DNA from: Candidatus Spongiisociaceae bacterium
GTDB lineage: Bacteria; Actinomycetota; Acidimicrobiia; Spongiisociales; Spongiisociaceae
Direction: 5' to 3'
DNA length: 64,000 nucleotides
NCBI GenBank assembly: GCA_965262915.1
Contig: OZ253564.1
Span: 3,264,001 to 3,328,000 of the forward strand
Both the position numbers and the translations under genes were made by a program. Below the pieces are notes generated by a model. The model searched no databases. It was not told the origin of the DNA and worked only from the letters and a program-made list of their open reading frames with translations. Positions within the stretch are counted from its first letter, which is position 1, and the number at the start of each line of letters is the position of its first letter. Shown one piece after another: positions 1 through 64,000 of this stretch.

Positions 1-705
1 GGCCAGAGCGCGGCCGACGCCATCGCCCGCAAGGCCTGGGACCTTAGGGAGCACTACCGGGTGGAGAAGATGGACGTTGACGAGGCGATCGACGCCTCTC
101 TCGGAGGCGAAGGCTTGTTCGCCCTGTCCGAGGGCGCCGACAGCACAACCGCCGGCGGACTGGGCGACGGCAATCTCCTGCTGCGAGCGCTCCTCCGCCG
201 CGGCGTCGATGTCCCCTGTCTGGTCATGGTCAGCGACCCGGCCGCCGCCGACCTATGCATCCGCGCCGGTGTCGGCACCACGGTCACCACGGAACTCGGC
301 GGCACATCCAACCCCGCCTTCTACAGCCCCGTGGAGGTCACCGGGACGGTCCAAAGCCTGACCGACGGACGCTACACGAACCACTACGGAGGCATCCGGC
401 CGGTTGACATGGGCCCCACGGCGGTGCTCCAGGTGGGATCGATCTCAATCATGATCCCAACCCACCGCCCGCCGATGGTCGATTACGAGGCCTATCTCAG
501 CGTCGGCGCCGATCCTCGGCAGGTGCGCATTGTCCAACCCAAGTCCGCCGGTGCCTATCGCGAGTACTACGAGCCGATCGCCACCTGCATCGACATCGAT
601 GTTCCCGGTCCGGCCGGTAGCGACCTCACGGCGTTCCCCTTCAAACGCATCCCGCGCCCGATGTGGCCGTGGGACCCGGAATTAACCGATCCCTGGACGG
701 AGTGA
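1..705 (+). CDS. MlrC/M81 family metallopeptidase, C-terminal part (5' end outside window)
   Basis: Frame open from base 1. Motifs EGADSTTAGGLGD, DPAAA..C..AGVG, G..DMGPTAVL, IVQPKS and F+RIPRPMWPWD are typical of the MlrC C-terminal domain. Confidence 0.8.
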   Translation, partial: GQSAADAIARKAWDLREHYRVEKMDVDEAIDASLGGEGLFALSEGADSTTAGGLGDGNLLLRALLRRGVDVPCLVMVSDPAAADLCIRAGVGTTVTTELGGTSNPAFYSPVEVTGTVQSLTDGRYTNHYGGIRPVDMGPTAVLQVGSISIMIPTHRPPMVDYEAYLSVGADPRQVRIVQPKSAGAYREYYEPIATCIDIDVPGPAGSDLTAFPFKRIPRPMWPWDPELTDPWTE

Positions 706-773
706 GGCCGGGCTACGGGTATAGGTTCGGTCGGGTTCCGTCAACTTCGGGTAAGTGTCGAAAACCGGACCGG

Positions 774-1547
774 TTACCAGATACTCCAGCCTCCGTCGAC
801 CACGAGATTGTGACCGTTCACGAACGCGGAGCCTTCCGCCGAGAGGAACACGACCGCAGTCACGTAGTCCTCGGGCAAACTGTTGCGGCCCACGGGCGTC
901 TGCTCCGCAAGCCTCGCCCAGAGCGCCAATACTTCCGCGCTCGGCGTAGGGGCCCAAGTGATCATGCCGGGACTGAGCGCGTTGATGGTGACGCCGGTCC
1001 CGCCGAGCTGGCACGCGAGATAGCGGGTGAAGCCGATCAGTCCGTGCTTCGCGGCCGTGTACGCGCCCGCACCGCCTACGGGCAGGGTGTTGCGAGCATC
1101 TTGGCCGATCGAGCCATAGACCGACGCTACGTTGATGACGCGACCCCAGCCGCGGGCGACCATCTTCGGGGTCAGGAGCCGGCACAGCCGCTCGGCCGCG
1201 ATCACGTTGATTTCGTAGGTATTACGCCACTCCTGAGCGGCCTGCTCTCCCCAAGGCTTGGTGTGCGGATCGCCGCCCGCGTTGTTGACGAGGATGTCGA
1301 TGTGTTCGTCCATACCGTCGAGCTGTTCATAGAGCGCGTCGTCGGTGAGGTCGCCGACGATGTACCGATGCTCCGGTCCGAGGCTCGAGAAGGTCTCGGC
1401 GAGCCCGTCCGCGCTGCGGGCCACACTGAGCACGGTGGCGCCGTGGCCGGCTAGTCCATGGACGAGCGTCCGGCCCAGGCCGTAGCCGCCACCGGTGACC
1501 AGAGCCGTCTTCCCGGTGAGGTCAAACATGTTCGATCGGATGTCCAT
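774..1547 (-). CDS. SDR family NAD(P)-dependent oxidoreductase
   Basis: TGGGYGLG, NNAG, YTAAK, LVVDGG. Start uncertain (1547 or 1583). Confidence 0.9.
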   Translation of the reverse strand: MDIRSNMFDLTGKTALVTGGGYGLGRTLVHGLAGHGATVLSVARSADGLAETFSSLGPEHRYIVGDLTDDALYEQLDGMDEHIDILVNNAGGDPHTKPWGEQAAQEWRNTYEINVIAAERLCRLLTPKMVARGWGRVINVASVYGSIGQDARNTLPVGGAGAYTAAKHGLIGFTRYLACQLGGTGVTINALSPGMITWAPTPSAEVLALWARLAEQTPVGRNSLPEDYVTAVVFLSAEGSAFVNGHNLVVDGGWSIW

Positions 1548-1659
1548 CTTGCGAGGCTCCTTTCCCAGCGGTTGGTCAGTCATCGAGGAATGTCATCGCC
1601 TCCATCTCGACGAAGAAGCAGGGATGAAGCGACTCGCGACCGCCGACGAAGGCACCGGC

Positions 1660-1699
1660 CATTCGAGAAGCAACATTCGAGAAGCAACATTCGAGAAGC
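1660..1699. repeat. 14-bp tandem repeat CATTCGAGAAGCAA, ~2.9 copies
   Basis: Read directly; lies near the truncation point of the IS256 remnant. Confidence 0.9.
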
Positions 1700-1724
1700 C
1701 CGCGGGGGTTGCCGCTTCGACGGT

Positions 1725-2283
1725 ACGGGCCGGTTACGGAACTCTGCCACTGTCTGGTCCAGCTCCCGGGCCAATTCGGACACCTGGGACTTGGACAGCG
1801 ACGTGACACCCGCCGCTTCGACCAGGCCCTCCACCCAACGGGTCGAGATTCCCCGCACCCAAGCCTCGGTCACCACCTGCACGAAGGCCCGCTCCGAACG
1901 GGTACGCGCATCCAACACCCACTCCGGAAAGTACGAACCCCGCCGAAGCTTGGGAATCCGCAGCTCGATTGAACCCACCCGAGCTTCCCAACGCCGAGTC
2001 CGATATCCGTTCGGACGGTTCACCCGTTCCGGGCTCTGCTGCCCCCAGGGAGCTCCGCAGATCACATCCGCCTCCGGCGACATCAGCCCCTGCGCCGAAG
2101 CTACGGACCATCTCCCGCAGCAAATCATTACCCTCTGCCTCAAGCCGGTTGCATAACCACACCAACTCGTCCATCCTTGCACCGACGACCGCGTTCCTCC
2201 TCACGGTCCAATGCCAATACCTCCCTGAGGCTGGAGCGGTAGTCACCTAACCCAAAGGACCCTCACCCAACGTACACCACTCG
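1725..2283 (-). pseudogene. IS256-family transposase remnant (N-terminal part only, frameshifted)
   Basis: RVNRPNGYRTRRW..RVGSIELRIPKLRRGSYFP, EAWVRGISTR and LSKSQVSEL..ELD..V.EFRNRP. The N-terminus (MDELVWL..DLLREMV) is in another frame and there is no DDE core. Boundaries approximate. Confidence 0.85.
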
Positions 2284-2537
2284 GATTGTTGCAGGTATCG
2301 CGCGGGTGTCCTACGTCGGGCCGGTTCGCGAATCTCCTTGTCAGCGAGGTCGTGGCAACTGCCTTGCGGCGGGTATCGGTCTCATAATCTACCGTTAGAG
2401 GGTTCCAGTTAGGTGGGTCGGGTCCTGTGGTGGGTGGGGCAGGCATTTTTGGGGAGGGGGTTTGTTTGGTCGTGTTTTCTAGCCGTTCTCTGGTTCGTGG
2501 GGTTACGCCGAGCCGTTGGCCATGCGGTGAAACGCTG

Positions 2538-2614
2538 TGGTGGAGCTGAGGGGATTTGAACCCCTGACCCCCTCGTTGCGAACGAGGTGCTCTGCCGAAC
2601 TGAGCTACAGCCCC
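2538..2614 (-). tRNA. tRNA-Ala(CGC)
   Basis: Reverse complement GGGGCTGTAGCTCAGTTCGGCAGAGCA CCTCG TT CGC AA CGAGG GGGTCAGGGGTTCAAATCCCCTCAGCTCCACCA, with G3-U70 pair and encoded CCA. Confidence 0.97.
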
Positions 2615-2739
2615 GGGTGCAGCGCCATTGTACCCGGAATGACGGGCGGGGCGATCCGGCTATAGCAGGACTTCACCGCTGCCTCGGAATGCCTTGGAGA
2701 ACGGCGGTCGCTCTCGCCCGTCTTCGTCGAGCGCGCTTT

Positions 2740-3390
2740 CTATGGCCGGACGACGGGTGGCGCATGGGTTGCTGCGCACTCCCGAAGGTCGCGGCGGAGT
2801 CGCTCGGCCACCAGCGCCGACGTGAGATCGGCCCTGCTACGTTCCGTCAGGCTGCGGGCTACGTCGGTGGTGCGGCGTAACCCGCCGGTCATGCCATCGG
2901 GATAGTCGAGGGCCGCCAGCAAATCGACGATCTCGTCCATGACCGCCAGCAGCTGCTCCGCCTCCTCGAACTCCTCGGCTCGCAACTGGTCGAGAAGACG
3001 ACGACGGAGTTCCCCGACCGCCTCGCCCAGACCCTTGAGGTAGGGAACCATGGTCATTCCCAGGTCCTGTGCGGTGGGGAGTTCGTGGCGGAACGCCAAA
3101 GCCAGGAACAGGCGGGCTTCGGCGTACTCCTTGGCCGCGTCGTTGAGAATGCCTACGTTGATGTCGGAATGGCCGGCCATGGCGCCGGTGGACTCCTCGA
3201 GGAGTAGGCGAGCCTCCTCGAGCAACGAACCGGCTGCCTCGAGTTCTCCCCGGTGTACCGAACGGATGGCTCTCGCCGAGCATCTGATGATCTGGCGACC
3301 GTTGACGATGACCGTTTCCCTCGCCGAGAACTTCGGGTCGAGTTCGGCGCGTGCGGCAGTCTCGATGGAGGAGAGATCGGGGAGGATCAT
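2740..3390 (-). CDS. Translin/Trax (C3PO-like) family protein
   Basis: All-helical 216 aa with ARE..I...R.IIR.S..AI..VHRG, KEYAEA, YL.GLGEAVGELRR..LD and DYPD..TGGLRRTTDVARS..ERS, matching archaeal/Chloroflexi translin-like proteins. Confidence 0.85.
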   Translation of the reverse strand: MILPDLSSIETAARAELDPKFSARETVIVNGRQIIRCSARAIRSVHRGELEAAGSLLEEARLLLEESTGAMAGHSDINVGILNDAAKEYAEARLFLALAFRHELPTAQDLGMTMVPYLKGLGEAVGELRRRLLDQLRAEEFEEAEQLLAVMDEIVDLLAALDYPDGMTGGLRRTTDVARSLTERSRADLTSALVAERLRRDLRECAATHAPPVVRP

Positions 3391-3397
3391 GGGATCG

Positions 3398-3916
3398 CTA
3401 GCGAGATTGAACGACTCTGACCCTGGAGCTGTAGAACATCATCTCGGTCTCCTGCTCCGAAGCCATGCTCTCGAGCTCGGCCGCTCTCTGCCGATCCTTG
3501 ATCTGGCGGAGCATCGCCATGTACCAGATGAGCAGGGCGTCGAACGCCAGATGGGAACCGATGATCCACAGGCTCCGGAAGATGACGGCTGCGACCAGGG
3601 TCCCGATGGCGGCGGTCGCCAGCGTGACGACTGCCTGGCGCCGACGGGACAGGATCGCGGCGCTAGCCATTCCGCTCGCCACCGCCTCGACCGGGGCGAC
3701 CGGACCGGGAGCGGAACTGTGATAGGTGTCCCGGGGTGCCCGCCCGGCCTGCTCCGGCTGCTCGGTGAGCCTGGCGGCACGGCGGTTGGGACTGAGCCAG
3801 GAAGTGCGCCGATCGGCCCATAGAGGAGGCAGTATACACACCGCCCATAGACAGGCAATCACCAGAAAGAGCGCCCAAGCCATCTCTGCAGCCAACTCCC
3901 CGATCCGCAATCGCAA
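3398..3916 (-). CDS. Putative GlpR/SepX-like divisome membrane protein
   Basis: N-terminal TM (LWAVCILP), low-complexity linker, RRRQ + 2 TM + Y..MLRQ. Position between moeA/moaC and tRNA-Ala(CGC) matches the actinobacterial glpR locus. Start may be ATG ~3883. Confidence 0.55.
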   Translation of the reverse strand: MRLRIGELAAEMAWALFLVIACLWAVCILPPLWADRRTSWLSPNRRAARLTEQPEQAGRAPRDTYHSSAPGPVAPVEAVASGMASAAILSRRRQAVVTLATAAIGTLVAAVIFRSLWIIGSHLAFDALLIWYMAMLRQIKDRQRAAELESMASEQETEMMFYSSRVRVVQSR

Positions 3917-4002
3917 GACAGGTTATACGCCACAGGGTGAGTATCCAAGGATTTCCGGCCGATGCGTGGCGGTGTCGGACCCCCGCGCAAGGACCTCCGG
4001 CC

Positions 4003-4485
4003 TCACTCCGATCCGGCGGACCAGGATCCGGACCGGCCCCCCGACTTGTGCAGAAGGCGTATCCCGTCGATCCGGGCGCCTCGTTCGACTCCCTTGATCA
4101 TGTCGTAGAGGGTCAGGGCCGCGATCGAGGCCGCGGTGAGGGCCTCCATCTCCACCCCGGTCCGGTCCGTGGTCCTCACCGTGGACCGGATCCGGGCTGC
4201 CGACCCGGTTCGGTCCACGGTGACAGTCACGTCCGATATCGACAGCGGATGGCAGAGTGGGATCAGCTCGGCAGTCTTCTTGGCCGCCATGATCCCCGCC
4301 AGCCGGGCGGTGCCGATCGCGTCACCCTTCGACAGGCCACCGTCGAATACCAGGTCGAGCGTCGCCTCGGACGCCACCACCACGGCCTCGGCGGTTGCCC
4401 TCCGGTCGCTGACCGGCTTGTCGCCGACGTCCACCATCCGCGCCCGGCCTCGCTCGTCGATATGGGTAAGACCGATGTCAACCAT
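4003..4485 (-). CDS. moaC: Cyclic pyranopterin monophosphate synthase
   Basis: [40 protein letters not shown]. Start reassigned to the ATG overlapping the moeA stop. Confidence 0.95.
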
Positions 4486-5710
4486 CGAATGCGTCGGATG
4501 CGGGGCGGGTCTCCGGAGCGCGGAACAACTCGATCGTGACCCGATCCCCCACCTCCACATAGCCGGTCCCCACCGGAACCACCGCGAAGGCATCGGCCCG
4601 GGCCAGCGAGGAAAGAACGTTCGACATCTGGGCGCCGCTGCTTCTGATGTAGGTGATCCCATCCCGGATGTCGGTGATCACCCTGGTGAACACCGTCTTT
4701 GCCGGATCGGTACGCCATCTCTCGGTTGCGACCGCCGGAACCAGGGGACGGAACACCGCGGTACATCCCATCATGTGCAGCAGGGCAGGGCGGGCGAACT
4801 GCTCGTAGGCCACCATGACCGAGACCGGATTGCCGGGAAGGCCCAGCAGAGGCGTACCGTCGATATGGCCGAAAGCAAACGGCTTGGCGGGTTGCATGGC
4901 CACCTGCCAGAACTCGACAGTCCCGAGTTCGGCCAGGATCGCTTTGACGAGGTCGTACTCGCCTTTGGAAACACCACCCGACGTGAGCACCATGTCCGCA
5001 GTCGCAGCCCCCTCGGCCAAGGCGCTGCGCAAGGTGTCGGCGTCGTCCCCCACGATGCCCAGATCCACGACCACCGCTCCCAACCTCTCCAGGAGACCGA
5101 TGAGCAACGGACGGTTGGTATCACGGATCTGCCCCGGACCGAGGACTCTCGTGTCAGGAGGCAGCACCTCATCGCCGGTGGACAGTACCGCGACCCGAGG
5201 GCGGCGCCGGACGGCCGGAGCGACACCCAGCGACGCCAGCACCGCCACGTGGCGGGCGGTGAGGCGCTCCCCGACCTCGAATACCGGCTCGCCGGCTACC
5301 AGATCGCCGCCGGCCGGGCGAACCGCGGTTCCCGTCGCGGTCTCCGCCAGGATCAGTACCCCGGCGGGAAGCGGCTCGGTGTCCTCCACCTTCACGACCG
5401 TATCGGCCCCACCGGGCATCGGTGCACCGGTCATGATCTTGATGGCCGTACCGGGCGTGACCGTGGCCCGCGCCACATGTCCGGCGGGCACATCCTCGAG
5501 CACCCGGAGCGTCGCCGGCGCCGTCGACACGTCGGCGCCCAGCACCGCGTACCCATCCATGGCCGAGTTGGTGAACGGGGGGACATCGTGAGGCGCCAGC
5601 ACGGGCCGGGCCAGGGCCAAGCCGAGCACCTGGCCGAGCGGTAGTTCCACCATCGGCAGCGGGGGCACCGAGATCAGTACTTCTCTCTGGGCTTCAGCGA
5701 GCGGGCGCAT
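4478..5710 (-). CDS. moeA: Molybdopterin molybdotransferase / gephyrin-like Glp
   Basis: [42 protein letters not shown]. Confidence 0.95.
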
Positions 5711-6545
5711 AGGTCCATTCCACCAGAAGATCGTCGACTATGGCGCGGAAATCTGGGCCGTAGACGGGATCGAGGGCGCCCAGCACCGCGTTGGCGTGCA
5801 GGTAGCCGAGAGGATTCCCGACATCGAGCAACTCGACATCGGCCACGTACGCCCGGCATCTTCCTGCCTCCCCCAGCGCTGCGATCGCATCAGTCAACTG
5901 TATCTCGCCTCCGTAGCCGGGTTGGGTCCGTTCGAGGTACTCGAACACCTCGGGCATGAACAGGTAGCGTCCATGGATCCCGTAATTGGACGGCGCACGG
6001 GCCGCACCCGGCTTCTCCACCGCTCCCCCGACCTCCACAACATCGCCGGACACCTCGGATCGAGGAACGATCACCCCCTTGACGTCGAGCATCTCGTCCG
6101 GCAACTCTCGCACGTAGACGACCGATACCCCGCCGTCGGCTGCTGCCGCCAGATGGGGGAGGATGTCATCTCGCGGCCGGATCAGATCGTCGGCCAGCAA
6201 CACGTAGAACGGGCGGTCCCCTATCGCCTCGCGTCCCATGAGCACCGCATGCCCCAGTCCCTTGGCCTCGTGCTGGACCACCGACCGAACCCGGATGCCC
6301 TCCAATCCCGGGAGGAACCGGGATGAGACGAAATGTCGCTCGATGATCGTCCCGCCATCGGGATCAGCCACCACGACCACCTCGGTTACTCCCGCCCGGA
6401 CTGCCTCCTCCACGACCCACTGGATGCTCGGACGATCGACCACGGTGAGCAGTGCCTTGGGAATGGCGTTGGTGGCCGGACGCATCCGCGTCCCGCGACC
6501 CGCAGCCGGGACCAGCGCTACGTCGACCTTCATGGTGCTGGACAC
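5694..6545 (-). CDS. galU: UTP--glucose-1-phosphate uridylyltransferase
   Basis: PAAGRGTRM.PAT..IPK, Q.EAKGLGHAV, VEKP, GEIQLTDAI. Confidence 0.9.
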   Translation of the reverse strand: MSSTMKVDVALVPAAGRGTRMRPATNAIPKALLTVVDRPSIQWVVEEAVRAGVTEVVVVADPDGGTIIERHFVSSRFLPGLEGIRVRSVVQHEAKGLGHAVLMGREAIGDRPFYVLLADDLIRPRDDILPHLAAAADGGVSVVYVRELPDEMLDVKGVIVPRSEVSGDVVEVGGAVEKPGAARAPSNYGIHGRYLFMPEVFEYLERTQPGYGGEIQLTDAIAALGEAGRCRAYVADVELLDVGNPLGYLHANAVLGALDPVYGPDFRAIVDDLLVEWTYAPAR

Positions 6546-6857
6546 GTCATCGGGTCAGCCTGTGCGGGACCGCCCGGACCTGCACCGGGCATCCGGTCGC
6601 GTCCCGACTGCCGGCCGGTGGTGGCAAACCGGGGCTGCTACAAGAACTCATAGCGGTCGATTATCGCGTGTTCTTCGAGATCAACACAGATCGAGCGATC
6701 GAACTTGCCCGGTCGTGACTCAACGCACTCTCGCAAGCATCCGAATCCCGTCTCGATCCCGCATCGGGGCGTGACGACCGGCCGGCCTGCCGCTCGACCC
6801 TGAGTCCCCGATCAGCGTGTGGCCGGCCTTCAGCAATCGTCATCGTTCACCATTCTC

Positions 6858-6964
6858 CTAGGAGGGTGGTCTAAAACGGTTGGGAGCAACGGCCCGTCTT
6901 CCTCTGAACAGGCATTATGTCATCGGTCGACGGGCCGTGAAGGGGTTTCACACCACCCTCCTAG
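6858..6964 (+). mobile_element. MITE-like hairpin element, family A, copy 1 (107 bp)
   Basis: TIR CTAGGAGGGTGGT...ACCACCCTCCTAG; inner stem ACGGCCCGTC/GACGGGCCGT; near-identical copies at 12829 and 16434. Confidence 0.85.
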
Positions 6965-7017
6965 ACTTCGACCGGTCCGACAACCGACAACTTACCGACG
7001 CGACCAGGAGCGCCAAC

Positions 7018-7419
7018 GTGAAGGTCTTCAGCTTTGATCCTGGCAGGATCCACCTCTTGAGCCTCCGCGAAGGCGATGACCTCCTGCAGTCATTGACGGA
7101 GTTCGCTCGGTCGAACGGGATCCTGGCCGCGACCATCACTTTCCTGGGCTCCGTCAATCGGGCCGATCTGTCCTGGTATGACCCCGACGCCGGGGACTAC
7201 CGCACCTTCACTGTGGAGGCACAACTGGAGGTTGCGGGCGGAACCGGCAACATCTCCCTGTTCGACGGCCAACCACTGGTACACATACACGCTGTGTTCG
7301 CCGACTCGACCGGGGGAATCTTCAGCGGCCACGTGAACACGGGAACAACGGTCTTTGCCATGGAAGCCGTGGTCCACGAACTGATCGGCCCGCCGCCGGA
7401 GTTCTGGGGCACGCTATGA
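7018..7419 (+). CDS. PPC domain (DUF296) protein
   Basis: L..GDDLL.SL..F, G.I.....LGSV, LEV...TGNIS..DG.P.VHIH.VF, GH. GTG start after AGGAG. Confidence 0.85.
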   Translation: MKVFSFDPGRIHLLSLREGDDLLQSLTEFARSNGILAATITFLGSVNRADLSWYDPDAGDYRTFTVEAQLEVAGGTGNISLFDGQPLVHIHAVFADSTGGIFSGHVNTGTTVFAMEAVVHELIGPPPEFWGTL

Positions 7420-7529
7420 GTCAGCCGTGATCGCCGTGTTCAACCTCGCACTCGGGCCCTGCAGGGGGAAGTCACCCCGACCGATCCGCGACTAATCTGC
7501 CTAGCGAGGTACCCTCCGAGGAGGAATCT

Positions 7530-8369
7530 TTGACCAACCGGGTGTTCAGCGACAGCAGCGGCAGCGGGGAGGCTGCGGAGTCATCACCGGCCATCTCGCT
7601 GCGACGTGTCAGCAAAGAATTCCAGCTGAGGAGGGGTCAACCACTGCTGGCTGTCTCCGACGTGAGCCTTGATGTCGAAGCCGGGGAGTTCGTGGCGATC
7701 ATCGGGCCTTCGGGCTGCGGGAAGTCAACCTTGCTGCGCCTGGTCGCATCGCTGGAGACACCTTCCCGCGGGTCCGTGGTGGTGAACGGACGTAGACCAG
7801 CCGAGTTGGCGGCGGCGCACCGTCTGGGAGTGGCGTTTCAGGACCACGCACTGCTCCCCTGGCTCACCTCATGGGACAACGTCGCGCTGCCGTTCCACCT
7901 AGCCGAGATGAAACCCGACAAGCAGCGAATCTCGCATCTCATGGCGCTGGTCGGGATGGCGGGATTCGAGAAGGCGAGACCCAAGCAGCTGTCCGGCGGG
8001 ATGCGCCAACGTATCGCCATCGCGCGTGCTCTTGCACTGAACCCCGAAGTGCTACTTCTCGACGAGCCGTTCGGAGCGCTCGATGCGGTGACGCGACGCC
8101 AGATGAACCTGGAACTGCAGAGAATCTGGGCTGCCCAGCAGCACACAACCATTCTCGTGACCCACTCGGTGGACGAGGCACTGTTCCTCGCCGACCGCGT
8201 CATCGTGCTGACGGAGCGCCCCGGCAGGGTGAAGCTCGTCAAAGAAGTCGGCTTCCCGAGACCTCGGCAGAAGGAACTCGCCGCCACGCGGGAGTTCCAC
8301 GCCATAGCGGACGAACTCACGCTGGCCTTGGACTCGACCGGAGTCGGAGAGCCGCCGCAGAACCCCTAG
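7530..8369 (+). CDS. NitT/TauT family ABC transporter ATP-binding protein
   Basis: [31 protein letters not shown]. Confidence 0.95.
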   Translation: MTNRVFSDSSGSGEAAESSPAISLRRVSKEFQLRRGQPLLAVSDVSLDVEAGEFVAIIGPSGCGKSTLLRLVASLETPSRGSVVVNGRRPAELAAAHRLGVAFQDHALLPWLTSWDNVALPFHLAEMKPDKQRISHLMALVGMAGFEKARPKQLSGGMRQRIAIARALALNPEVLLLDEPFGALDAVTRRQMNLELQRIWAAQQHTTILVTHSVDEALFLADRVIVLTERPGRVKLVKEVGFPRPRQKELAATREFHAIADELTLALDSTGVGEPPQNP

Positions 8370-8507
8370 GACGGTCCGGGACCGGAGGGATCAGGCCGGT
8401 GGGGCTCCCCGATCCGGTTCGGCGATGGAGCCGTGGATGCCGCGAGCCTCGGCGGCCAAGCATCGCTGTAGCGCATGTCACGGTAACCCGATCCGACGGA
8501 CGCGAGA

Positions 8508-8538
8508 AGTGCTGCCCCCGCTCATCGGGGGCAGCACT
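8508..8538. terminator. Hairpin between convergent genes
   Basis: AGTGCTGCCCCC-gctcatc-GGGGGCAGCACT, a 12-bp perfect stem. Confidence 0.6.
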
Positions 8539-8563
8539 CCCTCGGACCGGTCGGCTTATCCGG

Positions 8564-9727
8564 TCAACACTCCAACAGCGAGGCTCCGCAATTCGCGAAC
8601 GCATCCTCGAGCAGCGTGATGTCGACCATCGTCTCCGGAGCCGGCAGGTTCTCGATCCCCGTCAGACCCAGTACATCCCACATGGTGGTCGCCATAAGAT
8701 CGAAGTCCATGCGGAAGAGGCCCTGCTCGTCGGTCAGGCTGCTCGTCATCAGAGGCACCTGAGCATCGTGGATAGGCCGCTGGAACGAGATGTCCATGCC
8801 GAGTTCGGCCCCACCCTATTTGTTCATCATCAGGTCGATTGCAGTGTCGGGATCGGCGAAGGCCGCTTCCCACCCCTTGATCATCGCCCGCAGGAAGCCG
8901 ACAACAGCTTCACGGTTGGCATCCAGAAACTCGCGATCCACGAACGCCAGATCGTGATACATCTGCATGCCGAGGTCGGCGTAGGACACAGCGACGTTGT
9001 CGACACCCATGAAGTCGAGAATGACCGGGTGGCTGTTCATGTAGTTGACCTGGCCACGTACCAGGCCCTCGGCAACCGGTGACGGGTCAAAACCAACCGG
9101 CACCATGTCGTAACAGCCCGGCTCGAGCCCGTTGAGGACCAGCAGGGCATCGAGTTGGACGATGTCACCGGGAGTGGCTCCGATCTTGCTACCGCATATG
9201 TCACCGGCGGTAAGTATCGGGTCGGAACTCAACGAACTGATCCCGAGGATTCCTTCCTGCAACCTGGTACCGAATATCACGAACTCGTCGCCCTGGGATA
9301 CTGCGTCGGCGATGATGGCCAGCCCCCCGAAACCGATGTCGGCGGCTCCACCGGCGAGGATCTGGACAGGATGCGGTACGTTCGGCCCGCCATACTCGAA
9401 TTCGGGCGCCACGTTCTCTTCGGCGAAGAACCCCAGTTCGTCCGCCATGTACAGCCCCAGGAACCCGGGATCTGCTGTCCAGTTGAGCCGGACGCGGATG
9501 ACCGTAGGTTCCATGGGAGCTTCGGTGGTAGCCGGGGCGGCCGTCGTGGCAGGAGCCGCGGTCGTGGCAGGTGCCGCGGTGGTGGTCGGTGCCGCGGTCG
9601 TGGTAGGTGCCGCGGTGGTGGCAGGAGCCGCCGTCGTGGCAGCCGGCTCGTCGTCGCCACACGCGACCGCCAGCATGGCCAACACGAGGATCATCCCACC
9701 CACTCGGGACCTGTTTGAGTATCGCAC
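8564..9727 (-). pseudogene. NMT1/THI5-like ABC substrate-binding lipoprotein interrupted by an in-frame TAG at 8816-8818
   Basis: Lipobox LAVAC, TTAAP linker, RLNW..DPGF.G.Y.A...GFF.EE, FLRAMIKGW. ORFs 8816-9787 and 8564-8797 share one frame (NK*GGAELGMD). Confidence 0.75.
9523..9644 (-). repeat. 18-bp coding repeat (TTAAPA/T linker)
   Basis: ~6-7 degenerate units encoding a Thr/Ala/Pro linker after the lipobox. Confidence 0.8.
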
Positions 9728-9826
9728 TGAACGTCTCCTAGGCAGACTATCCACCAAGTCTGCCAGCCCGCACTCCCGGATGTCCAAACCACCCAGGACG
9801 AATCCACCGGGGATGCCGGAACAGCC

Positions 9827-11410
9827 TCACAGCATGCGCTGGCGGCCTAGCTCCTCCACCCGGCTTGCGCCGACGTATACGACTACCGACAACACAACGA
9901 TCACGACCGCAGAGCCCCAGGCCCGAGACATGTCGAGACCACCGTTGGCGATGGCGAACAGCCATCCCAGGCCATCCCTTCCGGTTAGGTACTCTCCCAG
10001 GATCGCGGCAACGATCGCCAGGGCTGCGTTGAGCCGGAATGCCGTGAGGAAATCAGGCACCGCCGACGGTAGCGCGAGGTGGCGCAATCTGGCACGCCGG
10101 CGCGCCCCCAGGACAGAGAAGACGTCATCGGCCCCGGGCGGTGTGGAACGGAAGCCGGAACTGACCAGAACGAATGTGGGGAACATCGATACCAGGGCGG
10201 CAACTGCCACCACCGTCGTCCGTGTATATCCGATCACCCGTGCCACGATCGGCACGGTCGCTACGAGAGGGACCGAGTACATGATGATCATGGGAGCGGT
10301 GAGCATGCCCTTCAGCATCGGAGACAGCCAGCTAGCCAGCGCTGCTACCAGCCCGATCAGAGTACCGATGAACAGGCCCAGGGCGGCCGACTGGAGCGTC
10401 TTGAACGTGTAGTCGATATAGGTACCGGGGTTTCCGGCGATATCGCTTACGACCGATTCGGGCGTCGGGGCCACTATGGAACTCACATCCCAGATGGTCA
10501 CGGCCAGTTGCCAGAAACCGAGGACGACCACGAACGGCCACACCGTGAGCGCAAAGTCCACGGTCCGCCGGCGCCAGGAAGTCGGCTGCCCGTTTTCTGC
10601 CCTTACCCTCCTGGTGGGTATGGACGCCCGGACGTCATCTCGCACGGAGAATTCGCGACGCCGGACGAGCTCTTCTATCAAGGCAAGGAGACTGAAGGCA
10701 ACGATGGCGATGAGCGCAGTGAGTCCGGCGGCAGCCCACAGCCGCGCCGTGAAGAATTGCTGGAGCGCGACGACCATCACCAAGCCCAATCCGGGATCTG
10801 TCGTTCCGAACCACTCGCCGAAGACAACCCCGAACATGGCGGCAGGCGCACCTAGCTTGGCGGCATATACGATCGAAGGAGACACCGCCGGCAGTTCGAG
10901 CCTCCGGAACCGGTTTCGCCTGGAAGCTCCCATTACGGTGAACACGTCGTGATGAGATCGGCTCACCAGGTTGAAGCCCGAACTGACCGCAACGAAGCTC
11001 GAGAAGAAGACCGCCAGCCCGGCAAAGACCAAGGGAGTCGCCGACGACGAGACCACCATGACGATGAGGGGACCTAGGGCGATCCAGGGAATGGAGTTGA
11101 CCAGCGTGGCGAGTCGGCCGATTCCTCTCTGCAGTGGCGTGATGAGCAACCCGATCATGGCCAGGGAGACTCCCGCTGCCATGCCAAGCACGAACCCCCG
11201 CGCCGCGTCCCAGATAGTGGCGGCTCCTGCACGACGAAGAATCTCCCAGTCGTCGATGAGGGATCCGAACACATCGCTGAAGGGAGGCCAGCCTCGACCG
11301 AACGCTTCGGCTTGGCCGACCAGTTCCCAACCGACCACCAGGATACCCACACCGACCGTTCCCAGGACGGCCGGCCGCCACCGGGACACTGTCGGCGCCG
11401 GTGTGGTCAC
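9827..11410 (-). CDS. NitT/TauT ABC permease with two fused TM domains
   Basis: Two BPD_transp_1-like halves (MGASR..RF..L.LP and LGARR..RL..LALP). Confidence 0.9.
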   Translation of the reverse strand: MTTPAPTVSRWRPAVLGTVGVGILVVGWELVGQAEAFGRGWPPFSDVFGSLIDDWEILRRAGAATIWDAARGFVLGMAAGVSLAMIGLLITPLQRGIGRLATLVNSIPWIALGPLIVMVVSSSATPLVFAGLAVFFSSFVAVSSGFNLVSRSHHDVFTVMGASRRNRFRRLELPAVSPSIVYAAKLGAPAAMFGVVFGEWFGTTDPGLGLVMVVALQQFFTARLWAAAGLTALIAIVAFSLLALIEELVRRREFSVRDDVRASIPTRRVRAENGQPTSWRRRTVDFALTVWPFVVVLGFWQLAVTIWDVSSIVAPTPESVVSDIAGNPGTYIDYTFKTLQSAALGLFIGTLIGLVAALASWLSPMLKGMLTAPMIIMYSVPLVATVPIVARVIGYTRTTVVAVAALVSMFPTFVLVSSGFRSTPPGADDVFSVLGARRRARLRHLALPSAVPDFLTAFRLNAALAIVAAILGEYLTGRDGLGWLFAIANGGLDMSRAWGSAVVIVVLSVVVYVGASRVEELGRQRML

Positions 11411-11926
11411 TTCCCCGCCGCTATCGCAGACTCCGGGCCCCAGAGAGTTCCGTACCCGACCACCGCCGCGATCGTTGGCCCGCCGAGTCAGCTACCGCGA
11501 ACGAACTCACACCTGCGAGATCGACCTCTCCGCTCATCATGGCTCATCATCCCTTCGGGAGTTGCCGACGGTGAGGGACATCTTACCCGTCGCCACCGAC
11601 CGCAAGGAGGCGACGGGCCTACCCAGTTCCCGTGACAGGCTCCCGTAAGAAGGAGCACCGGATGGACCGAAGCGCCTACTCGGAACCAGGCGGAACAAGA
11701 CCTGGCCGACTGGTAACCCGGGTCGGGGCTTGTGCGACTACGGTGACACAACCGAGGACATCCGGTGTGTAACGGGGTCCGGCACTCCTCCCGTTTGCGG
11801 AGGTCCCGGCGTCCATCGATACGTTCTCCCTGCATCGGGCGAGTCCGATCAGCCTCGGTGAAAGGCCCGTGGAGGGATTCATCTGAGGTCGGCCAATCGC
11901 CGCCTATCGACACAGGATGGAGTGAC

Positions 11927-12595
11927 ATGAGGGTAATCACGGTTCAGGCCTCGCTCCGTGAGGGCGACCTGAAACAGTTCGTGGCGGCTTCGACCGCCAA
12001 CGCACGGGCCGCCGTCGCCACCGAACCGGGTTGTCGGCGTTTCGATGTCTTCCACGATGCGAACAACCCGGCGAGGATCGGATTCAACGAGGTTTACGAC
12101 AACGACGATGCGGTCGGCGCCCATGGCGATTCGGAACATTTCGCGACATGGCTGTCGGCCACCGAGGGCATGCTGGATCGCGAGATGGTGTGGGCGACGT
12201 GCCGCAACCTGTTCCCCGGAGACACGGCGCACCGCGACGTAAACGATGAAACTCCCTCCGAAAGGGGGATCCGGGTCTACCAAGCGCGTGTCTCCGTGCC
12301 GCCGGACGATGTGGACCGTTTCATCTCTTCGGTGACCGAACAGGCGCGTGCTGCGTGGGAGCATGAAAGGGGGTTGATCCGCTTCGAGATCAATCAGAAC
12401 CTCGACACCCCGACTGAGTTCTGGCTGTACAAGGTCCACACCGGCCCCTCGGCGGCCCGACACCACGCCACAGCGCCCTACACCGTTGCGCACCTCGAGA
12501 GATTCGGTGAGTTGTACTCGGCCGGCCCTCCAACACCGATCTCCGGACCCAATATCTGGCCCCCCCACGGCATGTGGCGATCTGGCAACCCGTGA
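11927..12595 (+). CDS. Tandem ABM/LsrG-like (putative quinol monooxygenase) protein
   Basis: Two domains, EPGC.RFDV..D...P.R..F.EVY....A..AH..S.HF and HE.G..RFEI.Q. ATG after GGAG. Confidence 0.8.
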   Translation: MRVITVQASLREGDLKQFVAASTANARAAVATEPGCRRFDVFHDANNPARIGFNEVYDNDDAVGAHGDSEHFATWLSATEGMLDREMVWATCRNLFPGDTAHRDVNDETPSERGIRVYQARVSVPPDDVDRFISSVTEQARAAWEHERGLIRFEINQNLDTPTEFWLYKVHTGPSAARHHATAPYTVAHLERFGELYSAGPPTPISGPNIWPPHGMWRSGNP

Positions 12596-12828
12596 GAGAC
12601 CGGACCCCACGCCGGGTCCGGAGACCAGAACGGGGCTCTTGGCGCCGAGGGGGTGCGCTGGTAGGCGGACCGCGACCACCCTTGCAGTAAACGCCGGCCG
12701 GTTCCCACTCGGCAAACTCCTGGGCATTGCCGTCGACGCATCACTCGTCGCAGGCAGTATTGCCCCAGGTCGGCACCTACCCGTACTCCTATGAGGGGCG
12801 GTGTCCGCGCATCCCCCAGTCGCACTCC

Positions 12829-12935
12829 CTAGGAGGGTGGTGTGAAGCCTCTTCACGGCCCGTCGACCGATGACATAATGCCTGTTCAGAGGAAGACGGG
12901 CCGTTGCTCCCCACCGTTTTAGACCACCCTCCTAG
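12829..12935 (-). mobile_element. MITE-like family A, copy 2 (inverted)
   Basis: Reverse complement of copy 1 with ~3 substitutions. Confidence 0.85.
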
Positions 12936-14104
12936 TGTCCTGATTCCTTAGTTTCTTTGCCATATACTGCTAGAATATGCAGGTCAGTGTCAGTCAGTGG
13001 TGGGAGCAGCGCATGGAGAAGCAGCGGGGTCGTAAAGCAGTGGTTATCGAGCTGGATGAAGAGGAACGGCAGACGCTCGAGCGGTGGATACGGCGGCGTA
13101 GCACCGCACAAGGGTTAGCGATGCGGTCTCGTATCGTGCTGGGAGCGGCCGAAGGCCGCACCAATGTGGACATCGCAGCGGAGGTGGGCTGCAGCGGGGT
13201 TACGGTCTCGAAGTGGCGGAACCGTTTCGCCCGGCGCCGTCTCGACGGCCTCTACGACAATCCCCGCCCCGGGCCGCCCCGCCGCATCGACGACGCCAAG
13301 GTAGAAGAAGTGGTGGTCAAGACCCTCGAGGAAACACCCAGAGACGCGACGCACTGGTCGACCCGGTCCATGGCGAGGGCCGTCGGCCTGTCCCAGTCGT
13401 CGATCCTAAGAATATGGCGGGCGTTCGGTCTCAAGCCGCACCGGACCGAGCATTTCAAGATCTCCCCTGACCCCCAGTTCGTGGAAAAGGTCCGCGACCT
13501 GGCGGGTTTGTACCTGAACCCGCCCGACGCGGCGGTGGTGCTGTGCGTGGACCACAAATCCCAGATACAGGCCCTCGACCGCACCGCGCCGATCCTGCCC
13601 CTGTTGCCCGGAACCCCCCAGCGGCGCACCCACGACTACCGCCGGTACGGCACCACCAACCTCGGGGCCGCGCTCGACACGGCCACCGGCCGGGTCATCA
13701 CCTCCATGACACGACGCAACCGCACCCACAAATTCCAGACGTTCCTAAACCTCATCAACCGCGAAGTCCCACCAGAACTCGACGTCCATGTCGTGTTGGA
13801 CAACGCGTCGCCCCACAAAACCGAACCCATACAGCGCTGGCTGCAACGCCATCCACGGTTCACGTTCCATTTCACACCCACCTACGCGTCGTGGATGAAC
13901 CTCGTCGAGCGATGGTTCTCCGAACTCACCACCAAACAGATACGCCGAGGCACCCACCGATCCGTAGCCGAACTCACCGACGCCATCAACCAATGGACCC
14001 AACACTGGAACCAAAACCCCAAACCCTTCATCTGGCACAAAACCGCCGACCAAATCTTCGACAACCTCACCAACTATCTACAACGAATCCCCGAATCAGG
14101 ACAC
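12935..14104 (+). mobile_element. IS630-family insertion sequence
   Basis: TIRs GTGTCCTGATTC / GAATCAGGACAC, flanked by TA duplication (12933-34 and 14105-06). Confidence 0.92.
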
Positions 14105-14107
14105 TAG
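12977..14107 (+). CDS. IS630 transposase
   Basis: HTH (R..IVL...G..N..IA, V.KWR.RF), THWSTR, DDE CVD.KSQIQAL / VLDN / WMN.VERWF. Stop TAG is formed by the target duplication. Start may be 13013. Confidence 0.95.
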   Translation: MQVSVSQWWEQRMEKQRGRKAVVIELDEEERQTLERWIRRRSTAQGLAMRSRIVLGAAEGRTNVDIAAEVGCSGVTVSKWRNRFARRRLDGLYDNPRPGPPRRIDDAKVEEVVVKTLEETPRDATHWSTRSMARAVGLSQSSILRIWRAFGLKPHRTEHFKISPDPQFVEKVRDLAGLYLNPPDAAVVLCVDHKSQIQALDRTAPILPLLPGTPQRRTHDYRRYGTTNLGAALDTATGRVITSMTRRNRTHKFQTFLNLINREVPPELDVHVVLDNASPHKTEPIQRWLQRHPRFTFHFTPTYASWMNLVERWFSELTTKQIRRGTHRSVAELTDAINQWTQHWNQNPKPFIWHKTADQIFDNLTNYLQRIPESGH

Positions 14108-14150
14108 GCCCCCGTTCAAGAACGGACACCGCATGGGGGCAGCAATCCGC

Positions 14151-14738
14151 TCACGAACTCATCTTGTGTTCTTTGCCCGCTCGGAGCCGCAGGAGATTCG
14201 AGCGGTGCCGAAAGATGATGAGCAACATCGTGGCGCCGAACCACAGGACGGCCCGCCTCTCTACACCAACCATGAGCAAGGCCGGGACGGAAGTCACGGC
14301 AGCGGCCAGGGACCCAACGGCTGAGATGCGCGTGAGAGCCAGCCCGATCCCGTACATCAGAACCATGACGATCATGACCGGCGGCGAGAGGGCGAGCGCG
14401 ACCCCGCCCGCCGTGGCAACGCCCTTCCCGCCACGGAACCGATGGAAAGCCGGATAGCAATGGCCGATGACCGCACAAAGCCCCGCCAAGGCAGCCACCA
14501 TCGGGGTCCACATCAGCAATCCGACCAGTGTCGGGAGGAGACCCTTGAGGAGATCGGCTACGGTAACGAGAAGTGCCGGACCCTTACCGAGGCTACGAAG
14601 CACATTGGAAGCACCAGGGTTGCCGCTACCCACCGCTCGGATGTCCACACCCCGCGATCCGGCAACCACGAGCGCGCTGCTGATGCTGCCGAGGAGATAG
14701 GCGCTCGCGCATAGGATGGCGACTCCGGTGAACATCAC
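14151..14738 (-). CDS. plsY: Glycerol-3-phosphate acyltransferase
   Basis: YLLGSI, DIR..GSGNPGASN..R, DLLKG, GHCYP.F..FRGGKGVAT, RH.SN..RL..G.E. Confidence 0.95.
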   Translation of the reverse strand: MMFTGVAILCASAYLLGSISSALVVAGSRGVDIRAVGSGNPGASNVLRSLGKGPALLVTVADLLKGLLPTLVGLLMWTPMVAALAGLCAVIGHCYPAFHRFRGGKGVATAGGVALALSPPVMIVMVLMYGIGLALTRISAVGSLAAAVTSVPALLMVGVERRAVLWFGATMLLIIFRHRSNLLRLRAGKEHKMSS

Positions 14739-14827
14739 CGGATGATTCTATCGGGACGCTGGTATGATCCCGTCCGGTGCAGCCACCGACCCGGCACGGC
14801 TGCGGCAATCCCGACCAGAGGACTGTC

Positions 14828-15145
14828 ATGCCCACCTACGTGTACGAGTGCAAGAACTGCGAACACCGCTTTGAGATATTCCAGAGCTTCTCGGCCGAAC
14901 CGCTCCGCACTTGCCCCGAATGCTCGACGGTCGCCCTGCGAAAGGTCCTCTTTCCCGCCGGGGTGGTGTTCAAGGGCTCCGGCTTCTACGTCAACGACTC
15001 TCGCGGACCTCGCCCGAGTGGATCCGGCCAGGACTCGCGGGGGAAGAAGGACACCGAGAAACCGGCCAAGAAGAAGACCCCCACATCCTCAAACGGATCG
15101 GCCTCCAGGAAAGAGCCCGCCAAGTCGGGGACCAACGATCGCTAG
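14828..15145 (+). CDS. FmdB family zinc-ribbon protein
   Basis: MPTY.Y.C..C.H.FE..Q.F...PL..CP.C, FKGSGFY.NDSR. Confidence 0.9.
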   Translation: MPTYVYECKNCEHRFEIFQSFSAEPLRTCPECSTVALRKVLFPAGVVFKGSGFYVNDSRGPRPSGSGQDSRGKKDTEKPAKKKTPTSSNGSASRKEPAKSGTNDR

Positions 15146-15241
15146 CGAGCCGCAGCACCCGCTCCGAGCGGCTCCGGCAGGAACCCGTGGTGCACCCGCC
15201 GCTGCGGACAGGACTTCTGACCGGCGGAGCCGTGCGGCCCT

Positions 15242-15841
15242 TTGGAGAGTGACGGGGTGCGAGGGGTCGTCGGGATAATTCTGGCCGGCGGTGAGTCGAC
15301 CCGCATGGGCACCGACAAGGCGTTGTTCGAGATGAACGGACGGACGATGGCTGAGTGGGTGGCCGACGCGATGTGCGTATTCGAGACGGCGGTCATAGTC
15401 GGACGGCGCCGGGGTCTGGCCGGCCTCGATGCCATCCCGGACCTGCGATCCGCAGGAACGGGCCCTCTGAGCGGCCTGCACACGGCGCTCTCGGCCTTCG
15501 GGCGCCCGCTGGTCGTGGTGGCGGTGGACCAGCCACTGGTCCGATCGGAGACCCTGCTCCGGCTTGCCGGGCTGGCGGCGGAGGGCGAGACCGCGATCTG
15601 TATCGATGACAGGCCCCAGGTGACGTGCGCCTCCTATACCCCCGCGTGCCTGGAGGAGGCGACCCGCCAGCTGAGATCCGGAGGGTCGATCCAGCAGATG
15701 CTGCGCTCTGTTCCTTGGACCCCCATCCGCAGGGAGGTCTGGTCGAGGTGGGGGGAAGACGGACGGTCCTGGTTCTCGATGGACACACCCGACTCCATAA
15801 TCACCGCCGAACAGCGTTTCCGATTGAACCTCCTCGGCTAG
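15242..15841 (+). CDS. mobA: Molybdenum cofactor guanylyltransferase
   Basis: ILAGG.STRMGTDKA, GPL.GL..AL, VAVDQP, F..DTP. Confidence 0.85.
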   Translation: MESDGVRGVVGIILAGGESTRMGTDKALFEMNGRTMAEWVADAMCVFETAVIVGRRRGLAGLDAIPDLRSAGTGPLSGLHTALSAFGRPLVVVAVDQPLVRSETLLRLAGLAAEGETAICIDDRPQVTCASYTPACLEEATRQLRSGGSIQQMLRSVPWTPIRREVWSRWGEDGRSWFSMDTPDSIITAEQRFRLNLLG

Positions 15842-15906
15842 GCGGTGGGCGATGCGCGGTGGACAAGCCTCTTCTCACCGTTGTCCTTTGGAGGTAACTT
15901 GTTCGG

Positions 15907-16437
15907 GTGTTGTGGATCGCCCGCCCTCCTTACCTCCGGTGGACGCTCATCGGGCTGCTGGTTCTCGTGAGCCTGTGGCTCGAGCTCAAACCGTCGGCCA
16001 CCGCAAGCCACCCCTACCTCACTCGAGATCTCATCCGTGGAGAGCCGGTGCACGACGCCCTCGAGTGGCGTGATATCGCCCAAGGTGTGGTGGAACCGGT
16101 GTCGGGTACCGGGTTCGCCGACCGCCGCCTGACAGCCGGGCAGCCGCTGCTACCGGGCGACACCACGGATGTGGCCATCACCGCTCCTCCCGGTTGGTGG
16201 CTGGTAGATGTGGCGGTTCCGGCGGAGGCCGCGGCGGGTACACAGGTGCAACTCGTGGTACTCCCCCATCCAGGTCATCGGCCGATCCCTCCGATCGGAG
16301 GGGTGGTCACCGGGGTACGTCCCGCCAACTTCGAGGGCGACGGTCTGATCGGTTCGGTGGCGTTCCCGCCCGACCGGGCCGCAACCGCCGCGGTCGCCAT
16401 CGCCGAGAAACGGGTCTCGGTGCTGCTACAGGCTTAG
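15907..16437 (+). CDS. SAF-domain membrane-anchored protein
   Basis: N-terminal TM, RDL..GEP, A.R.L.AG.PL...D; syntenic with fmdB. Stop TAG supplied by the MITE end. Confidence 0.55.
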   Translation: MLWIARPPYLRWTLIGLLVLVSLWLELKPSATASHPYLTRDLIRGEPVHDALEWRDIAQGVVEPVSGTGFADRRLTAGQPLLPGDTTDVAITAPPGWWLVDVAVPAEAAAGTQVQLVVLPHPGHRPIPPIGGVVTGVRPANFEGDGLIGSVAFPPDRAATAAVAIAEKRVSVLLQA

Positions 16438-16540
16438 GAGGGTGGTCTAAAACGGTGGGAAGCAACGGCCCGTCTTCCTCTGAACTGGCATTATGTCATC
16501 GGTCGACGGGCCGTGAAGGGGTTTCACACCACCCTCCTAG
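16434..16540 (+). mobile_element. MITE-like family A, copy 3
   Basis: Near-identical to copy 1 (~4 differences). Confidence 0.85.
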
Positions 16541-16710
16541 AGGCTACGCGGGTAGGTGCTCTCCAGGGAAGGCAAAGTCTTGACACTTCATGAGGAGACA
16601 GCGGTGACCACAGGGTTCCTGACCGGCGGCCGCATCGGAAGTAACCACACGGGCGATCGCGCCCGCCTATCCGCGTACCCTCTTACGACCGGATCCCGGA
16701 CGGGTATCTT

Positions 16711-17481
16711 GTGAACATGCTGGAAGCAATCGTCTGGGGCCTTCTACAGGGCTTGACCGAGTTCCTGCCGGTCTCGTCGAGCGGGCACCTGCGCGTGGTC
16801 CCCGATCTCTTCGGCTTGAGCCCTCCCGATCTCGCCACCTCCGCGGTTCTCCACCTGGGGACCCTGGTAGCGGTTATTGCCTACTACCGGAGCGACATCG
16901 TATGGATGGCCCGGGGAATCCGCCGGGATCCGCTCGCCCGGAGAACGGTCCTCATGGTGGTCGTCGCCACCATTCCGGCCGTGGTGGTAGGGGCCGCGGT
17001 GGTGGACGCAGTCGAGCGTTTCCAGGAATCGGTCACCGCGGTCGGCATAGCGTTGATCGGCACCGGTGCCGTGCTCCTGGTGTCGAAGTTCCTACCGATG
17101 CGCACCCGGCGCGCCGAGGAGGTGGGGGTCCGGGATGCGGTGGGTATCGGCGCGGCTCAGGCCCTGGCTCTCCTGCCGGGTGTCTCCCGTTCGGGAATGG
17201 TGATAACCACCGGGATCGCACGCGGCCTGTCCGGACGAGAGGCAGCTCGTTTCGGGTTCCTCATGGCGATTCCGGTGACCCTCGGCGCCGCGGCGCGGGA
17301 GGCGATAACCGTGGCCGGGAGCGGCATCCTCGGTCCCGAGTTGGTGATCGGGACGCTGGTCGCGGCTGTCTCGGGGTACGGGGCCATATCTCTCCTGATC
17401 AAGGCCCTGGCCCGCCACGGCCTGTGGCCTTTCGCGGTCTACTGCCTGGCGGCGGGATCATTCACCCTGATCCGGCTCTGA
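16711..17481 (+). CDS. uppP: Undecaprenyl-diphosphate phosphatase
   Basis: GLLQGLTEFLPVSSSGHL, LHLGT, ALLPGVSRSG. Confidence 0.95.
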   Translation: MNMLEAIVWGLLQGLTEFLPVSSSGHLRVVPDLFGLSPPDLATSAVLHLGTLVAVIAYYRSDIVWMARGIRRDPLARRTVLMVVVATIPAVVVGAAVVDAVERFQESVTAVGIALIGTGAVLLVSKFLPMRTRRAEEVGVRDAVGIGAAQALALLPGVSRSGMVITTGIARGLSGREAARFGFLMAIPVTLGAAAREAITVAGSGILGPELVIGTLVAAVSGYGAISLLIKALARHGLWPFAVYCLAAGSFTLIRL

Positions 17482-17527
17482 TCGACCCTGCACGGCCGGT
17501 CCGGCCACCGGGGAGTCCGGCAACCGT

Positions 17528-18619
17528 TCAACCGATCCGTAACTCGGGATGGGTCCGGATACGCGGGCGACTCTCGACGATACGCAGGGCGAGGCGATCG
17601 AAGACCGCCGCGGCTTCGCTGTCCGGAGCGGATACGCTGACCGGATCGCCGCGGTCCGCCCCGGCCCGCATCTCGGGTGTGATCGGGATCTGCGCGAGCA
17701 ACTCCACCCCGGTCTGGTGGGCCAGAGCTGCCCCTCCTCCTTCCCCGAAGATGGTGTAGCGCTTCCCGTCGTCACCCGTGAACCAACTCATGTTCTCCAC
17801 CACACCGATCAGTTTCTGATCCACCCGCTCGGCCATTCGGGCCGCGCGGGAGGCCACCCGACGGGCCGTGGGTTGCGGAGTCGTCACCAGGAGCACCCGT
17901 GCGCGCGGTACGAACTGGGAGATCGAGATCGCCACATCCCCGGTGCCCGGGGGCATGTCGATCAACAGGAAGGAGGGATCGTCCCAGAAGACATCGGTGA
18001 GGAACTGCTCGAGAGCCTTGTGGAGCATCGGGCCCCTCCACACGACGGCTTGGCCGTCCGGCACGAAGTAGTCGATGGAGATCACCGACACGCCGTGAGA
18101 CCGGAGGGGCAGGATCGAATCCGCTATCACCACCGGGGCTCCATCGGCTCCCAGCATCCTCGGGATCGAGTACCCCCACACATCCGCGTCGATGACCCCG
18201 ACGGTGTGGCCCGACGCGGCCAGGCTCACTGCCAGATTGGTGGTCACCGAGGATTTGCCCACCCCTCCCTTGCCGGAGGACACCGCCACCACGAACGTCG
18301 AGGAACCAGGCCCACCCACCGGCCGCTTCTCGCCGCGGACGCGGGCCATCAGGTCGGTGCGCTGATCGTCGTTCATCAGCTCGTGTTCGATCCTTACCGA
18401 GCGCACCCCGCCCACCGAGTGGGCCGCGGCGGTCACCACCTCGATGAGCTCATGGCCCGGCGGCCCGGGAACCGGGATCATCAGGTCGACTACCGCAGTT
18501 CCCAGCCGCCTGATCCTGACTGATCTCAGGTAGCCGACTTCGCCCAACGGGCGTCGGAGGATGGGATCGATCATGGCGGAGAGGACAGCGGTAAGCGCCT
18601 CGGCCTTCGATTCACTCAT
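17528..18619 (-). CDS. mrp: Mrp/NBP35 (ApbC) family ATP-binding protein
   Basis: SGKGGVGKS, DAD..G.SIP, WRGPM, DMPPGTGD, VTTPQ, GVVENMS. Confidence 0.93.
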   Translation of the reverse strand: MSESKAEALTAVLSAMIDPILRRPLGEVGYLRSVRIRRLGTAVVDLMIPVPGPPGHELIEVVTAAAHSVGGVRSVRIEHELMNDDQRTDLMARVRGEKRPVGGPGSSTFVVAVSSGKGGVGKSSVTTNLAVSLAASGHTVGVIDADVWGYSIPRMLGADGAPVVIADSILPLRSHGVSVISIDYFVPDGQAVVWRGPMLHKALEQFLTDVFWDDPSFLLIDMPPGTGDVAISISQFVPRARVLLVTTPQPTARRVASRAARMAERVDQKLIGVVENMSWFTGDDGKRYTIFGEGGGAALAHQTGVELLAQIPITPEMRAGADRGDPVSVSAPDSEAAAVFDRLALRIVESRPRIRTHPELRIG

Positions 18620-18692
18620 ATCGTGGGATCGCTCAGAGTGCCAACATTATAGTGAGCAACGGTAGCCTGCCTTTGCTCGGGTGACATGGTCT

Positions 18693-19134
18693 ATGGACAC
18701 AGCCGATTTCGACCGCCGGCTCGGAGCGTTGACCGCCAGCCTCGGCGACGCCACCCGCCGCGGCATCTATATCGCCGCCCGGGAGTCCTCCGAGCCGCAA
18801 GACTCCCCGCTCCGGCTGTCCCGCCAAGGGCTACACCGTCTCGCAACAGGAGATCGGGCTACCCACCGACGAGGGCTTCGAAGGGACGGTCCGCGCCGTC
18901 GCCCGTGTCATGACCGGCATCGGATTCGGGGTCGAGGCGGATCCCGGCCGATCCCGCCTGATCACCAACCATTGCCCGTTCGGAGACATGGCAACCCGGT
19001 ACCCCGAGGTGGTGTGCTCGCTCGATCAGGGGTTGCTCGACGGCCTCATGGGGAAGCTCGACCGGAGATGGGAGCCGGTGCTCTTCCCCCGCTCGACAGT
19101 CGGCGAGGTTTGCATAACCGAGGTTCGCTGCTGA
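18693..19134 (+). pseudogene. Internally deleted HTH metalloregulator (ArsR/SufR-like)
   Basis: N-terminus LGDATRRGIY in one frame and C-terminus NHCPF......PEVVC.LD.GLL.G...C in another; HTH and middle region missing. Confidence 0.65.
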
Positions 19135-19388
19135 CCCTCCCCGGGAATGCGGCACAACGACGATTGCTGTCGGCCAGTTACCCGCTGACCGGGCATCCGG
19201 GGTTGAGGGGTGGGCCCCGGTGGATTGCTCGGCACTCTGCCATCGCTCGCCGGGGGCTTGGCGGCAGACCGGGTGCCGGGCGAAGGAGGTGGCCCACGCC
19301 AATTAGGATGGGACTGCAGGGTACGGGCACTCGTGCGTGACGGCCGGTGACCACACCTAGAAATCCAAGAACACCGGGACCGGGGACG

Positions 19389-22076
<2,688 letters not shown>

Positions 22077-22204
22077 CAGAGCGCCCATACATCGATCCGC
22101 CCCGCTCCCCGAACGGGCGACGGACGAGAGCGAGTCGGGGGGCGGAGCCTGTTCCGCGCCGGCGGTCGTACCGGACACCTCGGATACCCCACTATTGTGG
22201 GACC

Positions 22205-22846
22205 GTGGGCGCGACACACGAAGATCCGCCGGCTGAGCCAGACGGGGTTGGTTCCCGCAACCGCTCGGCTACCGCTGTCCTCCCGATCATCGTTGTCCTG
22301 CTGACCGCGGTCATCGGCGCGGTGGTGGTGCTCCGTACGGTCGGTGGCGAGGACCCGCCCGAACCGCCGTCCGGCGACGCAGCGGTGCCCGCCATCGACG
22401 TGGCGAGCTTTCCGAAGGGAGCGCTGGCCGGCGAACCGGCCCCCGAGATGTCGGTGCCCCTTTTCGACGGTTCCGAGTTCCTGCTCTCCCAGCACATGTC
22501 GGAGGACGGACGGCCGCTGGTGCTGAACCTGTGGGCCAGCTGGTGCACACCGTGCCGCCGGGAGATACCGGAGTTCTCCGAGGTTGCGGAGGCCAATCCG
22601 GATGTCGCTTTCCTGGGCGTGGCGGTGGAGGACGCCCGGGGCCCGGCAGAGGCGTTCGCGGCCGAGGTGGAAGCGTCCTACCCGCTGGGAATCGACCAGC
22701 ACCTGACCGTGAAGAACGGTTACCCGTTCATCGGGCTCCCCGTCACCTACCTGATCGCCTCCGACGGCACCGTCGCCCGCCAGATCCAGGGCCAGCTCAG
22801 CGGAGCCGCGCTGCAGGCCTTCATCGACCACGATTTCGATACCTGA
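22205..22846 (+). CDS. TlpA/ResA-like membrane-anchored thiol-disulfide oxidoreductase
   Basis: TM segment, VLNLWASWCTPC, GLPVTY. Start estimated. Confidence 0.9.
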   Translation: MGATHEDPPAEPDGVGSRNRSATAVLPIIVVLLTAVIGAVVVLRTVGGEDPPEPPSGDAAVPAIDVASFPKGALAGEPAPEMSVPLFDGSEFLLSQHMSEDGRPLVLNLWASWCTPCRREIPEFSEVAEANPDVAFLGVAVEDARGPAEAFAAEVEASYPLGIDQHLTVKNGYPFIGLPVTYLIASDGTVARQIQGQLSGAALQAFIDHDFDT

Positions 22847-22986
22847 ACGGTACCCGTAAGCGGTCCGCGTAGATTCTCGATGACCGGGCCGGCGCTCAGC
22901 TGAGCGTGACGGTGCGGACATGGGTACGGCCGAGCGGCCATCCGGTCCCGATCGAGATGGAGACCGTACCGCAGGTACCCATCCGA

Positions 22987-23487
22987 TCAATCCGTCCGGA
23001 TCCGGCGGAAGTCTCTCTGCCAGTAGAGGAGCGGTCTCGCGTGGTCGTAGAGGGCGGCCTGTTCGACATGCCCGATGAATATGGTGTGGTCGCCCGCTTC
23101 GACGAACTCGACGGTTCGGCACTCCAGGCAGGCGTAGGAATCCTCCGGGAGCCGTAGCCCGGCACCCTCGTAATCGGGTCTGGTCACCGCCAGGCCCTCG
23201 AACTTGTCGGGATCCTTGGAGGCGAACCGCAGCGCCACCCGGGCGGTCCCCTCGCGGAGCATGTTGACGGTGAACCCTTCGGCGATCCGCAGAGCTTCGA
23301 TGCTGTGCGATGAATGGTCGATGCAGATCAGGACGAGGGGAGGATCGAGCGACACCGACGTGAAGGCCGAGACGGTGAGGCCGTGGTGACGTTCGCCGGT
23401 GCAGCTCGTGACGACGGTGACGCTGGCCGCGAAGTTCGACATGATGTCGCGGAACAGGTCCTGGAACGAGGCGGATTCTGATCTCAA
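22987..23487 (-). CDS. Flavin reductase family protein
   Basis: FR..M..FA..VTVVT, GLT.SAFTSVSLDPPL, AGDHTIFIG, PLLY. Confidence 0.92.
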   Translation of the reverse strand: MRSESASFQDLFRDIMSNFAASVTVVTSCTGERHHGLTVSAFTSVSLDPPLVLICIDHSSHSIEALRIAEGFTVNMLREGTARVALRFASKDPDKFEGLAVTRPDYEGAGLRLPEDSYACLECRTVEFVEAGDHTIFIGHVEQAALYDHARPLLYWQRDFRRIRTD

Positions 23488-23517
23488 GCACGACTCCCTT
23501 CCCGGCAGGCAGGCTAG

Positions 23518-23780
23518 TAGTGGTCTGTCTGCGAGATGGCGGTGTGACATGCGCCGGCAGCGACGTTACTCGCAAGGCCCGCCGACGAAGGGCGTACCCG
23601 CAGCGGTACGTCGAGGAGGCGGAACGCCGCGAGGGACGTCGATGGCAAGCAGGACACAGCGAATCATCTCGCAGGCGGACCACTGAGCGTCTGTCTGCGA
23701 GATGGCGGTGTGACATGCGCCGGCAGCGGCCATCGATGGCAGACAGGGCACAGCGAGGTATCTTGCGCACGAGCCACCAC
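23518..23780 (+). mobile_element. Structured repeat family B, copy 1 (~166 bp, 23519-23684) plus internally deleted tandem copy
   Basis: Ends AGTGGTCTG...GGACCACT; homologous to the reverse complement of 34631-34794; GTCTGTCTGCGAGATGGCGGTGTGACATGCGCCGGCAGCG recurs at ~23689. Confidence 0.8.
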
Positions 23781-23800
23781 ACGCCCCTAACCTGGTATCC

Positions 23801-25381
23801 GTGACACATCCCGTCCCGCTCCGGACCGCTCGAGGGTTCGGTATCACCGCAGTAGCACCCCACGAGTTGTCCACCCTGGCAGCACTGGAAGTCATGCAGG
23901 CAGGCGGGAACGCAGCGGACGGAGCCATGGCCGCCAACGCGGTGCAGGGCGTCGTCGCCCCCGAGACGTGCGGGATCGGAGGTGACCTGTTCGCTCTGGT
24001 CCATGTACCGGGGACGCCGGCTCCCGCGTGCCTGAACGCTTCGGGCCGGGCAGGGTCGGGCGCAAGCGCCCGGGCGTTGAGGGACCGGGGCCACACGACC
24101 ATGCCTCTCTACGGACCGGCCACCGTAACCGTGCCCGGCTGCGTCGACGGCTGGTACGCGCTGGCCGGCCGCTACGGTTCCCTGCCGCTCTCCGAGGTGC
24201 TCGCCCCCGCTCTCCGGCTGGCGCGAGGGGGGTTCCCGGCCTCGTCGGAGCTGTCGGCGACATGGGCCCGTCATGCCCACCGCCTCCGGACCCAGCCGTC
24301 GGCGGCGCCCATGTTCCCCGGCGGCCGACCACCGCTGGTCGGGCAGCGGATCACCCGGCCCTACCTCGCCGAGACCCTCGGGGCGGTCATCTCAGGGCGT
24401 GACAGCTTCTACCTCGAGCGGGTCGGCGCCGCCATAACCAAGGCGACCGGCAACGCCATAACGAGCGAAGACCTGGACCGGCCCCAGGCTGACTGGGTGG
24501 AACCGTTGTCCGGGAACCTGTTCGGCCTCACCGCCTGGACAACACCCCCCAACAGCCAGGGATACCTGACCCTGGCAACGCTGTCCATCTTCGAGATGCT
24601 GGAGGTGACGACGGATCCCGTACGTCCGGCTTACTGGCACAGCCTGATCGAGGCATACCGCTCGGTCGCCTGGGAACGAAACCACCTCCTGGCGGATCCG
24701 TCCCGAGGCGCACCGGGCTCCGAGCTCCTCGACCCCGACCTGCTCCAACGCCGGGCCGCCGTGATCCGACCGCACCGGGCCGGCCGCTGGGAGCGCCCCG
24801 TACCGGCCGCCGGGGGTACTGCCTACATGTGTGCCGTGGACGGTAACGGGATGGGCGTCTCGCTCATCCAGTCCAACTTCCACGGGATCGGCTCGGGGCT
24901 CTCGGCGGGCCGCACCGGAGTCTGGCTGCACAATCGCGGCGCGGGTTTCAGCCTCACCCCGGGGCATCGTAACGAGCTGGCGCCCGGACGGAGGCCGCTC
25001 CATACCCTGTCCCCCACCATCTGGACCCGGGGAGATCGGCTCGCCCTGGTTCTGGGTACCAGAGGCGGGCACCAGCAACCGCAGCTGCTGGCCCAGGTAG
25101 CCGCCAACCACTTCCACGCCGGCCTCGACCTGGCCGATGCCCAAGCCCTTCCCCGCTGGACTATCGGCGACATCGGCACTGCCGCGTCGGAGCCGGCCGT
25201 GGAAGATCGCGTCGACACATCCTTCGCCGACTCCCTCAGAGATCGTGGCCACGATGTGACGATCGCAGATCGATGGATGGCGGATTGGGGACCGGTGTCG
25301 GCCATCCGGATCGGTCGCCACGGGCTCCGCGAGGCGGTGGCCGATCCCCGGGTGGACACGGCACTGGCCCTCAGCCGATGA
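23801..25381 (+). CDS. ggt: Gamma-glutamyltransferase family protein
   Basis: GGNAADGA, CGIGGDLF, TVPG.V.GW, PPNSQG, GTAYM...D..G..VS.IQS, HNRG.GF, RPLHTL. Confidence 0.9.
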   Translation: MTHPVPLRTARGFGITAVAPHELSTLAALEVMQAGGNAADGAMAANAVQGVVAPETCGIGGDLFALVHVPGTPAPACLNASGRAGSGASARALRDRGHTTMPLYGPATVTVPGCVDGWYALAGRYGSLPLSEVLAPALRLARGGFPASSELSATWARHAHRLRTQPSAAPMFPGGRPPLVGQRITRPYLAETLGAVISGRDSFYLERVGAAITKATGNAITSEDLDRPQADWVEPLSGNLFGLTAWTTPPNSQGYLTLATLSIFEMLEVTTDPVRPAYWHSLIEAYRSVAWERNHLLADPSRGAPGSELLDPDLLQRRAAVIRPHRAGRWERPVPAAGGTAYMCAVDGNGMGVSLIQSNFHGIGSGLSAGRTGVWLHNRGAGFSLTPGHRNELAPGRRPLHTLSPTIWTRGDRLALVLGTRGGHQQPQLLAQVAANHFHAGLDLADAQALPRWTIGDIGTAASEPAVEDRVDTSFADSLRDRGHDVTIADRWMADWGPVSAIRIGRHGLREAVADPRVDTALALSR

Positions 25382-25397
25382 TTGACCGGGGCGATGC

Positions 25398-26417
25398 TCA
25401 GCCCCTCATCGCCGCTACCGCCACCGCCCATTCCTCGTCTGTGACGGATCCCATCCCGCCACCCAAGGCGTAGTAGCCAACCCGGTCCAGCAGACCTTCG
25501 TACCGGGCCCGGACAGCCTCCCCAAGCTGATCGATAGGTGCCTCCACGGCCATCTCGGCCAGCGCCTCGTCAGGGATCGCTCCTGCCATCTCGGCCCATT
25601 CGCCTCGCTTCGACATGGCCGTGAGAAGGGGACCGAAGTCCCACCCGTGAACCTCGAGGACGCTGCGGTAGGCAGGCGTGGAGGCGTAGAAGGCGATCTG
25701 CTGCCTCACCTGGGCGCGCATGTCCGCCATCTCACTCTCATCCCGGCCGGTGATCACGAACACGGTCGACGCCAGCTCGACCGCATCGACCGGCCTGCCC
25801 GCCGCGCGTGCGCCTTCGGCCATGGCGGGCAGGGTCACCTCACGCAGGAACCTGACCGTATGGAACGGGTGGACGTGGTATCCGTCACACATCTCACCGG
25901 CGAGGCGGGACATGTACGGGCCGACCCCTGCTATGTAGACAGGTATCCGGGGGTGCTCGATCGGTCCGGGGTTGAAGAAGGGGGTCATGAGGGTGAAGGA
26001 GTAGAACTCGCCCCTAAAACGGAGGGGCACGCCGTTCTGCCACGTATTCCAGATGGCCCTCAGAGCCCGGATGAACTCGGCCAACCGGGCGGCCGGCGAG
26101 CCCCACGGCATCGAGAACCTACGCTGCACGTGCGGCTTGATCTGGGTGCCGAGACCGAGAAGGAACCGCCCCCGCGTGAGGGAAGCCAGGTCCCAGGCCG
26201 TCTGGGCCACCACCATCGGGGAACGGGCGAAGGCCACCGCGATGGCGGTCCCCAGGTCCAGACCGGGAGCAGCGGGCGCGGCAGCCACGATGGGAAGGAA
26301 CGGCTCGTGGGCGCTGTCGGCCGTGAAGATGCCGTCGTAGCCGATGTCCCGTGCCCGGGCCGCCCGCCGGGAGACCGCTTCGAGCCGGCCATCGGGAAGG
26401 TAGTAATCGATCTTCAT
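25398..26417 (-). CDS. F420-dependent LLM class oxidoreductase (TIGR03617-like)
   Basis: H.PFLP, GTAIAVAFARSP, GRF.LGLG.Q.KPH..RRFS.PW, LMTPFF.P, FYASTPAY. Confidence 0.88.
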   Translation of the reverse strand: MKIDYYLPDGRLEAVSRRAARARDIGYDGIFTADSAHEPFLPIVAAAPAAPGLDLGTAIAVAFARSPMVVAQTAWDLASLTRGRFLLGLGTQIKPHVQRRFSMPWGSPAARLAEFIRALRAIWNTWQNGVPLRFRGEFYSFTLMTPFFNPGPIEHPRIPVYIAGVGPYMSRLAGEMCDGYHVHPFHTVRFLREVTLPAMAEGARAAGRPVDAVELASTVFVITGRDESEMADMRAQVRQQIAFYASTPAYRSVLEVHGWDFGPLLTAMSKRGEWAEMAGAIPDEALAEMAVEAPIDQLGEAVRARYEGLLDRVGYYALGGGMGSVTDEEWAVAVAAMRG

Positions 26418-26439
26418 GCCCTTCCTTCCCTAAACCGCC

Positions 26440-26546
26440 CCGGGAGGGTGCTGAGAGACGCCACGTTGGCCCGCCGGTCGATGACCGGATGCCGCGTCAG
26501 CGGACGACGGGCCAACCATCTCTACCCGTTCTCAGAACTCCCCCGC
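26440..26546 (-). mobile_element. MITE-like family A, diverged copy
   Basis: Shares GTCAGCGGACGACGGGCCAACCAT exactly with the reverse complement of the 47954 copy; stem GTTGGCCCG/CGGGCCAAC. Confidence 0.65.
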
Positions 26547-26683
26547 CGGGACAAGGCTACCGGCGACCACGACCAGCAACCGGTTAGAACTGCGACATGG
26601 GTACCATCCGTACACGGTCACTACGACCGGGTACAGTAGGCAGGGCCTGCAGGACCAGAATCCGGAAGGAACGAGGCACGGCC

Positions 26684-27010
26684 ATGAAGCGGCTGCTGAA
26701 ATTATTTGCTTTCCTCGGGGGTCTCGGGGCGGTGGGATGGCTGATCCGGCACCGGTTTATCAGCATGACCATGAATCGGGAACCGGAACTCCCCGAAATG
26801 GCGCCCGAGCCCGTAGTCGACCCTCCGCCCACCAGCGACCTCACCCGGCTCGACGGTATCGCGCCGGATGACGTCGACCGCTTCTACTCGGCAGGCATCA
26901 CCACTGCTGCGCAGCTCGCCGCGGCCGATGCCCGAACCCTCGCAGCCCGGACGGGGATAGACGAGGCGCAACTGCTTACCTGGATCGAGCAGGCCGGCAC
27001 CCTCGCCTGA
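26684..27010 (+). CDS. Membrane-anchored helix-hairpin-helix (DUF4332-like) protein
   Basis: N-terminal TM; DLTRLDGI......F..AGITT..QLA.AD...L....GI......WIEQA. Confidence 0.7.
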   Translation: MKRLLKLFAFLGGLGAVGWLIRHRFISMTMNREPELPEMAPEPVVDPPPTSDLTRLDGIAPDDVDRFYSAGITTAAQLAAADARTLAARTGIDEAQLLTWIEQAGTLA

Positions 27011-27038
27011 GCACCGGGAAACCTCGCCGGTCCGCCTC

Positions 27039-28034
27039 CTAATCCCGATCGACCAGGGCGCCGAATCCTCCTCCTGTGTGCCAGAATACGACGTGGTCGT
27101 CGCGGTCGAACCGACCCTTGGCGATTTCGATTCGAAGGCCGTAGATCGCTTTGCCGGTGTAGGTCGGGTCGAAGAGCAACCCCGTAAGCCGGGTAGCCTC
27201 GGCCTGTACCTCGACCAGTTCATCGGTCACCCGCGCGTACCCGCCGGTCAGGTAGCGATCGATGTACTCGAGGGGTGGTGACGGCATCTCGCCTCCGAAG
27301 GCTTCAACCCCGGATGACCAGATCCGCCTCACACGAGCCACCAACGAATCGGCGGGTTCCGAGATACAGAGCGCCACGATGGGAGTACGGAAACCGGCCC
27401 GGTCCGCCCCCCAGCCGAATCCGGAGGTGGTGCCTCCGGACGAGCCCGTGTGCCATATCTCGGCCACGTCCTGGCCGATCACCTGCGGGATCTGCTCGAT
27501 CAGTTCCCCGAATCCCAGCGACATCCCCCACATCCCCAGCCTGTCGGAGGCGCCTTGAGGAATCACCCACACCTTGCGGCCTACCGCCTCCAACCGTCCC
27601 GCATCCTCGGCCATGATGGCGTCCCGATCCTCCCACTCGTCCACCGAGATGTAACGGATGGTGGCGCCGGCCAGCGAATCGATCAGCAGGTTGGCCACCG
27701 CTCTGGCGGGTTTCTTACCGTCGGCGGTACGGAGGACCAGCCGCACGTCGAAGCCGAGCCGCGCGCAGGCGAGTGCGGTAGCCCGGCAGTGGTTGGACTG
27801 GACCGCCCCGCACGTGATCACCGTGTCGGCACCCGCTTCCCGGGCCGCCGCCAGATGGAACTCAAGCTTTCGAACCTTGTTGCCGGACAGGCCGAAGCCG
27901 GTCAGATCATCACGCTTCACCCATATATGAGGACCGCCCCAGGCTTCCCGCAGGCGGGGGAACTCCTCGAGCGGAGTGGGCTTGTAAGCAAGATCGATCC
28001 GGGGTAGCAGCTGACGCAGAGACAATTCGGACAC
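27039..28034 (-). CDS. D-cysteine desulfhydrase/ACC deaminase family PLP enzyme
   Basis: PTPLE, WVKRDDLTG..LSGNKVRKLEF, QSNHCR, DPTYTGKA, FWHTGG. Confidence 0.92.
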   Translation of the reverse strand: MSELSLRQLLPRIDLAYKPTPLEEFPRLREAWGGPHIWVKRDDLTGFGLSGNKVRKLEFHLAAAREAGADTVITCGAVQSNHCRATALACARLGFDVRLVLRTADGKKPARAVANLLIDSLAGATIRYISVDEWEDRDAIMAEDAGRLEAVGRKVWVIPQGASDRLGMWGMSLGFGELIEQIPQVIGQDVAEIWHTGSSGGTTSGFGWGADRAGFRTPIVALCISEPADSLVARVRRIWSSGVEAFGGEMPSPPLEYIDRYLTGGYARVTDELVEVQAEATRLTGLLFDPTYTGKAIYGLRIEIAKGRFDRDDHVVFWHTGGGFGALVDRD

Positions 28035-28160
28035 CTTCCTGAAGCTGACCGGAAGACTACCGCGCCTCCCGGCAATCAGGACCGACCCTTGGCCGGCCGT
28101 GGCAGGTGATCCGTCGGCTCCCGAGGCTCTGGGTCTTCGATCTCATAAGCTTGCGAGTAG

Positions 28161-28182
28161 GGCTGTGACATTTATCACAGCC
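28161..28182. promoter_or_regulatory. CRP/GlxR-type palindromic operator
   Basis: ggcTGTGAcatttaTCACAgcc, a perfect TGTGA-N6-TCACA in an AT-rich divergent intergenic region. Confidence 0.6.
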
Positions 28183-28344
28183 TGATGTATATTATAAACC
28201 AAAACAAAACACTACAGTTTATAAGCTCGCCATGCCGAGGTTCCCGCCGGAGCAGCCGGTTCCCAGGCCTGGCCCGTGCTACATTGCGATGAGGAAGTGG
28301 ACTCCCGCCTTTTCATCCGGACCGGAAGGGAGTGGTGGGGATTT

Positions 28345-28590
28345 ATGAGCCCGGAAGTCCTACGAGAGGGTCCCTTTCGGTTCTTTTTCTGGTCGGGAGA
28401 CCGCGGGCATCCGCCGCATATCCATGTACGGAGGGACGACAAGACAGCAAGGTTCTCGCTGGAACCGGTACAGCCGGAGAGCAGTGGTCGAATGACAGCA
28501 AAAGAGATCGGACAGATCCAGAAGATCATCACGAGAAACCGAGACACCATGCTGAGGGCTTGGTATGAAACTTTCCGAGAACAAGGATAG
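28345..28590 (+). CDS. DUF4160 family protein (putative TA toxin)
   Basis: P..LR.GPFRFFF.S.D...PPHIHV....AR F.L.PV...W.E.F. Confidence 0.85.
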   Translation: MSPEVLREGPFRFFFWSGDRGHPPHIHVRRDDKTARFSLEPVQPESSGRMTAKEIGQIQKIITRNRDTMLRAWYETFREQG

Positions 28591-28924
28591 GTGCCCGCGG
28601 GCCCAGAAGGTGGAGGTCACACGGGACACTCTCACGATCCGGTTACGCGACGGCCGGACCCTCACCGTCCCGCTCGCGTGGTACCCGCGGCTGCACGACG
28701 GTACGTTCGAGGAACGCAGCAAATGGGAGCTGATAGGTGACGGTATCGGGATACATTGGGCGGACCTAGACGAGGATATCAGCGTTGAGCACCTGCTCGC
28801 CGGTGTCCGGTCGTCCGAAAGCAGCCAGTCCCTGGCTCGATGGATGCTGGCGCGCCGAGCAGGTCGCGGGGTGACCCTGCACGAGATCGCGGCGCACCGA
28901 GACGCTCGCAGCACCGCCCTCTAA
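28565..28924 (+). CDS. DUF2442 family protein (putative antitoxin)
   Basis: L.DGR.L.VPLAWYPRL..GT.EER..WELIG.G.GIHW.DLDEDISVE.LL.G; overlaps DUF4160. Confidence 0.88.
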   Translation: MKLSENKDRCPRAQKVEVTRDTLTIRLRDGRTLTVPLAWYPRLHDGTFEERSKWELIGDGIGIHWADLDEDISVEHLLAGVRSSESSQSLARWMLARRAGRGVTLHEIAAHRDARSTAL

Positions 28925-28984
28925 CCCGTCCTTCACCATAACTGCGCATGGCCGCCGGATCCGGGGCCACGGCATCAGGGTCTA

Positions 28985-29026
28985 CAAGAAAGGCGGCCCG
29001 TCGCTCGGGACGGGCCGCCTTTCTTG
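28985..29026. terminator. Bidirectional intrinsic terminator after groEL
   Basis: CAAGAAAGGCGGCCCGTC...GACGGGCCGCCTTTCTTG. Confidence 0.85.
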
Positions 29027-29046
29027 CGTTTGTGACGATGGTGTGA

Positions 29047-30705
<1,659 letters not shown>

Positions 30706-30728
30706 CTAATCCTGTCCTACAGCAACCG

Positions 30729-31019
30729 TCAACCGACGATCGCCAACAGGTCGCGGGACGAGAGGATCAGATACTCATCGCCTTCATGTTTCAATTCGGT
30801 GCCTCCGAACTTGGAGTAGACGACCACATCACCCTCGGATACATCGAGGGGGATCCGCTCTCCGTCATCACTCAGATCACCAGGCCCCACAGCCATAATC
30901 GTTCCGGTCTGTGGTTTTTCCTTGGCCGTGTCGGGGATTACCAGTCCCGACGACGTGCGCTGCTCGTCATCCTCGTTGGGCCTGACGATCACACGGCCGC
31001 CGAGTGGCTTCAGATTCAT
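30729..31019 (-). CDS. groS: Co-chaperonin GroES
   Basis: [34 protein letters not shown]. Confidence 0.98.
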
Positions 31020-31134
31020 CCGAAGTCCTCCTTAAACAGGTGAATATGCGTACAAAGCGCCAACCGCCCGATCGGGCGGCACCGGTGTCAGGGACAGTCT
31101 GCGAAGCGATTCGCCGACAGACCGCTGGGCCGGA

Positions 31135-31191
31135 TTGGCACTCGTACCTTACGAGTGCCAAACGCTAGCAGACTCTGCCGGAGAGTGCTAA
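31135..31191. promoter_or_regulatory. Two tandem CIRCE (HrcA) operators
   Basis: TTGGCACTC-N9-GAGTGCCAA (31135-31161) and CTAGCAGAC-N9-GAGTGCTAA (31165-31191) upstream of groES. Confidence 0.92.
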
Positions 31192-31260
31192 TCCGGTGGC
31201 TGGTGGTGAGTGGCCGGTCGTCGAGGATCGGTGTCCAGCGCTGTGGTCATTCGCCACTGA

Positions 31261-32265
31261 TCACAACTTCATGGAGGAGTCGACGCCGACCGACCAGGGA
31301 GTGTAGTCGCCTTGTTCGAGGCGGTGCGAGGCGGCCGCTCCGATCATGGCGCCGTTGTCGGTACACATGACCGGCCTCGGCAGGAACAACCCGATGCCCC
31401 GCCGGTCCGCCTCTTCCTGCAGGCGAAGACGCAGGCGCCGGTTGGCCAGCACACCCCCACCACCCCCCACTATCTCGACACGGTGATCCTCCACCGCGTT
31501 CATGGTCTTGCCCACCAGCACATCGACGATCGCCTCTTGAATCGAAGCAGCCGCGTCTTCGATGCACGGTAGCGATCCCGATGCCCGGGCCTTCTCGAGC
31601 CGCGTCACCACCGATGTCTTGAGGCCGGAGAACGAGAAGTCGTACCTGCGGTGGGCCAGGGCACGAGGGAACCTGATCGCTTCGGGATCACCCCGCTCGG
31701 ACAGGGCGTCGATGGCCGGTCCGCCGGGGAACCCGAGACCCATGAACCTGGCCAGCTTGTCGAAGGCTTCCCCGGCGGCATCGTCGATGGTCTGACCCAG
31801 GACCCGGTAGTCGCCCCATCCGTTCACCAGGACCACCTGGCTGTGGCCACCCGAAGCCAGGAGCACCACCGCCGGGGGCCGGAAGTCGTCAAAGTCCAGC
31901 CGGGGGGCGAACAGATGGCCCTCCATGTGGTCGATGCCGATGAAGGGAAGGCCCCGGCTCCAGGCCATGGCCTTGGCGAACGAGAACCCCACCAGCAGTG
32001 ATCCCACCAGTCCGGGACCCCGGGTGGCGGCGATACCGTCCAGGTCATGGGGATGGACACCGGCTTCTCCCAGCGCTCGGTGGGTGAGCGAGCGGATGGC
32101 CTCGACGTGGGCCCGGGCCGCCACCTCCGGCACGATGCCCCCGAAGCGGGCGTGTTCCTCCACCTGGGATGACAGTATGTTGGACAGGACCCGGCGGCCC
32201 TCCACCACCGCGACCGCCGTCTCGTCGCAGGAGGTCTCGAATGCCAGGATGACCGGTCCGCTCAC
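31261..32265 (-). CDS. tsaD: tRNA t6A37 threonylcarbamoyltransferase
   Basis: [62 protein letters not shown] overlap with rimI. Confidence 0.97.
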
Positions 32266-32762
32266 GGCAGAGCCTCCTCGATCCGATCGAGCCGGTCCCG
32301 GTAGTCGGCCCCTCCGATGTCGTGAGCCCACATGATCAGAGCGTCGTCATCCTGGTAGTAGTGCTTGCGAACCCCGACAGGCGCCAGACCGAACTTGCGA
32401 TAGAACTCCTGTGCCCGGCGGTTGGAAGCCCTCACCTCGAGTGTCACTTGTTCTGCACCGCTCTCCAATCCTCTCGCCACCAGAGACAGCATGAGGCGGG
32501 TACCGACCGCGGGTACCGACACGGGACGCGCCGCTGCCAGGGTATTGATGTGCGCGTCCTCCCCCACCACCGTCAGCCCTCCGTAACCGACCACCCGCCC
32601 GGCGTGCTCCGCCACCAGGTAGCACCGGCCCGGGGCTTCCATCTCGTCCAGGAACACCTGGCGGGACCACGGTATCGAGAAGGTCGCTTCCTCCACCTCC
32701 ATCACCTGGTCCAGGTCCGCGGAACGCATCTCCCTCACCAGGGTCCCGGTTCTCATCGCCAC
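32262..32762 (-). CDS. rimI: Ribosomal protein S18 N-acetyltransferase
   Basis: E..TF..PWS, AHI.T.A, LEVR.SN..AQ..Y.KFG...G.RK.YY..DDA.IM. Confidence 0.9.
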
Positions 32763-33457
32763 AAGCCGCCCTCGCGGCGATGCACCGAACCGAGCATGAC
32801 ATCGGGCTCCCGCATGTACCGGGGCCTCACATCGTCGGGATGGCCGAACTCACTCCGCCCGGCCCTGGCCGCAACCAGATCGGTGAGCGCGGCGGCCGAG
32901 GGGTAGCGCGGCCTTCCCGTCTTCACGCGGCGTAGGCCTCTGAGAACGGAGGCCGGGAGCACCTTCCAGTCACCCACCACCAGCACATCCCGGCCATCGG
33001 ATTCCAGGATCCCCCGGAAGTGTTCGTACCCGACCAGTTCCGGTTGGGAATCCATCACCGCTCCTCCGGGTACGGGCTGGTAGCCGGCTACCGCGACCTC
33101 CTTGCGGCGAACATCGACCACCGACCAGATATGCCGGTGACCGGTGGCAGCCCGAATGGCCAGCGCGTCGAGGGAGGACGCCGCCATGATGGGGACACCC
33201 AGCATGGCGGCCAGTCCCTGGGCGGTGGCTATACCCACCCGGATACCGGTGAACAGCCCCGGACCGGTGTCCACCACCACGACATCGATGTGACCGGGCC
33301 TCCAGCCGGCCTGGTCGAAGCAGAAGTCGATTGCCGGCACCAGGAAGTTGTCGTGGCCGGTGCTCCCGCCGCGACTTGCCGAAGCCACCAACACCCGGTC
33401 CTCGACGAGAGCCACCGATGATGAACCGGCGGCGGTCTCGATACCGAGGATCCTCAC
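32753..33457 (-). CDS. tsaB: t6A biosynthesis protein TsaB
   Basis: ILGIETA, GPG.FTG.RVG...AQGLA, SLDALA, P.Y.R.PD. Confidence 0.93.
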   Translation of the reverse strand: MRILGIETAAGSSSVALVEDRVLVASASRGGSTGHDNFLVPAIDFCFDQAGWRPGHIDVVVVDTGPGLFTGIRVGIATAQGLAAMLGVPIMAASSLDALAIRAATGHRHIWSVVDVRRKEVAVAGYQPVPGGAVMDSQPELVGYEHFRGILESDGRDVLVVGDWKVLPASVLRGLRRVKTGRPRYPSAAALTDLVAARAGRSEFGHPDDVRPRYMREPDVMLGSVHRREGGLWR

Positions 33458-33933
33458 GACGCCCTCCCCATCGAGGCGACCTCCACCAATCCCTCCAGCG
33501 GTCGATCCAACCAGGAACCGCGGGGGGTGAAGCGGATGGTGCGGGCTCCGTCGCCGGTCCCCATGAGCTCGACGGTCAGGTAGGTGTCGGGGAGCAACCC
33601 GGCCACGGCATCGCCCCACTCGATCATCAGCAGCCCGCCACGTGCCAGGTCCACAAGATCGAGGTCCTCGAACTCACCGGACGATCCGAGCCGGTACACG
33701 TCGGCGTGGACCAGCGGCATGAAGCCGTCCCGGTAGGTCCGCACCAGCACGAAACTCGGGGAGGGGGGTGATTCGGCGACCCCGAGACCCTCGGCGATTC
33801 CGGCCGCCAGCACCGTCTTGCCGGCGCCGAGCGGTCCCGTCAGCAAGATGATGTCCCCCCGATGCACCAGTGCCGCCAGCGCTCGGCCCAGGCGTCTCGT
33901 GTCGGCGGCCGTGGCCGCTTCCACGACGATCAT
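33454..33933 (-). CDS. tsaE: t6A biosynthesis ATPase TsaE
   Basis: L.GPLGAGKT, SPSF.L...Y, H.D.YRL, IEWG. Confidence 0.95.
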   Translation of the reverse strand: MIVVEAATAADTRRLGRALAALVHRGDIILLTGPLGAGKTVLAAGIAEGLGVAESPPSPSFVLVRTYRDGFMPLVHADVYRLGSSGEFEDLDLVDLARGGLLMIEWGDAVAGLLPDTYLTVELMGTGDGARTIRFTPRGSWLDRPLEGLVEVASMGRAS

Positions 33934-34589
33934 CCAAACAAGCCGAGTTGCTCGTGCTGTTCGGGCTCCGGCTCGCTGGCATCCTCGGCCCCCGCGCCCG
34001 TGCCGTCGTCACCGGCCAACCGGCTGTGAACGGTACGGACCGCTAGTTCCAGATCCCCCCTGATGGTTTCCGCCATCGCAGGCCCGCTCCGCAGAGCCGC
34101 GGCGGGATGGAAGGTCGGTATCACCACCCGCCCCCACCAGGGATAAACGATCCCCCGGGTCTTGGTGATCCCCGTGGCGGTCTTCAGCAGCAACTTGGTC
34201 GAGAAGTTGCCCATGGTCATCACCACAACGGGATCCACCAGCCGGATCTGCGACACCAGGAAGTGCTTGCAGGCCTCTATCTCATCCGGGCGGGGGTCGC
34301 GGTTTCCGGGGGGCCGGCACTTGACCACGTTGGCGATGTAGACATCCCGCCTGTCCAGGCCCACGTCGCCCAGCAGCCGGTTGAGCAGCATGCCCGCCTT
34401 GCCCACGAAGGGCAACCCCTCGCGGTCCTCGTTGAAGCCCGGTCCCTCCCCGATGAACATGATGTCGGCGTCCGGGGACCCGTCGGCGAACACCGCCTGG
34501 GTCCGACCCCGGCTCAAACGGCAGTCTGTACAGACCGCGGCACGCCCCGCCAACTCGGCCAACTGCGTTCGGACCTCTGACTCGGTCAT
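33930..34589 (-). CDS. Uracil-DNA glycosylase family 4
   Basis: C..C.L...R...VF, GEGPG..ED..G.PFVG.AG, NVVKCRPP.NR.P, HPAA. Confidence 0.93.
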   Translation of the reverse strand: MTESEVRTQLAELAGRAAVCTDCRLSRGRTQAVFADGSPDADIMFIGEGPGFNEDREGLPFVGKAGMLLNRLLGDVGLDRRDVYIANVVKCRPPGNRDPRPDEIEACKHFLVSQIRLVDPVVVMTMGNFSTKLLLKTATGITKTRGIVYPWWGRVVIPTFHPAAALRSGPAMAETIRGDLELAVRTVHSRLAGDDGTGAGAEDASEPEPEQHEQLGLFG

Positions 34590-34629
34590 GTCACTTCCCT
34601 GCTCGATCGGAAGCTCCAGGCTGTACGGC

Positions 34630-34838
34630 TAGTGGTCTAGCTGCAAAACAACTTAGCGTGCTCTACTTGCCATCGACGCCCCTCGCTGCGTTCCGCCTCC
34701 TCGACGTACGCTGCCGGTACGCCCTCGTCGGCGGGCCTTGCGAGGAACGCCGCTGCCGGCGCATACCACGCCGCTATTTCACATACAGACCACTGTGGTC
34801 TAGCTGCAAAACAACTTGGCCATTTCACAGACAGACTC
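34630..34838 (-). mobile_element. Structured repeat family B, copy 2 (34631-34794) plus short deleted tandem copy
   Basis: Reverse-complement homolog of 23519-23684; GTGGTCTAGCTGCAAAACAACTT is repeated at ~34796. Confidence 0.8.
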
Positions 34839-35706
34839 CTGTCACGGCCTTCTCGATCGCCCGTCCGGTCGCAACGAAGGCGGCTTCACCCAAGGCATCC
34901 GGATCTCGCTCCGCCTGCCCGCACGACACCGCAAACGCCGCATCGCCATCATATCGGGTATGTGCAGGTCGGATGCACGCCGCCACGGCGTCCTGCGCCC
35001 TGATGCACAACCTGAGGAGGTCCACCCTGGTCAGGCGGGCTTCGGTGGCGACCGCCACCAGCGTGGTGTTGGCATGGGGTGTGATCGCGGATACCGGAGG
35101 GCCGGGGACGGGATCGCCACCGGTAAGGGGCGTCCCCTCGAGCGCGAACACGTCGCCCACCGCGTTCACCACTGCCAGGACGCCCACCCGAACCCCGTCG
35201 ACCTCGACCGCCGCCGAACCTAACCCCGAGGGCTGCACCGCTCCGGGTCCCCGCCACTGCGATATGGTGGCCCCCCTCCCCACCCCGACCCGGCCGAGTT
35301 GAACCGGGCGGGACGAGCGGTCCCGGTAAGCCCGGGCTCCCTCGGACGCTCCCGGCCTGAGTCCGGACGGTCGGTCGAGGTCGTAGACCACCGCGGCGGG
35401 AACTATCGGAACGGGGCCGTTACGGGTCGGATGCCCCCGACCGTCCGCCGCCAACTCCTGGACCACCCCGTCGGCCGAGGCCAGCCCGAAGGCCGATCCC
35501 CCGGAGAAGACAAGCGCCTGGATCTGCTGCACCCTCATCTCCGGACCGAGCAGGGCGGTCTCCCGGCTACCGGGCGCCGCGCCCCGCATCTCCGCGGCGG
35601 CCACATTGGGCTCCGGGAACACCAGTACCGAGACCCCGGTCCCGTGCTCGTCGGACGTCCAGTGCCCGACCTCCACACCTCGAACGGCTGTAATGGTGTC
35701 GTTCAT
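34825..35706 (-). CDS. P1/S58 (DmpA-like) peptidase
   Basis: IT.V.G..VGH, RG.APG.RET..L, SGGSAFGL..A.GV, VPIVP.A...DL, NTTL..VAT, P.HT..DGD..F. Confidence 0.9.
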   Translation of the reverse strand: MNDTITAVRGVEVGHWTSDEHGTGVSVLVFPEPNVAAAEMRGAAPGSRETALLGPEMRVQQIQALVFSGGSAFGLASADGVVQELAADGRGHPTRNGPVPIVPAAVVYDLDRPSGLRPGASEGARAYRDRSSRPVQLGRVGVGRGATISQWRGPGAVQPSGLGSAAVEVDGVRVGVLAVVNAVGDVFALEGTPLTGGDPVPGPPVSAITPHANTTLVAVATEARLTRVDLLRLCIRAQDAVAACIRPAHTRYDGDAAFAVSCGQAERDPDALGEAAFVATGRAIEKAVTGVCL

Positions 35707-35719
35707 GCTCCGGCGGCTC

Positions 35720-36862
35720 TCATCGGCGTTCCCGGTGGATGACGTAGCTCTCGTCGTTGAACCAGACCCCGCCGTAGCGCTCGATCACCGAGCGCGTGGC
35801 TTCGATGTAGGCGGCCGAGGAGACCGCGTCGGACATCCGTTCCTCGTCGATCTGCGCCACGTAGGCGGCCGCATTCCAAGCGGCCAGGATCGAGGAGGTC
35901 CCGATGTGCTCGTGCCCCTCCACGGGCATGGCATGCATCTCGTAGCGAAACAACGACTCCCCGTCGTCGAGGGGCTCCATCACCAGATCCCGATCCCGCC
36001 GCGCCGACAGCCGGCGGGAGGCCTCCTCCAGGAGCGTCCGGCGGTCGGTCCGGAAGGGGTTCTCATCGGGCCAGAGGTTACGGATGATCTCGATACCGGG
36101 ATCATCGCCGTAGGCGTGGATACCGAGCAGGCGCCCCCCGGGGGCCAACGCCCGGGCGAGAGGCCTGATGACCGTGCGGACCTTGTGCCGGGCCGTCGTG
36201 CGCGCCCGGTAGGGCTGGGAGGCGATGATCAGATCGTAGGACCCCTCGTAGGCGTGCTGCTCGGGCAATACGCGGCGGAGTATGAACTCCCGGTCCTTGC
36301 GGTATATGACATGGACAGCCGGCCTGACGTAGACGGGGTTACCGGTCCTCGGGCTGGTCGCCACCTCCCAGTCCTCGGTCGCCCTGTCCTGGATGTCCCT
36401 CATCTGGCGGGCGAAGTCGATCGTCGTGGACCCTTCTAGGGCCCACCGGCGCCATGACACATCGACCTTCCCGGGCCCGGGCCGGAGGTCGGGCGCTTCG
36501 TGATAGGTCATGTTGGTGACCACGAACACCATCTCCGGATGTTCGTGGAGGCGGTCGGGAAGCTTGTCGAGGGTCAGGCGCACATCCTCCAGGCTGATCT
36601 CCTTGCCCACCACCAACCAGGGAACGTGGGTGAAGAGAGCATGGAGGCTGCGCATCACGTCGGTGAGTACGGTGGCATCGCCCATACCTGCATCGAACAG
36701 GCGCAGGGCATCGGGACCCGGACTCACCAGGCTCGCCTCGCGGGCGATCCGGGCCGCCACCTCCGACTTCTCGGTGGTGGTGGTGACGAACATCATGTAG
36801 GCGGCCCGGCTGTCGAAGAAGCGGGGCCGCTCTCTCTGCTCCATCCGGACCGCCTTGGTCAT
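35720..36862 (-). CDS. Hypothetical protein with SAM-dependent methyltransferase-like motifs
   Basis: RLFDAGMGD (motif I-like), VGKEIS, YDLIIASQPY, LAPGGRL. Confidence 0.6.
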   Translation of the reverse strand: MTKAVRMEQRERPRFFDSRAAYMMFVTTTTEKSEVAARIAREASLVSPGPDALRLFDAGMGDATVLTDVMRSLHALFTHVPWLVVGKEISLEDVRLTLDKLPDRLHEHPEMVFVVTNMTYHEAPDLRPGPGKVDVSWRRWALEGSTTIDFARQMRDIQDRATEDWEVATSPRTGNPVYVRPAVHVIYRKDREFILRRVLPEQHAYEGSYDLIIASQPYRARTTARHKVRTVIRPLARALAPGGRLLGIHAYGDDPGIEIIRNLWPDENPFRTDRRTLLEEASRRLSARRDRDLVMEPLDDGESLFRYEMHAMPVEGHEHIGTSSILAAWNAAAYVAQIDEERMSDAVSSAAYIEATRSVIERYGGVWFNDESYVIHRERR

Positions 36863-36897
36863 CTCGGGGGGACTCGGGTAACGGTACTCTCCCGTCG

Positions 36898-38064
36898 ATG
36901 GTGTTCGAACCGACGGTGGCCACCGACCCCCGCTTGTCTCGTCCTACCTTCGCCGAGATCGACCTCGACCGGCTCACGGCCAACTACCGGGCCGTCGAAG
37001 CGGCGGCAGGCGGGGCCGGGATGCTTCCCGTCCTGAAGGCCAACGCCTACGGGCACGGCCTCATCCCGGTGTCCCGGCATCTGGAAGCCCTGGGAGCGGT
37101 GGGCCTGGCCGTGGCCTTCCTCGAAGAGGGCTCTCTCCTCCGAGAGGCGGGTGTCAGGTGTCCGATCCTCATCATGGGTGGAATCGACGTGGACCAGATC
37201 CCGCACTTCCTCCGGTACGACCTCACGATCACCGCATCATCGGTCGAGAAGCTCCGGGAGGTCGACCGGGCCGCCGCCGCGATGGGCGTGACCGCTCGGG
37301 TACATCTCAAGGTCGATACCGGCATGGGACGCATAGGAATGAGGCCCGCCACCGCCCAGGCCATGTTCCGGTCCGGCCTGGAAGCCACCCATGTGGAAGT
37401 CGAGGGGATCTACAGCCACTTCGCCACCGCCGACCGGGCCGACTCCGCACAGACCCACCGGCAGTTGGAGAAGTTCCGCCGAGCGCTGTCGTTCTACCGC
37501 GACCGCGGACTCCCCCTGCCGAAGTTGCACCTCGCCAACTCGGGAGCGATCCTCCAGCATCCGGCCTCCCACCTCGACCTGGTCCGGCCCGGCATCCTGC
37601 TGTTCGGTATCTACCCCTCGGAGGAAGTTGCCCGCAGCATTGACGTAAGGCCTGTACTCGCATGGAAGTCCCGGGTCGTGTTCTTCAAGGTGCAGCCGTC
37701 GGGCTACCCGGTCGGCTATGGCGCCGCCTGGAAACCGGACGGAGACACCCGGATCGTGACCGTGCCGGTCGGCTACGGCGACGGCTACTTCCATGCCCTG
37801 TCCGAGCGGGGGCAGGTGATCATCGGGGAACGGCGCAGGCCCATCGTAGGAGGCGTCTGCATGGACCAGTTCATGGTCGACATCGGGCCCGACGGTGAAG
37901 CCTACAACGGCGACGAGGTGGTCCTCATCGGGTCGCAGGGGGACGCATCGATCAGTGCGACCGACCTGGCTCGGTGGGCGGGCACCATTCCATACGAAGT
38001 CCTCACCAACATCAACACCCGTGTCGACCGACGCTACACCGGTGGCGCCGGCACCACCTCGTAG
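36898..38064 (+). CDS. alr: Alanine racemase
   Basis: VLKANAYGHG, HLKVDTGMGR.G, SHFA.AD, NSG, RPG..L.G, GY.DG, CMDQ, TI.YE. Confidence 0.97.
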   Translation: MVFEPTVATDPRLSRPTFAEIDLDRLTANYRAVEAAAGGAGMLPVLKANAYGHGLIPVSRHLEALGAVGLAVAFLEEGSLLREAGVRCPILIMGGIDVDQIPHFLRYDLTITASSVEKLREVDRAAAAMGVTARVHLKVDTGMGRIGMRPATAQAMFRSGLEATHVEVEGIYSHFATADRADSAQTHRQLEKFRRALSFYRDRGLPLPKLHLANSGAILQHPASHLDLVRPGILLFGIYPSEEVARSIDVRPVLAWKSRVVFFKVQPSGYPVGYGAAWKPDGDTRIVTVPVGYGDGYFHALSERGQVIIGERRRPIVGGVCMDQFMVDIGPDGEAYNGDEVVLIGSQGDASISATDLARWAGTIPYEVLTNINTRVDRRYTGGAGTTS

Positions 38065-39032
38065 CCGGGTTGCTCCGGATCGGAGTCGACGATCTCGGGG
38101 GGGAACCCCGGCGCCCGCAGTTGGACACCGCAGGCGTCCTCGACGAGGCGCACGATGCCCGACGACCAGGCGCGGGATCCGTATGCCTGCTCGCCCCGCC
38201 TGAAGATGTCCAGCACCAGCGGTGACAGCTCGAGGGGAGTCCCCCGCCGGTCGGCCAGTTGCTGGAATAGCGACATGTCCTTGACCACCAGGTCCATCGT
38301 GAAGTTGATGTTGTAGCTTCCGTTGAGGATCACCTGGGACTCGGTCTCGTGAACGAAGGAGTTACCGGAGCTGATCCGGATCGCCTCGTATGCCGTGGTG
38401 AGATCCATGCCGGCCTGCCGAGCGATCATCAACGCCTCGCCCAGCGCCACCAGATGGACCGAGGCCAGGTAGTTGGTCACCACTTTGAGGATCGATGCCG
38501 AGCCCAACCTGCCGACGTGGAGGATCCGCCGCCCCATGGTCGTGAGTACGGGAAGGGCTCGTTCGAAGTCCTCGCGCTCCCCGCCCACGAAGATCGAGAT
38601 GTTGCCGGTCGCTGCCCGGTGGCATCCCCCCGAGACCGGTCCGTCCAGCGGGCGGGCTCCGGCGGCCACCACCAGATCCCCCAGACGCCGTACCTCGGCC
38701 TCGTCGGTGGTGCTCATCTCCAGCCATATTTTCCCGGGTCCCAGGCCCGCCAGTATCCCGTCGTCACCCTCCATCGCAGACCGGACCGCGGCCGGCGACG
38801 GGAGGCAGGTAATGACAAGCTCGCTGTTCATCGCCAGCTCGCGATTCGTATCGGCCCACTCGGCACCCGCATCGAGCAGCGATCCGGCCGCGTCACGGTT
38901 GAGATCCCTGACCACCAACCGGTAACCACTACGCAGCAGGCTCCCCGCCAGTTTGCTACCGGCGTTTCCAAGCCCTACGAAACCCACCTTCACGGAGTCG
39001 ACCTCCCGCTCGGACAATGCTGACACAGCCAC
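38034..39032 (-). CDS. NAD(P)-dependent oxidoreductase, 3-hydroxyisobutyrate dehydrogenase family
   Basis: GFVGLGN.G, ITCLPSP, EMST, D.PVSGG, K.VTN, F..DL..KD. Confidence 0.9.
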   Translation of the reverse strand: MAVSALSEREVDSVKVGFVGLGNAGSKLAGSLLRSGYRLVVRDLNRDAAGSLLDAGAEWADTNRELAMNSELVITCLPSPAAVRSAMEGDDGILAGLGPGKIWLEMSTTDEAEVRRLGDLVVAAGARPLDGPVSGGCHRAATGNISIFVGGEREDFERALPVLTTMGRRILHVGRLGSASILKVVTNYLASVHLVALGEALMIARQAGMDLTTAYEAIRISSGNSFVHETESQVILNGSYNINFTMDLVVKDMSLFQQLADRRGTPLELSPLVLDIFRRGEQAYGSRAWSSGIVRLVEDACGVQLRAPGFPPEIVDSDPEQPGYEVVPAPPV

Positions 39033-39110
39033 GGACCCCGGCGGTCCGCCTCATACCGATAGGAAATCATACGGGCGGGCGTCGGGCCCCGGTGGATTGC
39101 TTCCACCTTC

Positions 39111-39218
39111 CTTGGACGGTACTGAGAAACCCCCTCCGTTGACCCGATGGTCGATGACAAAATGCCCGGTCAGCTGACGGGGGGCCAGCCGTTCTCACCG
39201 TTTCTGGCATTCTGCTAG
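39111..39218 (-). mobile_element. MITE-like family A, diverged copy
   Basis: Colinear with copy 2 (CGATGACA.AATGCC...TCAG...GGGCC...CACCGTTT...CTAG); terminal CTAG supplies the SDR stop. Confidence 0.55.
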
Positions 39219-39964
39219 ATAGCCGTGTACCCCCCGTCGACCATGTAGGCAGCCCCGGTCGTGAAGGAGGATTCATCGCCTGCCAGGTGGAGGACCGCGC
39301 GAGCTATCTCCTCCGGTTCGCCCAGCCGAGCCATCAGGTGCATGCCTTCCAGCCTGGCCCTCCGCTCCTCGGTCAACGGACTTAGCAAAGGGGTGTTTAT
39401 CGCTCCGGGGCAGACCGCGTTGACCCGGATACCGGCGGACGCGTGATCGTAGGCCATACAGCGCACCAGCCCGACAACGCCGTGCTTGGAGGTGTTGTAG
39501 GCCACCTGGCCTTTCTCACCGGTGAAACCGGCTACCGAGGCGATGCACACGATCGATCCGCCACCGGTCCGCTCCATGTGGGGGACAGCGTGCCGTGAGG
39601 CGAGGAACACCGATTTGAGGTTCACGGCCATCACCCGGTCCCAGAATTCCTCGGTGACCTCCGTCACCGTCCCCTTGCCGGCAATCCCGGCGTTGTTGAC
39701 CAGAATGTCGAGCGTGCCGTACTGCTCCACAGCTGCCTCCACCATCCGTCGGCACTCTTCGTCGGACGTGACATCGACCTGTACCGACATCGCCTCCCCG
39801 CCCGCCTCGACGATCTCGTCTACCACCCTTGCCACCGGACCGGTTCTTACATCGGCCAGTACGAGCCTGGCCCCTTCGGCGGCGAACAGACAGGCTATGG
39901 CCGCTCCGATACCTTGGCCGGCCCCGGTGACGATCGCCACTTTCCCGTCCAACCTCAGCGCCAT
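39215..39964 (-). CDS. SDR family oxidoreductase
   Basis: TGAGQGIG, NNAG, YNTSK, VDGG. Confidence 0.95.
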   Translation of the reverse strand: MALRLDGKVAIVTGAGQGIGAAIACLFAAEGARLVLADVRTGPVARVVDEIVEAGGEAMSVQVDVTSDEECRRMVEAAVEQYGTLDILVNNAGIAGKGTVTEVTEEFWDRVMAVNLKSVFLASRHAVPHMERTGGGSIVCIASVAGFTGEKGQVAYNTSKHGVVGLVRCMAYDHASAGIRVNAVCPGAINTPLLSPLTEERRARLEGMHLMARLGEPEEIARAVLHLAGDESSFTTGAAYMVDGGYTAI

Positions 39965-40033
39965 CTCGATCTCCCGCCTTCCGGTCGTTTGATCGGGGCC
40001 GCCCGCCGGTCAGATCCGCGCCAATCCCCTCCT

Positions 40034-40849
40034 TCACTCGGCCAGGAAATCGAGGATCACCTCAATCGACTTCTCGGGTTCCTCGATGTAATGGGTATGG
40101 CCGCTCGTCTCGAAGATCTCCAGCCGGCCGTTCGGAAGATGGTCGGCCACGTAGCGGGCTCCCGCACCGCCGGGCCCGCCATCGAGCGGTGTGAGGATGT
40201 CCTCGGCGCCCACCATTACCAATGCCGGCGCCCGGACCTCGGGGACTATTTCCCGCACGTCGGTATCGATCATCGCCTGGCACGCGTCGATGAACACGGA
40301 GAGTTCCGTATTGCGAGCCAGGACTTCCTTGATCGCCCACACCAAGTCTTCTCCCATCTCATCCAGGAAGGTTCTCGAGAAACCCTTGGTGAGGAGTTCT
40401 CGTGACAGCTCCTCGGATGCGACTCCGTACGCCGACGCCACATACTGCCAGATGCGGAACATATGCACGCTCATCGCGTCGCACTTGGCCACCGCTCCGG
40501 CGCCCATCAGCAGCTTGTCGACCTTCTCGGGGTAGCTGGCTGCGAAGTCGAGAGCTATGAAGCTACCCATGGACCCGCCGTGGATATGGGCCCTCTCGAC
40601 CTCCAAGGTCTCCATGAGAGCAGCCAGATCGGCGCTCCATACCTCCAGCGTGTAGCGCTGTTCGGGGCGGCTGCTGAGGCCGTAGCCCCGGTGGTCGTAG
40701 TCGAGGACCCGGTAGTGCTGCGAAACGCCCGGGGTAATGGTCGCGTATCCTTCATGGCCGCTGACCGCTCCCCCGATCTGCACCACCGTCTCGCCTTCAC
40801 CCGAGAACTCGTACCAGATGTCGACCCCGTTGACCTCTACCGTTGGCAT
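40034..40849 (-). CDS. Alpha/beta hydrolase
   Basis: YDHRGYG.S, GGSMG nucleophile elbow, G.ED.LTP, GH. Confidence 0.9.
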   Translation of the reverse strand: MPTVEVNGVDIWYEFSGEGETVVQIGGAVSGHEGYATITPGVSQHYRVLDYDHRGYGLSSRPEQRYTLEVWSADLAALMETLEVERAHIHGGSMGSFIALDFAASYPEKVDKLLMGAGAVAKCDAMSVHMFRIWQYVASAYGVASEELSRELLTKGFSRTFLDEMGEDLVWAIKEVLARNTELSVFIDACQAMIDTDVREIVPEVRAPALVMVGAEDILTPLDGGPGGAGARYVADHLPNGRLEIFETSGHTHYIEEPEKSIEVILDFLAE

Positions 40850-40916
40850 TGACGCCTCCTAAGCCTCACCATGGCTCTGATTCTACGGCGGCCGGCGTTA
40901 TCGTGCCGGACTTCGG

Positions 40917-41744
40917 TCAGCCGGGTTCGACCGGGTTGGTAAGCCTTCCGATTCCCTCGATCTCGAGCGTCACGACATCCCCGGGTGCCAGGTACTCGGG
41001 CGGAGTGCGGGCAAAGCCCACCCCGCTCGGTGTCCCGGTGGAGATCACGGCCCCGGTCCCGAGGGTGAGTGAGCTGGACAGGTGGGACACGAGCGCCGGA
41101 ACGTCGAAGATCAGATCCGAGGTCTCTCCGGACTGTTTCAGCACACCGTTGACCCAGAGCTTGACATCGAGATCGTCGGCGGCGCCCAACTCGTCGGTGG
41201 TGGTGATCCACGGGCCCATCGGCTTGAAGGTATCGAACGACTTGGCCCGACTCCACTGTCCCTCGCTCCTCTGTATGTCCCGGGCGGAGACATCGTTGAC
41301 GATCACGTAGCCCGCCACGTGGTCCAGGGCGTCCTCCACCGGCACATCACGGGCCTCCCGCCCGATCACGACACCGAGTTCGACCTCCCAGTCCGCCTCG
41401 TCGGTGAACGGAGGAATCAGGATGGGATCGCCCGGGTTGATGATCGAGGAGTTGAAGAAGGGAAAGCTGATCGGGGAGGTGGGAACCGCGGCGCCCGACT
41501 CGGCGGCGTGGGCCCGGTAGTTGAGACCGATGCCGACGAACTGAGGCGGGTCCGGGATGGGCGCCAGGAGTTGCACATTCCCGAGCGGCAGGCCGCCGGA
41601 GGACCGCCGGAACAATTCTTCCAGCGCGGCTCGGTCGCTCAGAACCTGCATCAGGCTCGGCCCTTCGGTGACAGGCCGAATCTCGTCACCGGCGACGAAC
41701 CCCCATCCGGCTGCTTCATCGATCCTGAAACGTGCTATTCGCAT
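40917..41744 (-). CDS. Fumarylacetoacetate hydrolase family protein
   Basis: IGLNY..HA.E, DWEVEL.VVIG, NDVSARD.Q, KSFDTF.P.GP, TGTP.GVG. Confidence 0.93.
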   Translation of the reverse strand: MRIARFRIDEAAGWGFVAGDEIRPVTEGPSLMQVLSDRAALEELFRRSSGGLPLGNVQLLAPIPDPPQFVGIGLNYRAHAAESGAAVPTSPISFPFFNSSIINPGDPILIPPFTDEADWEVELGVVIGREARDVPVEDALDHVAGYVIVNDVSARDIQRSEGQWSRAKSFDTFKPMGPWITTTDELGAADDLDVKLWVNGVLKQSGETSDLIFDVPALVSHLSSSLTLGTGAVISTGTPSGVGFARTPPEYLAPGDVVTLEIEGIGRLTNPVEPG

Positions 41745-41810
41745 GAAGTCACTTCCGCTTAGGCTGGCCGAGATTGTATATGCTCTCCTGCGGCAGGAAG
41801 GAGGCACTCC

Positions 41811-42203
41811 GTGGGGATCGAAGCAGTCGAAGTGAACGCCCTCAGCCCACCACCCGAGCCTTACTCCCACGCGATCCGGGCCGGCAACGTCCTGTATCTG
41901 GCCGGACAAGTGGCTTTCGACCGCAACGGCGAGATCGTGGGAGACACCGTGGAGGAGCAGGCCCGCCAAGTGTGGCGGAACATCGGGGACATTCTCGAGG
42001 CGGCCGGGAGTTCGATAGCCGACGTGGTGAAGGTGACCTACATCATGGGGGACATCCGGGAGATCACCGAGGAGTTCCCCGTTCGCGAGGAGGTGTTCGA
42101 GGGCAGGCCGTTCCCGGCTGTCACCGCCATGCAGGCCGCCGCCCTCGGCCTCCCCGGGCTGAAGATGGAGGTCGACGTGATCGCGGTGATGGGCGATGGC
42201 TGA
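41811..42203 (+). CDS. RidA family protein
   Basis: PYSHA..AG..LY.AGQV, Q..Q...NI..IL.AAG, VVK.T, PA.T...AL. Confidence 0.9.
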   Translation: MGIEAVEVNALSPPPEPYSHAIRAGNVLYLAGQVAFDRNGEIVGDTVEEQARQVWRNIGDILEAAGSSIADVVKVTYIMGDIREITEEFPVREEVFEGRPFPAVTAMQAAALGLPGLKMEVDVIAVMGDG

Positions 42204-42384
42204 ACAATCCAAGTCCGGAGTTGCGGAGATCTTGGCGCAGAACGGCCTGGACGGCCCCGCTTTCGACCCGGCGGCGGTCGCCGACGTGCTGGCCGGATGG
42301 CGGGAAGCAGGCAGGGAACTGGACCGGTTGCTCGAAGACCGGACGGTCAACGATGTGACTCTCTTCGATCCGGAGTGGCGGTAG
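42196..42384 (+). CDS. Small protein, candidate GatC/AtzG-like amidase partner
   Basis: 62 aa, overlaps the ridA stop, ends 5 nt before the amidase, C-terminal F.P.W motif. Confidence 0.5.
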   Translation: MAEQSKSGVAEILAQNGLDGPAFDPAAVADVLAGWREAGRELDRLLEDRTVNDVTLFDPEWR

Positions 42385-42389
42385 TGGCT

Positions 42390-43793
42390 ATGGGTGCAGG
42401 ATCGATTGCCGCGTTGGCCCGAAAGCTCAGGGCCGGTACCTCCAGTTCGGTCGAGTTGACCCGCGAGGCGCTGGACGGGATCGCCCGACTGGATGATCGA
42501 CTGAACGCCTTCGTGCTGGTCGACCGGCAAGGGGCCCTGGAGGCTGCCGAAGCCGCCGACGCCGGACTCCGCTCGGGGACGGACTCAGGGCCGCTGACCG
42601 GTATACCGGTTGGTGTCAAGGACATCATCCACATGCGAGGGCTACCGACGCGGTGCGGGTCCCCCGCCTCTTCGAACCAGGCCCGCTCAGCCGACGCGAC
42701 CGTCGTCACCCGGCTCCGCGAGGCCGGCGCCGTGATCGTCGGCAAGACCACCACCCACGAACTCGCCTGCGGCGTCTACAGCGCCCCCGCCGCCAACCCC
42801 TGGGACACGAACCGGCTCCCGGGAGGCTCGAGCGGGGGTTCCGGGGCTGCGGTCGCGGCCGGTGTGGTCCCGATGGCGCTCGGCACCGATACCGGAGGAT
42901 CGATAAGGATCCCGGCCTCGGTGTGCGGCGTAGCCGGCTTGAAGCCCACGTACGGGAGAGTCTCGCGGGCGGGTGTCGAACCGCTGGCGTGGTCGCTGGA
43001 CCATATCGGACCGCTGGCGGCCACAGTCGCCGACTGCGCCCTCTCGCTACAGGCCATGGCAGGTTTCGACCGGGCCGACGCTGCCACGACCCGCGTGCCG
43101 GTACCCGACTTCTCCGAGGGACTGGACAGGGGTGTGGACGCCTTACGGATCGGGGTGATGGCAGATGGTCCCTTCTCCCCGATGCAGGAGGATGTCGCCG
43201 AGGCGTTCGGCGAGGCGGTCGAGATGCTGAACTCTCTGGGGGCCGAGTTACTTACGGTCGACGTACCCGAACTCGACTACACGCTCCCCGCCGAGTTCGC
43301 CATTGTCGGCCCCGAAGCGGCGGCATGCCACCGGCGGTTCCTGCGGGACATTCCGGAAGCGATCTCGCCCGGTATCCGCCGGCTGCTGACAATCGGAACG
43401 GTGGTTCCCTCCATCCACTACCTGAAGGGGTTGAGCGCCCGCTTGGTGATCCGCGACGCATTGAGGACCGCTTTTGGACGCAAGGAACTGGACGTTGTGG
43501 TTACTCCGACCCTGCCCGCCACAGCGGCGCCGGCCGACCAGCAGCAATTGGAATGCGGCGGGGTGGCCGAGGACGTGACCGAGGCTTACGTGAGAACCAC
43601 CGCGCCGTTCAACCTCTCGGGACAGCCGGCGCTCAGCGTGCCGTGCGGCTTCGACAGCGATGGACTCCCGGTCGGCCTGCAGATTGCCGGGCGTCCCTTC
43701 GACGAGGCGACGGTTCTTCAGGTCGGATCCGCCTACGAGGCGTCCACTCCGTGGTTGCGCCGCCGTCCCCCCGTACATGTGGAGGCGGCATGA
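42390..43793 (+). CDS. Amidase-signature family enzyme
   Basis: GPL.GIP..VKD, GKTTTHE, GGSSGGS, GTDTGGSIRIPA..CG..GLKPT.GR. Confidence 0.95.
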   Translation: MGAGSIAALARKLRAGTSSSVELTREALDGIARLDDRLNAFVLVDRQGALEAAEAADAGLRSGTDSGPLTGIPVGVKDIIHMRGLPTRCGSPASSNQARSADATVVTRLREAGAVIVGKTTTHELACGVYSAPAANPWDTNRLPGGSSGGSGAAVAAGVVPMALGTDTGGSIRIPASVCGVAGLKPTYGRVSRAGVEPLAWSLDHIGPLAATVADCALSLQAMAGFDRADAATTRVPVPDFSEGLDRGVDALRIGVMADGPFSPMQEDVAEAFGEAVEMLNSLGAELLTVDVPELDYTLPAEFAIVGPEAAACHRRFLRDIPEAISPGIRRLLTIGTVVPSIHYLKGLSARLVIRDALRTAFGRKELDVVVTPTLPATAAPADQQQLECGGVAEDVTEAYVRTTAPFNLSGQPALSVPCGFDSDGLPVGLQIAGRPFDEATVLQVGSAYEASTPWLRRRPPVHVEAA

Positions 43794-44806
43794 GCGCTGA
43801 CATGCGGGTGCTGGTATATGACGGCCCACATCGCTTCCATATCGAGACCCGGCCGCGCCCCGCGCCCGGTCCGGGCGAGGTGCGGATACGCATGGCCTAT
43901 GTGGGTATATGCGGATCGGACCTTCACGGCTATACCGGAGAATCAGGACGCCGGTTGCCGGGGATGATCATGGGTCACGAAGCAAGCGGATGGGTCGAGG
44001 CGGTCGGTCCGGGCGTCGCCAACCCGGAAGTAGGCACTCCGGTCACCTTCAACCCGAGCCTGCCCTGTGACGGATCGTGCGGGCACGGACCCGAGAACCA
44101 TTGCGCCGCCCTGCAAGTGATCGGTGTGACACCTGACATCCAGGGTGCTTTTGCGGACGCGATGGTGGTACCGGCGGCCCGCGTCGTTCCGCTGGGGGAA
44201 CTCGGCCTCCTCTGGGGCGCGGGGGTGGAACCCATGGCGGTGGCCCTGCAGGCCACCCGGCGGGCCGGAGTCCGGAGCGGCCAGTCGGTACTGGTGATCG
44301 GAGGCGGGATGATCGGTCAATCGATCGCCCAGACGTGCCGCCTCGAGGGCGCGTCGAGGGTGGCGGTATCCGATCCGATCGCCGACCGGCGGGCTCTGGC
44401 GACGGCCGGAGGCTTCCAGGCGCTGGAACCCGATGACGTGGAGGGAGCCGGACCATTCGACGTTTCCTTCGACGCGGTCGGCATATCGGCCACCGCGTTC
44501 GCCTCCATCCGGAGTATCCCTAAAGCGGCGGTCGCCTGCTTCGTGGGGCTAGGACTACCCGAAGTGAGCATCCCGCTCTTCGACCTCGTGGTCAGCGAGC
44601 GGAACATCGTGGGAAGCTTCTGCTACCCGGATTCGGTCTTCCGGGAGGCGGCCGCCCATCTGGAAGCCGGACGGCTCGACCTCGAGCCGTTGATCGGGAG
44701 CGTCGAGAGCTTCGAGGACATCGCCGCGGCATTCGAGGATCTGGCTACCGGCGCCCGCACGGATGTCAAGATCATGATGTCCACCGGCGCCGCGGCACCC
44801 ACATAG
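43790..44806 (+). CDS. Zinc-dependent alcohol dehydrogenase (MDR)
   Basis: GICGSD, GHE, EP.AV, GGGMIG. ATGA overlap. Confidence 0.92.
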   Translation: MSADMRVLVYDGPHRFHIETRPRPAPGPGEVRIRMAYVGICGSDLHGYTGESGRRLPGMIMGHEASGWVEAVGPGVANPEVGTPVTFNPSLPCDGSCGHGPENHCAALQVIGVTPDIQGAFADAMVVPAARVVPLGELGLLWGAGVEPMAVALQATRRAGVRSGQSVLVIGGGMIGQSIAQTCRLEGASRVAVSDPIADRRALATAGGFQALEPDDVEGAGPFDVSFDAVGISATAFASIRSIPKAAVACFVGLGLPEVSIPLFDLVVSERNIVGSFCYPDSVFREAAAHLEAGRLDLEPLIGSVESFEDIAAAFEDLATGARTDVKIMMSTGAAAPT

Positions 44807-44897
44807 GTGTCAGGTGCCAGGTGCCAGGTGCCAGTGATGGAGCTAATAGTCCCACTGACACCCGACACCCGACACCCGACACCCGACACCCGACACC
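44805..44897. repeat. Inverted pair of heptamer arrays: (AGGTGYC)x4 ... (GACACCC)x~6
   Basis: Read directly; the arms are approximate reverse complements around a ~22-nt spacer. Confidence 0.85.
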
Positions 44898-44907
44898 AAG
44901 GAGCACC

Positions 44908-45726
44908 ATGCCGTTCGCATCGTTGCCCACCGGCATCGACATGTACTACGAGATCGAGGGCTCCGGCGATCCTTTGCTGCTGATCATGGGGACCGCCGCC
45001 GACCATTCCACCTGGGCCGGGCAGGTAGCCGCCTACTGCGATCACTACACGGTGATCACCTACGACGCCCGCGGTACCGGGCAGTCGACCCGGCCGGCCG
45101 ATCCCACCGGCTATTCGATGGCTGTCCTGGGAGACGACGCAGCCGCCCTCCTGGATCATCTGGGCGTCGACCGGGCCCATGTCTCCGGTCTCTCCCTCGG
45201 CAGCGCCACCGCCCAGGAGCTGACCATCAACCATCCCGGAAGAGTGGCCTCCGTCCAACTCCATTGCACGTGGGGTCGCTCGGACGAGTGGTTCATCAGG
45301 ATGATCGAGACCAACGAGCTACCGGTGCTCCACGACGACTACGCCACCTACATCAGGACCGCACTGCTCTGGGTGGCGAGCCCCCACTTCATCAACCAGC
45401 GGACCGACGACGCGGAGGCCTTCGAGCGCGCGTTCATCTTCGAGAACCCCCATCCTCCCAGCAAGGAGGGCATGCTCGGGCACTTCCACGCCGACAAGAC
45501 CCACGACACCCTCGACCGGCTGCACCGCATCTCGGTACCCACCCTGATCACGTCCGGAGAGGTCGACTGGCAGGTGCCGACCCGCTACGGGCTCGCAGTG
45601 CAGCGCCGCATACCGGGATCGACCATGCACGTCTTCACCGGTCCGGCCTCCAGCCACATCGCCTTCTACGAGATGGCCGACGAATGGAACACCTTCACCC
45701 TGGGGTGGTTGAAGCGACTGGGATAG
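44908..45726 (+). CDS. Alpha/beta hydrolase
   Basis: YDARGTG.S, GLSLG, G..D..P, H. ATG after AAGGAG. Confidence 0.9.
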   Translation: MPFASLPTGIDMYYEIEGSGDPLLLIMGTAADHSTWAGQVAAYCDHYTVITYDARGTGQSTRPADPTGYSMAVLGDDAAALLDHLGVDRAHVSGLSLGSATAQELTINHPGRVASVQLHCTWGRSDEWFIRMIETNELPVLHDDYATYIRTALLWVASPHFINQRTDDAEAFERAFIFENPHPPSKEGMLGHFHADKTHDTLDRLHRISVPTLITSGEVDWQVPTRYGLAVQRRIPGSTMHVFTGPASSHIAFYEMADEWNTFTLGWLKRLG

Positions 45727-45736
45727 GCCGCGGAAT

Positions 45737-46117
45737 TCAGATCAGGCGGACCGGGACTCCGAGCGCTCCGGCCAGACGAGCCACATCCCGGCGGTCTCCT
45801 GTGACGACCTCGTCGCCGCGCCGGTCGGCGCCCTCCACCACCGACACGTCGACCACGTCCGGGACGCCGGATCGGCGGGACTCGGCACCCACCCGGCGGG
45901 CCAACGCCTCATCGAGCGCCTCGATACGGCAACCCTTCAAGAACCGTGATAGCAACGGCTGCGGGCCACCACGCCACGCCTGAGCCAGGACACCGGCGGG
46001 CACCGTGGGCGTCATACCCCGTGCCAGCGCCTCCTTGTGGATCGTCCAGACATCGTCTCGGTTCCTCTCGGCGCCGATCAGGGCCCCGGTGTCATACGTA
46101 ACACCAGATACGGTCAG
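45737..46117 (-). CDS. PIN-domain (VapC-like) toxin
   Basis: TYDTGALI..ER, P..VLAQAWRG, DVVD.SVV, VTGD..D. Apparent start is CTG overlapping the upstream TGA. Confidence 0.75.
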   Translation of the reverse strand: MTVSGVTYDTGALIGAERNRDDVWTIHKEALARGMTPTVPAGVLAQAWRGGPQPLLSRFLKGCRIEALDEALARRVGAESRRSGVPDVVDVSVVEGADRRGDEVVTGDRRDVARLAGALGVPVRLI

Positions 46118-46479
46118 GTGTCCACCCCGATCCCGAGCCTGTCCAAGACCGCAGCCGCCCAGGCCTCTTGCTCGGGAGTGAAGGCGCCGTACTCGACCTC
46201 GTACTCGGCGACCGCCGCCAGGCCCTCTTCCAGACGTTTGGCCCGCTCCTCGGGGGTTTCCTCGACCGGCGTCCAATCATCATCATCGAGATCACCCGAC
46301 ACTCGGCGATCCGCCTTGGACAACTGGATCACATACAGCCGGAAATCCCCGTCGTCCCCGTCCGGCGGAGGAATCTCCATCGGCGGGCACCCGAGGGCGT
46401 AGGCCAGCTTGAACAGGTCCCGGTCCCCTTCCCTCTGAGGGCGTTCCTTCAAGGTGATGTCAAATCCTTCAACAACCAT
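46114..46479 (-). CDS. Putative antitoxin
   Basis: C-terminal L.A..EYE.EYG.FT.E...WA motif typical of partners of this PIN family; TATAGT 7 nt before ATG suggests a leaderless transcript. Confidence 0.5.
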   Translation of the reverse strand: MVVEGFDITLKERPQREGDRDLFKLAYALGCPPMEIPPPDGDDGDFRLYVIQLSKADRRVSGDLDDDDWTPVEETPEERAKRLEEGLAAVAEYEVEYGAFTPEQEAWAAAVLDRLGIGVDT

Positions 46480-46577
46480 GTTAAACACTATACAACGATC
46501 AGACCTGGATGTGAAGAGGCATGACTTCGCGACCTGACAGGGACCTCAACCGATCGCTCTTGGCGACCGACCACCGG

Positions 46578-47360
46578 TCAGTGGGCCGTCCAGCCTCCGT
46601 CCACTGCCAGAACGGCGCCCGTTACGTAGCTCGAAGCGTCCGAGGCCAGGTAGAGGGCCGCTCCTTGGATCTCGTGGAGCTCACCCCAGCGCTTCATCGC
46701 CACCTCCTGGTCGAGCACGCGGACCGCATGCTCGCTGTGCTGGAACGGGATGTTCATGTCGGTCAGGAACGGCCCCGGGGCGATGGTGTTCACGGTGACG
46801 GCGTAACCCGCCCACTCCATGGCGAGAGCCCGGGTGAGTTGGACCATGGCCCCCTTCGTGGTCGCATAGGCGGTCCGCTCGGCCACGCCTACCACCCCGA
46901 AGGCCGACGAGATATTGATTACCCGACCGTGACCCGATGCCTTGAGATACGGCCCGGCAGCCTTGCACAGCGCCCAAGCGCCGGTGACGTTGACCGCCCT
47001 GGAACCCTCGAAGGCCGCCCGATCGATGGCCTCGATGAAACCCCGGATGTTGATCCCGGGGCTGTTGACCAGGATGTCGAGACCGCCCAACTCCGCAACG
47101 GTCCGCTCGATGGCCGCGATCGCATCGGCGCCGTCAGCCACGTCACCGGGTATTGCGACGGCCCGGCCACCTGTGGTCCGAGCGATTCTCTCCGCGGACT
47201 CGGCGAGCGTCGTCCATCGCGGCTCATCACAGCCATGGATGCCCCGGCCCAGGAAAGCCCCTCTGCTATCGCCGCGCCCAACCCCCGGGGTTCCCCCGGT
47301 CACGAGGGCTACCCGGCCGTCGACGCGGAGGAGACCGAGCGGGTTATCCGCCGTGGGCAT
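46578..47360 (-). CDS. SDR family oxidoreductase with compensated double frameshift
   Basis: ALVTGG, YATTK, VDGGW; the canonical GLGAAIAEGL..AGA...MSR segment lies in a shifted frame. Confidence 0.8.
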   Translation of the reverse strand: MPTADNPLGLLRVDGRVALVTGGTPGVGRGDSRGAFLGRGIHGCDEPRWTTLAESAERIARTTGGRAVAIPGDVADGADAIAAIERTVAELGGLDILVNSPGINIRGFIEAIDRAAFEGSRAVNVTGAWALCKAAGPYLKASGHGRVINISSAFGVVGVAERTAYATTKGAMVQLTRALAMEWAGYAVTVNTIAPGPFLTDMNIPFQHSEHAVRVLDQEVAMKRWGELHEIQGAALYLASDASSYVTGAVLAVDGGWTAH

Positions 47361-47883
47361 CCGCGTAGGAAGCCCCGCCCGTTCCTTCCACCCAGTAGCG
47401 CCGGGCCCATCCGACTCCCTGCCAGCTGGTTATCTCGGTGGGGACCACCTTGATGAGCCAGCGCGGCTGGTTGATGGTCCCCGTCAGGTATTCGGGACCG
47501 TTCGGTCCGAGATACCGGTACGACATCTCCTTGGCCACTTCGACCCACATGCGGCCGACATTGGGCTCCTCGACGACCTCGGCGTTGCCCTGCATGATGA
47601 CCTTCGGGATCTCCATGCTCCTGCCCGACTCGTCGGGCTCGCTGTGCGGGGCGTCCACCACCAGCGAGACACGCGGATCGTTCTTCATGTATTCGCACCA
47701 GACTGCTCGCTGCCTGCCCACCAGCCACATGGCCGCTCCGTCCCACTGGTACCAGAGGGGTATTACATAGGGAGCGCCGTCGGGTGTGAGACATGCCACC
47801 CGGGCCAGATAGTCCCCGTCCAGGAACTGCTCGAACTCGTTGTCGTCCAGTCCCCCCAGCCTCCCCCGGAAATCCTCGGCCAT
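47344..47883 (-). CDS. Pyridoxamine 5'-phosphate oxidase-like (FMN/F420-binding split barrel) protein
   Basis: FL....LAR.A....DG.P.V.P.WY.WDG, DPRVSL.VD, V...G.A, RYLG. Confidence 0.85.
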   Translation of the reverse strand: MAEDFRGRLGGLDDNEFEQFLDGDYLARVACLTPDGAPYVIPLWYQWDGAAMWLVGRQRAVWCEYMKNDPRVSLVVDAPHSEPDESGRSMEIPKVIMQGNAEVVEEPNVGRMWVEVAKEMSYRYLGPNGPEYLTGTINQPRWLIKVVPTEITSWQGVGWARRYWVEGTGGASYADAHGG

Positions 47884-47953
47884 CCGTTCACCTTTCTGCT
47901 CGACATCTCGCTGCGGCACCGCCATCAGGGCGGGTGCTCAGCCCATACTATCC

Positions 47954-48056
47954 CTAGCAGGGTGCTGGAAAATGGGCAATGGTTGGCCCGTCGTCCGCTG
48001 ACGTGGCGTCGTGTTGCCGACCGTCGGGCAAACGGGGGTTTTGCCCACCCTCCTAG
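47954..48056 (+). mobile_element. MITE-like family A, diverged copy (103 bp)
   Basis: CTAGCAGGGTG...CACCCTCCTAG ends; inner stem GTTGGCCCG/CGGGCAAAC. Confidence 0.7.
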
Positions 48057-48139
48057 AACCGGCAGGGCCGATGGTCTCCGGGTCCGCCACCCGACTATCC
48101 CGGCCGAACTACGTCAAGGCTGGTCGCAAACGGCGTAGA

Positions 48140-49210
48140 ATGGTGCGCCATGCCGACCGACCAAGCCTCGCGCCTTCCGCTGTGACCGACAGTCGAGCCG
48201 CCCTCTCTGTCCGCGACCTCGTCAAGACCTTCACCATCGGCGGCGGGGTGTTCGGTGGCCACAAGGGCGAGGTGTCGGCGGTGGCGGGTATCTCGTTCGA
48301 CATACGGTCGGGCACGACGTTGGGTCTGGTGGGCGAGTCGGGTTGCGGTAAATCCACCACCGCCCGCAGCATCCTCCGCCTCATCGAACCCACCTCCGGG
48401 GAGGTGATCCTGCGCCGCCCGATGGATGGCGGCGGCACCGAGCAGATCGATGTCATGGCGGCCGACCGCAAACAACTGCGGGAACTGCGCCGCCACATGC
48501 AGATCGTCTTCCAGGACCCCTTCGCCTCGCTTAACCCGCGCATGTCGGTGGGAGCGGCCATCGGTGAGTTGCTGCATGTGCATACCGGCATGTCCCGGTC
48601 GGACCGCACCCGGACGGTGGGAGAACTCCTGACACTCGTCGGTATGAACCCCAACATCGCCGACCGGTACCCGCACGAGTTCTCGGGCGGGCAGCGCCAG
48701 CGGATCGGAGTGGCGCGGGCCCTGGCCCTCAACCCGGGCTTCCTGATCCTCGACGAGCCGGTCTCGGCGCTCGATGTCTCCATCCAGGCCCAGGTGCTGA
48801 ACCTGCTGGAGGAACTTCAGGACCGGCTCGGCCTCACGTACCTGTTCATCGCCCACGATCTGGCGGTCGTGCGGCACATATGCGACGACACCGCGGTCAT
48901 GTACCTGGGCAAGATCGTCGAGCAGACCGCCACCGACGAACTGTTCGCCCGACCTATGCACCCCTACACCCACGCCCTTCTGTCGGCCGTACCCACCCCC
49001 AACCCGCGAATCCAGCGACAGCGGTCCCGCATCCTCCTGGAAGGGGACGTACCGAGCCCCCTCAATCCTCCGTCCGGGTGCCGCTTCCATACCCGCTGCC
49101 CGGTGGGGAAGGACAAGGAGATCTGCCGGATCGAGGAGCCGCCCCTCGAGGAGCAGGCTCCCGGGCACTCGGTGGCGTGCCACTTTCCCGAAGTCAAGTC
49201 GATCATCTGA
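48140..49210 (+). CDS. Oligopeptide/dipeptide ABC ATP-binding protein (OppF-like)
   Basis: [50 protein letters not shown]. Confidence 0.95.
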
Positions 49211-49222
49211 GGAGCCTCCGGA

Positions 49223-50011
49223 GTGGCCTTCGTCGACATCCGCGACGGTAATCCCCTCATAACGACCCTCGCCGAGGGTGGCACCGCGGTCGGGATGTTC
49301 CTGCGGCTGCCGGGCATGGAGCTGGCCGAACTGTGCGGGCACGCCGGTTGTGACTTTGTGCTCATCGACATGGAGCACAGCAGCATCACATGGGAACAGG
49401 CAGGGGCGATGATCCTGGCAGCCGAGTCCGCGGGTACCGTACCGGTCCTGAGGCTGTCCAACCCGGCGAGGGACCTGATAACGAGGGCCCTCGACGTGGG
49501 CGCTCACGGGATCATGATCGCCCAGGTGGACAGCCCGGAGACGGCCCGGGCGGTGGTGGCCGCGACCCGCTACGGATCAGGCGGTACGCGGGGGACGGCC
49601 GGGTCCCGGAGGAGCGGTTTCGGGCTGAAGATACCCCTCGGCGAGTTCACGGAGGCGGCCAACCGGGCCACCTTCGTATCGGTCCAGATCGAGTCGGCCC
49701 GGGGGGTGCGGAACGCATCCGCCATCGCTGCCGTACCCGGGATCGACTGCATCGTCGCCGGGCTCTCCGACCTCACGGTCGATCTCGGCCTCTCCGGGCA
49801 GTGGACCCACCCGTCGGTGGTGGATCGAGCGATGGAGATCAAGGGTGCCTGTGACGCCCACGGGATCGCCTTCGGGGTACCCGCGCCCGATATCGGGTTC
49901 GCCCGCCGATACCTGGAACGGGGGGCCCGTCTCGTCGCCGCGGGCGACGTGGGCCTGTTCGGCCGGGCGATGCGGAGCTTCGTGGAAGGGGTGAGGGCAT
50001 CCGGCGGCTGA
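49223..50011 (+). CDS. HpcH/HpaI aldolase family protein
   Basis: DFV.IDMEH, RALD.GA.GI, QIES..G..N...IAAVPG.D....G..DL. Confidence 0.9.
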   Translation: MAFVDIRDGNPLITTLAEGGTAVGMFLRLPGMELAELCGHAGCDFVLIDMEHSSITWEQAGAMILAAESAGTVPVLRLSNPARDLITRALDVGAHGIMIAQVDSPETARAVVAATRYGSGGTRGTAGSRRSGFGLKIPLGEFTEAANRATFVSVQIESARGVRNASAIAAVPGIDCIVAGLSDLTVDLGLSGQWTHPSVVDRAMEIKGACDAHGIAFGVPAPDIGFARRYLERGARLVAAGDVGLFGRAMRSFVEGVRASGG

Positions 50012-50928
50012 CCCGCGACAAGACGCGCTTCTCCTTCGACGCCTCGGTCGAACCGGCCATCACCGTAGCGCCCGGCGAGTCGATCATCGTCGAGACACAG
50101 GACGCCCACAGCGGCACGATCACCGGCCCCGAAGTCGTCTACGAGACGCTCGACGACGTGATGGACCGCATCGGAGGCGCCAACCCGGTGACCGGCCCGA
50201 TCTCCGTCGACGGGTTGAGGGCTGGGGAGTGCGTCGAGGTCCGTATCGAAGAAGTGGAAGGCGCTCCCGTCACCGGCTTCGGGTACATGAACACCACCCC
50301 CACCCTTCACTCCGGGTTCGCAGCCGAGACCGTCATATGCCACCGGCGGGACGACCTGGTGGCGATACCGACCCGGCAAGGCCCGGTCATGATCCCCTAC
50401 CGGCCCTTCGTGGGGACGATCGGCGTGGCGCCGGCCGGCGGGCCCGTCCTGTCGTTCGGGCAAAGCACCGAGATCCTGGGAAACGTCGACCTGCCCGAGG
50501 TGTCCCGCGGAGCCTCGGTGATCATGAGGGCCGCGGTGGATGGGGCGTTCGTCTCGCTCGGAGATGCGCACCTGGCCCAGGGTGATGCCGAGATCCACCG
50601 CTCGGCCATCGAGTGCCAGGCCGATGTTCGGCTTCACCTCCGGTGCCGGGATCCGGACGAAGTCGGATTCTCCGGGCTCCCGCAGGTCAACACGCGCACC
50701 GAATGGGGCAGCGTGGCACCCGGACCCGGGCACCTGGAGGATCTGGTGAGAGGCGCCTACGACGATCTGGCCCGGCGCCTGCGCCACTCCGGCCGGTTCA
50801 CCCTCCCCGAGGCCTACCGTCTGGTGGGCGCGGTGGGTACCGTAAGGGTCGGCCAGGTGGTACCTCCCGTGTACTCCGCCCTGGCCAAGATCGAGCGACG
50901 CTACGTGGAGGAGGTCCTGACATGGTGA
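49999..50928 (+). CDS. Acetamidase/formamidase family protein
   Basis: F......P...V.PGE....ET.DA, NP.TGPI.V.G...G, P..GTIGVAP, GN.D, LGD.H..QGD.E. Homology extends ~53 codons upstream of the first canonical start (50158). Confidence 0.85.
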   Translation: MRRLTRDKTRFSFDASVEPAITVAPGESIIVETQDAHSGTITGPEVVYETLDDVMDRIGGANPVTGPISVDGLRAGECVEVRIEEVEGAPVTGFGYMNTTPTLHSGFAAETVICHRRDDLVAIPTRQGPVMIPYRPFVGTIGVAPAGGPVLSFGQSTEILGNVDLPEVSRGASVIMRAAVDGAFVSLGDAHLAQGDAEIHRSAIECQADVRLHLRCRDPDEVGFSGLPQVNTRTEWGSVAPGPGHLEDLVRGAYDDLARRLRHSGRFTLPEAYRLVGAVGTVRVGQVVPPVYSALAKIERRYVEEVLTW

Positions 50929-52088
50929 GGCCGTCGCGAGCCGTCGAGTCGTTGCCGCGCTCGGGCATCCGGGAGATCATGGAACTGGCCTGGACGGTGG
51001 GTGACGCCATCCACCTCGAAGTGGGCGAACCGAACTTCCCCACACCTGACCACATCGTGGAAGCAGCTCACCAGGCCGCCGTCGACGGCTTCACCCGCTA
51101 CACACCCAACGCCGGGATCCCCGAGCTGCGAGAGGTCCTTTCGACGAAGGTCCGCGAACGGAACGGTATCGACGCCCAGCCCGACCGGATCGTGGTGACG
51201 CCGGGATCGGTGGTGGGCCTCTACAGCGTCATCGCCGCTATAGCCGACCCCGGATCGGAAATCCTCGTGAGCGACCCGAGCTGGCCCAACTACCACCTGA
51301 TGATGAACCTGCTGGGGATACGGCCTGCTCTGTTCCCTCTCGCCGCGGAAGACGACTTCGTACCGAACGCCGCCAGCATCGAACCGCACATCACGGATCG
51401 CACCACCGCGCTGCTCCTCAACTCGCCGGGGAATCCTACCGGCGCCACCACTTCCGCCGAGGCTCTCGCGGATCTCGTCGAACTCGCCCGCGCCCACGAC
51501 CTGTGGCTTCTGTCCGACGAGGTTTACGACGAGATCTGGTTCGACTCGCCCGCGGTGTCCGCCGGGCCGCTCGATCCCGACGGTCGGGTGATCACCTTCT
51601 TCAGCTTCTCCAAGACCTACGCGATGACCGGATGGCGGGTCGGTTACCTGGTGGCGCCCCCCGGCCTGACCGAAAGTGTGATCAAGGCGCAGGAACCGAT
51701 CACGTCCTGCGTGAACGCCCCGGCGCAAAAAGCCGCCGTGGCCGCCATTACGGGACCGCAGGAGATCGTTTCCGAGATGCGCAAGTCCTACCACGAACGG
51801 CGGGACCTCACCCTCGATCTGCTCGACGACGAGGGCATCCCCTACGTGCGGCCCACCGGCGCCTTCTACCTGATGGTGGACATCAGTGGCAGCGGACTGA
51901 GCGATCTCGAATTCGCCCGCCGGCTGGTACTCGAACGCGGCGTGGCGGTGGTACCCGGAACCGCGTTCGGTCCCGACAGCGGCGCCTACGTACGCGTGTC
52001 CCTCGCCACCGCCACCGAACCCCTCCTCGAAGGGGTGGGCCGGTTGGCCGAAGCCGTGAAGACCTGGCGCGCCGGCGTCAGAAGTTGA
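50922..52088 (+). CDS. PLP-dependent aminotransferase class I/II
   Basis: GEP.F.TP, YT...G..ELR, NSP.NPTG, SDEVY, SFSKTYAMTGWRVG. Confidence 0.95.
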   Translation: MVRPSRAVESLPRSGIREIMELAWTVGDAIHLEVGEPNFPTPDHIVEAAHQAAVDGFTRYTPNAGIPELREVLSTKVRERNGIDAQPDRIVVTPGSVVGLYSVIAAIADPGSEILVSDPSWPNYHLMMNLLGIRPALFPLAAEDDFVPNAASIEPHITDRTTALLLNSPGNPTGATTSAEALADLVELARAHDLWLLSDEVYDEIWFDSPAVSAGPLDPDGRVITFFSFSKTYAMTGWRVGYLVAPPGLTESVIKAQEPITSCVNAPAQKAAVAAITGPQEIVSEMRKSYHERRDLTLDLLDDEGIPYVRPTGAFYLMVDISGSGLSDLEFARRLVLERGVAVVPGTAFGPDSGAYVRVSLATATEPLLEGVGRLAEAVKTWRAGVRS

Positions 52089-52950
52089 ACAGGGAGAGGG
52101 CGGTGCCTCCCCGGATGGCGGCCCGCTCGTCGGGGCTCAGGTCGGGAAGGTAGTGGTCCACCAGCGCCAGGACCTTGCCGTGCCCGGGGTTGATCTTGAT
52201 CCACGGCCAGTCGGACGCGTTGAGCATGCGGTCGGCGCCGAACGCTCGGTAGATCCGGTCCACGACCCCCTGCATGTCGGGGTGCGGGTAGTCGGTCTGG
52301 GTGAAGGCGTACTGACCTGATACGTGAACGTAGAGATCGTCGGGGTGTCGGGCCGCCACCTGCTCGATCAACTGCAGCGAGTCGGGTGGGAGCGGGATGT
52401 CGAACCGGGGACGCCGGTACTCGTCCATCGCCAACTCCATCCAGATGTCGGGGCAGAACCCGAGGTGGTTGAGCACCACCTTCAAACCGGGGAGGAGCTT
52501 CATGGCCTCGTCGAGTAGGCGTACCTGGTCGGGCGAGCCGTAGAACCATACCTTCATGTCGAGGTCGCGCATCGCTTCGAGAACGGGGAACACGTCCATC
52601 GACTCAGCCGCTTGACGTTGATCCGCTCCGAAACCGTACATACGCAGACCTTGGATACCCGCGCGCTCGGCCCGGCGGGCAACTTGCCCGGCGCCGTCCG
52701 CCGCCTCCGCGTCGTAGACGCCCACGCCGGCGAACTTTCCCGGATAGTCAACCAGGATCTCCGCCAGATAGTGATCGTGGGGCGATAGCGGAACGATGAG
52801 GGCATGATCCACACCGGCTGCGTCCATTACTCCCAGGAACTCCTCGGCCAGTTCCTCCCTCCCCGCCGGCGCCATCCCGTCGAACACGAGGCGGGGGTAG
52901 GTATCGCTGTGGGCCTTGAACAGATGCAAGTGAGCGTCGACTACGGCCAT
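52078..52950 (-). CDS. Amidohydrolase_2 family protein
   Basis: VDAHLH, M..AGVD.A..V, G.R, V.NHLG, FG.DR...ASDWP, GGTA..LF. Confidence 0.9.
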   Translation of the reverse strand: MAVVDAHLHLFKAHSDTYPRLVFDGMAPAGREELAEEFLGVMDAAGVDHALIVPLSPHDHYLAEILVDYPGKFAGVGVYDAEAADGAGQVARRAERAGIQGLRMYGFGADQRQAAESMDVFPVLEAMRDLDMKVWFYGSPDQVRLLDEAMKLLPGLKVVLNHLGFCPDIWMELAMDEYRRPRFDIPLPPDSLQLIEQVAARHPDDLYVHVSGQYAFTQTDYPHPDMQGVVDRIYRAFGADRMLNASDWPWIKINPGHGKVLALVDHYLPDLSPDERAAIRGGTALSLFNF

Positions 52951-52991
52951 GTCAGGTCTCCATTCATGTTGTCCGGGTGCCGGCCAGAGCG

Positions 52992-53678
52992 TCAGACGTC
53001 GGTAGCCAATCGCTCGGCGCGCACAGCTTCGATCTGCTCGGCTTGGTCGGCGATCCACGATAGGTGATGGCCGGTCAGGTATCGACGCAGGAACATCAGC
53101 AGATGCTCGAGGAGTTGAGGTTGGTCGGTGAGCAGGCCCGGGCCGGCACACTCCGAAGCTGCGGTCACCTGTAGCTTCTGGCCCATCATCCTCGGGTAGA
53201 TGAAGCCGACGTGTTTGCTCACTTCCTCGTTTAGGGCGCCTCTCAGCACGAGCCGCATGGCCGGACGGGTTGTCCGCCAGTCGATGCTCGCAGCCACCCG
53301 CGGGAGTGGAGCGATCATGACATGCACCGGCGCCCCACAGTCAGCGTCGAGAAACAGCAGGGTCTCGGTAATCGAGCCGTAGGCCACCAGCGCTACCGGG
53401 CCGAAGGAAGCAGATATCTCGGCCAGCATCGCCACCAGATCGTCCCGCAAGGAATCGGCGTCGGGCTCCCCGTCGGACAGGCCGTGGCCCCTCAGTTCCA
53501 CGCTTATCACCCGGAGTCCGTGGGCGGCCAACCGGACGGTAACCGGACCCCATGCGTCGAGGTCGTCCCCCAAGTCATGCACGAAGACGACGGGCGGGCC
53601 GTCGCGCGACCACTCGTGACCTCGGAGGATGATTCCGTCTTGGAGCCGGATCGCGATCGGGACCGGCGTAGTCACCAT
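52992..53678 (-). CDS. Degenerate alpha/beta-fold protein
   Basis: FVHDLG, ELRGHG.SDG retained; nucleophile elbow reads ALVAYGSI instead of GxSxG. Confidence 0.65.
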   Translation of the reverse strand: MVTTPVPIAIRLQDGIILRGHEWSRDGPPVVFVHDLGDDLDAWGPVTVRLAAHGLRVISVELRGHGLSDGEPDADSLRDDLVAMLAEISASFGPVALVAYGSITETLLFLDADCGAPVHVMIAPLPRVAASIDWRTTRPAMRLVLRGALNEEVSKHVGFIYPRMMGQKLQVTAASECAGPGLLTDQPQLLEHLLMFLRRYLTGHHLSWIADQAEQIEAVRAERLATDV

Positions 53679-54712
53679 CAGGAGGTGAACGGCTGCGGGT
53701 TGAAGCAGCGGAAGATCCGACCGACCTCGTGGGTGGTCAACTCGGGATGCTCGGTCCAGCAGGGCTCGATCGCATGGGGGCATCTGGGGGCGAACCAGCA
53801 TCCCGGCGGCATGAGCTGGGGCGGCGGGACGAGCCCGGGAATCGGATGCAGGCGGAGCCTCTTGATGCTCACCTGCGGGAGTGCCCGCAACAGCCCTTGC
53901 GTGTAAGGGTGACGGGGGTCCTCGAACAACTCGTCGACGGGCGCCTGCTCGACGATCTCCCCTGCGTACATAACCGCCACCCGGTCGGCCACCGCCGCTA
54001 CAACCGCCAGGTCATGGGTGATCAGCAGCATCGACATGTGCCGCTCGCGCTGCTGGTGGATCAGCTGGTCGAGGATCTGCGCCTGCACCGTGACGTCGAG
54101 GGCGGTGGTCGGTTCGTCGGCGATCAGGATGTCGGGATCGAGAACCAGGGCGAGGGCGATCATGACCCGCTGGCGCATTCCCCCGGAGAGTTCGTGAGGG
54201 TAGGAGTCGAGCCGTCTGACGGGATCGGGCAGCCCGACCTTGGTGAGCACCTCCCCGGCCATCTGCCGTGCTTCGGAGGACTTCACGTCGCGGTGGGCTC
54301 GGATCACCTCGGAGATCACGTCCCCTACGGCGAAGACGGGGTCCAGAGACGTGAGAGGATCCTGGAAGATCATCGAGATGGAGTCGGAGCGGATCTTGCG
54401 CATCCGGCTCTTACCCAGATCGAGGAGATCTTCGTCCTTGAACAGGATCTGCCCTGCCCGCACCCGCACCGGTGGCGTCGGAAGCAGGCGCATGATCGAC
54501 AGGGCGGTGATGCTCTTGCCACAGCCGCTCTCCCCCACCAGGCACAGGATCTCGTTCGGGTAGATGTCCAGTGACAGGTCCCGCACCACGTCGAACGACT
54601 CCCCCCGCGTGGTAACCGCAGTCCGGAGCCCGCGAACGGATAGCAGCGGATCCGTTCGCGCCCCGGGTGCCCGCATGGGGCCGGATGCCAGGTCCGTCGC
54701 CGACGCCATCAC
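53678..54712 (-). CDS. Oligopeptide/dipeptide ABC ATP-binding protein (OppD-like)
   Basis: [40 protein letters not shown]. Confidence 0.95.
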
Positions 54713-55626
54713 GTCTTCCGTAACCGTGGGTTGACGACCGTGTATCCCACATCGGCCAGCCAGTTGCTGAGCAGGACGATGGTGATCAGCACCAGGGAGA
54801 AGAACTGGGCCACCGGGTAGTCACGCCGGAGCACCGCGTTGACCAGCACCTGGCCCAGGCCGGGCCATCCGAATATGGTCTCGACCACCAGGGCGTAGCC
54901 GACGATCTGCCCGATACGGAGACCGGCCAGCGAAACGATCGGCACCAGGGCGTTGCGGAAGACGTGGCGTCCGACCACCCGGGCCTCCGAAAGTCCTCCT
55001 GCCCTCAACGTCCGTACGAAGTCCTGGTTGAGGTTCTCGAGCATGGCGGAGCGGGTCATGCGGACGGTGAGCGCCATGCCCTCCATCGCTAGGACCACCG
55101 CCGGAAGGATCAGCTGTTTGGGACTGCAACAGCCGGCAGACGGAAGCCACCCCAGGACGGACGCGAACAACCACACCGCCAGCAGGGCCAACCAGAAGTT
55201 CGGGACCGCCATCCCGGCCACCGAGAAGGTCATTATCCCCCCGTCCCACCACGAGTTTCTTCGCAGCGAGGCGAGCATACCGAGGGGAATCCCGAGACCG
55301 AACACCAGGACGAACGCGGCCACGCCGAGGATGAGGCTGTTCTTGCCGTGCTCGGTTACCAGGGTTCCGATTCTGGCGTTGTTGGTGAGGGAGTTCCCCA
55401 GATCTCCGGACAGGATCCTCCCCACGTAGTCGAAGTACTGCTCGTGGAAGGGGTCGTTGAGACCCAGTTGCTCCCGCACAGCCTCCCGTTCCTCGGCGGA
55501 GGCCGAGGCCGGTACGCGGGCGGCAACGGCGTCTCCGCCGGACAGACGGATCGCAGAGAACACCGCTATCGAGGACAGCGCGAGGACGATCACCATGTAG
55601 ACCGTGCGGGCGAGGACGCGCTTCAC
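54709..55626 (-). CDS. ABC permease (OppB-like), copy 2
   Basis: GDLG.S, PNFW, R.TRS.M, VETIF.WPGLG, RDYP. Confidence 0.93.
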   Translation of the reverse strand: MKRVLARTVYMVIVLALSSIAVFSAIRLSGGDAVAARVPASASAEEREAVREQLGLNDPFHEQYFDYVGRILSGDLGNSLTNNARIGTLVTEHGKNSLILGVAAFVLVFGLGIPLGMLASLRRNSWWDGGIMTFSVAGMAVPNFWLALLAVWLFASVLGWLPSAGCCSPKQLILPAVVLAMEGMALTVRMTRSAMLENLNQDFVRTLRAGGLSEARVVGRHVFRNALVPIVSLAGLRIGQIVGYALVVETIFGWPGLGQVLVNAVLRRDYPVAQFFSLVLITIVLLSNWLADVGYTVVNPRLRKT

Positions 55627-56564
55627 TCCTGCTCGACCCCCTTCGCCTCATGGCGCAGCCTCGGGTCGAACACATCCCGCAGACCGTCTCCGATGAGCGA
55701 TACGGCGAGCACGAGGAGAACGATGGTCAGACCGGGAATCGTCGACCCCCAGTGGTTCAGTTGGAGGTAGTTGCGACCGTCGGACACCATCCCTCCCAGA
55801 CTCGGGGTGGGTGGCTGGGCGCCGAGGCCGATGAACGACAGGGCCGCCTCGGCGATGACGGCCACAGCCACGTAATAGGAGGCGAGGACCAGCGCCGGGG
55901 CCAGGATGTTGGGGAACAGGTGCTTGCCCATGATCCTGGTCGTGGAGAGCCCACCCGCCCGGGCCGCCTCGATGAACTCCCGCTCGCTCAGGGCCAACAC
56001 CTCGCCCCGCACAACCCGGGCGATGGCGGCCGTGTTCACCAACCCGACCGCCAGGATCACCGGGAACAAGCCCTTACCCAGGCCACCCGCGAAAAGCACC
56101 GCCACGAGGATCAGCGGGAAACCCCACACGAAGTCCACCACACCCCGGATGGTGCGGTCCTTCCAACCCCCCAGGAAACCGCCGATCATGCCGAGCAGGA
56201 GGCCGAGAACCAGCGAGATCAGGGTGACACCCGCCGCCACCATGACGCTCACCCGGATCCCGACGAACACCCGCACCGCCATGTCCCTGCCCAGATGGTC
56301 GGTCCCCAGCAGGTAACCCTCGCTCCCGGGTGGCAAGTTGGTGTTGGAGAAGCTCTGGATGGTCGGATCGGCACCCGAGATGATCGGGCCGAATACAGCG
56401 GCGAACAGCACCAGTATGCCGAGGGCGCTGCCCAGCAGCAGCAGCTTGTTCCGGCGCATTCGATCGAGAGCGGCCCGGACAGGGCCTACGCGCCGGCTCT
56501 CCTCGTACTCTGCGAGGCGCCGGTTCCACGCTTCCAGATGGGAACTTGTCTGCTCTGTGACCAT
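55623..56564 (-). CDS. ABC permease (OppC-like)
   Basis: LGTD.LGRD, ARVVRG, FIEAA, PN.L.P, EA.LSF.GLG..PP.P, GDGLRD.FDP. Confidence 0.93.
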   Translation of the reverse strand: MVTEQTSSHLEAWNRRLAEYEESRRVGPVRAALDRMRRNKLLLLGSALGILVLFAAVFGPIISGADPTIQSFSNTNLPPGSEGYLLGTDHLGRDMAVRVFVGIRVSVMVAAGVTLISLVLGLLLGMIGGFLGGWKDRTIRGVVDFVWGFPLILVAVLFAGGLGKGLFPVILAVGLVNTAAIARVVRGEVLALSEREFIEAARAGGLSTTRIMGKHLFPNILAPALVLASYYVAVAVIAEAALSFIGLGAQPPTPSLGGMVSDGRNYLQLNHWGSTIPGLTIVLLVLAVSLIGDGLRDVFDPRLRHEAKGVEQE

Positions 56565-56586
56565 CAGCCCGATCCCTCCGGAGGCA

Positions 56587-57522
56587 TCATACGCCCCGCA
56601 ACCTCGCGGTGCGAAGGCGCGGATTGACCGCCAGGTAACCCAGGTCGGCCAACCAGTTGCCCAGGACGACCAGCGCCACGAGCACCAGCGAGAAGAACTG
56701 GGCAACCGGGTAGTCACGCCTGAGCACCGCGTTGACCAGGACCTGGCCGAGACCCGGCCATCCGAAGATGGTCTCGACCACCAGCGCGTAGCCAACGATC
56801 TGGCCGATACGAAGTCCGGCCAGCGATACGATCGGGATCAGCGCGTTGCGGAGCACATGCCTACCGATCACCCTCACCTCCGGCAACCCGCCGGCCCGCA
56901 GCGTCCGCACGAAGTCGCTCTCGAGGTTCTCGACCATGGCGGAGCGGGTCATGCGCACTGTCAGCGCCAGACCCTCCATCGCCAGCACGACGGCCGGGAG
57001 CACCAGGTGGCGGGGACTGCAGCACCCGGCAGTCGGCAGCCAGTGCAGCGTCGACGCGAACAGCCACACGGTGAGGAGCGCCAACCAGAAGTTGGGAACG
57101 GCCATCCCACCCACCGAGAGCGTCATGATCGACGCGTCGACCACGCCGTTGCGCCGCAGGGAGGCGAGGATTCCCAATGGGACGCCCACCGCGAACACGA
57201 GGAAGAAGGCGGCTCCGCCGAGGATCAGGCTGTGACGGCCGTGGATCACCAGCATGTCGACTATCGGCGAGCTGTTGGTCAACGAGTTCCCCAGATCGCC
57301 CCTCAGCAACCTGCCCATGTAGGCGAAGTACTGCTCGTGGATGGGAAGGTTCAAGCCCCACAGTTCACGAAGCTGCTCGCGTGCTTCGAGTGAGGCCGAA
57401 CCGGGCTGGATGACCGCCGCGACCGCGTCGCCTCCTGCCAGCCGGATCGCATAGAACACTGCTACCGACGACACGAGCACGATCAGCACCATGTAGGCGG
57501 TACGGACCGCGAGTACCTTCAT
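56587..57522 (-). CDS. ABC permease (OppB-like), copy 1
   Basis: Same motifs as 54709-55626, with long identical stretches. Confidence 0.93.
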   Translation of the reverse strand: MKVLAVRTAYMVLIVLVSSVAVFYAIRLAGGDAVAAVIQPGSASLEAREQLRELWGLNLPIHEQYFAYMGRLLRGDLGNSLTNSSPIVDMLVIHGRHSLILGGAAFFLVFAVGVPLGILASLRRNGVVDASIMTLSVGGMAVPNFWLALLTVWLFASTLHWLPTAGCCSPRHLVLPAVVLAMEGLALTVRMTRSAMVENLESDFVRTLRAGGLPEVRVIGRHVLRNALIPIVSLAGLRIGQIVGYALVVETIFGWPGLGQVLVNAVLRRDYPVAQFFSLVLVALVVLGNWLADLGYLAVNPRLRTARLRGV

Positions 57523-57539
57523 CGCCCAGGCTCCTTACC

Positions 57540-57571
57540 AAGCGGGGGCCGTGAACACACGACCCCCGCTT
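57540..57571. terminator. Intercistronic hairpin after the SBP gene
   Basis: AAGCGGGGG.CGTG...CACG.CCCCCGCTT. Confidence 0.55.
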
Positions 57572-57606
57572 CGCTTCGATCAGTCAGGAAGCTGCAACTG
57601 AGCCCT

Positions 57607-59445
57607 CTAAGACTCGATCCATGTGTCGTTGTAGTACGGGTACAGATTCCATACGAACGGCTGCCATCCGTGCACCTTGTTGTTGTGCACGAAGGTGGCG
57701 TTCTGGTTCATGATGGGTATGTACGGGAGTTCCTCAGCCCATGCCAACTGGAACTGCGAAGCAGCCGCTTGCGCCTGCGTCTCGTTGGCCGATGTCTGCC
57801 AACTGGCGATCGCGTCGTCGATCCGCGCCTCCACTGCGTGCGAGAAGTTCGGTACGGGGATGAACTGGGATCCGCCGAAGAGGATCAACACGTCCAGCGG
57901 GATCGGCCAGAGCCAGAAGAAGAGCGACATCTCCACCGAGTCCCTGCCCGGCCCGCTCTGCTGTTCGAAGGCCAGCGCCCGGTCGACCACATCGAGGTTC
58001 GCCCGGACCCCGACGTTGGCGAACTGGGCCTGGACCGCTTCGGCCACCGACTTCTGAACCGTCTCGTCCTCTACCAGATACCGGAACTCGAACCGCACTC
58101 CTTCCCGCTCGCGGATCCCGCCGCTCCCGCGAACCCATCCGGCCCGGTCGAGCTTCTGGTTGGCGAGATCGATGTCGAACTGGTTGAACTGCTCGACCGC
58201 CGGCTCGTAGTTCCGGTCGGTGGTCGGGAACGGCCCGTGGGTGGGAGCGCCGTTACCGAACAGGATGGCCTGCACCATGCCTTGCCGGTCGAGTGAGTGC
58301 GACAGACCTTGCCGCGTCAGCCGATCACCGAAGTACTCCGGATAGTCACGGTTCATCGCCAGGTGGTACCCGGACCACTCCGGGTGCCTGATCACCGTCA
58401 GGTCCGAGTTCGACTCGAGCCGACCGATGTCCTGGTGGGCCGGGTTGATCAGCGTGTCCACGTCACCGTTCTCCAGCTGGGTCGCCCTCTGGCCGGCCTC
58501 GGTGATGACCGTCCACCGAACCGCGTCCAGATACGCCGTACCCGTGTTCTCCAAGAAAGGCGTCTGCGATCCCGGGTACTGATCCCAGCGTTTCACCAGC
58601 ACGTGGCTTCCCGGCACCCACTCCTCATGGGTGAAGGGACCCGTACCGTCGGCAAGTTCCGTCCCGTACGTCGAGGCGGCGTTGAGGCTGCCGTCGGGCA
58701 GCACCGAGTGCTCCTTCCACGTGTTGATGTTCACGATCCGCCAGTAGCCGGTCTTGTGCGGTCCGAGAGCACCCACCCAGGGGTTCTTCATCTTGACCAC
58801 CACGTCGTTGCCGTCGGCCACGTAGGTGTCCACCGGGGCGGCCAGACCGGCGATGAAGCTGTACTGCTGGATCGACCGGTAGAACTCGGCCACCATCTCG
58901 GCGTTGATGGTCCCGCCGGAGTGGGAGAGCTTGCCTTCGGGAATGGTGAACCGGTACTCGAGCCCGTCGTCCGACGCCGAGAAACCGGAGGCGAACTGGG
59001 GCACCGTTGCGCCGCTCGGGTCGTTGGACAGGATGGCCTCGTAGATGGCGAAGAACGCCGGGTCGTACCAGTTGGTGGTGAGGGGATCATGCTTGGAGAC
59101 GTCCCGGTTGTAGCCCTCCCGTAACGTTCCGCCGACCACGGGCCCCATCATCTCGGGTTCGGCTTCTTCCTCCATGGCCTTGGTCGTATCGGGGGTTTCC
59201 TCTGCCATGGCGGCGGTGGTGGTCGTCGCCTGGGTCGCCGCGGCCTGAGTGGTGGCTGTCGTCGCCTCGGGCTCGTCGTCGCCACAGGCGGCCAGGATGG
59301 AGGCGGCTGCGGCTACGCCGATACCCGCTGTGCCCAGCCGTTTCATGAATTGGCGCCGACCGATCTCCTTAGCCTTGTATTGCTTGGTGAGTTCGGTAAC
59401 CTCGGACCCGAACTCGGACTCCGTCCAAGAGTCACCCATACGCAT
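57607..59445 (-). CDS. Family 5 ABC substrate-binding protein (Tat lipoprotein)
   Basis: GRRQFMK Tat motif, LAAC lipobox, Thr/Ala linker, GTGPF...W..G, L..G.VD, A..L..AGW....G.RE..G. Confidence 0.9.
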   Translation of the reverse strand: MRMGDSWTESEFGSEVTELTKQYKAKEIGRRQFMKRLGTAGIGVAAAASILAACGDDEPEATTATTQAAATQATTTTAAMAEETPDTTKAMEEEAEPEMMGPVVGGTLREGYNRDVSKHDPLTTNWYDPAFFAIYEAILSNDPSGATVPQFASGFSASDDGLEYRFTIPEGKLSHSGGTINAEMVAEFYRSIQQYSFIAGLAAPVDTYVADGNDVVVKMKNPWVGALGPHKTGYWRIVNINTWKEHSVLPDGSLNAASTYGTELADGTGPFTHEEWVPGSHVLVKRWDQYPGSQTPFLENTGTAYLDAVRWTVITEAGQRATQLENGDVDTLINPAHQDIGRLESNSDLTVIRHPEWSGYHLAMNRDYPEYFGDRLTRQGLSHSLDRQGMVQAILFGNGAPTHGPFPTTDRNYEPAVEQFNQFDIDLANQKLDRAGWVRGSGGIREREGVRFEFRYLVEDETVQKSVAEAVQAQFANVGVRANLDVVDRALAFEQQSGPGRDSVEMSLFFWLWPIPLDVLILFGGSQFIPVPNFSHAVEARIDDAIASWQTSANETQAQAAASQFQLAWAEELPYIPIMNQNATFVHNNKVHGWQPFVWNLYPYYNDTWIES

Positions 59446-59535
59446 GTCCTCCTTCGATCGCGCCAGTTTGTGCCTGACGAACTATCTTATCCTGTCGCGC
59501 GCCTTCGGGCCATGGAAATCTGAGGAGAGGGACGG

Positions 59536-60516
59536 ATGAGCGAGTCGGAGCGGGTGCTCGTAACCGGATCAGCGGGGTGTATCGGGGCTTGGGCGGTCCA
59601 CGAACTGGTCCGTGAAGGAACCCCTGTCGTAGCGTTCGACATCACCGAAGACCTCCACCGGTTGCGCCTGGTTCTCGACGACGACGAACTATCCTGTGTG
59701 GTCTCCCATCGGGGAGATATACGCGACGGCGCAACTTTCCGGCACGCGGTCCGGGACAAGGGCATCACCCACATCGTCCACCTGGCAGGATTGCAGGTCC
59801 CTTTCTGTGCAGCCGATCCCGTAAACGGCTCGCTGGTCAACGTCACCGGCACGTTGAACGTGCTGGAGGCGACCCGTCGCTCGGACGGGCAGGTACGCGG
59901 GATCACCTACGCCAGCTCGATCGGTGTGTTCGGAGAGGCCCACCTGTACGAGGGTGGCGTCGCCTACGACGATTCACCCGCAGCACCGGTCACCCTATAC
60001 GGGGCCTACAAGCAGGCCAACGAGTGGACCGCACGGATCTTCGGAGCGGATTGGGGTGTCGGCTCGGTAGGTCTGCGACCCTCGGTCATCTACGGGCTCG
60101 GCCGTGACCAGGGTCTCACCTCCGGCGCCACCAAGGCCATGCTGGCCGCGGCGGCCGGCGTCTCGGGCCACATCACCCACGGCGGCACGGTCACCTACCA
60201 GCACGCCCAGGACATGGCCGCCATCTTTATCGCCGCGGCCCGACTCGAGTCAGAGACCGCACTGGTCCACAACGTCGGTGGACCCGCGGCCGATATCTCC
60301 GAGATAGCGGCCATGATCGACGCCACCACCCCGGGAATCGAGACCACCTACGACACCACCCCGTTCCCGCTGCCCTCGATAATCGACGGTACCGGCCTGG
60401 ACCGGATAATCGACATAGAGCAGCGATCCCTTGAGGATGGCATCGCGGGAACGGTCGAAGACTTCCGCCGTCTCCTGGCTACCGGCCGGGTCGAACCCCC
60501 GACCACTGCCGGATAG
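59536..60516 (+). CDS. NAD-dependent epimerase/dehydratase
   Basis: VTG.AG.IG, HLA, NV.GT.NVLEA, YGAYK, LRP..IYG. Confidence 0.92.
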   Translation: MSESERVLVTGSAGCIGAWAVHELVREGTPVVAFDITEDLHRLRLVLDDDELSCVVSHRGDIRDGATFRHAVRDKGITHIVHLAGLQVPFCAADPVNGSLVNVTGTLNVLEATRRSDGQVRGITYASSIGVFGEAHLYEGGVAYDDSPAAPVTLYGAYKQANEWTARIFGADWGVGSVGLRPSVIYGLGRDQGLTSGATKAMLAAAAGVSGHITHGGTVTYQHAQDMAAIFIAAARLESETALVHNVGGPAADISEIAAMIDATTPGIETTYDTTPFPLPSIIDGTGLDRIIDIEQRSLEDGIAGTVEDFRRLLATGRVEPPTTAG

Positions 60517-60524
60517 ATTTCCCT

Positions 60525-60775
60525 GCGAACAGTCACGGCATCCGAGTTCAAGGCCAAAGTGCCTCAAGCTCATGGACGAAGTGGCAAGTACCGGAGAGGA
60601 GATCGCCATCACCAAGCACTGCCGGCCGGTCTCCCGGCTCGTGCCGTACCGGCGGAAGCCACAGACTCCTTTCGGTCGGAACCGGGACAACATTCGGATC
60701 CTCGGCGATATCGTGTCTCCGATGCCTCCTGCATGGTTCGAAGAAGAAGGTGACCCGGGCGTCGAACTGTTCTGA
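60525..60775 (+). pseudogene. Frameshifted orphan Phd/YefM antitoxin
   Basis: RTVTASEFKAK | CLKLMDEVASTGEEI.ITK..RPVSRLVP split by an extra A at ~60557; no start codon and no toxin downstream. Confidence 0.8.
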
Positions 60776-60821
60776 ATCTCCCTCTGCCTACAAGATCTAA
60801 CGCTCCGCCCCAGGTAGACCG

Positions 60822-60926
60822 CCAGGAGATTGCTGCAGAACAGTGGGAGCAGCGGCCATCTTCCTCTGAACAGGCATCATGTCATCGACCGACCGGTCGA
60901 GAAGGGGTCTTGCCCCACCTTCGTAG
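60822..60926 (+). mobile_element. MITE-like family A, degenerate copy
   Basis: GGGAGCA.CGGCC.TCTTCCTCTGAACAGGCAT.ATGTCATCG core shared with copy 1; ends eroded. Confidence 0.7.
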
Positions 60927-61037
60927 GAGGTCGGGACTAGAGACTGGTGCGGGGCCTGCGCGCTACCAACTGAGCAAAAGCCGCCCCCTGCAACGTGACA
61001 AATAGTACTTGTATATGGTGAGTTATTTAGTCTCCAC

Positions 61038-61046
61038 TGTTATGAT
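61038..61046 (+). promoter_or_regulatory. Extended -10 promoter (leaderless start)
   Basis: TGtTATGAT, 7 nt upstream of ATG 61054, no SD sequence. Confidence 0.45.
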
Positions 61047-61053
61047 TCGAGTA

Positions 61054-61656
61054 ATGCACACACTCACCAAACTCGCTGACATATCTCAGGGGCTGGTGCG
61101 TTCCGGTCGCGGGGCCGGAGCACGGCCCGGTGACTGGAAACTCCGGATCGTCGAGAGCAAGAACGTAGTCGGAGACGGTCTCGTGCTCGACAATCTCAAG
61201 GAGATCGGTGTGGTTCCGGGTGTCCGCACCGAACGCCACCTGCTAAGACCGTTCGATGTGCTGGTCACCGCACGCTCCCGTAAGGTTCAGTCTGCCCTCG
61301 TCCCCCCCGACGTATCGAGAACGGTGGCAGGTGTGACGCTCCTGGTCGTCCGGCCCCACCACCCCGAGTCCGGCATGGGCCATTATCTCTGGTACTACCT
61401 CACGTCGTCTTTCGGGCGGGCCCGGTTGGCCAGGAAGACCACCCCGAGCCTCACGCTGACCTCGCTCTCGGCGCGCAACCTCGGGGAGGTGCTCGTTCCG
61501 GTACCTCCGGGGCGGACCCTGGATCGCCTGGCCGAGTTGGTCGAAACCTCCGAAGCGGCCTACAAGGCAACCATCGAAGCCGCCGAGATGCGTCGGGAGT
61601 TACTCCGCGATGCGCTGATCGGCGAACTTGTCTACCAGAATGTGGAGGCAAGTTGA
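61054..61656 (+). CDS. Half-size (single-TRD) type I RM specificity-subunit-like protein
   Basis: LA.I..G, L...DVL...R, YL.YYL.S..G...L, L....VPVP, then an amphipathic helix; directly upstream of hsdM. Confidence 0.7.
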   Translation: MHTLTKLADISQGLVRSGRGAGARPGDWKLRIVESKNVVGDGLVLDNLKEIGVVPGVRTERHLLRPFDVLVTARSRKVQSALVPPDVSRTVAGVTLLVVRPHHPESGMGHYLWYYLTSSFGRARLARKTTPSLTLTSLSARNLGEVLVPVPPGRTLDRLAELVETSEAAYKATIEAAEMRRELLRDALIGELVYQNVEAS

Positions 61657-61666
61657 GGAGACCCTA

Positions 61667-63199
61667 ATGCCGCTCACCAAACAGGAGTTGGAGTCGAAGC
61701 TGTGGCAGGCCGCCGACATCCTGCGCGGGCAGATCGACGCGGCGGATTACAAGAACTACATCTTCTCGATGCTGTTCCTGAAACGACTCTCCGACCGTTT
61801 CGACGAGGAGGTGGAGGCGGCCGTGGCCGCGGGGGTCCCCCGCCGGGTTGCCCTGACGGACCTCGACGAGCACGAGTTCTTCATCCCCGAGCCGGCCCGG
61901 TGGCGGGCGATCACAGCGGCCTCGATGAACCTCGGCGAGGTCCTCAACGCCGCCGGCCAGAACATCGAGTCGGCCAACATTCCCAGGCTCGACGGTGTGA
62001 TGGTGGGCACCAACTGGAACGACGAGACCAAACTCGGCAGCCCGGCCAACCGTGAGCGCATCATCCGGAGCCTGGTCGACCACTTCAGCGCCCTGAACCT
62101 CCGGGACGACAACCTCCGGGACGGCGAACGCGGTGGCAGCGACGTATTGGGCGATGCCTACGAGTATCTGATCAACCGCTTCGCCGACGACGCCGGCAAG
62201 AAGGGCGGCGAGTTCTACACCCCCCGGCCGGTGGTGAGGCTGATCGTCGAGCTGCTACAACCGCGCGAAGGGATGCGCATCTGCGATCCGACGGCCGGCT
62301 CGGGGGGAATGCTGATCTATACCGCCCAGTATGTGCACGAGAACGGCGGCAACCGGCGCAACCTGGTGCTCCACGGCCAGGAACGCAATCTGGGCACCCT
62401 CGCCGCCGGAAAGCTCAACCTTCTGCTGCACGGGCTGTCGGCCGCCCGCCTCGAACCCGGCGATGTCATCGCCGAGCCCGGTCTGGTAGACCGGACGGGC
62501 CGCCTGCTCGCCTACGACCGGGTGATCGCCAATCCCCCCTTCAGCCTCAAGAACTGGGGGCACGACCTCGCGCCCTACGATCCCCACCACCGGTTCGACC
62601 GCTACGGCGCCATTCCCCCACGGACCAGGGGCGACTTCGCTTTCCTGCTCCACATGCTCGGCGTGACCAGCGCCGACGGGATGGTCGGGGTCGTCATGCC
62701 TCACGGGATCCTGTTCAGAGGCGGCGCCGAGGGCAGGATCCGCCGCGGCATACTGGAAGCCGACCTGTTCGAGGCGATCATCGGACTGGCACCCAATCTC
62801 TTCTTCGGCGCCAGCATCCCCGTGGCGATCTGCGTACTCAGCAAGGCCAAGCCTCCCGAGCGCCGGGGCAAGGTGCTCTTCGTCGACGCCAACCAGGAGG
62901 GCTGCTTCCGCAAGGAAAAGGCCAAGAACATCCTCCAACCCCAACATATTGCCAGGATCGTGAATGCCTACCGTGACTTCGAGGAAGTCGAACGCTTTAC
63001 CCATGTGGCGAACCTCGAGGAAATCGCGGCCAACGACTACAACCTGAACATCAGCCGGTACGTGGACACGACCGAGCCGGTGGAAGTGCTCAGCGTCGAA
63101 GAAGCATTGGCTCGGATGCGACGAGCAGAACGCGCCCGGGACGAAGCGGTGGCCAAGATGGATGCATTGCTCCTGGAGCTGAGGTATGCCGAAGGTTAG
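61667..63199 (+). CDS. hsdM: Type I RM methyltransferase subunit
   Basis: LW.AAD.LRG..D...YK.YI..MLFLK.LSD, GDAYEYL, GEFYTP, DPTAGSGG, NPPF, PHG.LFRG, YNLNI.RYV. Confidence 0.96.
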   Translation: MPLTKQELESKLWQAADILRGQIDAADYKNYIFSMLFLKRLSDRFDEEVEAAVAAGVPRRVALTDLDEHEFFIPEPARWRAITAASMNLGEVLNAAGQNIESANIPRLDGVMVGTNWNDETKLGSPANRERIIRSLVDHFSALNLRDDNLRDGERGGSDVLGDAYEYLINRFADDAGKKGGEFYTPRPVVRLIVELLQPREGMRICDPTAGSGGMLIYTAQYVHENGGNRRNLVLHGQERNLGTLAAGKLNLLLHGLSAARLEPGDVIAEPGLVDRTGRLLAYDRVIANPPFSLKNWGHDLAPYDPHHRFDRYGAIPPRTRGDFAFLLHMLGVTSADGMVGVVMPHGILFRGGAEGRIRRGILEADLFEAIIGLAPNLFFGASIPVAICVLSKAKPPERRGKVLFVDANQEGCFRKEKAKNILQPQHIARIVNAYRDFEEVERFTHVANLEEIAANDYNLNISRYVDTTEPVEVLSVEEALARMRRAERARDEAVAKMDALLLELRYAEG

Positions 63200-63389
63200 G
63201 CAGGCAATACGACTGGTGGAAAGGGAGGGATGGAGACTGAAACACACCCGCGGCAGCCATCGGCAATACCGGCATCCCGACAAACCGGGGACCGTCACGA
63301 TAGCAGGCAGCATGAGCCAAGACCTGGCACCCCGGACATGGAAGAGTATTCTCAGGCAGGCAGGGATAGAGAGAGGAGAAGCGAGATGA
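63186..63389 (+). CDS. hicA: HicA family toxin
   Basis: GW.....RGSH.QY.HP.KPG.VT......DL...T..SIL.QAG. Confidence 0.92.
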   Translation: MPKVRQAIRLVEREGWRLKHTRGSHRQYRHPDKPGTVTIAGSMSQDLAPRTWKSILRQAGIERGEAR

Positions 63390-63592
63390 AATACGCTGTT
63401 GTCATCGAAAAGACCGGCAATGGATACTCGGCATATGCCCCGGATGTCCCGGGCTGTGTGGCCGCGGCGGATACGCGTGCTGAAGTCAGAGAGCTGATCG
63501 GCGAAGCAATCCTTCTACATATCGACTCGCTTCGCCAGCATGGTGATCCTATTCCCGAACCTCAGGTATCGGTTGCGACAGTACACGTGTAG
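63386..63592 (+). CDS. hicB: Short HicB family antitoxin (68 aa, no DNA-binding domain)
   Basis: Y.VVIE....Y.AY.PD.PGC.A...T..E....I.EAI..H...L...G.PIP.P; ATGA overlap. Confidence 0.92.
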   Translation: MKYAVVIEKTGNGYSAYAPDVPGCVAAADTRAEVRELIGEAILLHIDSLRQHGDPIPEPQVSVATVHV

Positions 63593-63655
63593 GTCTTGCA
63601 AAAGCGGTAGTTATACGGTAGGACCGGAAGTTGTTGGAATGGTTTGTACCAGGAG

Positions 63656-64000
63656 ATGAAGTCCGCGGTCCCGGAGGGCTGGAAAACAGTACGGCTTGGG
63701 GATGTCACAGAAGTCAATCGATATTATTGGAACCCGTCGGACAGTTCGCGCATCCTGTATCTGGATCTGACCGCCGTTGTCGCTCCCGGAAGGCTCTCAT
63801 CCCCCAGGGAGCTGGCGTCCAGCAATGCGCCCAGTAGAGCTCGGCGCCTCGTACGTTCTCATGACATCCTCGTCAGCACTGTTCGCCCCAATCTCAGGAG
63901 TTTCGCCCGCGTTCGCCAAGCTCCCGACAACCTGGTCGCCTCGACAGGCTTTGCCGTACTGACCCCACTACCCACAACCGATGCTTCCCTGATATTCCAT
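63656..64000 (+). CDS. hsdS: Type I RM specificity subunit (runs off window)
   Basis: MKSAVPEGWKTVRLGDV, APSRARR.V...DIL.STVRP.L, V.STGFAVL; frame open to the window end. Confidence 0.9.
   Translation, partial: MKSAVPEGWKTVRLGDVTEVNRYYWNPSDSSRILYLDLTAVVAPGRLSSPRELASSNAPSRARRLVRSHDILVSTVRPNLRSFARVRQAPDNLVASTGFAVLTPLPTTDASLIFH

Follow-up and report, generated by a model that had tools for sequence, protein, structure and literature searches.

The locus examined here raises a key question: does a bacterial relative of the C3PO ribonucleases act on the tRNA whose gene lies beside its own, or are the two genes neighbors for another reason? The window, i.e., the whole analysed stretch of 64,000 nucleotides, contains an ORF of 216 aa at 2740..3390 (minus strand, as are all genes of the locus) that carries the motifs KEYAEA (residues 87-92) and GLGEAVGELRR (residues 120-130). 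The ORF follows the stop of a sepX-like gene at 3398 after a gap of 7 nt (3391-3397), and a co-oriented tRNA-Ala(CGC) with an encoded CCA end, identified by ARAGORN at 2538..2614, lies 125 nt downstream. The ORF, its motifs and both spacings are therefore as described in a sequence-only reading of this DNA, in which an archaeal-type Translin/TRAX gene was proposed, with the adjacent tRNA transcript as a candidate substrate. The upstream gene (3398..3883, 161 aa from the ATG, with the frame open to 3916), called glpR-like in that reading, deserves the name only in part: its position after glp/moeA and its hydrophobic segments near residues 1-25 and 82-125 fit SepX/GlpR, but the profile likeness is weak (NCBIfam SepX_GlpR, E=1.4e-5, 25 bits against a cut-off of 160). 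Further upstream are a moaC ORF (4003..4662; Pfam match at residues 76-209, true start probably near 4485), a moeA/glp-like gene (4478..5710; Glp_gephyrin, 340 bits, below the cut-off of 475) and, as the first gene of the block, a galU-like nucleotidyltransferase recognized by a profile match (5694..6545). The TRAX-like gene, which is single-copy in the genome, closes this conserved galU-moeA(glp)-moaC-sepX block, and in this sense the suggested location within a core operon was correct. The only Rfam match in window positions 1-12000 was the tRNA itself, as a weak match to the tmRNA model.

To which family does the protein belong? Searches against the PDB with phmmer linked residues 14-198 to AfTrax of Archaeoglobus fulgidus (PDB 3ZC0, 3ZC1; E=1.4e-21, 34% identity) and, more distantly, the protein to NEQ131, the NeC3PO of Nanoarchaeum equitans (PDB 5JR9, 5JRC, 5JRE; E=0.005, 18% identity). 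The AlphaFold model, built from an alignment of 56 sequences, has a pLDDT of 95.4 and consists of seven predicted helices and no strands. Foldseek matched it to AfC3PO with TM scores of 0.80/0.90 and an rmsd of 1.9, to NeC3PO with 0.74/0.85 and to human C3PO with 0.75/0.74; the top 11 rows were AfC3PO and NeC3PO entries, followed by eukaryotic C3PO and translin. Thus, the Translin/TRAX homology suggested from the sequence and, by the predicted model, the fold were supported. The Pfam Translin profile (PF01997), suggested as a further check, gave only 12.4 bits (E=0.16), below its gathering score of 25.9 bits; among the 56 alignment members, 23 match this profile at E<=1, the best at 0.00039. 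The best NCBIfam model, PRK14562.1-5, reached E=9e-57 with 191.9 bits, below its cut-off of 291, which is not reached in any of 401 Actinomycetota genomes. Profile libraries therefore under-call the protein.

The gene is a new member of a catalogued bacterial family (PRK14562), distinguished by its score of 192 bits against the cut-off of 291 and by its actinobacterial, sepX-linked context. Bacterial members have been reported before: according to PMC5100593 (citing Gupta 2012), translin is found as a single gene in Chloroflexi and in five phyla of archaea. Archaeal TRAX genes have also been noted in SepRS operons (PMC5424206). In the largely open-access literature searched, we found no bacterial translin/TRAX member with a measured activity and no paper on actinobacterial TRAX-like members.

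The assembly of the protein was approached by co-folding four copies, which yielded a score of 0.69 against 0.00 for the best control (contact agreement between runs of at least 93%, partner pLDDT of at least 86), with only a two-chain interface listed. Of 30 solved pairs, 20 attained the pass mark, as did 1 of 23 single chains, and these counts are only roughly valid for this job. The protein is thus predicted to self-associate, but solved relatives may have helped: because solved C3PO complexes exist and may be remembered by the method, the pass speaks for likeness rather than for binding.

Another important question is whether the catalytic site is preserved. In the alignment, E88 (codon at 3127..3129), E91 (3118..3120), E123 (3022..3024) and E127 (3010..3012) occupy the four metal-site positions held in NeC3PO by E82, E85, D117 and E121, and R130 aligns with NeC3PO R124; the available text of PMC5100593 describes the roles of these five NeC3PO residues. 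All five, together with R24 and R32, were invariant in the 109 distinct homologous proteins collected from 127 loci. R172, R173 and D176 were kept in 106, 108 and 109 of the 109, respectively, and correspond to R163, R164 and D167 of NeC3PO by spacing only. As expected, all four positions are acidic, and they are invariant, but the third is Glu, in contrast to the Asp of the solved archaeal enzymes and of human C3PO (D193). Positions 1, 2 and 4 are Glu in AfTrax as well, and by alignment the geometry of the acidic site is also shared with eukaryotic translin-TRAX. Three further NeC3PO residues are unconserved: A39 stands at the aligned position of K34, V177 (by spacing) at that of Y168, and Y38 is not retained at its aligned position. 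In NeC3PO, K34 and Y168 are both required for good cleavage, as far as the excerpts of PMC5100593 report.

The substitution at position 3 is not confined to the 109 proteins. The five site positions were also invariant in the 120 top-scoring matches to an Aquicultor homologue, some of which are named as Dehalococcoidia, Chloroflexi or Armatimonadetes proteins. When 1451 representatives (50% identity) were ranked, position 3 was occupied by Glu in 113 of the best 150 and by Asp in the other 37. A tree was built from 107 of 151 representatives, those of near-full length, together with 31 added proteins; a single clade (SH 0.964, midpoint root) took in 33 of its 35 Asp-type sequences, and we infer that this clade is mostly archaeal. 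The Asp-to-Glu change is clade-wide and worth noting.

Such a change could mean that the two-metal site has been detuned and that the protein is a catalytically weak or silent, translin-like nucleic-acid-binding barrel. This possibility draws on the uniform Glu in all 109 locus homologues and all 120 close matches, where the characterised enzymes have Asp, and on the much weaker activity of the NeC3PO D117N mutant described in the excerpts of PMC5100593. However, all four positions have kept their acidic residue without variation in different bacterial phyla, a sign that metal binding may be under selection, and eukaryotic translin, the inactive subunit, is described in the same source as having no catalytic residues. 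We therefore regard a weak or silent barrel as quite unlikely. The TRAX-like protein is likely catalytically intact, a wording we do not strengthen because position 3 is Glu rather than Asp, and by analogy with its relatives it is probably an active nuclease.

What substrate would such a nuclease have? The excerpts of PMC5100593 describe NeC3PO and AfC3PO as homo-octamers that enclose the substrate in their cavity and cleave it with two cations to products down to 3 nt, and NeC3PO as preferring single-stranded RNA at least 10-fold over single-stranded DNA. On this model, the TRAX-like protein would assemble into a C3PO-type barrel, with self-association predicted here and the octamer extrapolated from NeC3PO and AfC3PO. 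Its E88, E91, E123 and E127 would hold two metal ions and support cleavage of short single-stranded RNA. Whatever the transcript of origin, fragments left by decay and leaders set free would be trimmed to a few nucleotides. In eukaryotes, C3PO is built from two kinds of subunit, inactive translin and active TRAX; here, there is one gene, the only one of the translin family in the genome as in Archaeoglobus, and no RNAi machinery was found. The genome (96% complete) has no Piwi match, and a function as RISC activator, which would need Argonaute/Piwi, is ruled out. A housekeeping role in decay would suit a gene that is single-copy, vertically inherited and surrounded by different neighbors in different lineages. 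On balance, we favor a TRAX-like, C3PO-type housekeeping nuclease for short single-stranded RNA, with an independently transcribed tRNA placed next to it by inherited gene order; the chance that short-RNA clearing is the main cellular job of the protein we put slightly below even.

The physiological substrate could instead be single-stranded DNA, such as repair or recombination intermediates or DNA fragments. NeC3PO does cut single-stranded DNA according to the excerpts of PMC5100593, and one homologue (P0249) is a fusion of translin with an HRDC domain, but the preference for RNA mentioned above points the other way. Moreover, the conserved block has no repair genes beside the TRAX-like gene, and elsewhere they are only sporadic among its neighbors (UvrA at one locus, L118, and a Rad50/SbcC-like gene at another, L143). 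We consider a DNA substrate distinctly improbable.

If RNA is the substrate, a comparison with the oligoribonuclease Orn is of interest. In the genome studied here, Orn had no match and one DHH-domain protein was present. In the class sample, translin was found in 72 of 99 genomes without an Orn match (73%) and in 93 of 202 with one (46%); in the phylum sample, the corresponding values were 147 of 328 (45%) and 10 of 73 (14%), and in both samples related genomes are not independent. Strict replacement of Orn by translin is rejected, because 93 of the 301 class genomes have both genes and 27 have neither. Since the pattern is non-exclusive and follows lineage boundaries, it is a weak hint at a role in RNA decay. 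One may speculate that a bacterial C3PO branch with an all-glutamate metal site acts as a caged RNase for short RNA and partly covers the Orn step in Orn-less lineages such as this sponge-symbiont family; this we regard as unlikely, but if true, it would mean that an unrecognised, widespread part of bacterial RNA decay is filed under the label "haloacid dehalogenase". Most families of the window's order gave no Orn match (0 of 2, 0 of 22, 1 of 42 and 0 of 12 genomes in f1, f2, f4 and f10, respectively), and of the remaining families in the class sample, most have Orn in nearly every genome.

Is the adjacent tRNA, then, the dedicated substrate? The adjacency extends well beyond this genome: among the 30 best order-level translin loci, tRNA-Ala(CGC) lies within 150 nt in 24, further away in 3 and is missing in 2, and the contig ends at one locus. 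For the class, the 30 best loci (1.5 kb flanks) gave 17 within 150 nt, 3 further and 10 without, and among 40 phylum-level loci hand-picked across families from 157 positives (4 kb flanks), they were 12, 8 and 20. None of eight metagenome translin loci found with a Dehalococcoidia protein had a tRNA-Ala. Loci without translin are informative here. The SepX/GlpR model retrieved 30 loci, 20 of them without translin, and 14 of these 20, from six families, have a co-oriented tRNA-Ala(CGC); the 14 include all six loci above the curated SepX cut-off (one family), and the remaining six of the 20 are weak SepX matches (E 2.6e-5 to 1.8e-4). In a genome from the window's own family that is 96% complete (G019), no translin match was found, and sepX runs directly into the tRNA (L088). 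Three loci with other arrangements were also seen: in L050, the tRNA-Ala(CGC) (4918-4992) is inverted relative to translin, in L117 a convergent tRNA-Ala(GGC) follows translin after 30 nt, and in L138 a tRNA-Asp lies 166 nt downstream.

The tRNA also likely has its own promoter, judging from the sequence before it. A predicted -10 box, TACAAT (2627..2632, minus), ends 12 nt before the mature 5' end. Its position is conserved: TANNNT ends 5-30 nt before the tRNA in 69 of 78 distinct upstream regions (shuffled mean 9.3, maximum 19 in 1000 shuffles), with a peak at 10-14 nt, and the four loci of this set that have no translin show it as well; a -10 box lies 8-18 nt before the tRNA in 57 of 67 translin loci. 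A scan with the sigma-70 consensus did not report this box, because the scan requires a -35 match. With the usual spacing between a -10 box and the start site, the tRNA leader would be about 5-6 nt long. No terminator-like site was found between the TRAX-like gene and the tRNA, so that read-through transcripts are possible, and the intergenic sequence before the tRNA folds no better than its shuffles (z -0.56). The genome has an ordinary RNase P RNA, and RNase P would cut such read-through transcripts. RNA contigs from four low-depth RNA or guessed-RNA runs covered pieces of sepX, moaC, moeA and galU and none of translin, a kind of material that can show neither absence nor co-transcription.

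A protein dedicated to processing the precursor of the adjacent tRNA-Ala, or its leader, would account for the frequent adjacency in the closest and class-level loci and for the missing terminator, and Neurospora C3PO offers a precedent, as it degrades 5' pre-tRNA fragments (excerpts of PMC5100593, citing Li 2012); its role there is the clearing of fragments already released. The same tRNA, however, follows sepX where translin is missing, appears to have its own promoter and would have only a short leader, and is absent from the flanks of 10 of 30 class-level and 20 of 40 phylum-level loci and from all eight metagenome loci; an ordinary RNase P RNA is also present in the genome. A special relation to this substrate, as suggested from the sequence, therefore did not hold up, and we consider it very improbable. 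Translin itself stays with the operon: upstream operon genes were found at 29 of 30 order-level loci, and of the 30 class loci, 29 have the upstream operon, 20 have the tRNA and none has the tRNA alone. Three observations, the sepX-tRNA order at loci that have no translin, a separate predicted -10 box before the tRNA and the attachment of translin to the operon, make it most likely that the tRNA neighbor reflects inherited gene order and is incidental. That the protein is TRAX-like and its tRNA neighbor incidental is a conclusion we hold with considerable confidence. The tRNA neighbor is thus no shortcut to the substrate.

The close association with the operon could alternatively indicate a function in the Glp-GlpR(SepX) division module, for instance through recruitment of the protein to the septum. 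The 7-nt gap after sepX and the upstream genes at 29 of 30 loci at both the order and class levels would suit this, and glp and glpR form a conserved divisome pair with conserved synteny, according to the available part of PMC10522489. However, none of the six loci above the SepX cut-off has translin. The block is also functionally mixed, since it contains galU and moaC, and at 17 of the 40 phylum loci, operon and tRNA are both missing and the neighbors are unrelated (HAD, Hsp33, acylphosphatase, aminotransferase and ABC genes). A role in division is therefore highly improbable.

The identity given by NCBI, a haloacid dehalogenase (HAD)-type phosphatase, as in the best NCBIfam matches ("haloacid dehalogenase superfamily protein") and several database records, is extremely unlikely, since HAD enzymes have a Rossmann-like alpha/beta fold with a catalytic Asp motif and the present protein has a strandless model, fold matches to C3PO/translin and no HAD Pfam match, and a true HAD gene adjoins the homologue at some loci. 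The latter are the Aquicultor-like loci L135, L136, L151 and L184, where the translin homologue has a HAD hydrolase gene as its immediate neighbor. Labels differ between databases: JGI names many homologues "translin", and NCBIfam PRK14562 is named "haloacid dehalogenase".

How widespread is the gene, and how is it inherited? It was matched in 36 of 41 near relatives, 165 of 301 genomes of the class and 158 of 401 genomes of the phylum (157 without one weak match, E=2.8e-4, in G379); the counts include unpublished genomes (G028, G039, G198, G232, G440, G487 and others), on which none of the conclusions depends by itself. A C3PO-type protein is therefore present in about 40% of the sampled Actinomycetota genomes, widely misnamed as a haloacid dehalogenase and with its metal site shifted from Asp to Glu. 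Several families nearly or entirely lack it, namely 1 of 35 genomes (f18) and 0 of 16 (f24) in the class sample and 0 of 33 (f69) and 0 of 30 (f71) in the phylum sample, and the gene is dispensable in many lineages. Trees of translin and of MoaC from 84 of the 109 loci are in agreement (Mantel r 0.86; at most 0.08 in permutations), with 21 shared splits out of 40 and 35 supported ones and 3 in conflict, which fits vertical inheritance of translin together with the operon. No match was found in 72,556 plasmids, 50,697 phages, IMG/VR or PADLOC, and a mobile or defence role was therefore set aside. The locus thus represents an ordinary inherited gene order, and its interest lies in the family: the activity of any bacterial member bears on the existence of a caged short-RNA nuclease in bacteria and on the role of C3PO before RNAi.

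Two records titled Gammaproteobacteria and Acidobacteria (L052 and L056) carry a galU-moeA-moaC-translin-tRNA block of the Acidimicrobiia type (60% identity), for which wrong labels or mixed bins are a more likely explanation than transfer. Domain fusions were also observed. In seven of 12 long homologues (P0390-P0396, 401-417 aa), a double Clp_N domain of the ClpC N-terminal type (PF02861) is joined by a linker to a translin domain whose E-E-E-E site is intact, an arrangement for which no paper was found in the literature searched. They fall into seven separate 90% clusters, so that a single misassembly is unlikely, and the fusion may connect the nuclease with the recognition of substrates or adaptors of the Clp type. 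P0397 and P0398 are fusions with thiamine-phosphate synthase; they mirror L185 and L188, where thiE and translin are adjacent, and may be artefacts of read-through or of gene calling.

Two further features of the window were noted. An ARAGORN call of tRNA-Gly (anticodon ACC) at 62437-62521 resembles coding DNA and is probably false. Beyond the tRNA-Ala(CGC), where the conserved synteny appears to end, an IS256/Mutator transposase remnant (1580-2280; PF00872, E=4.6e-32) lies ~260 nt past the tRNA 3' end, with three tandem 14-nt repeats at 1660-1701; an integration site is possible, and four partial copies of 77-82% occur elsewhere in the genome.
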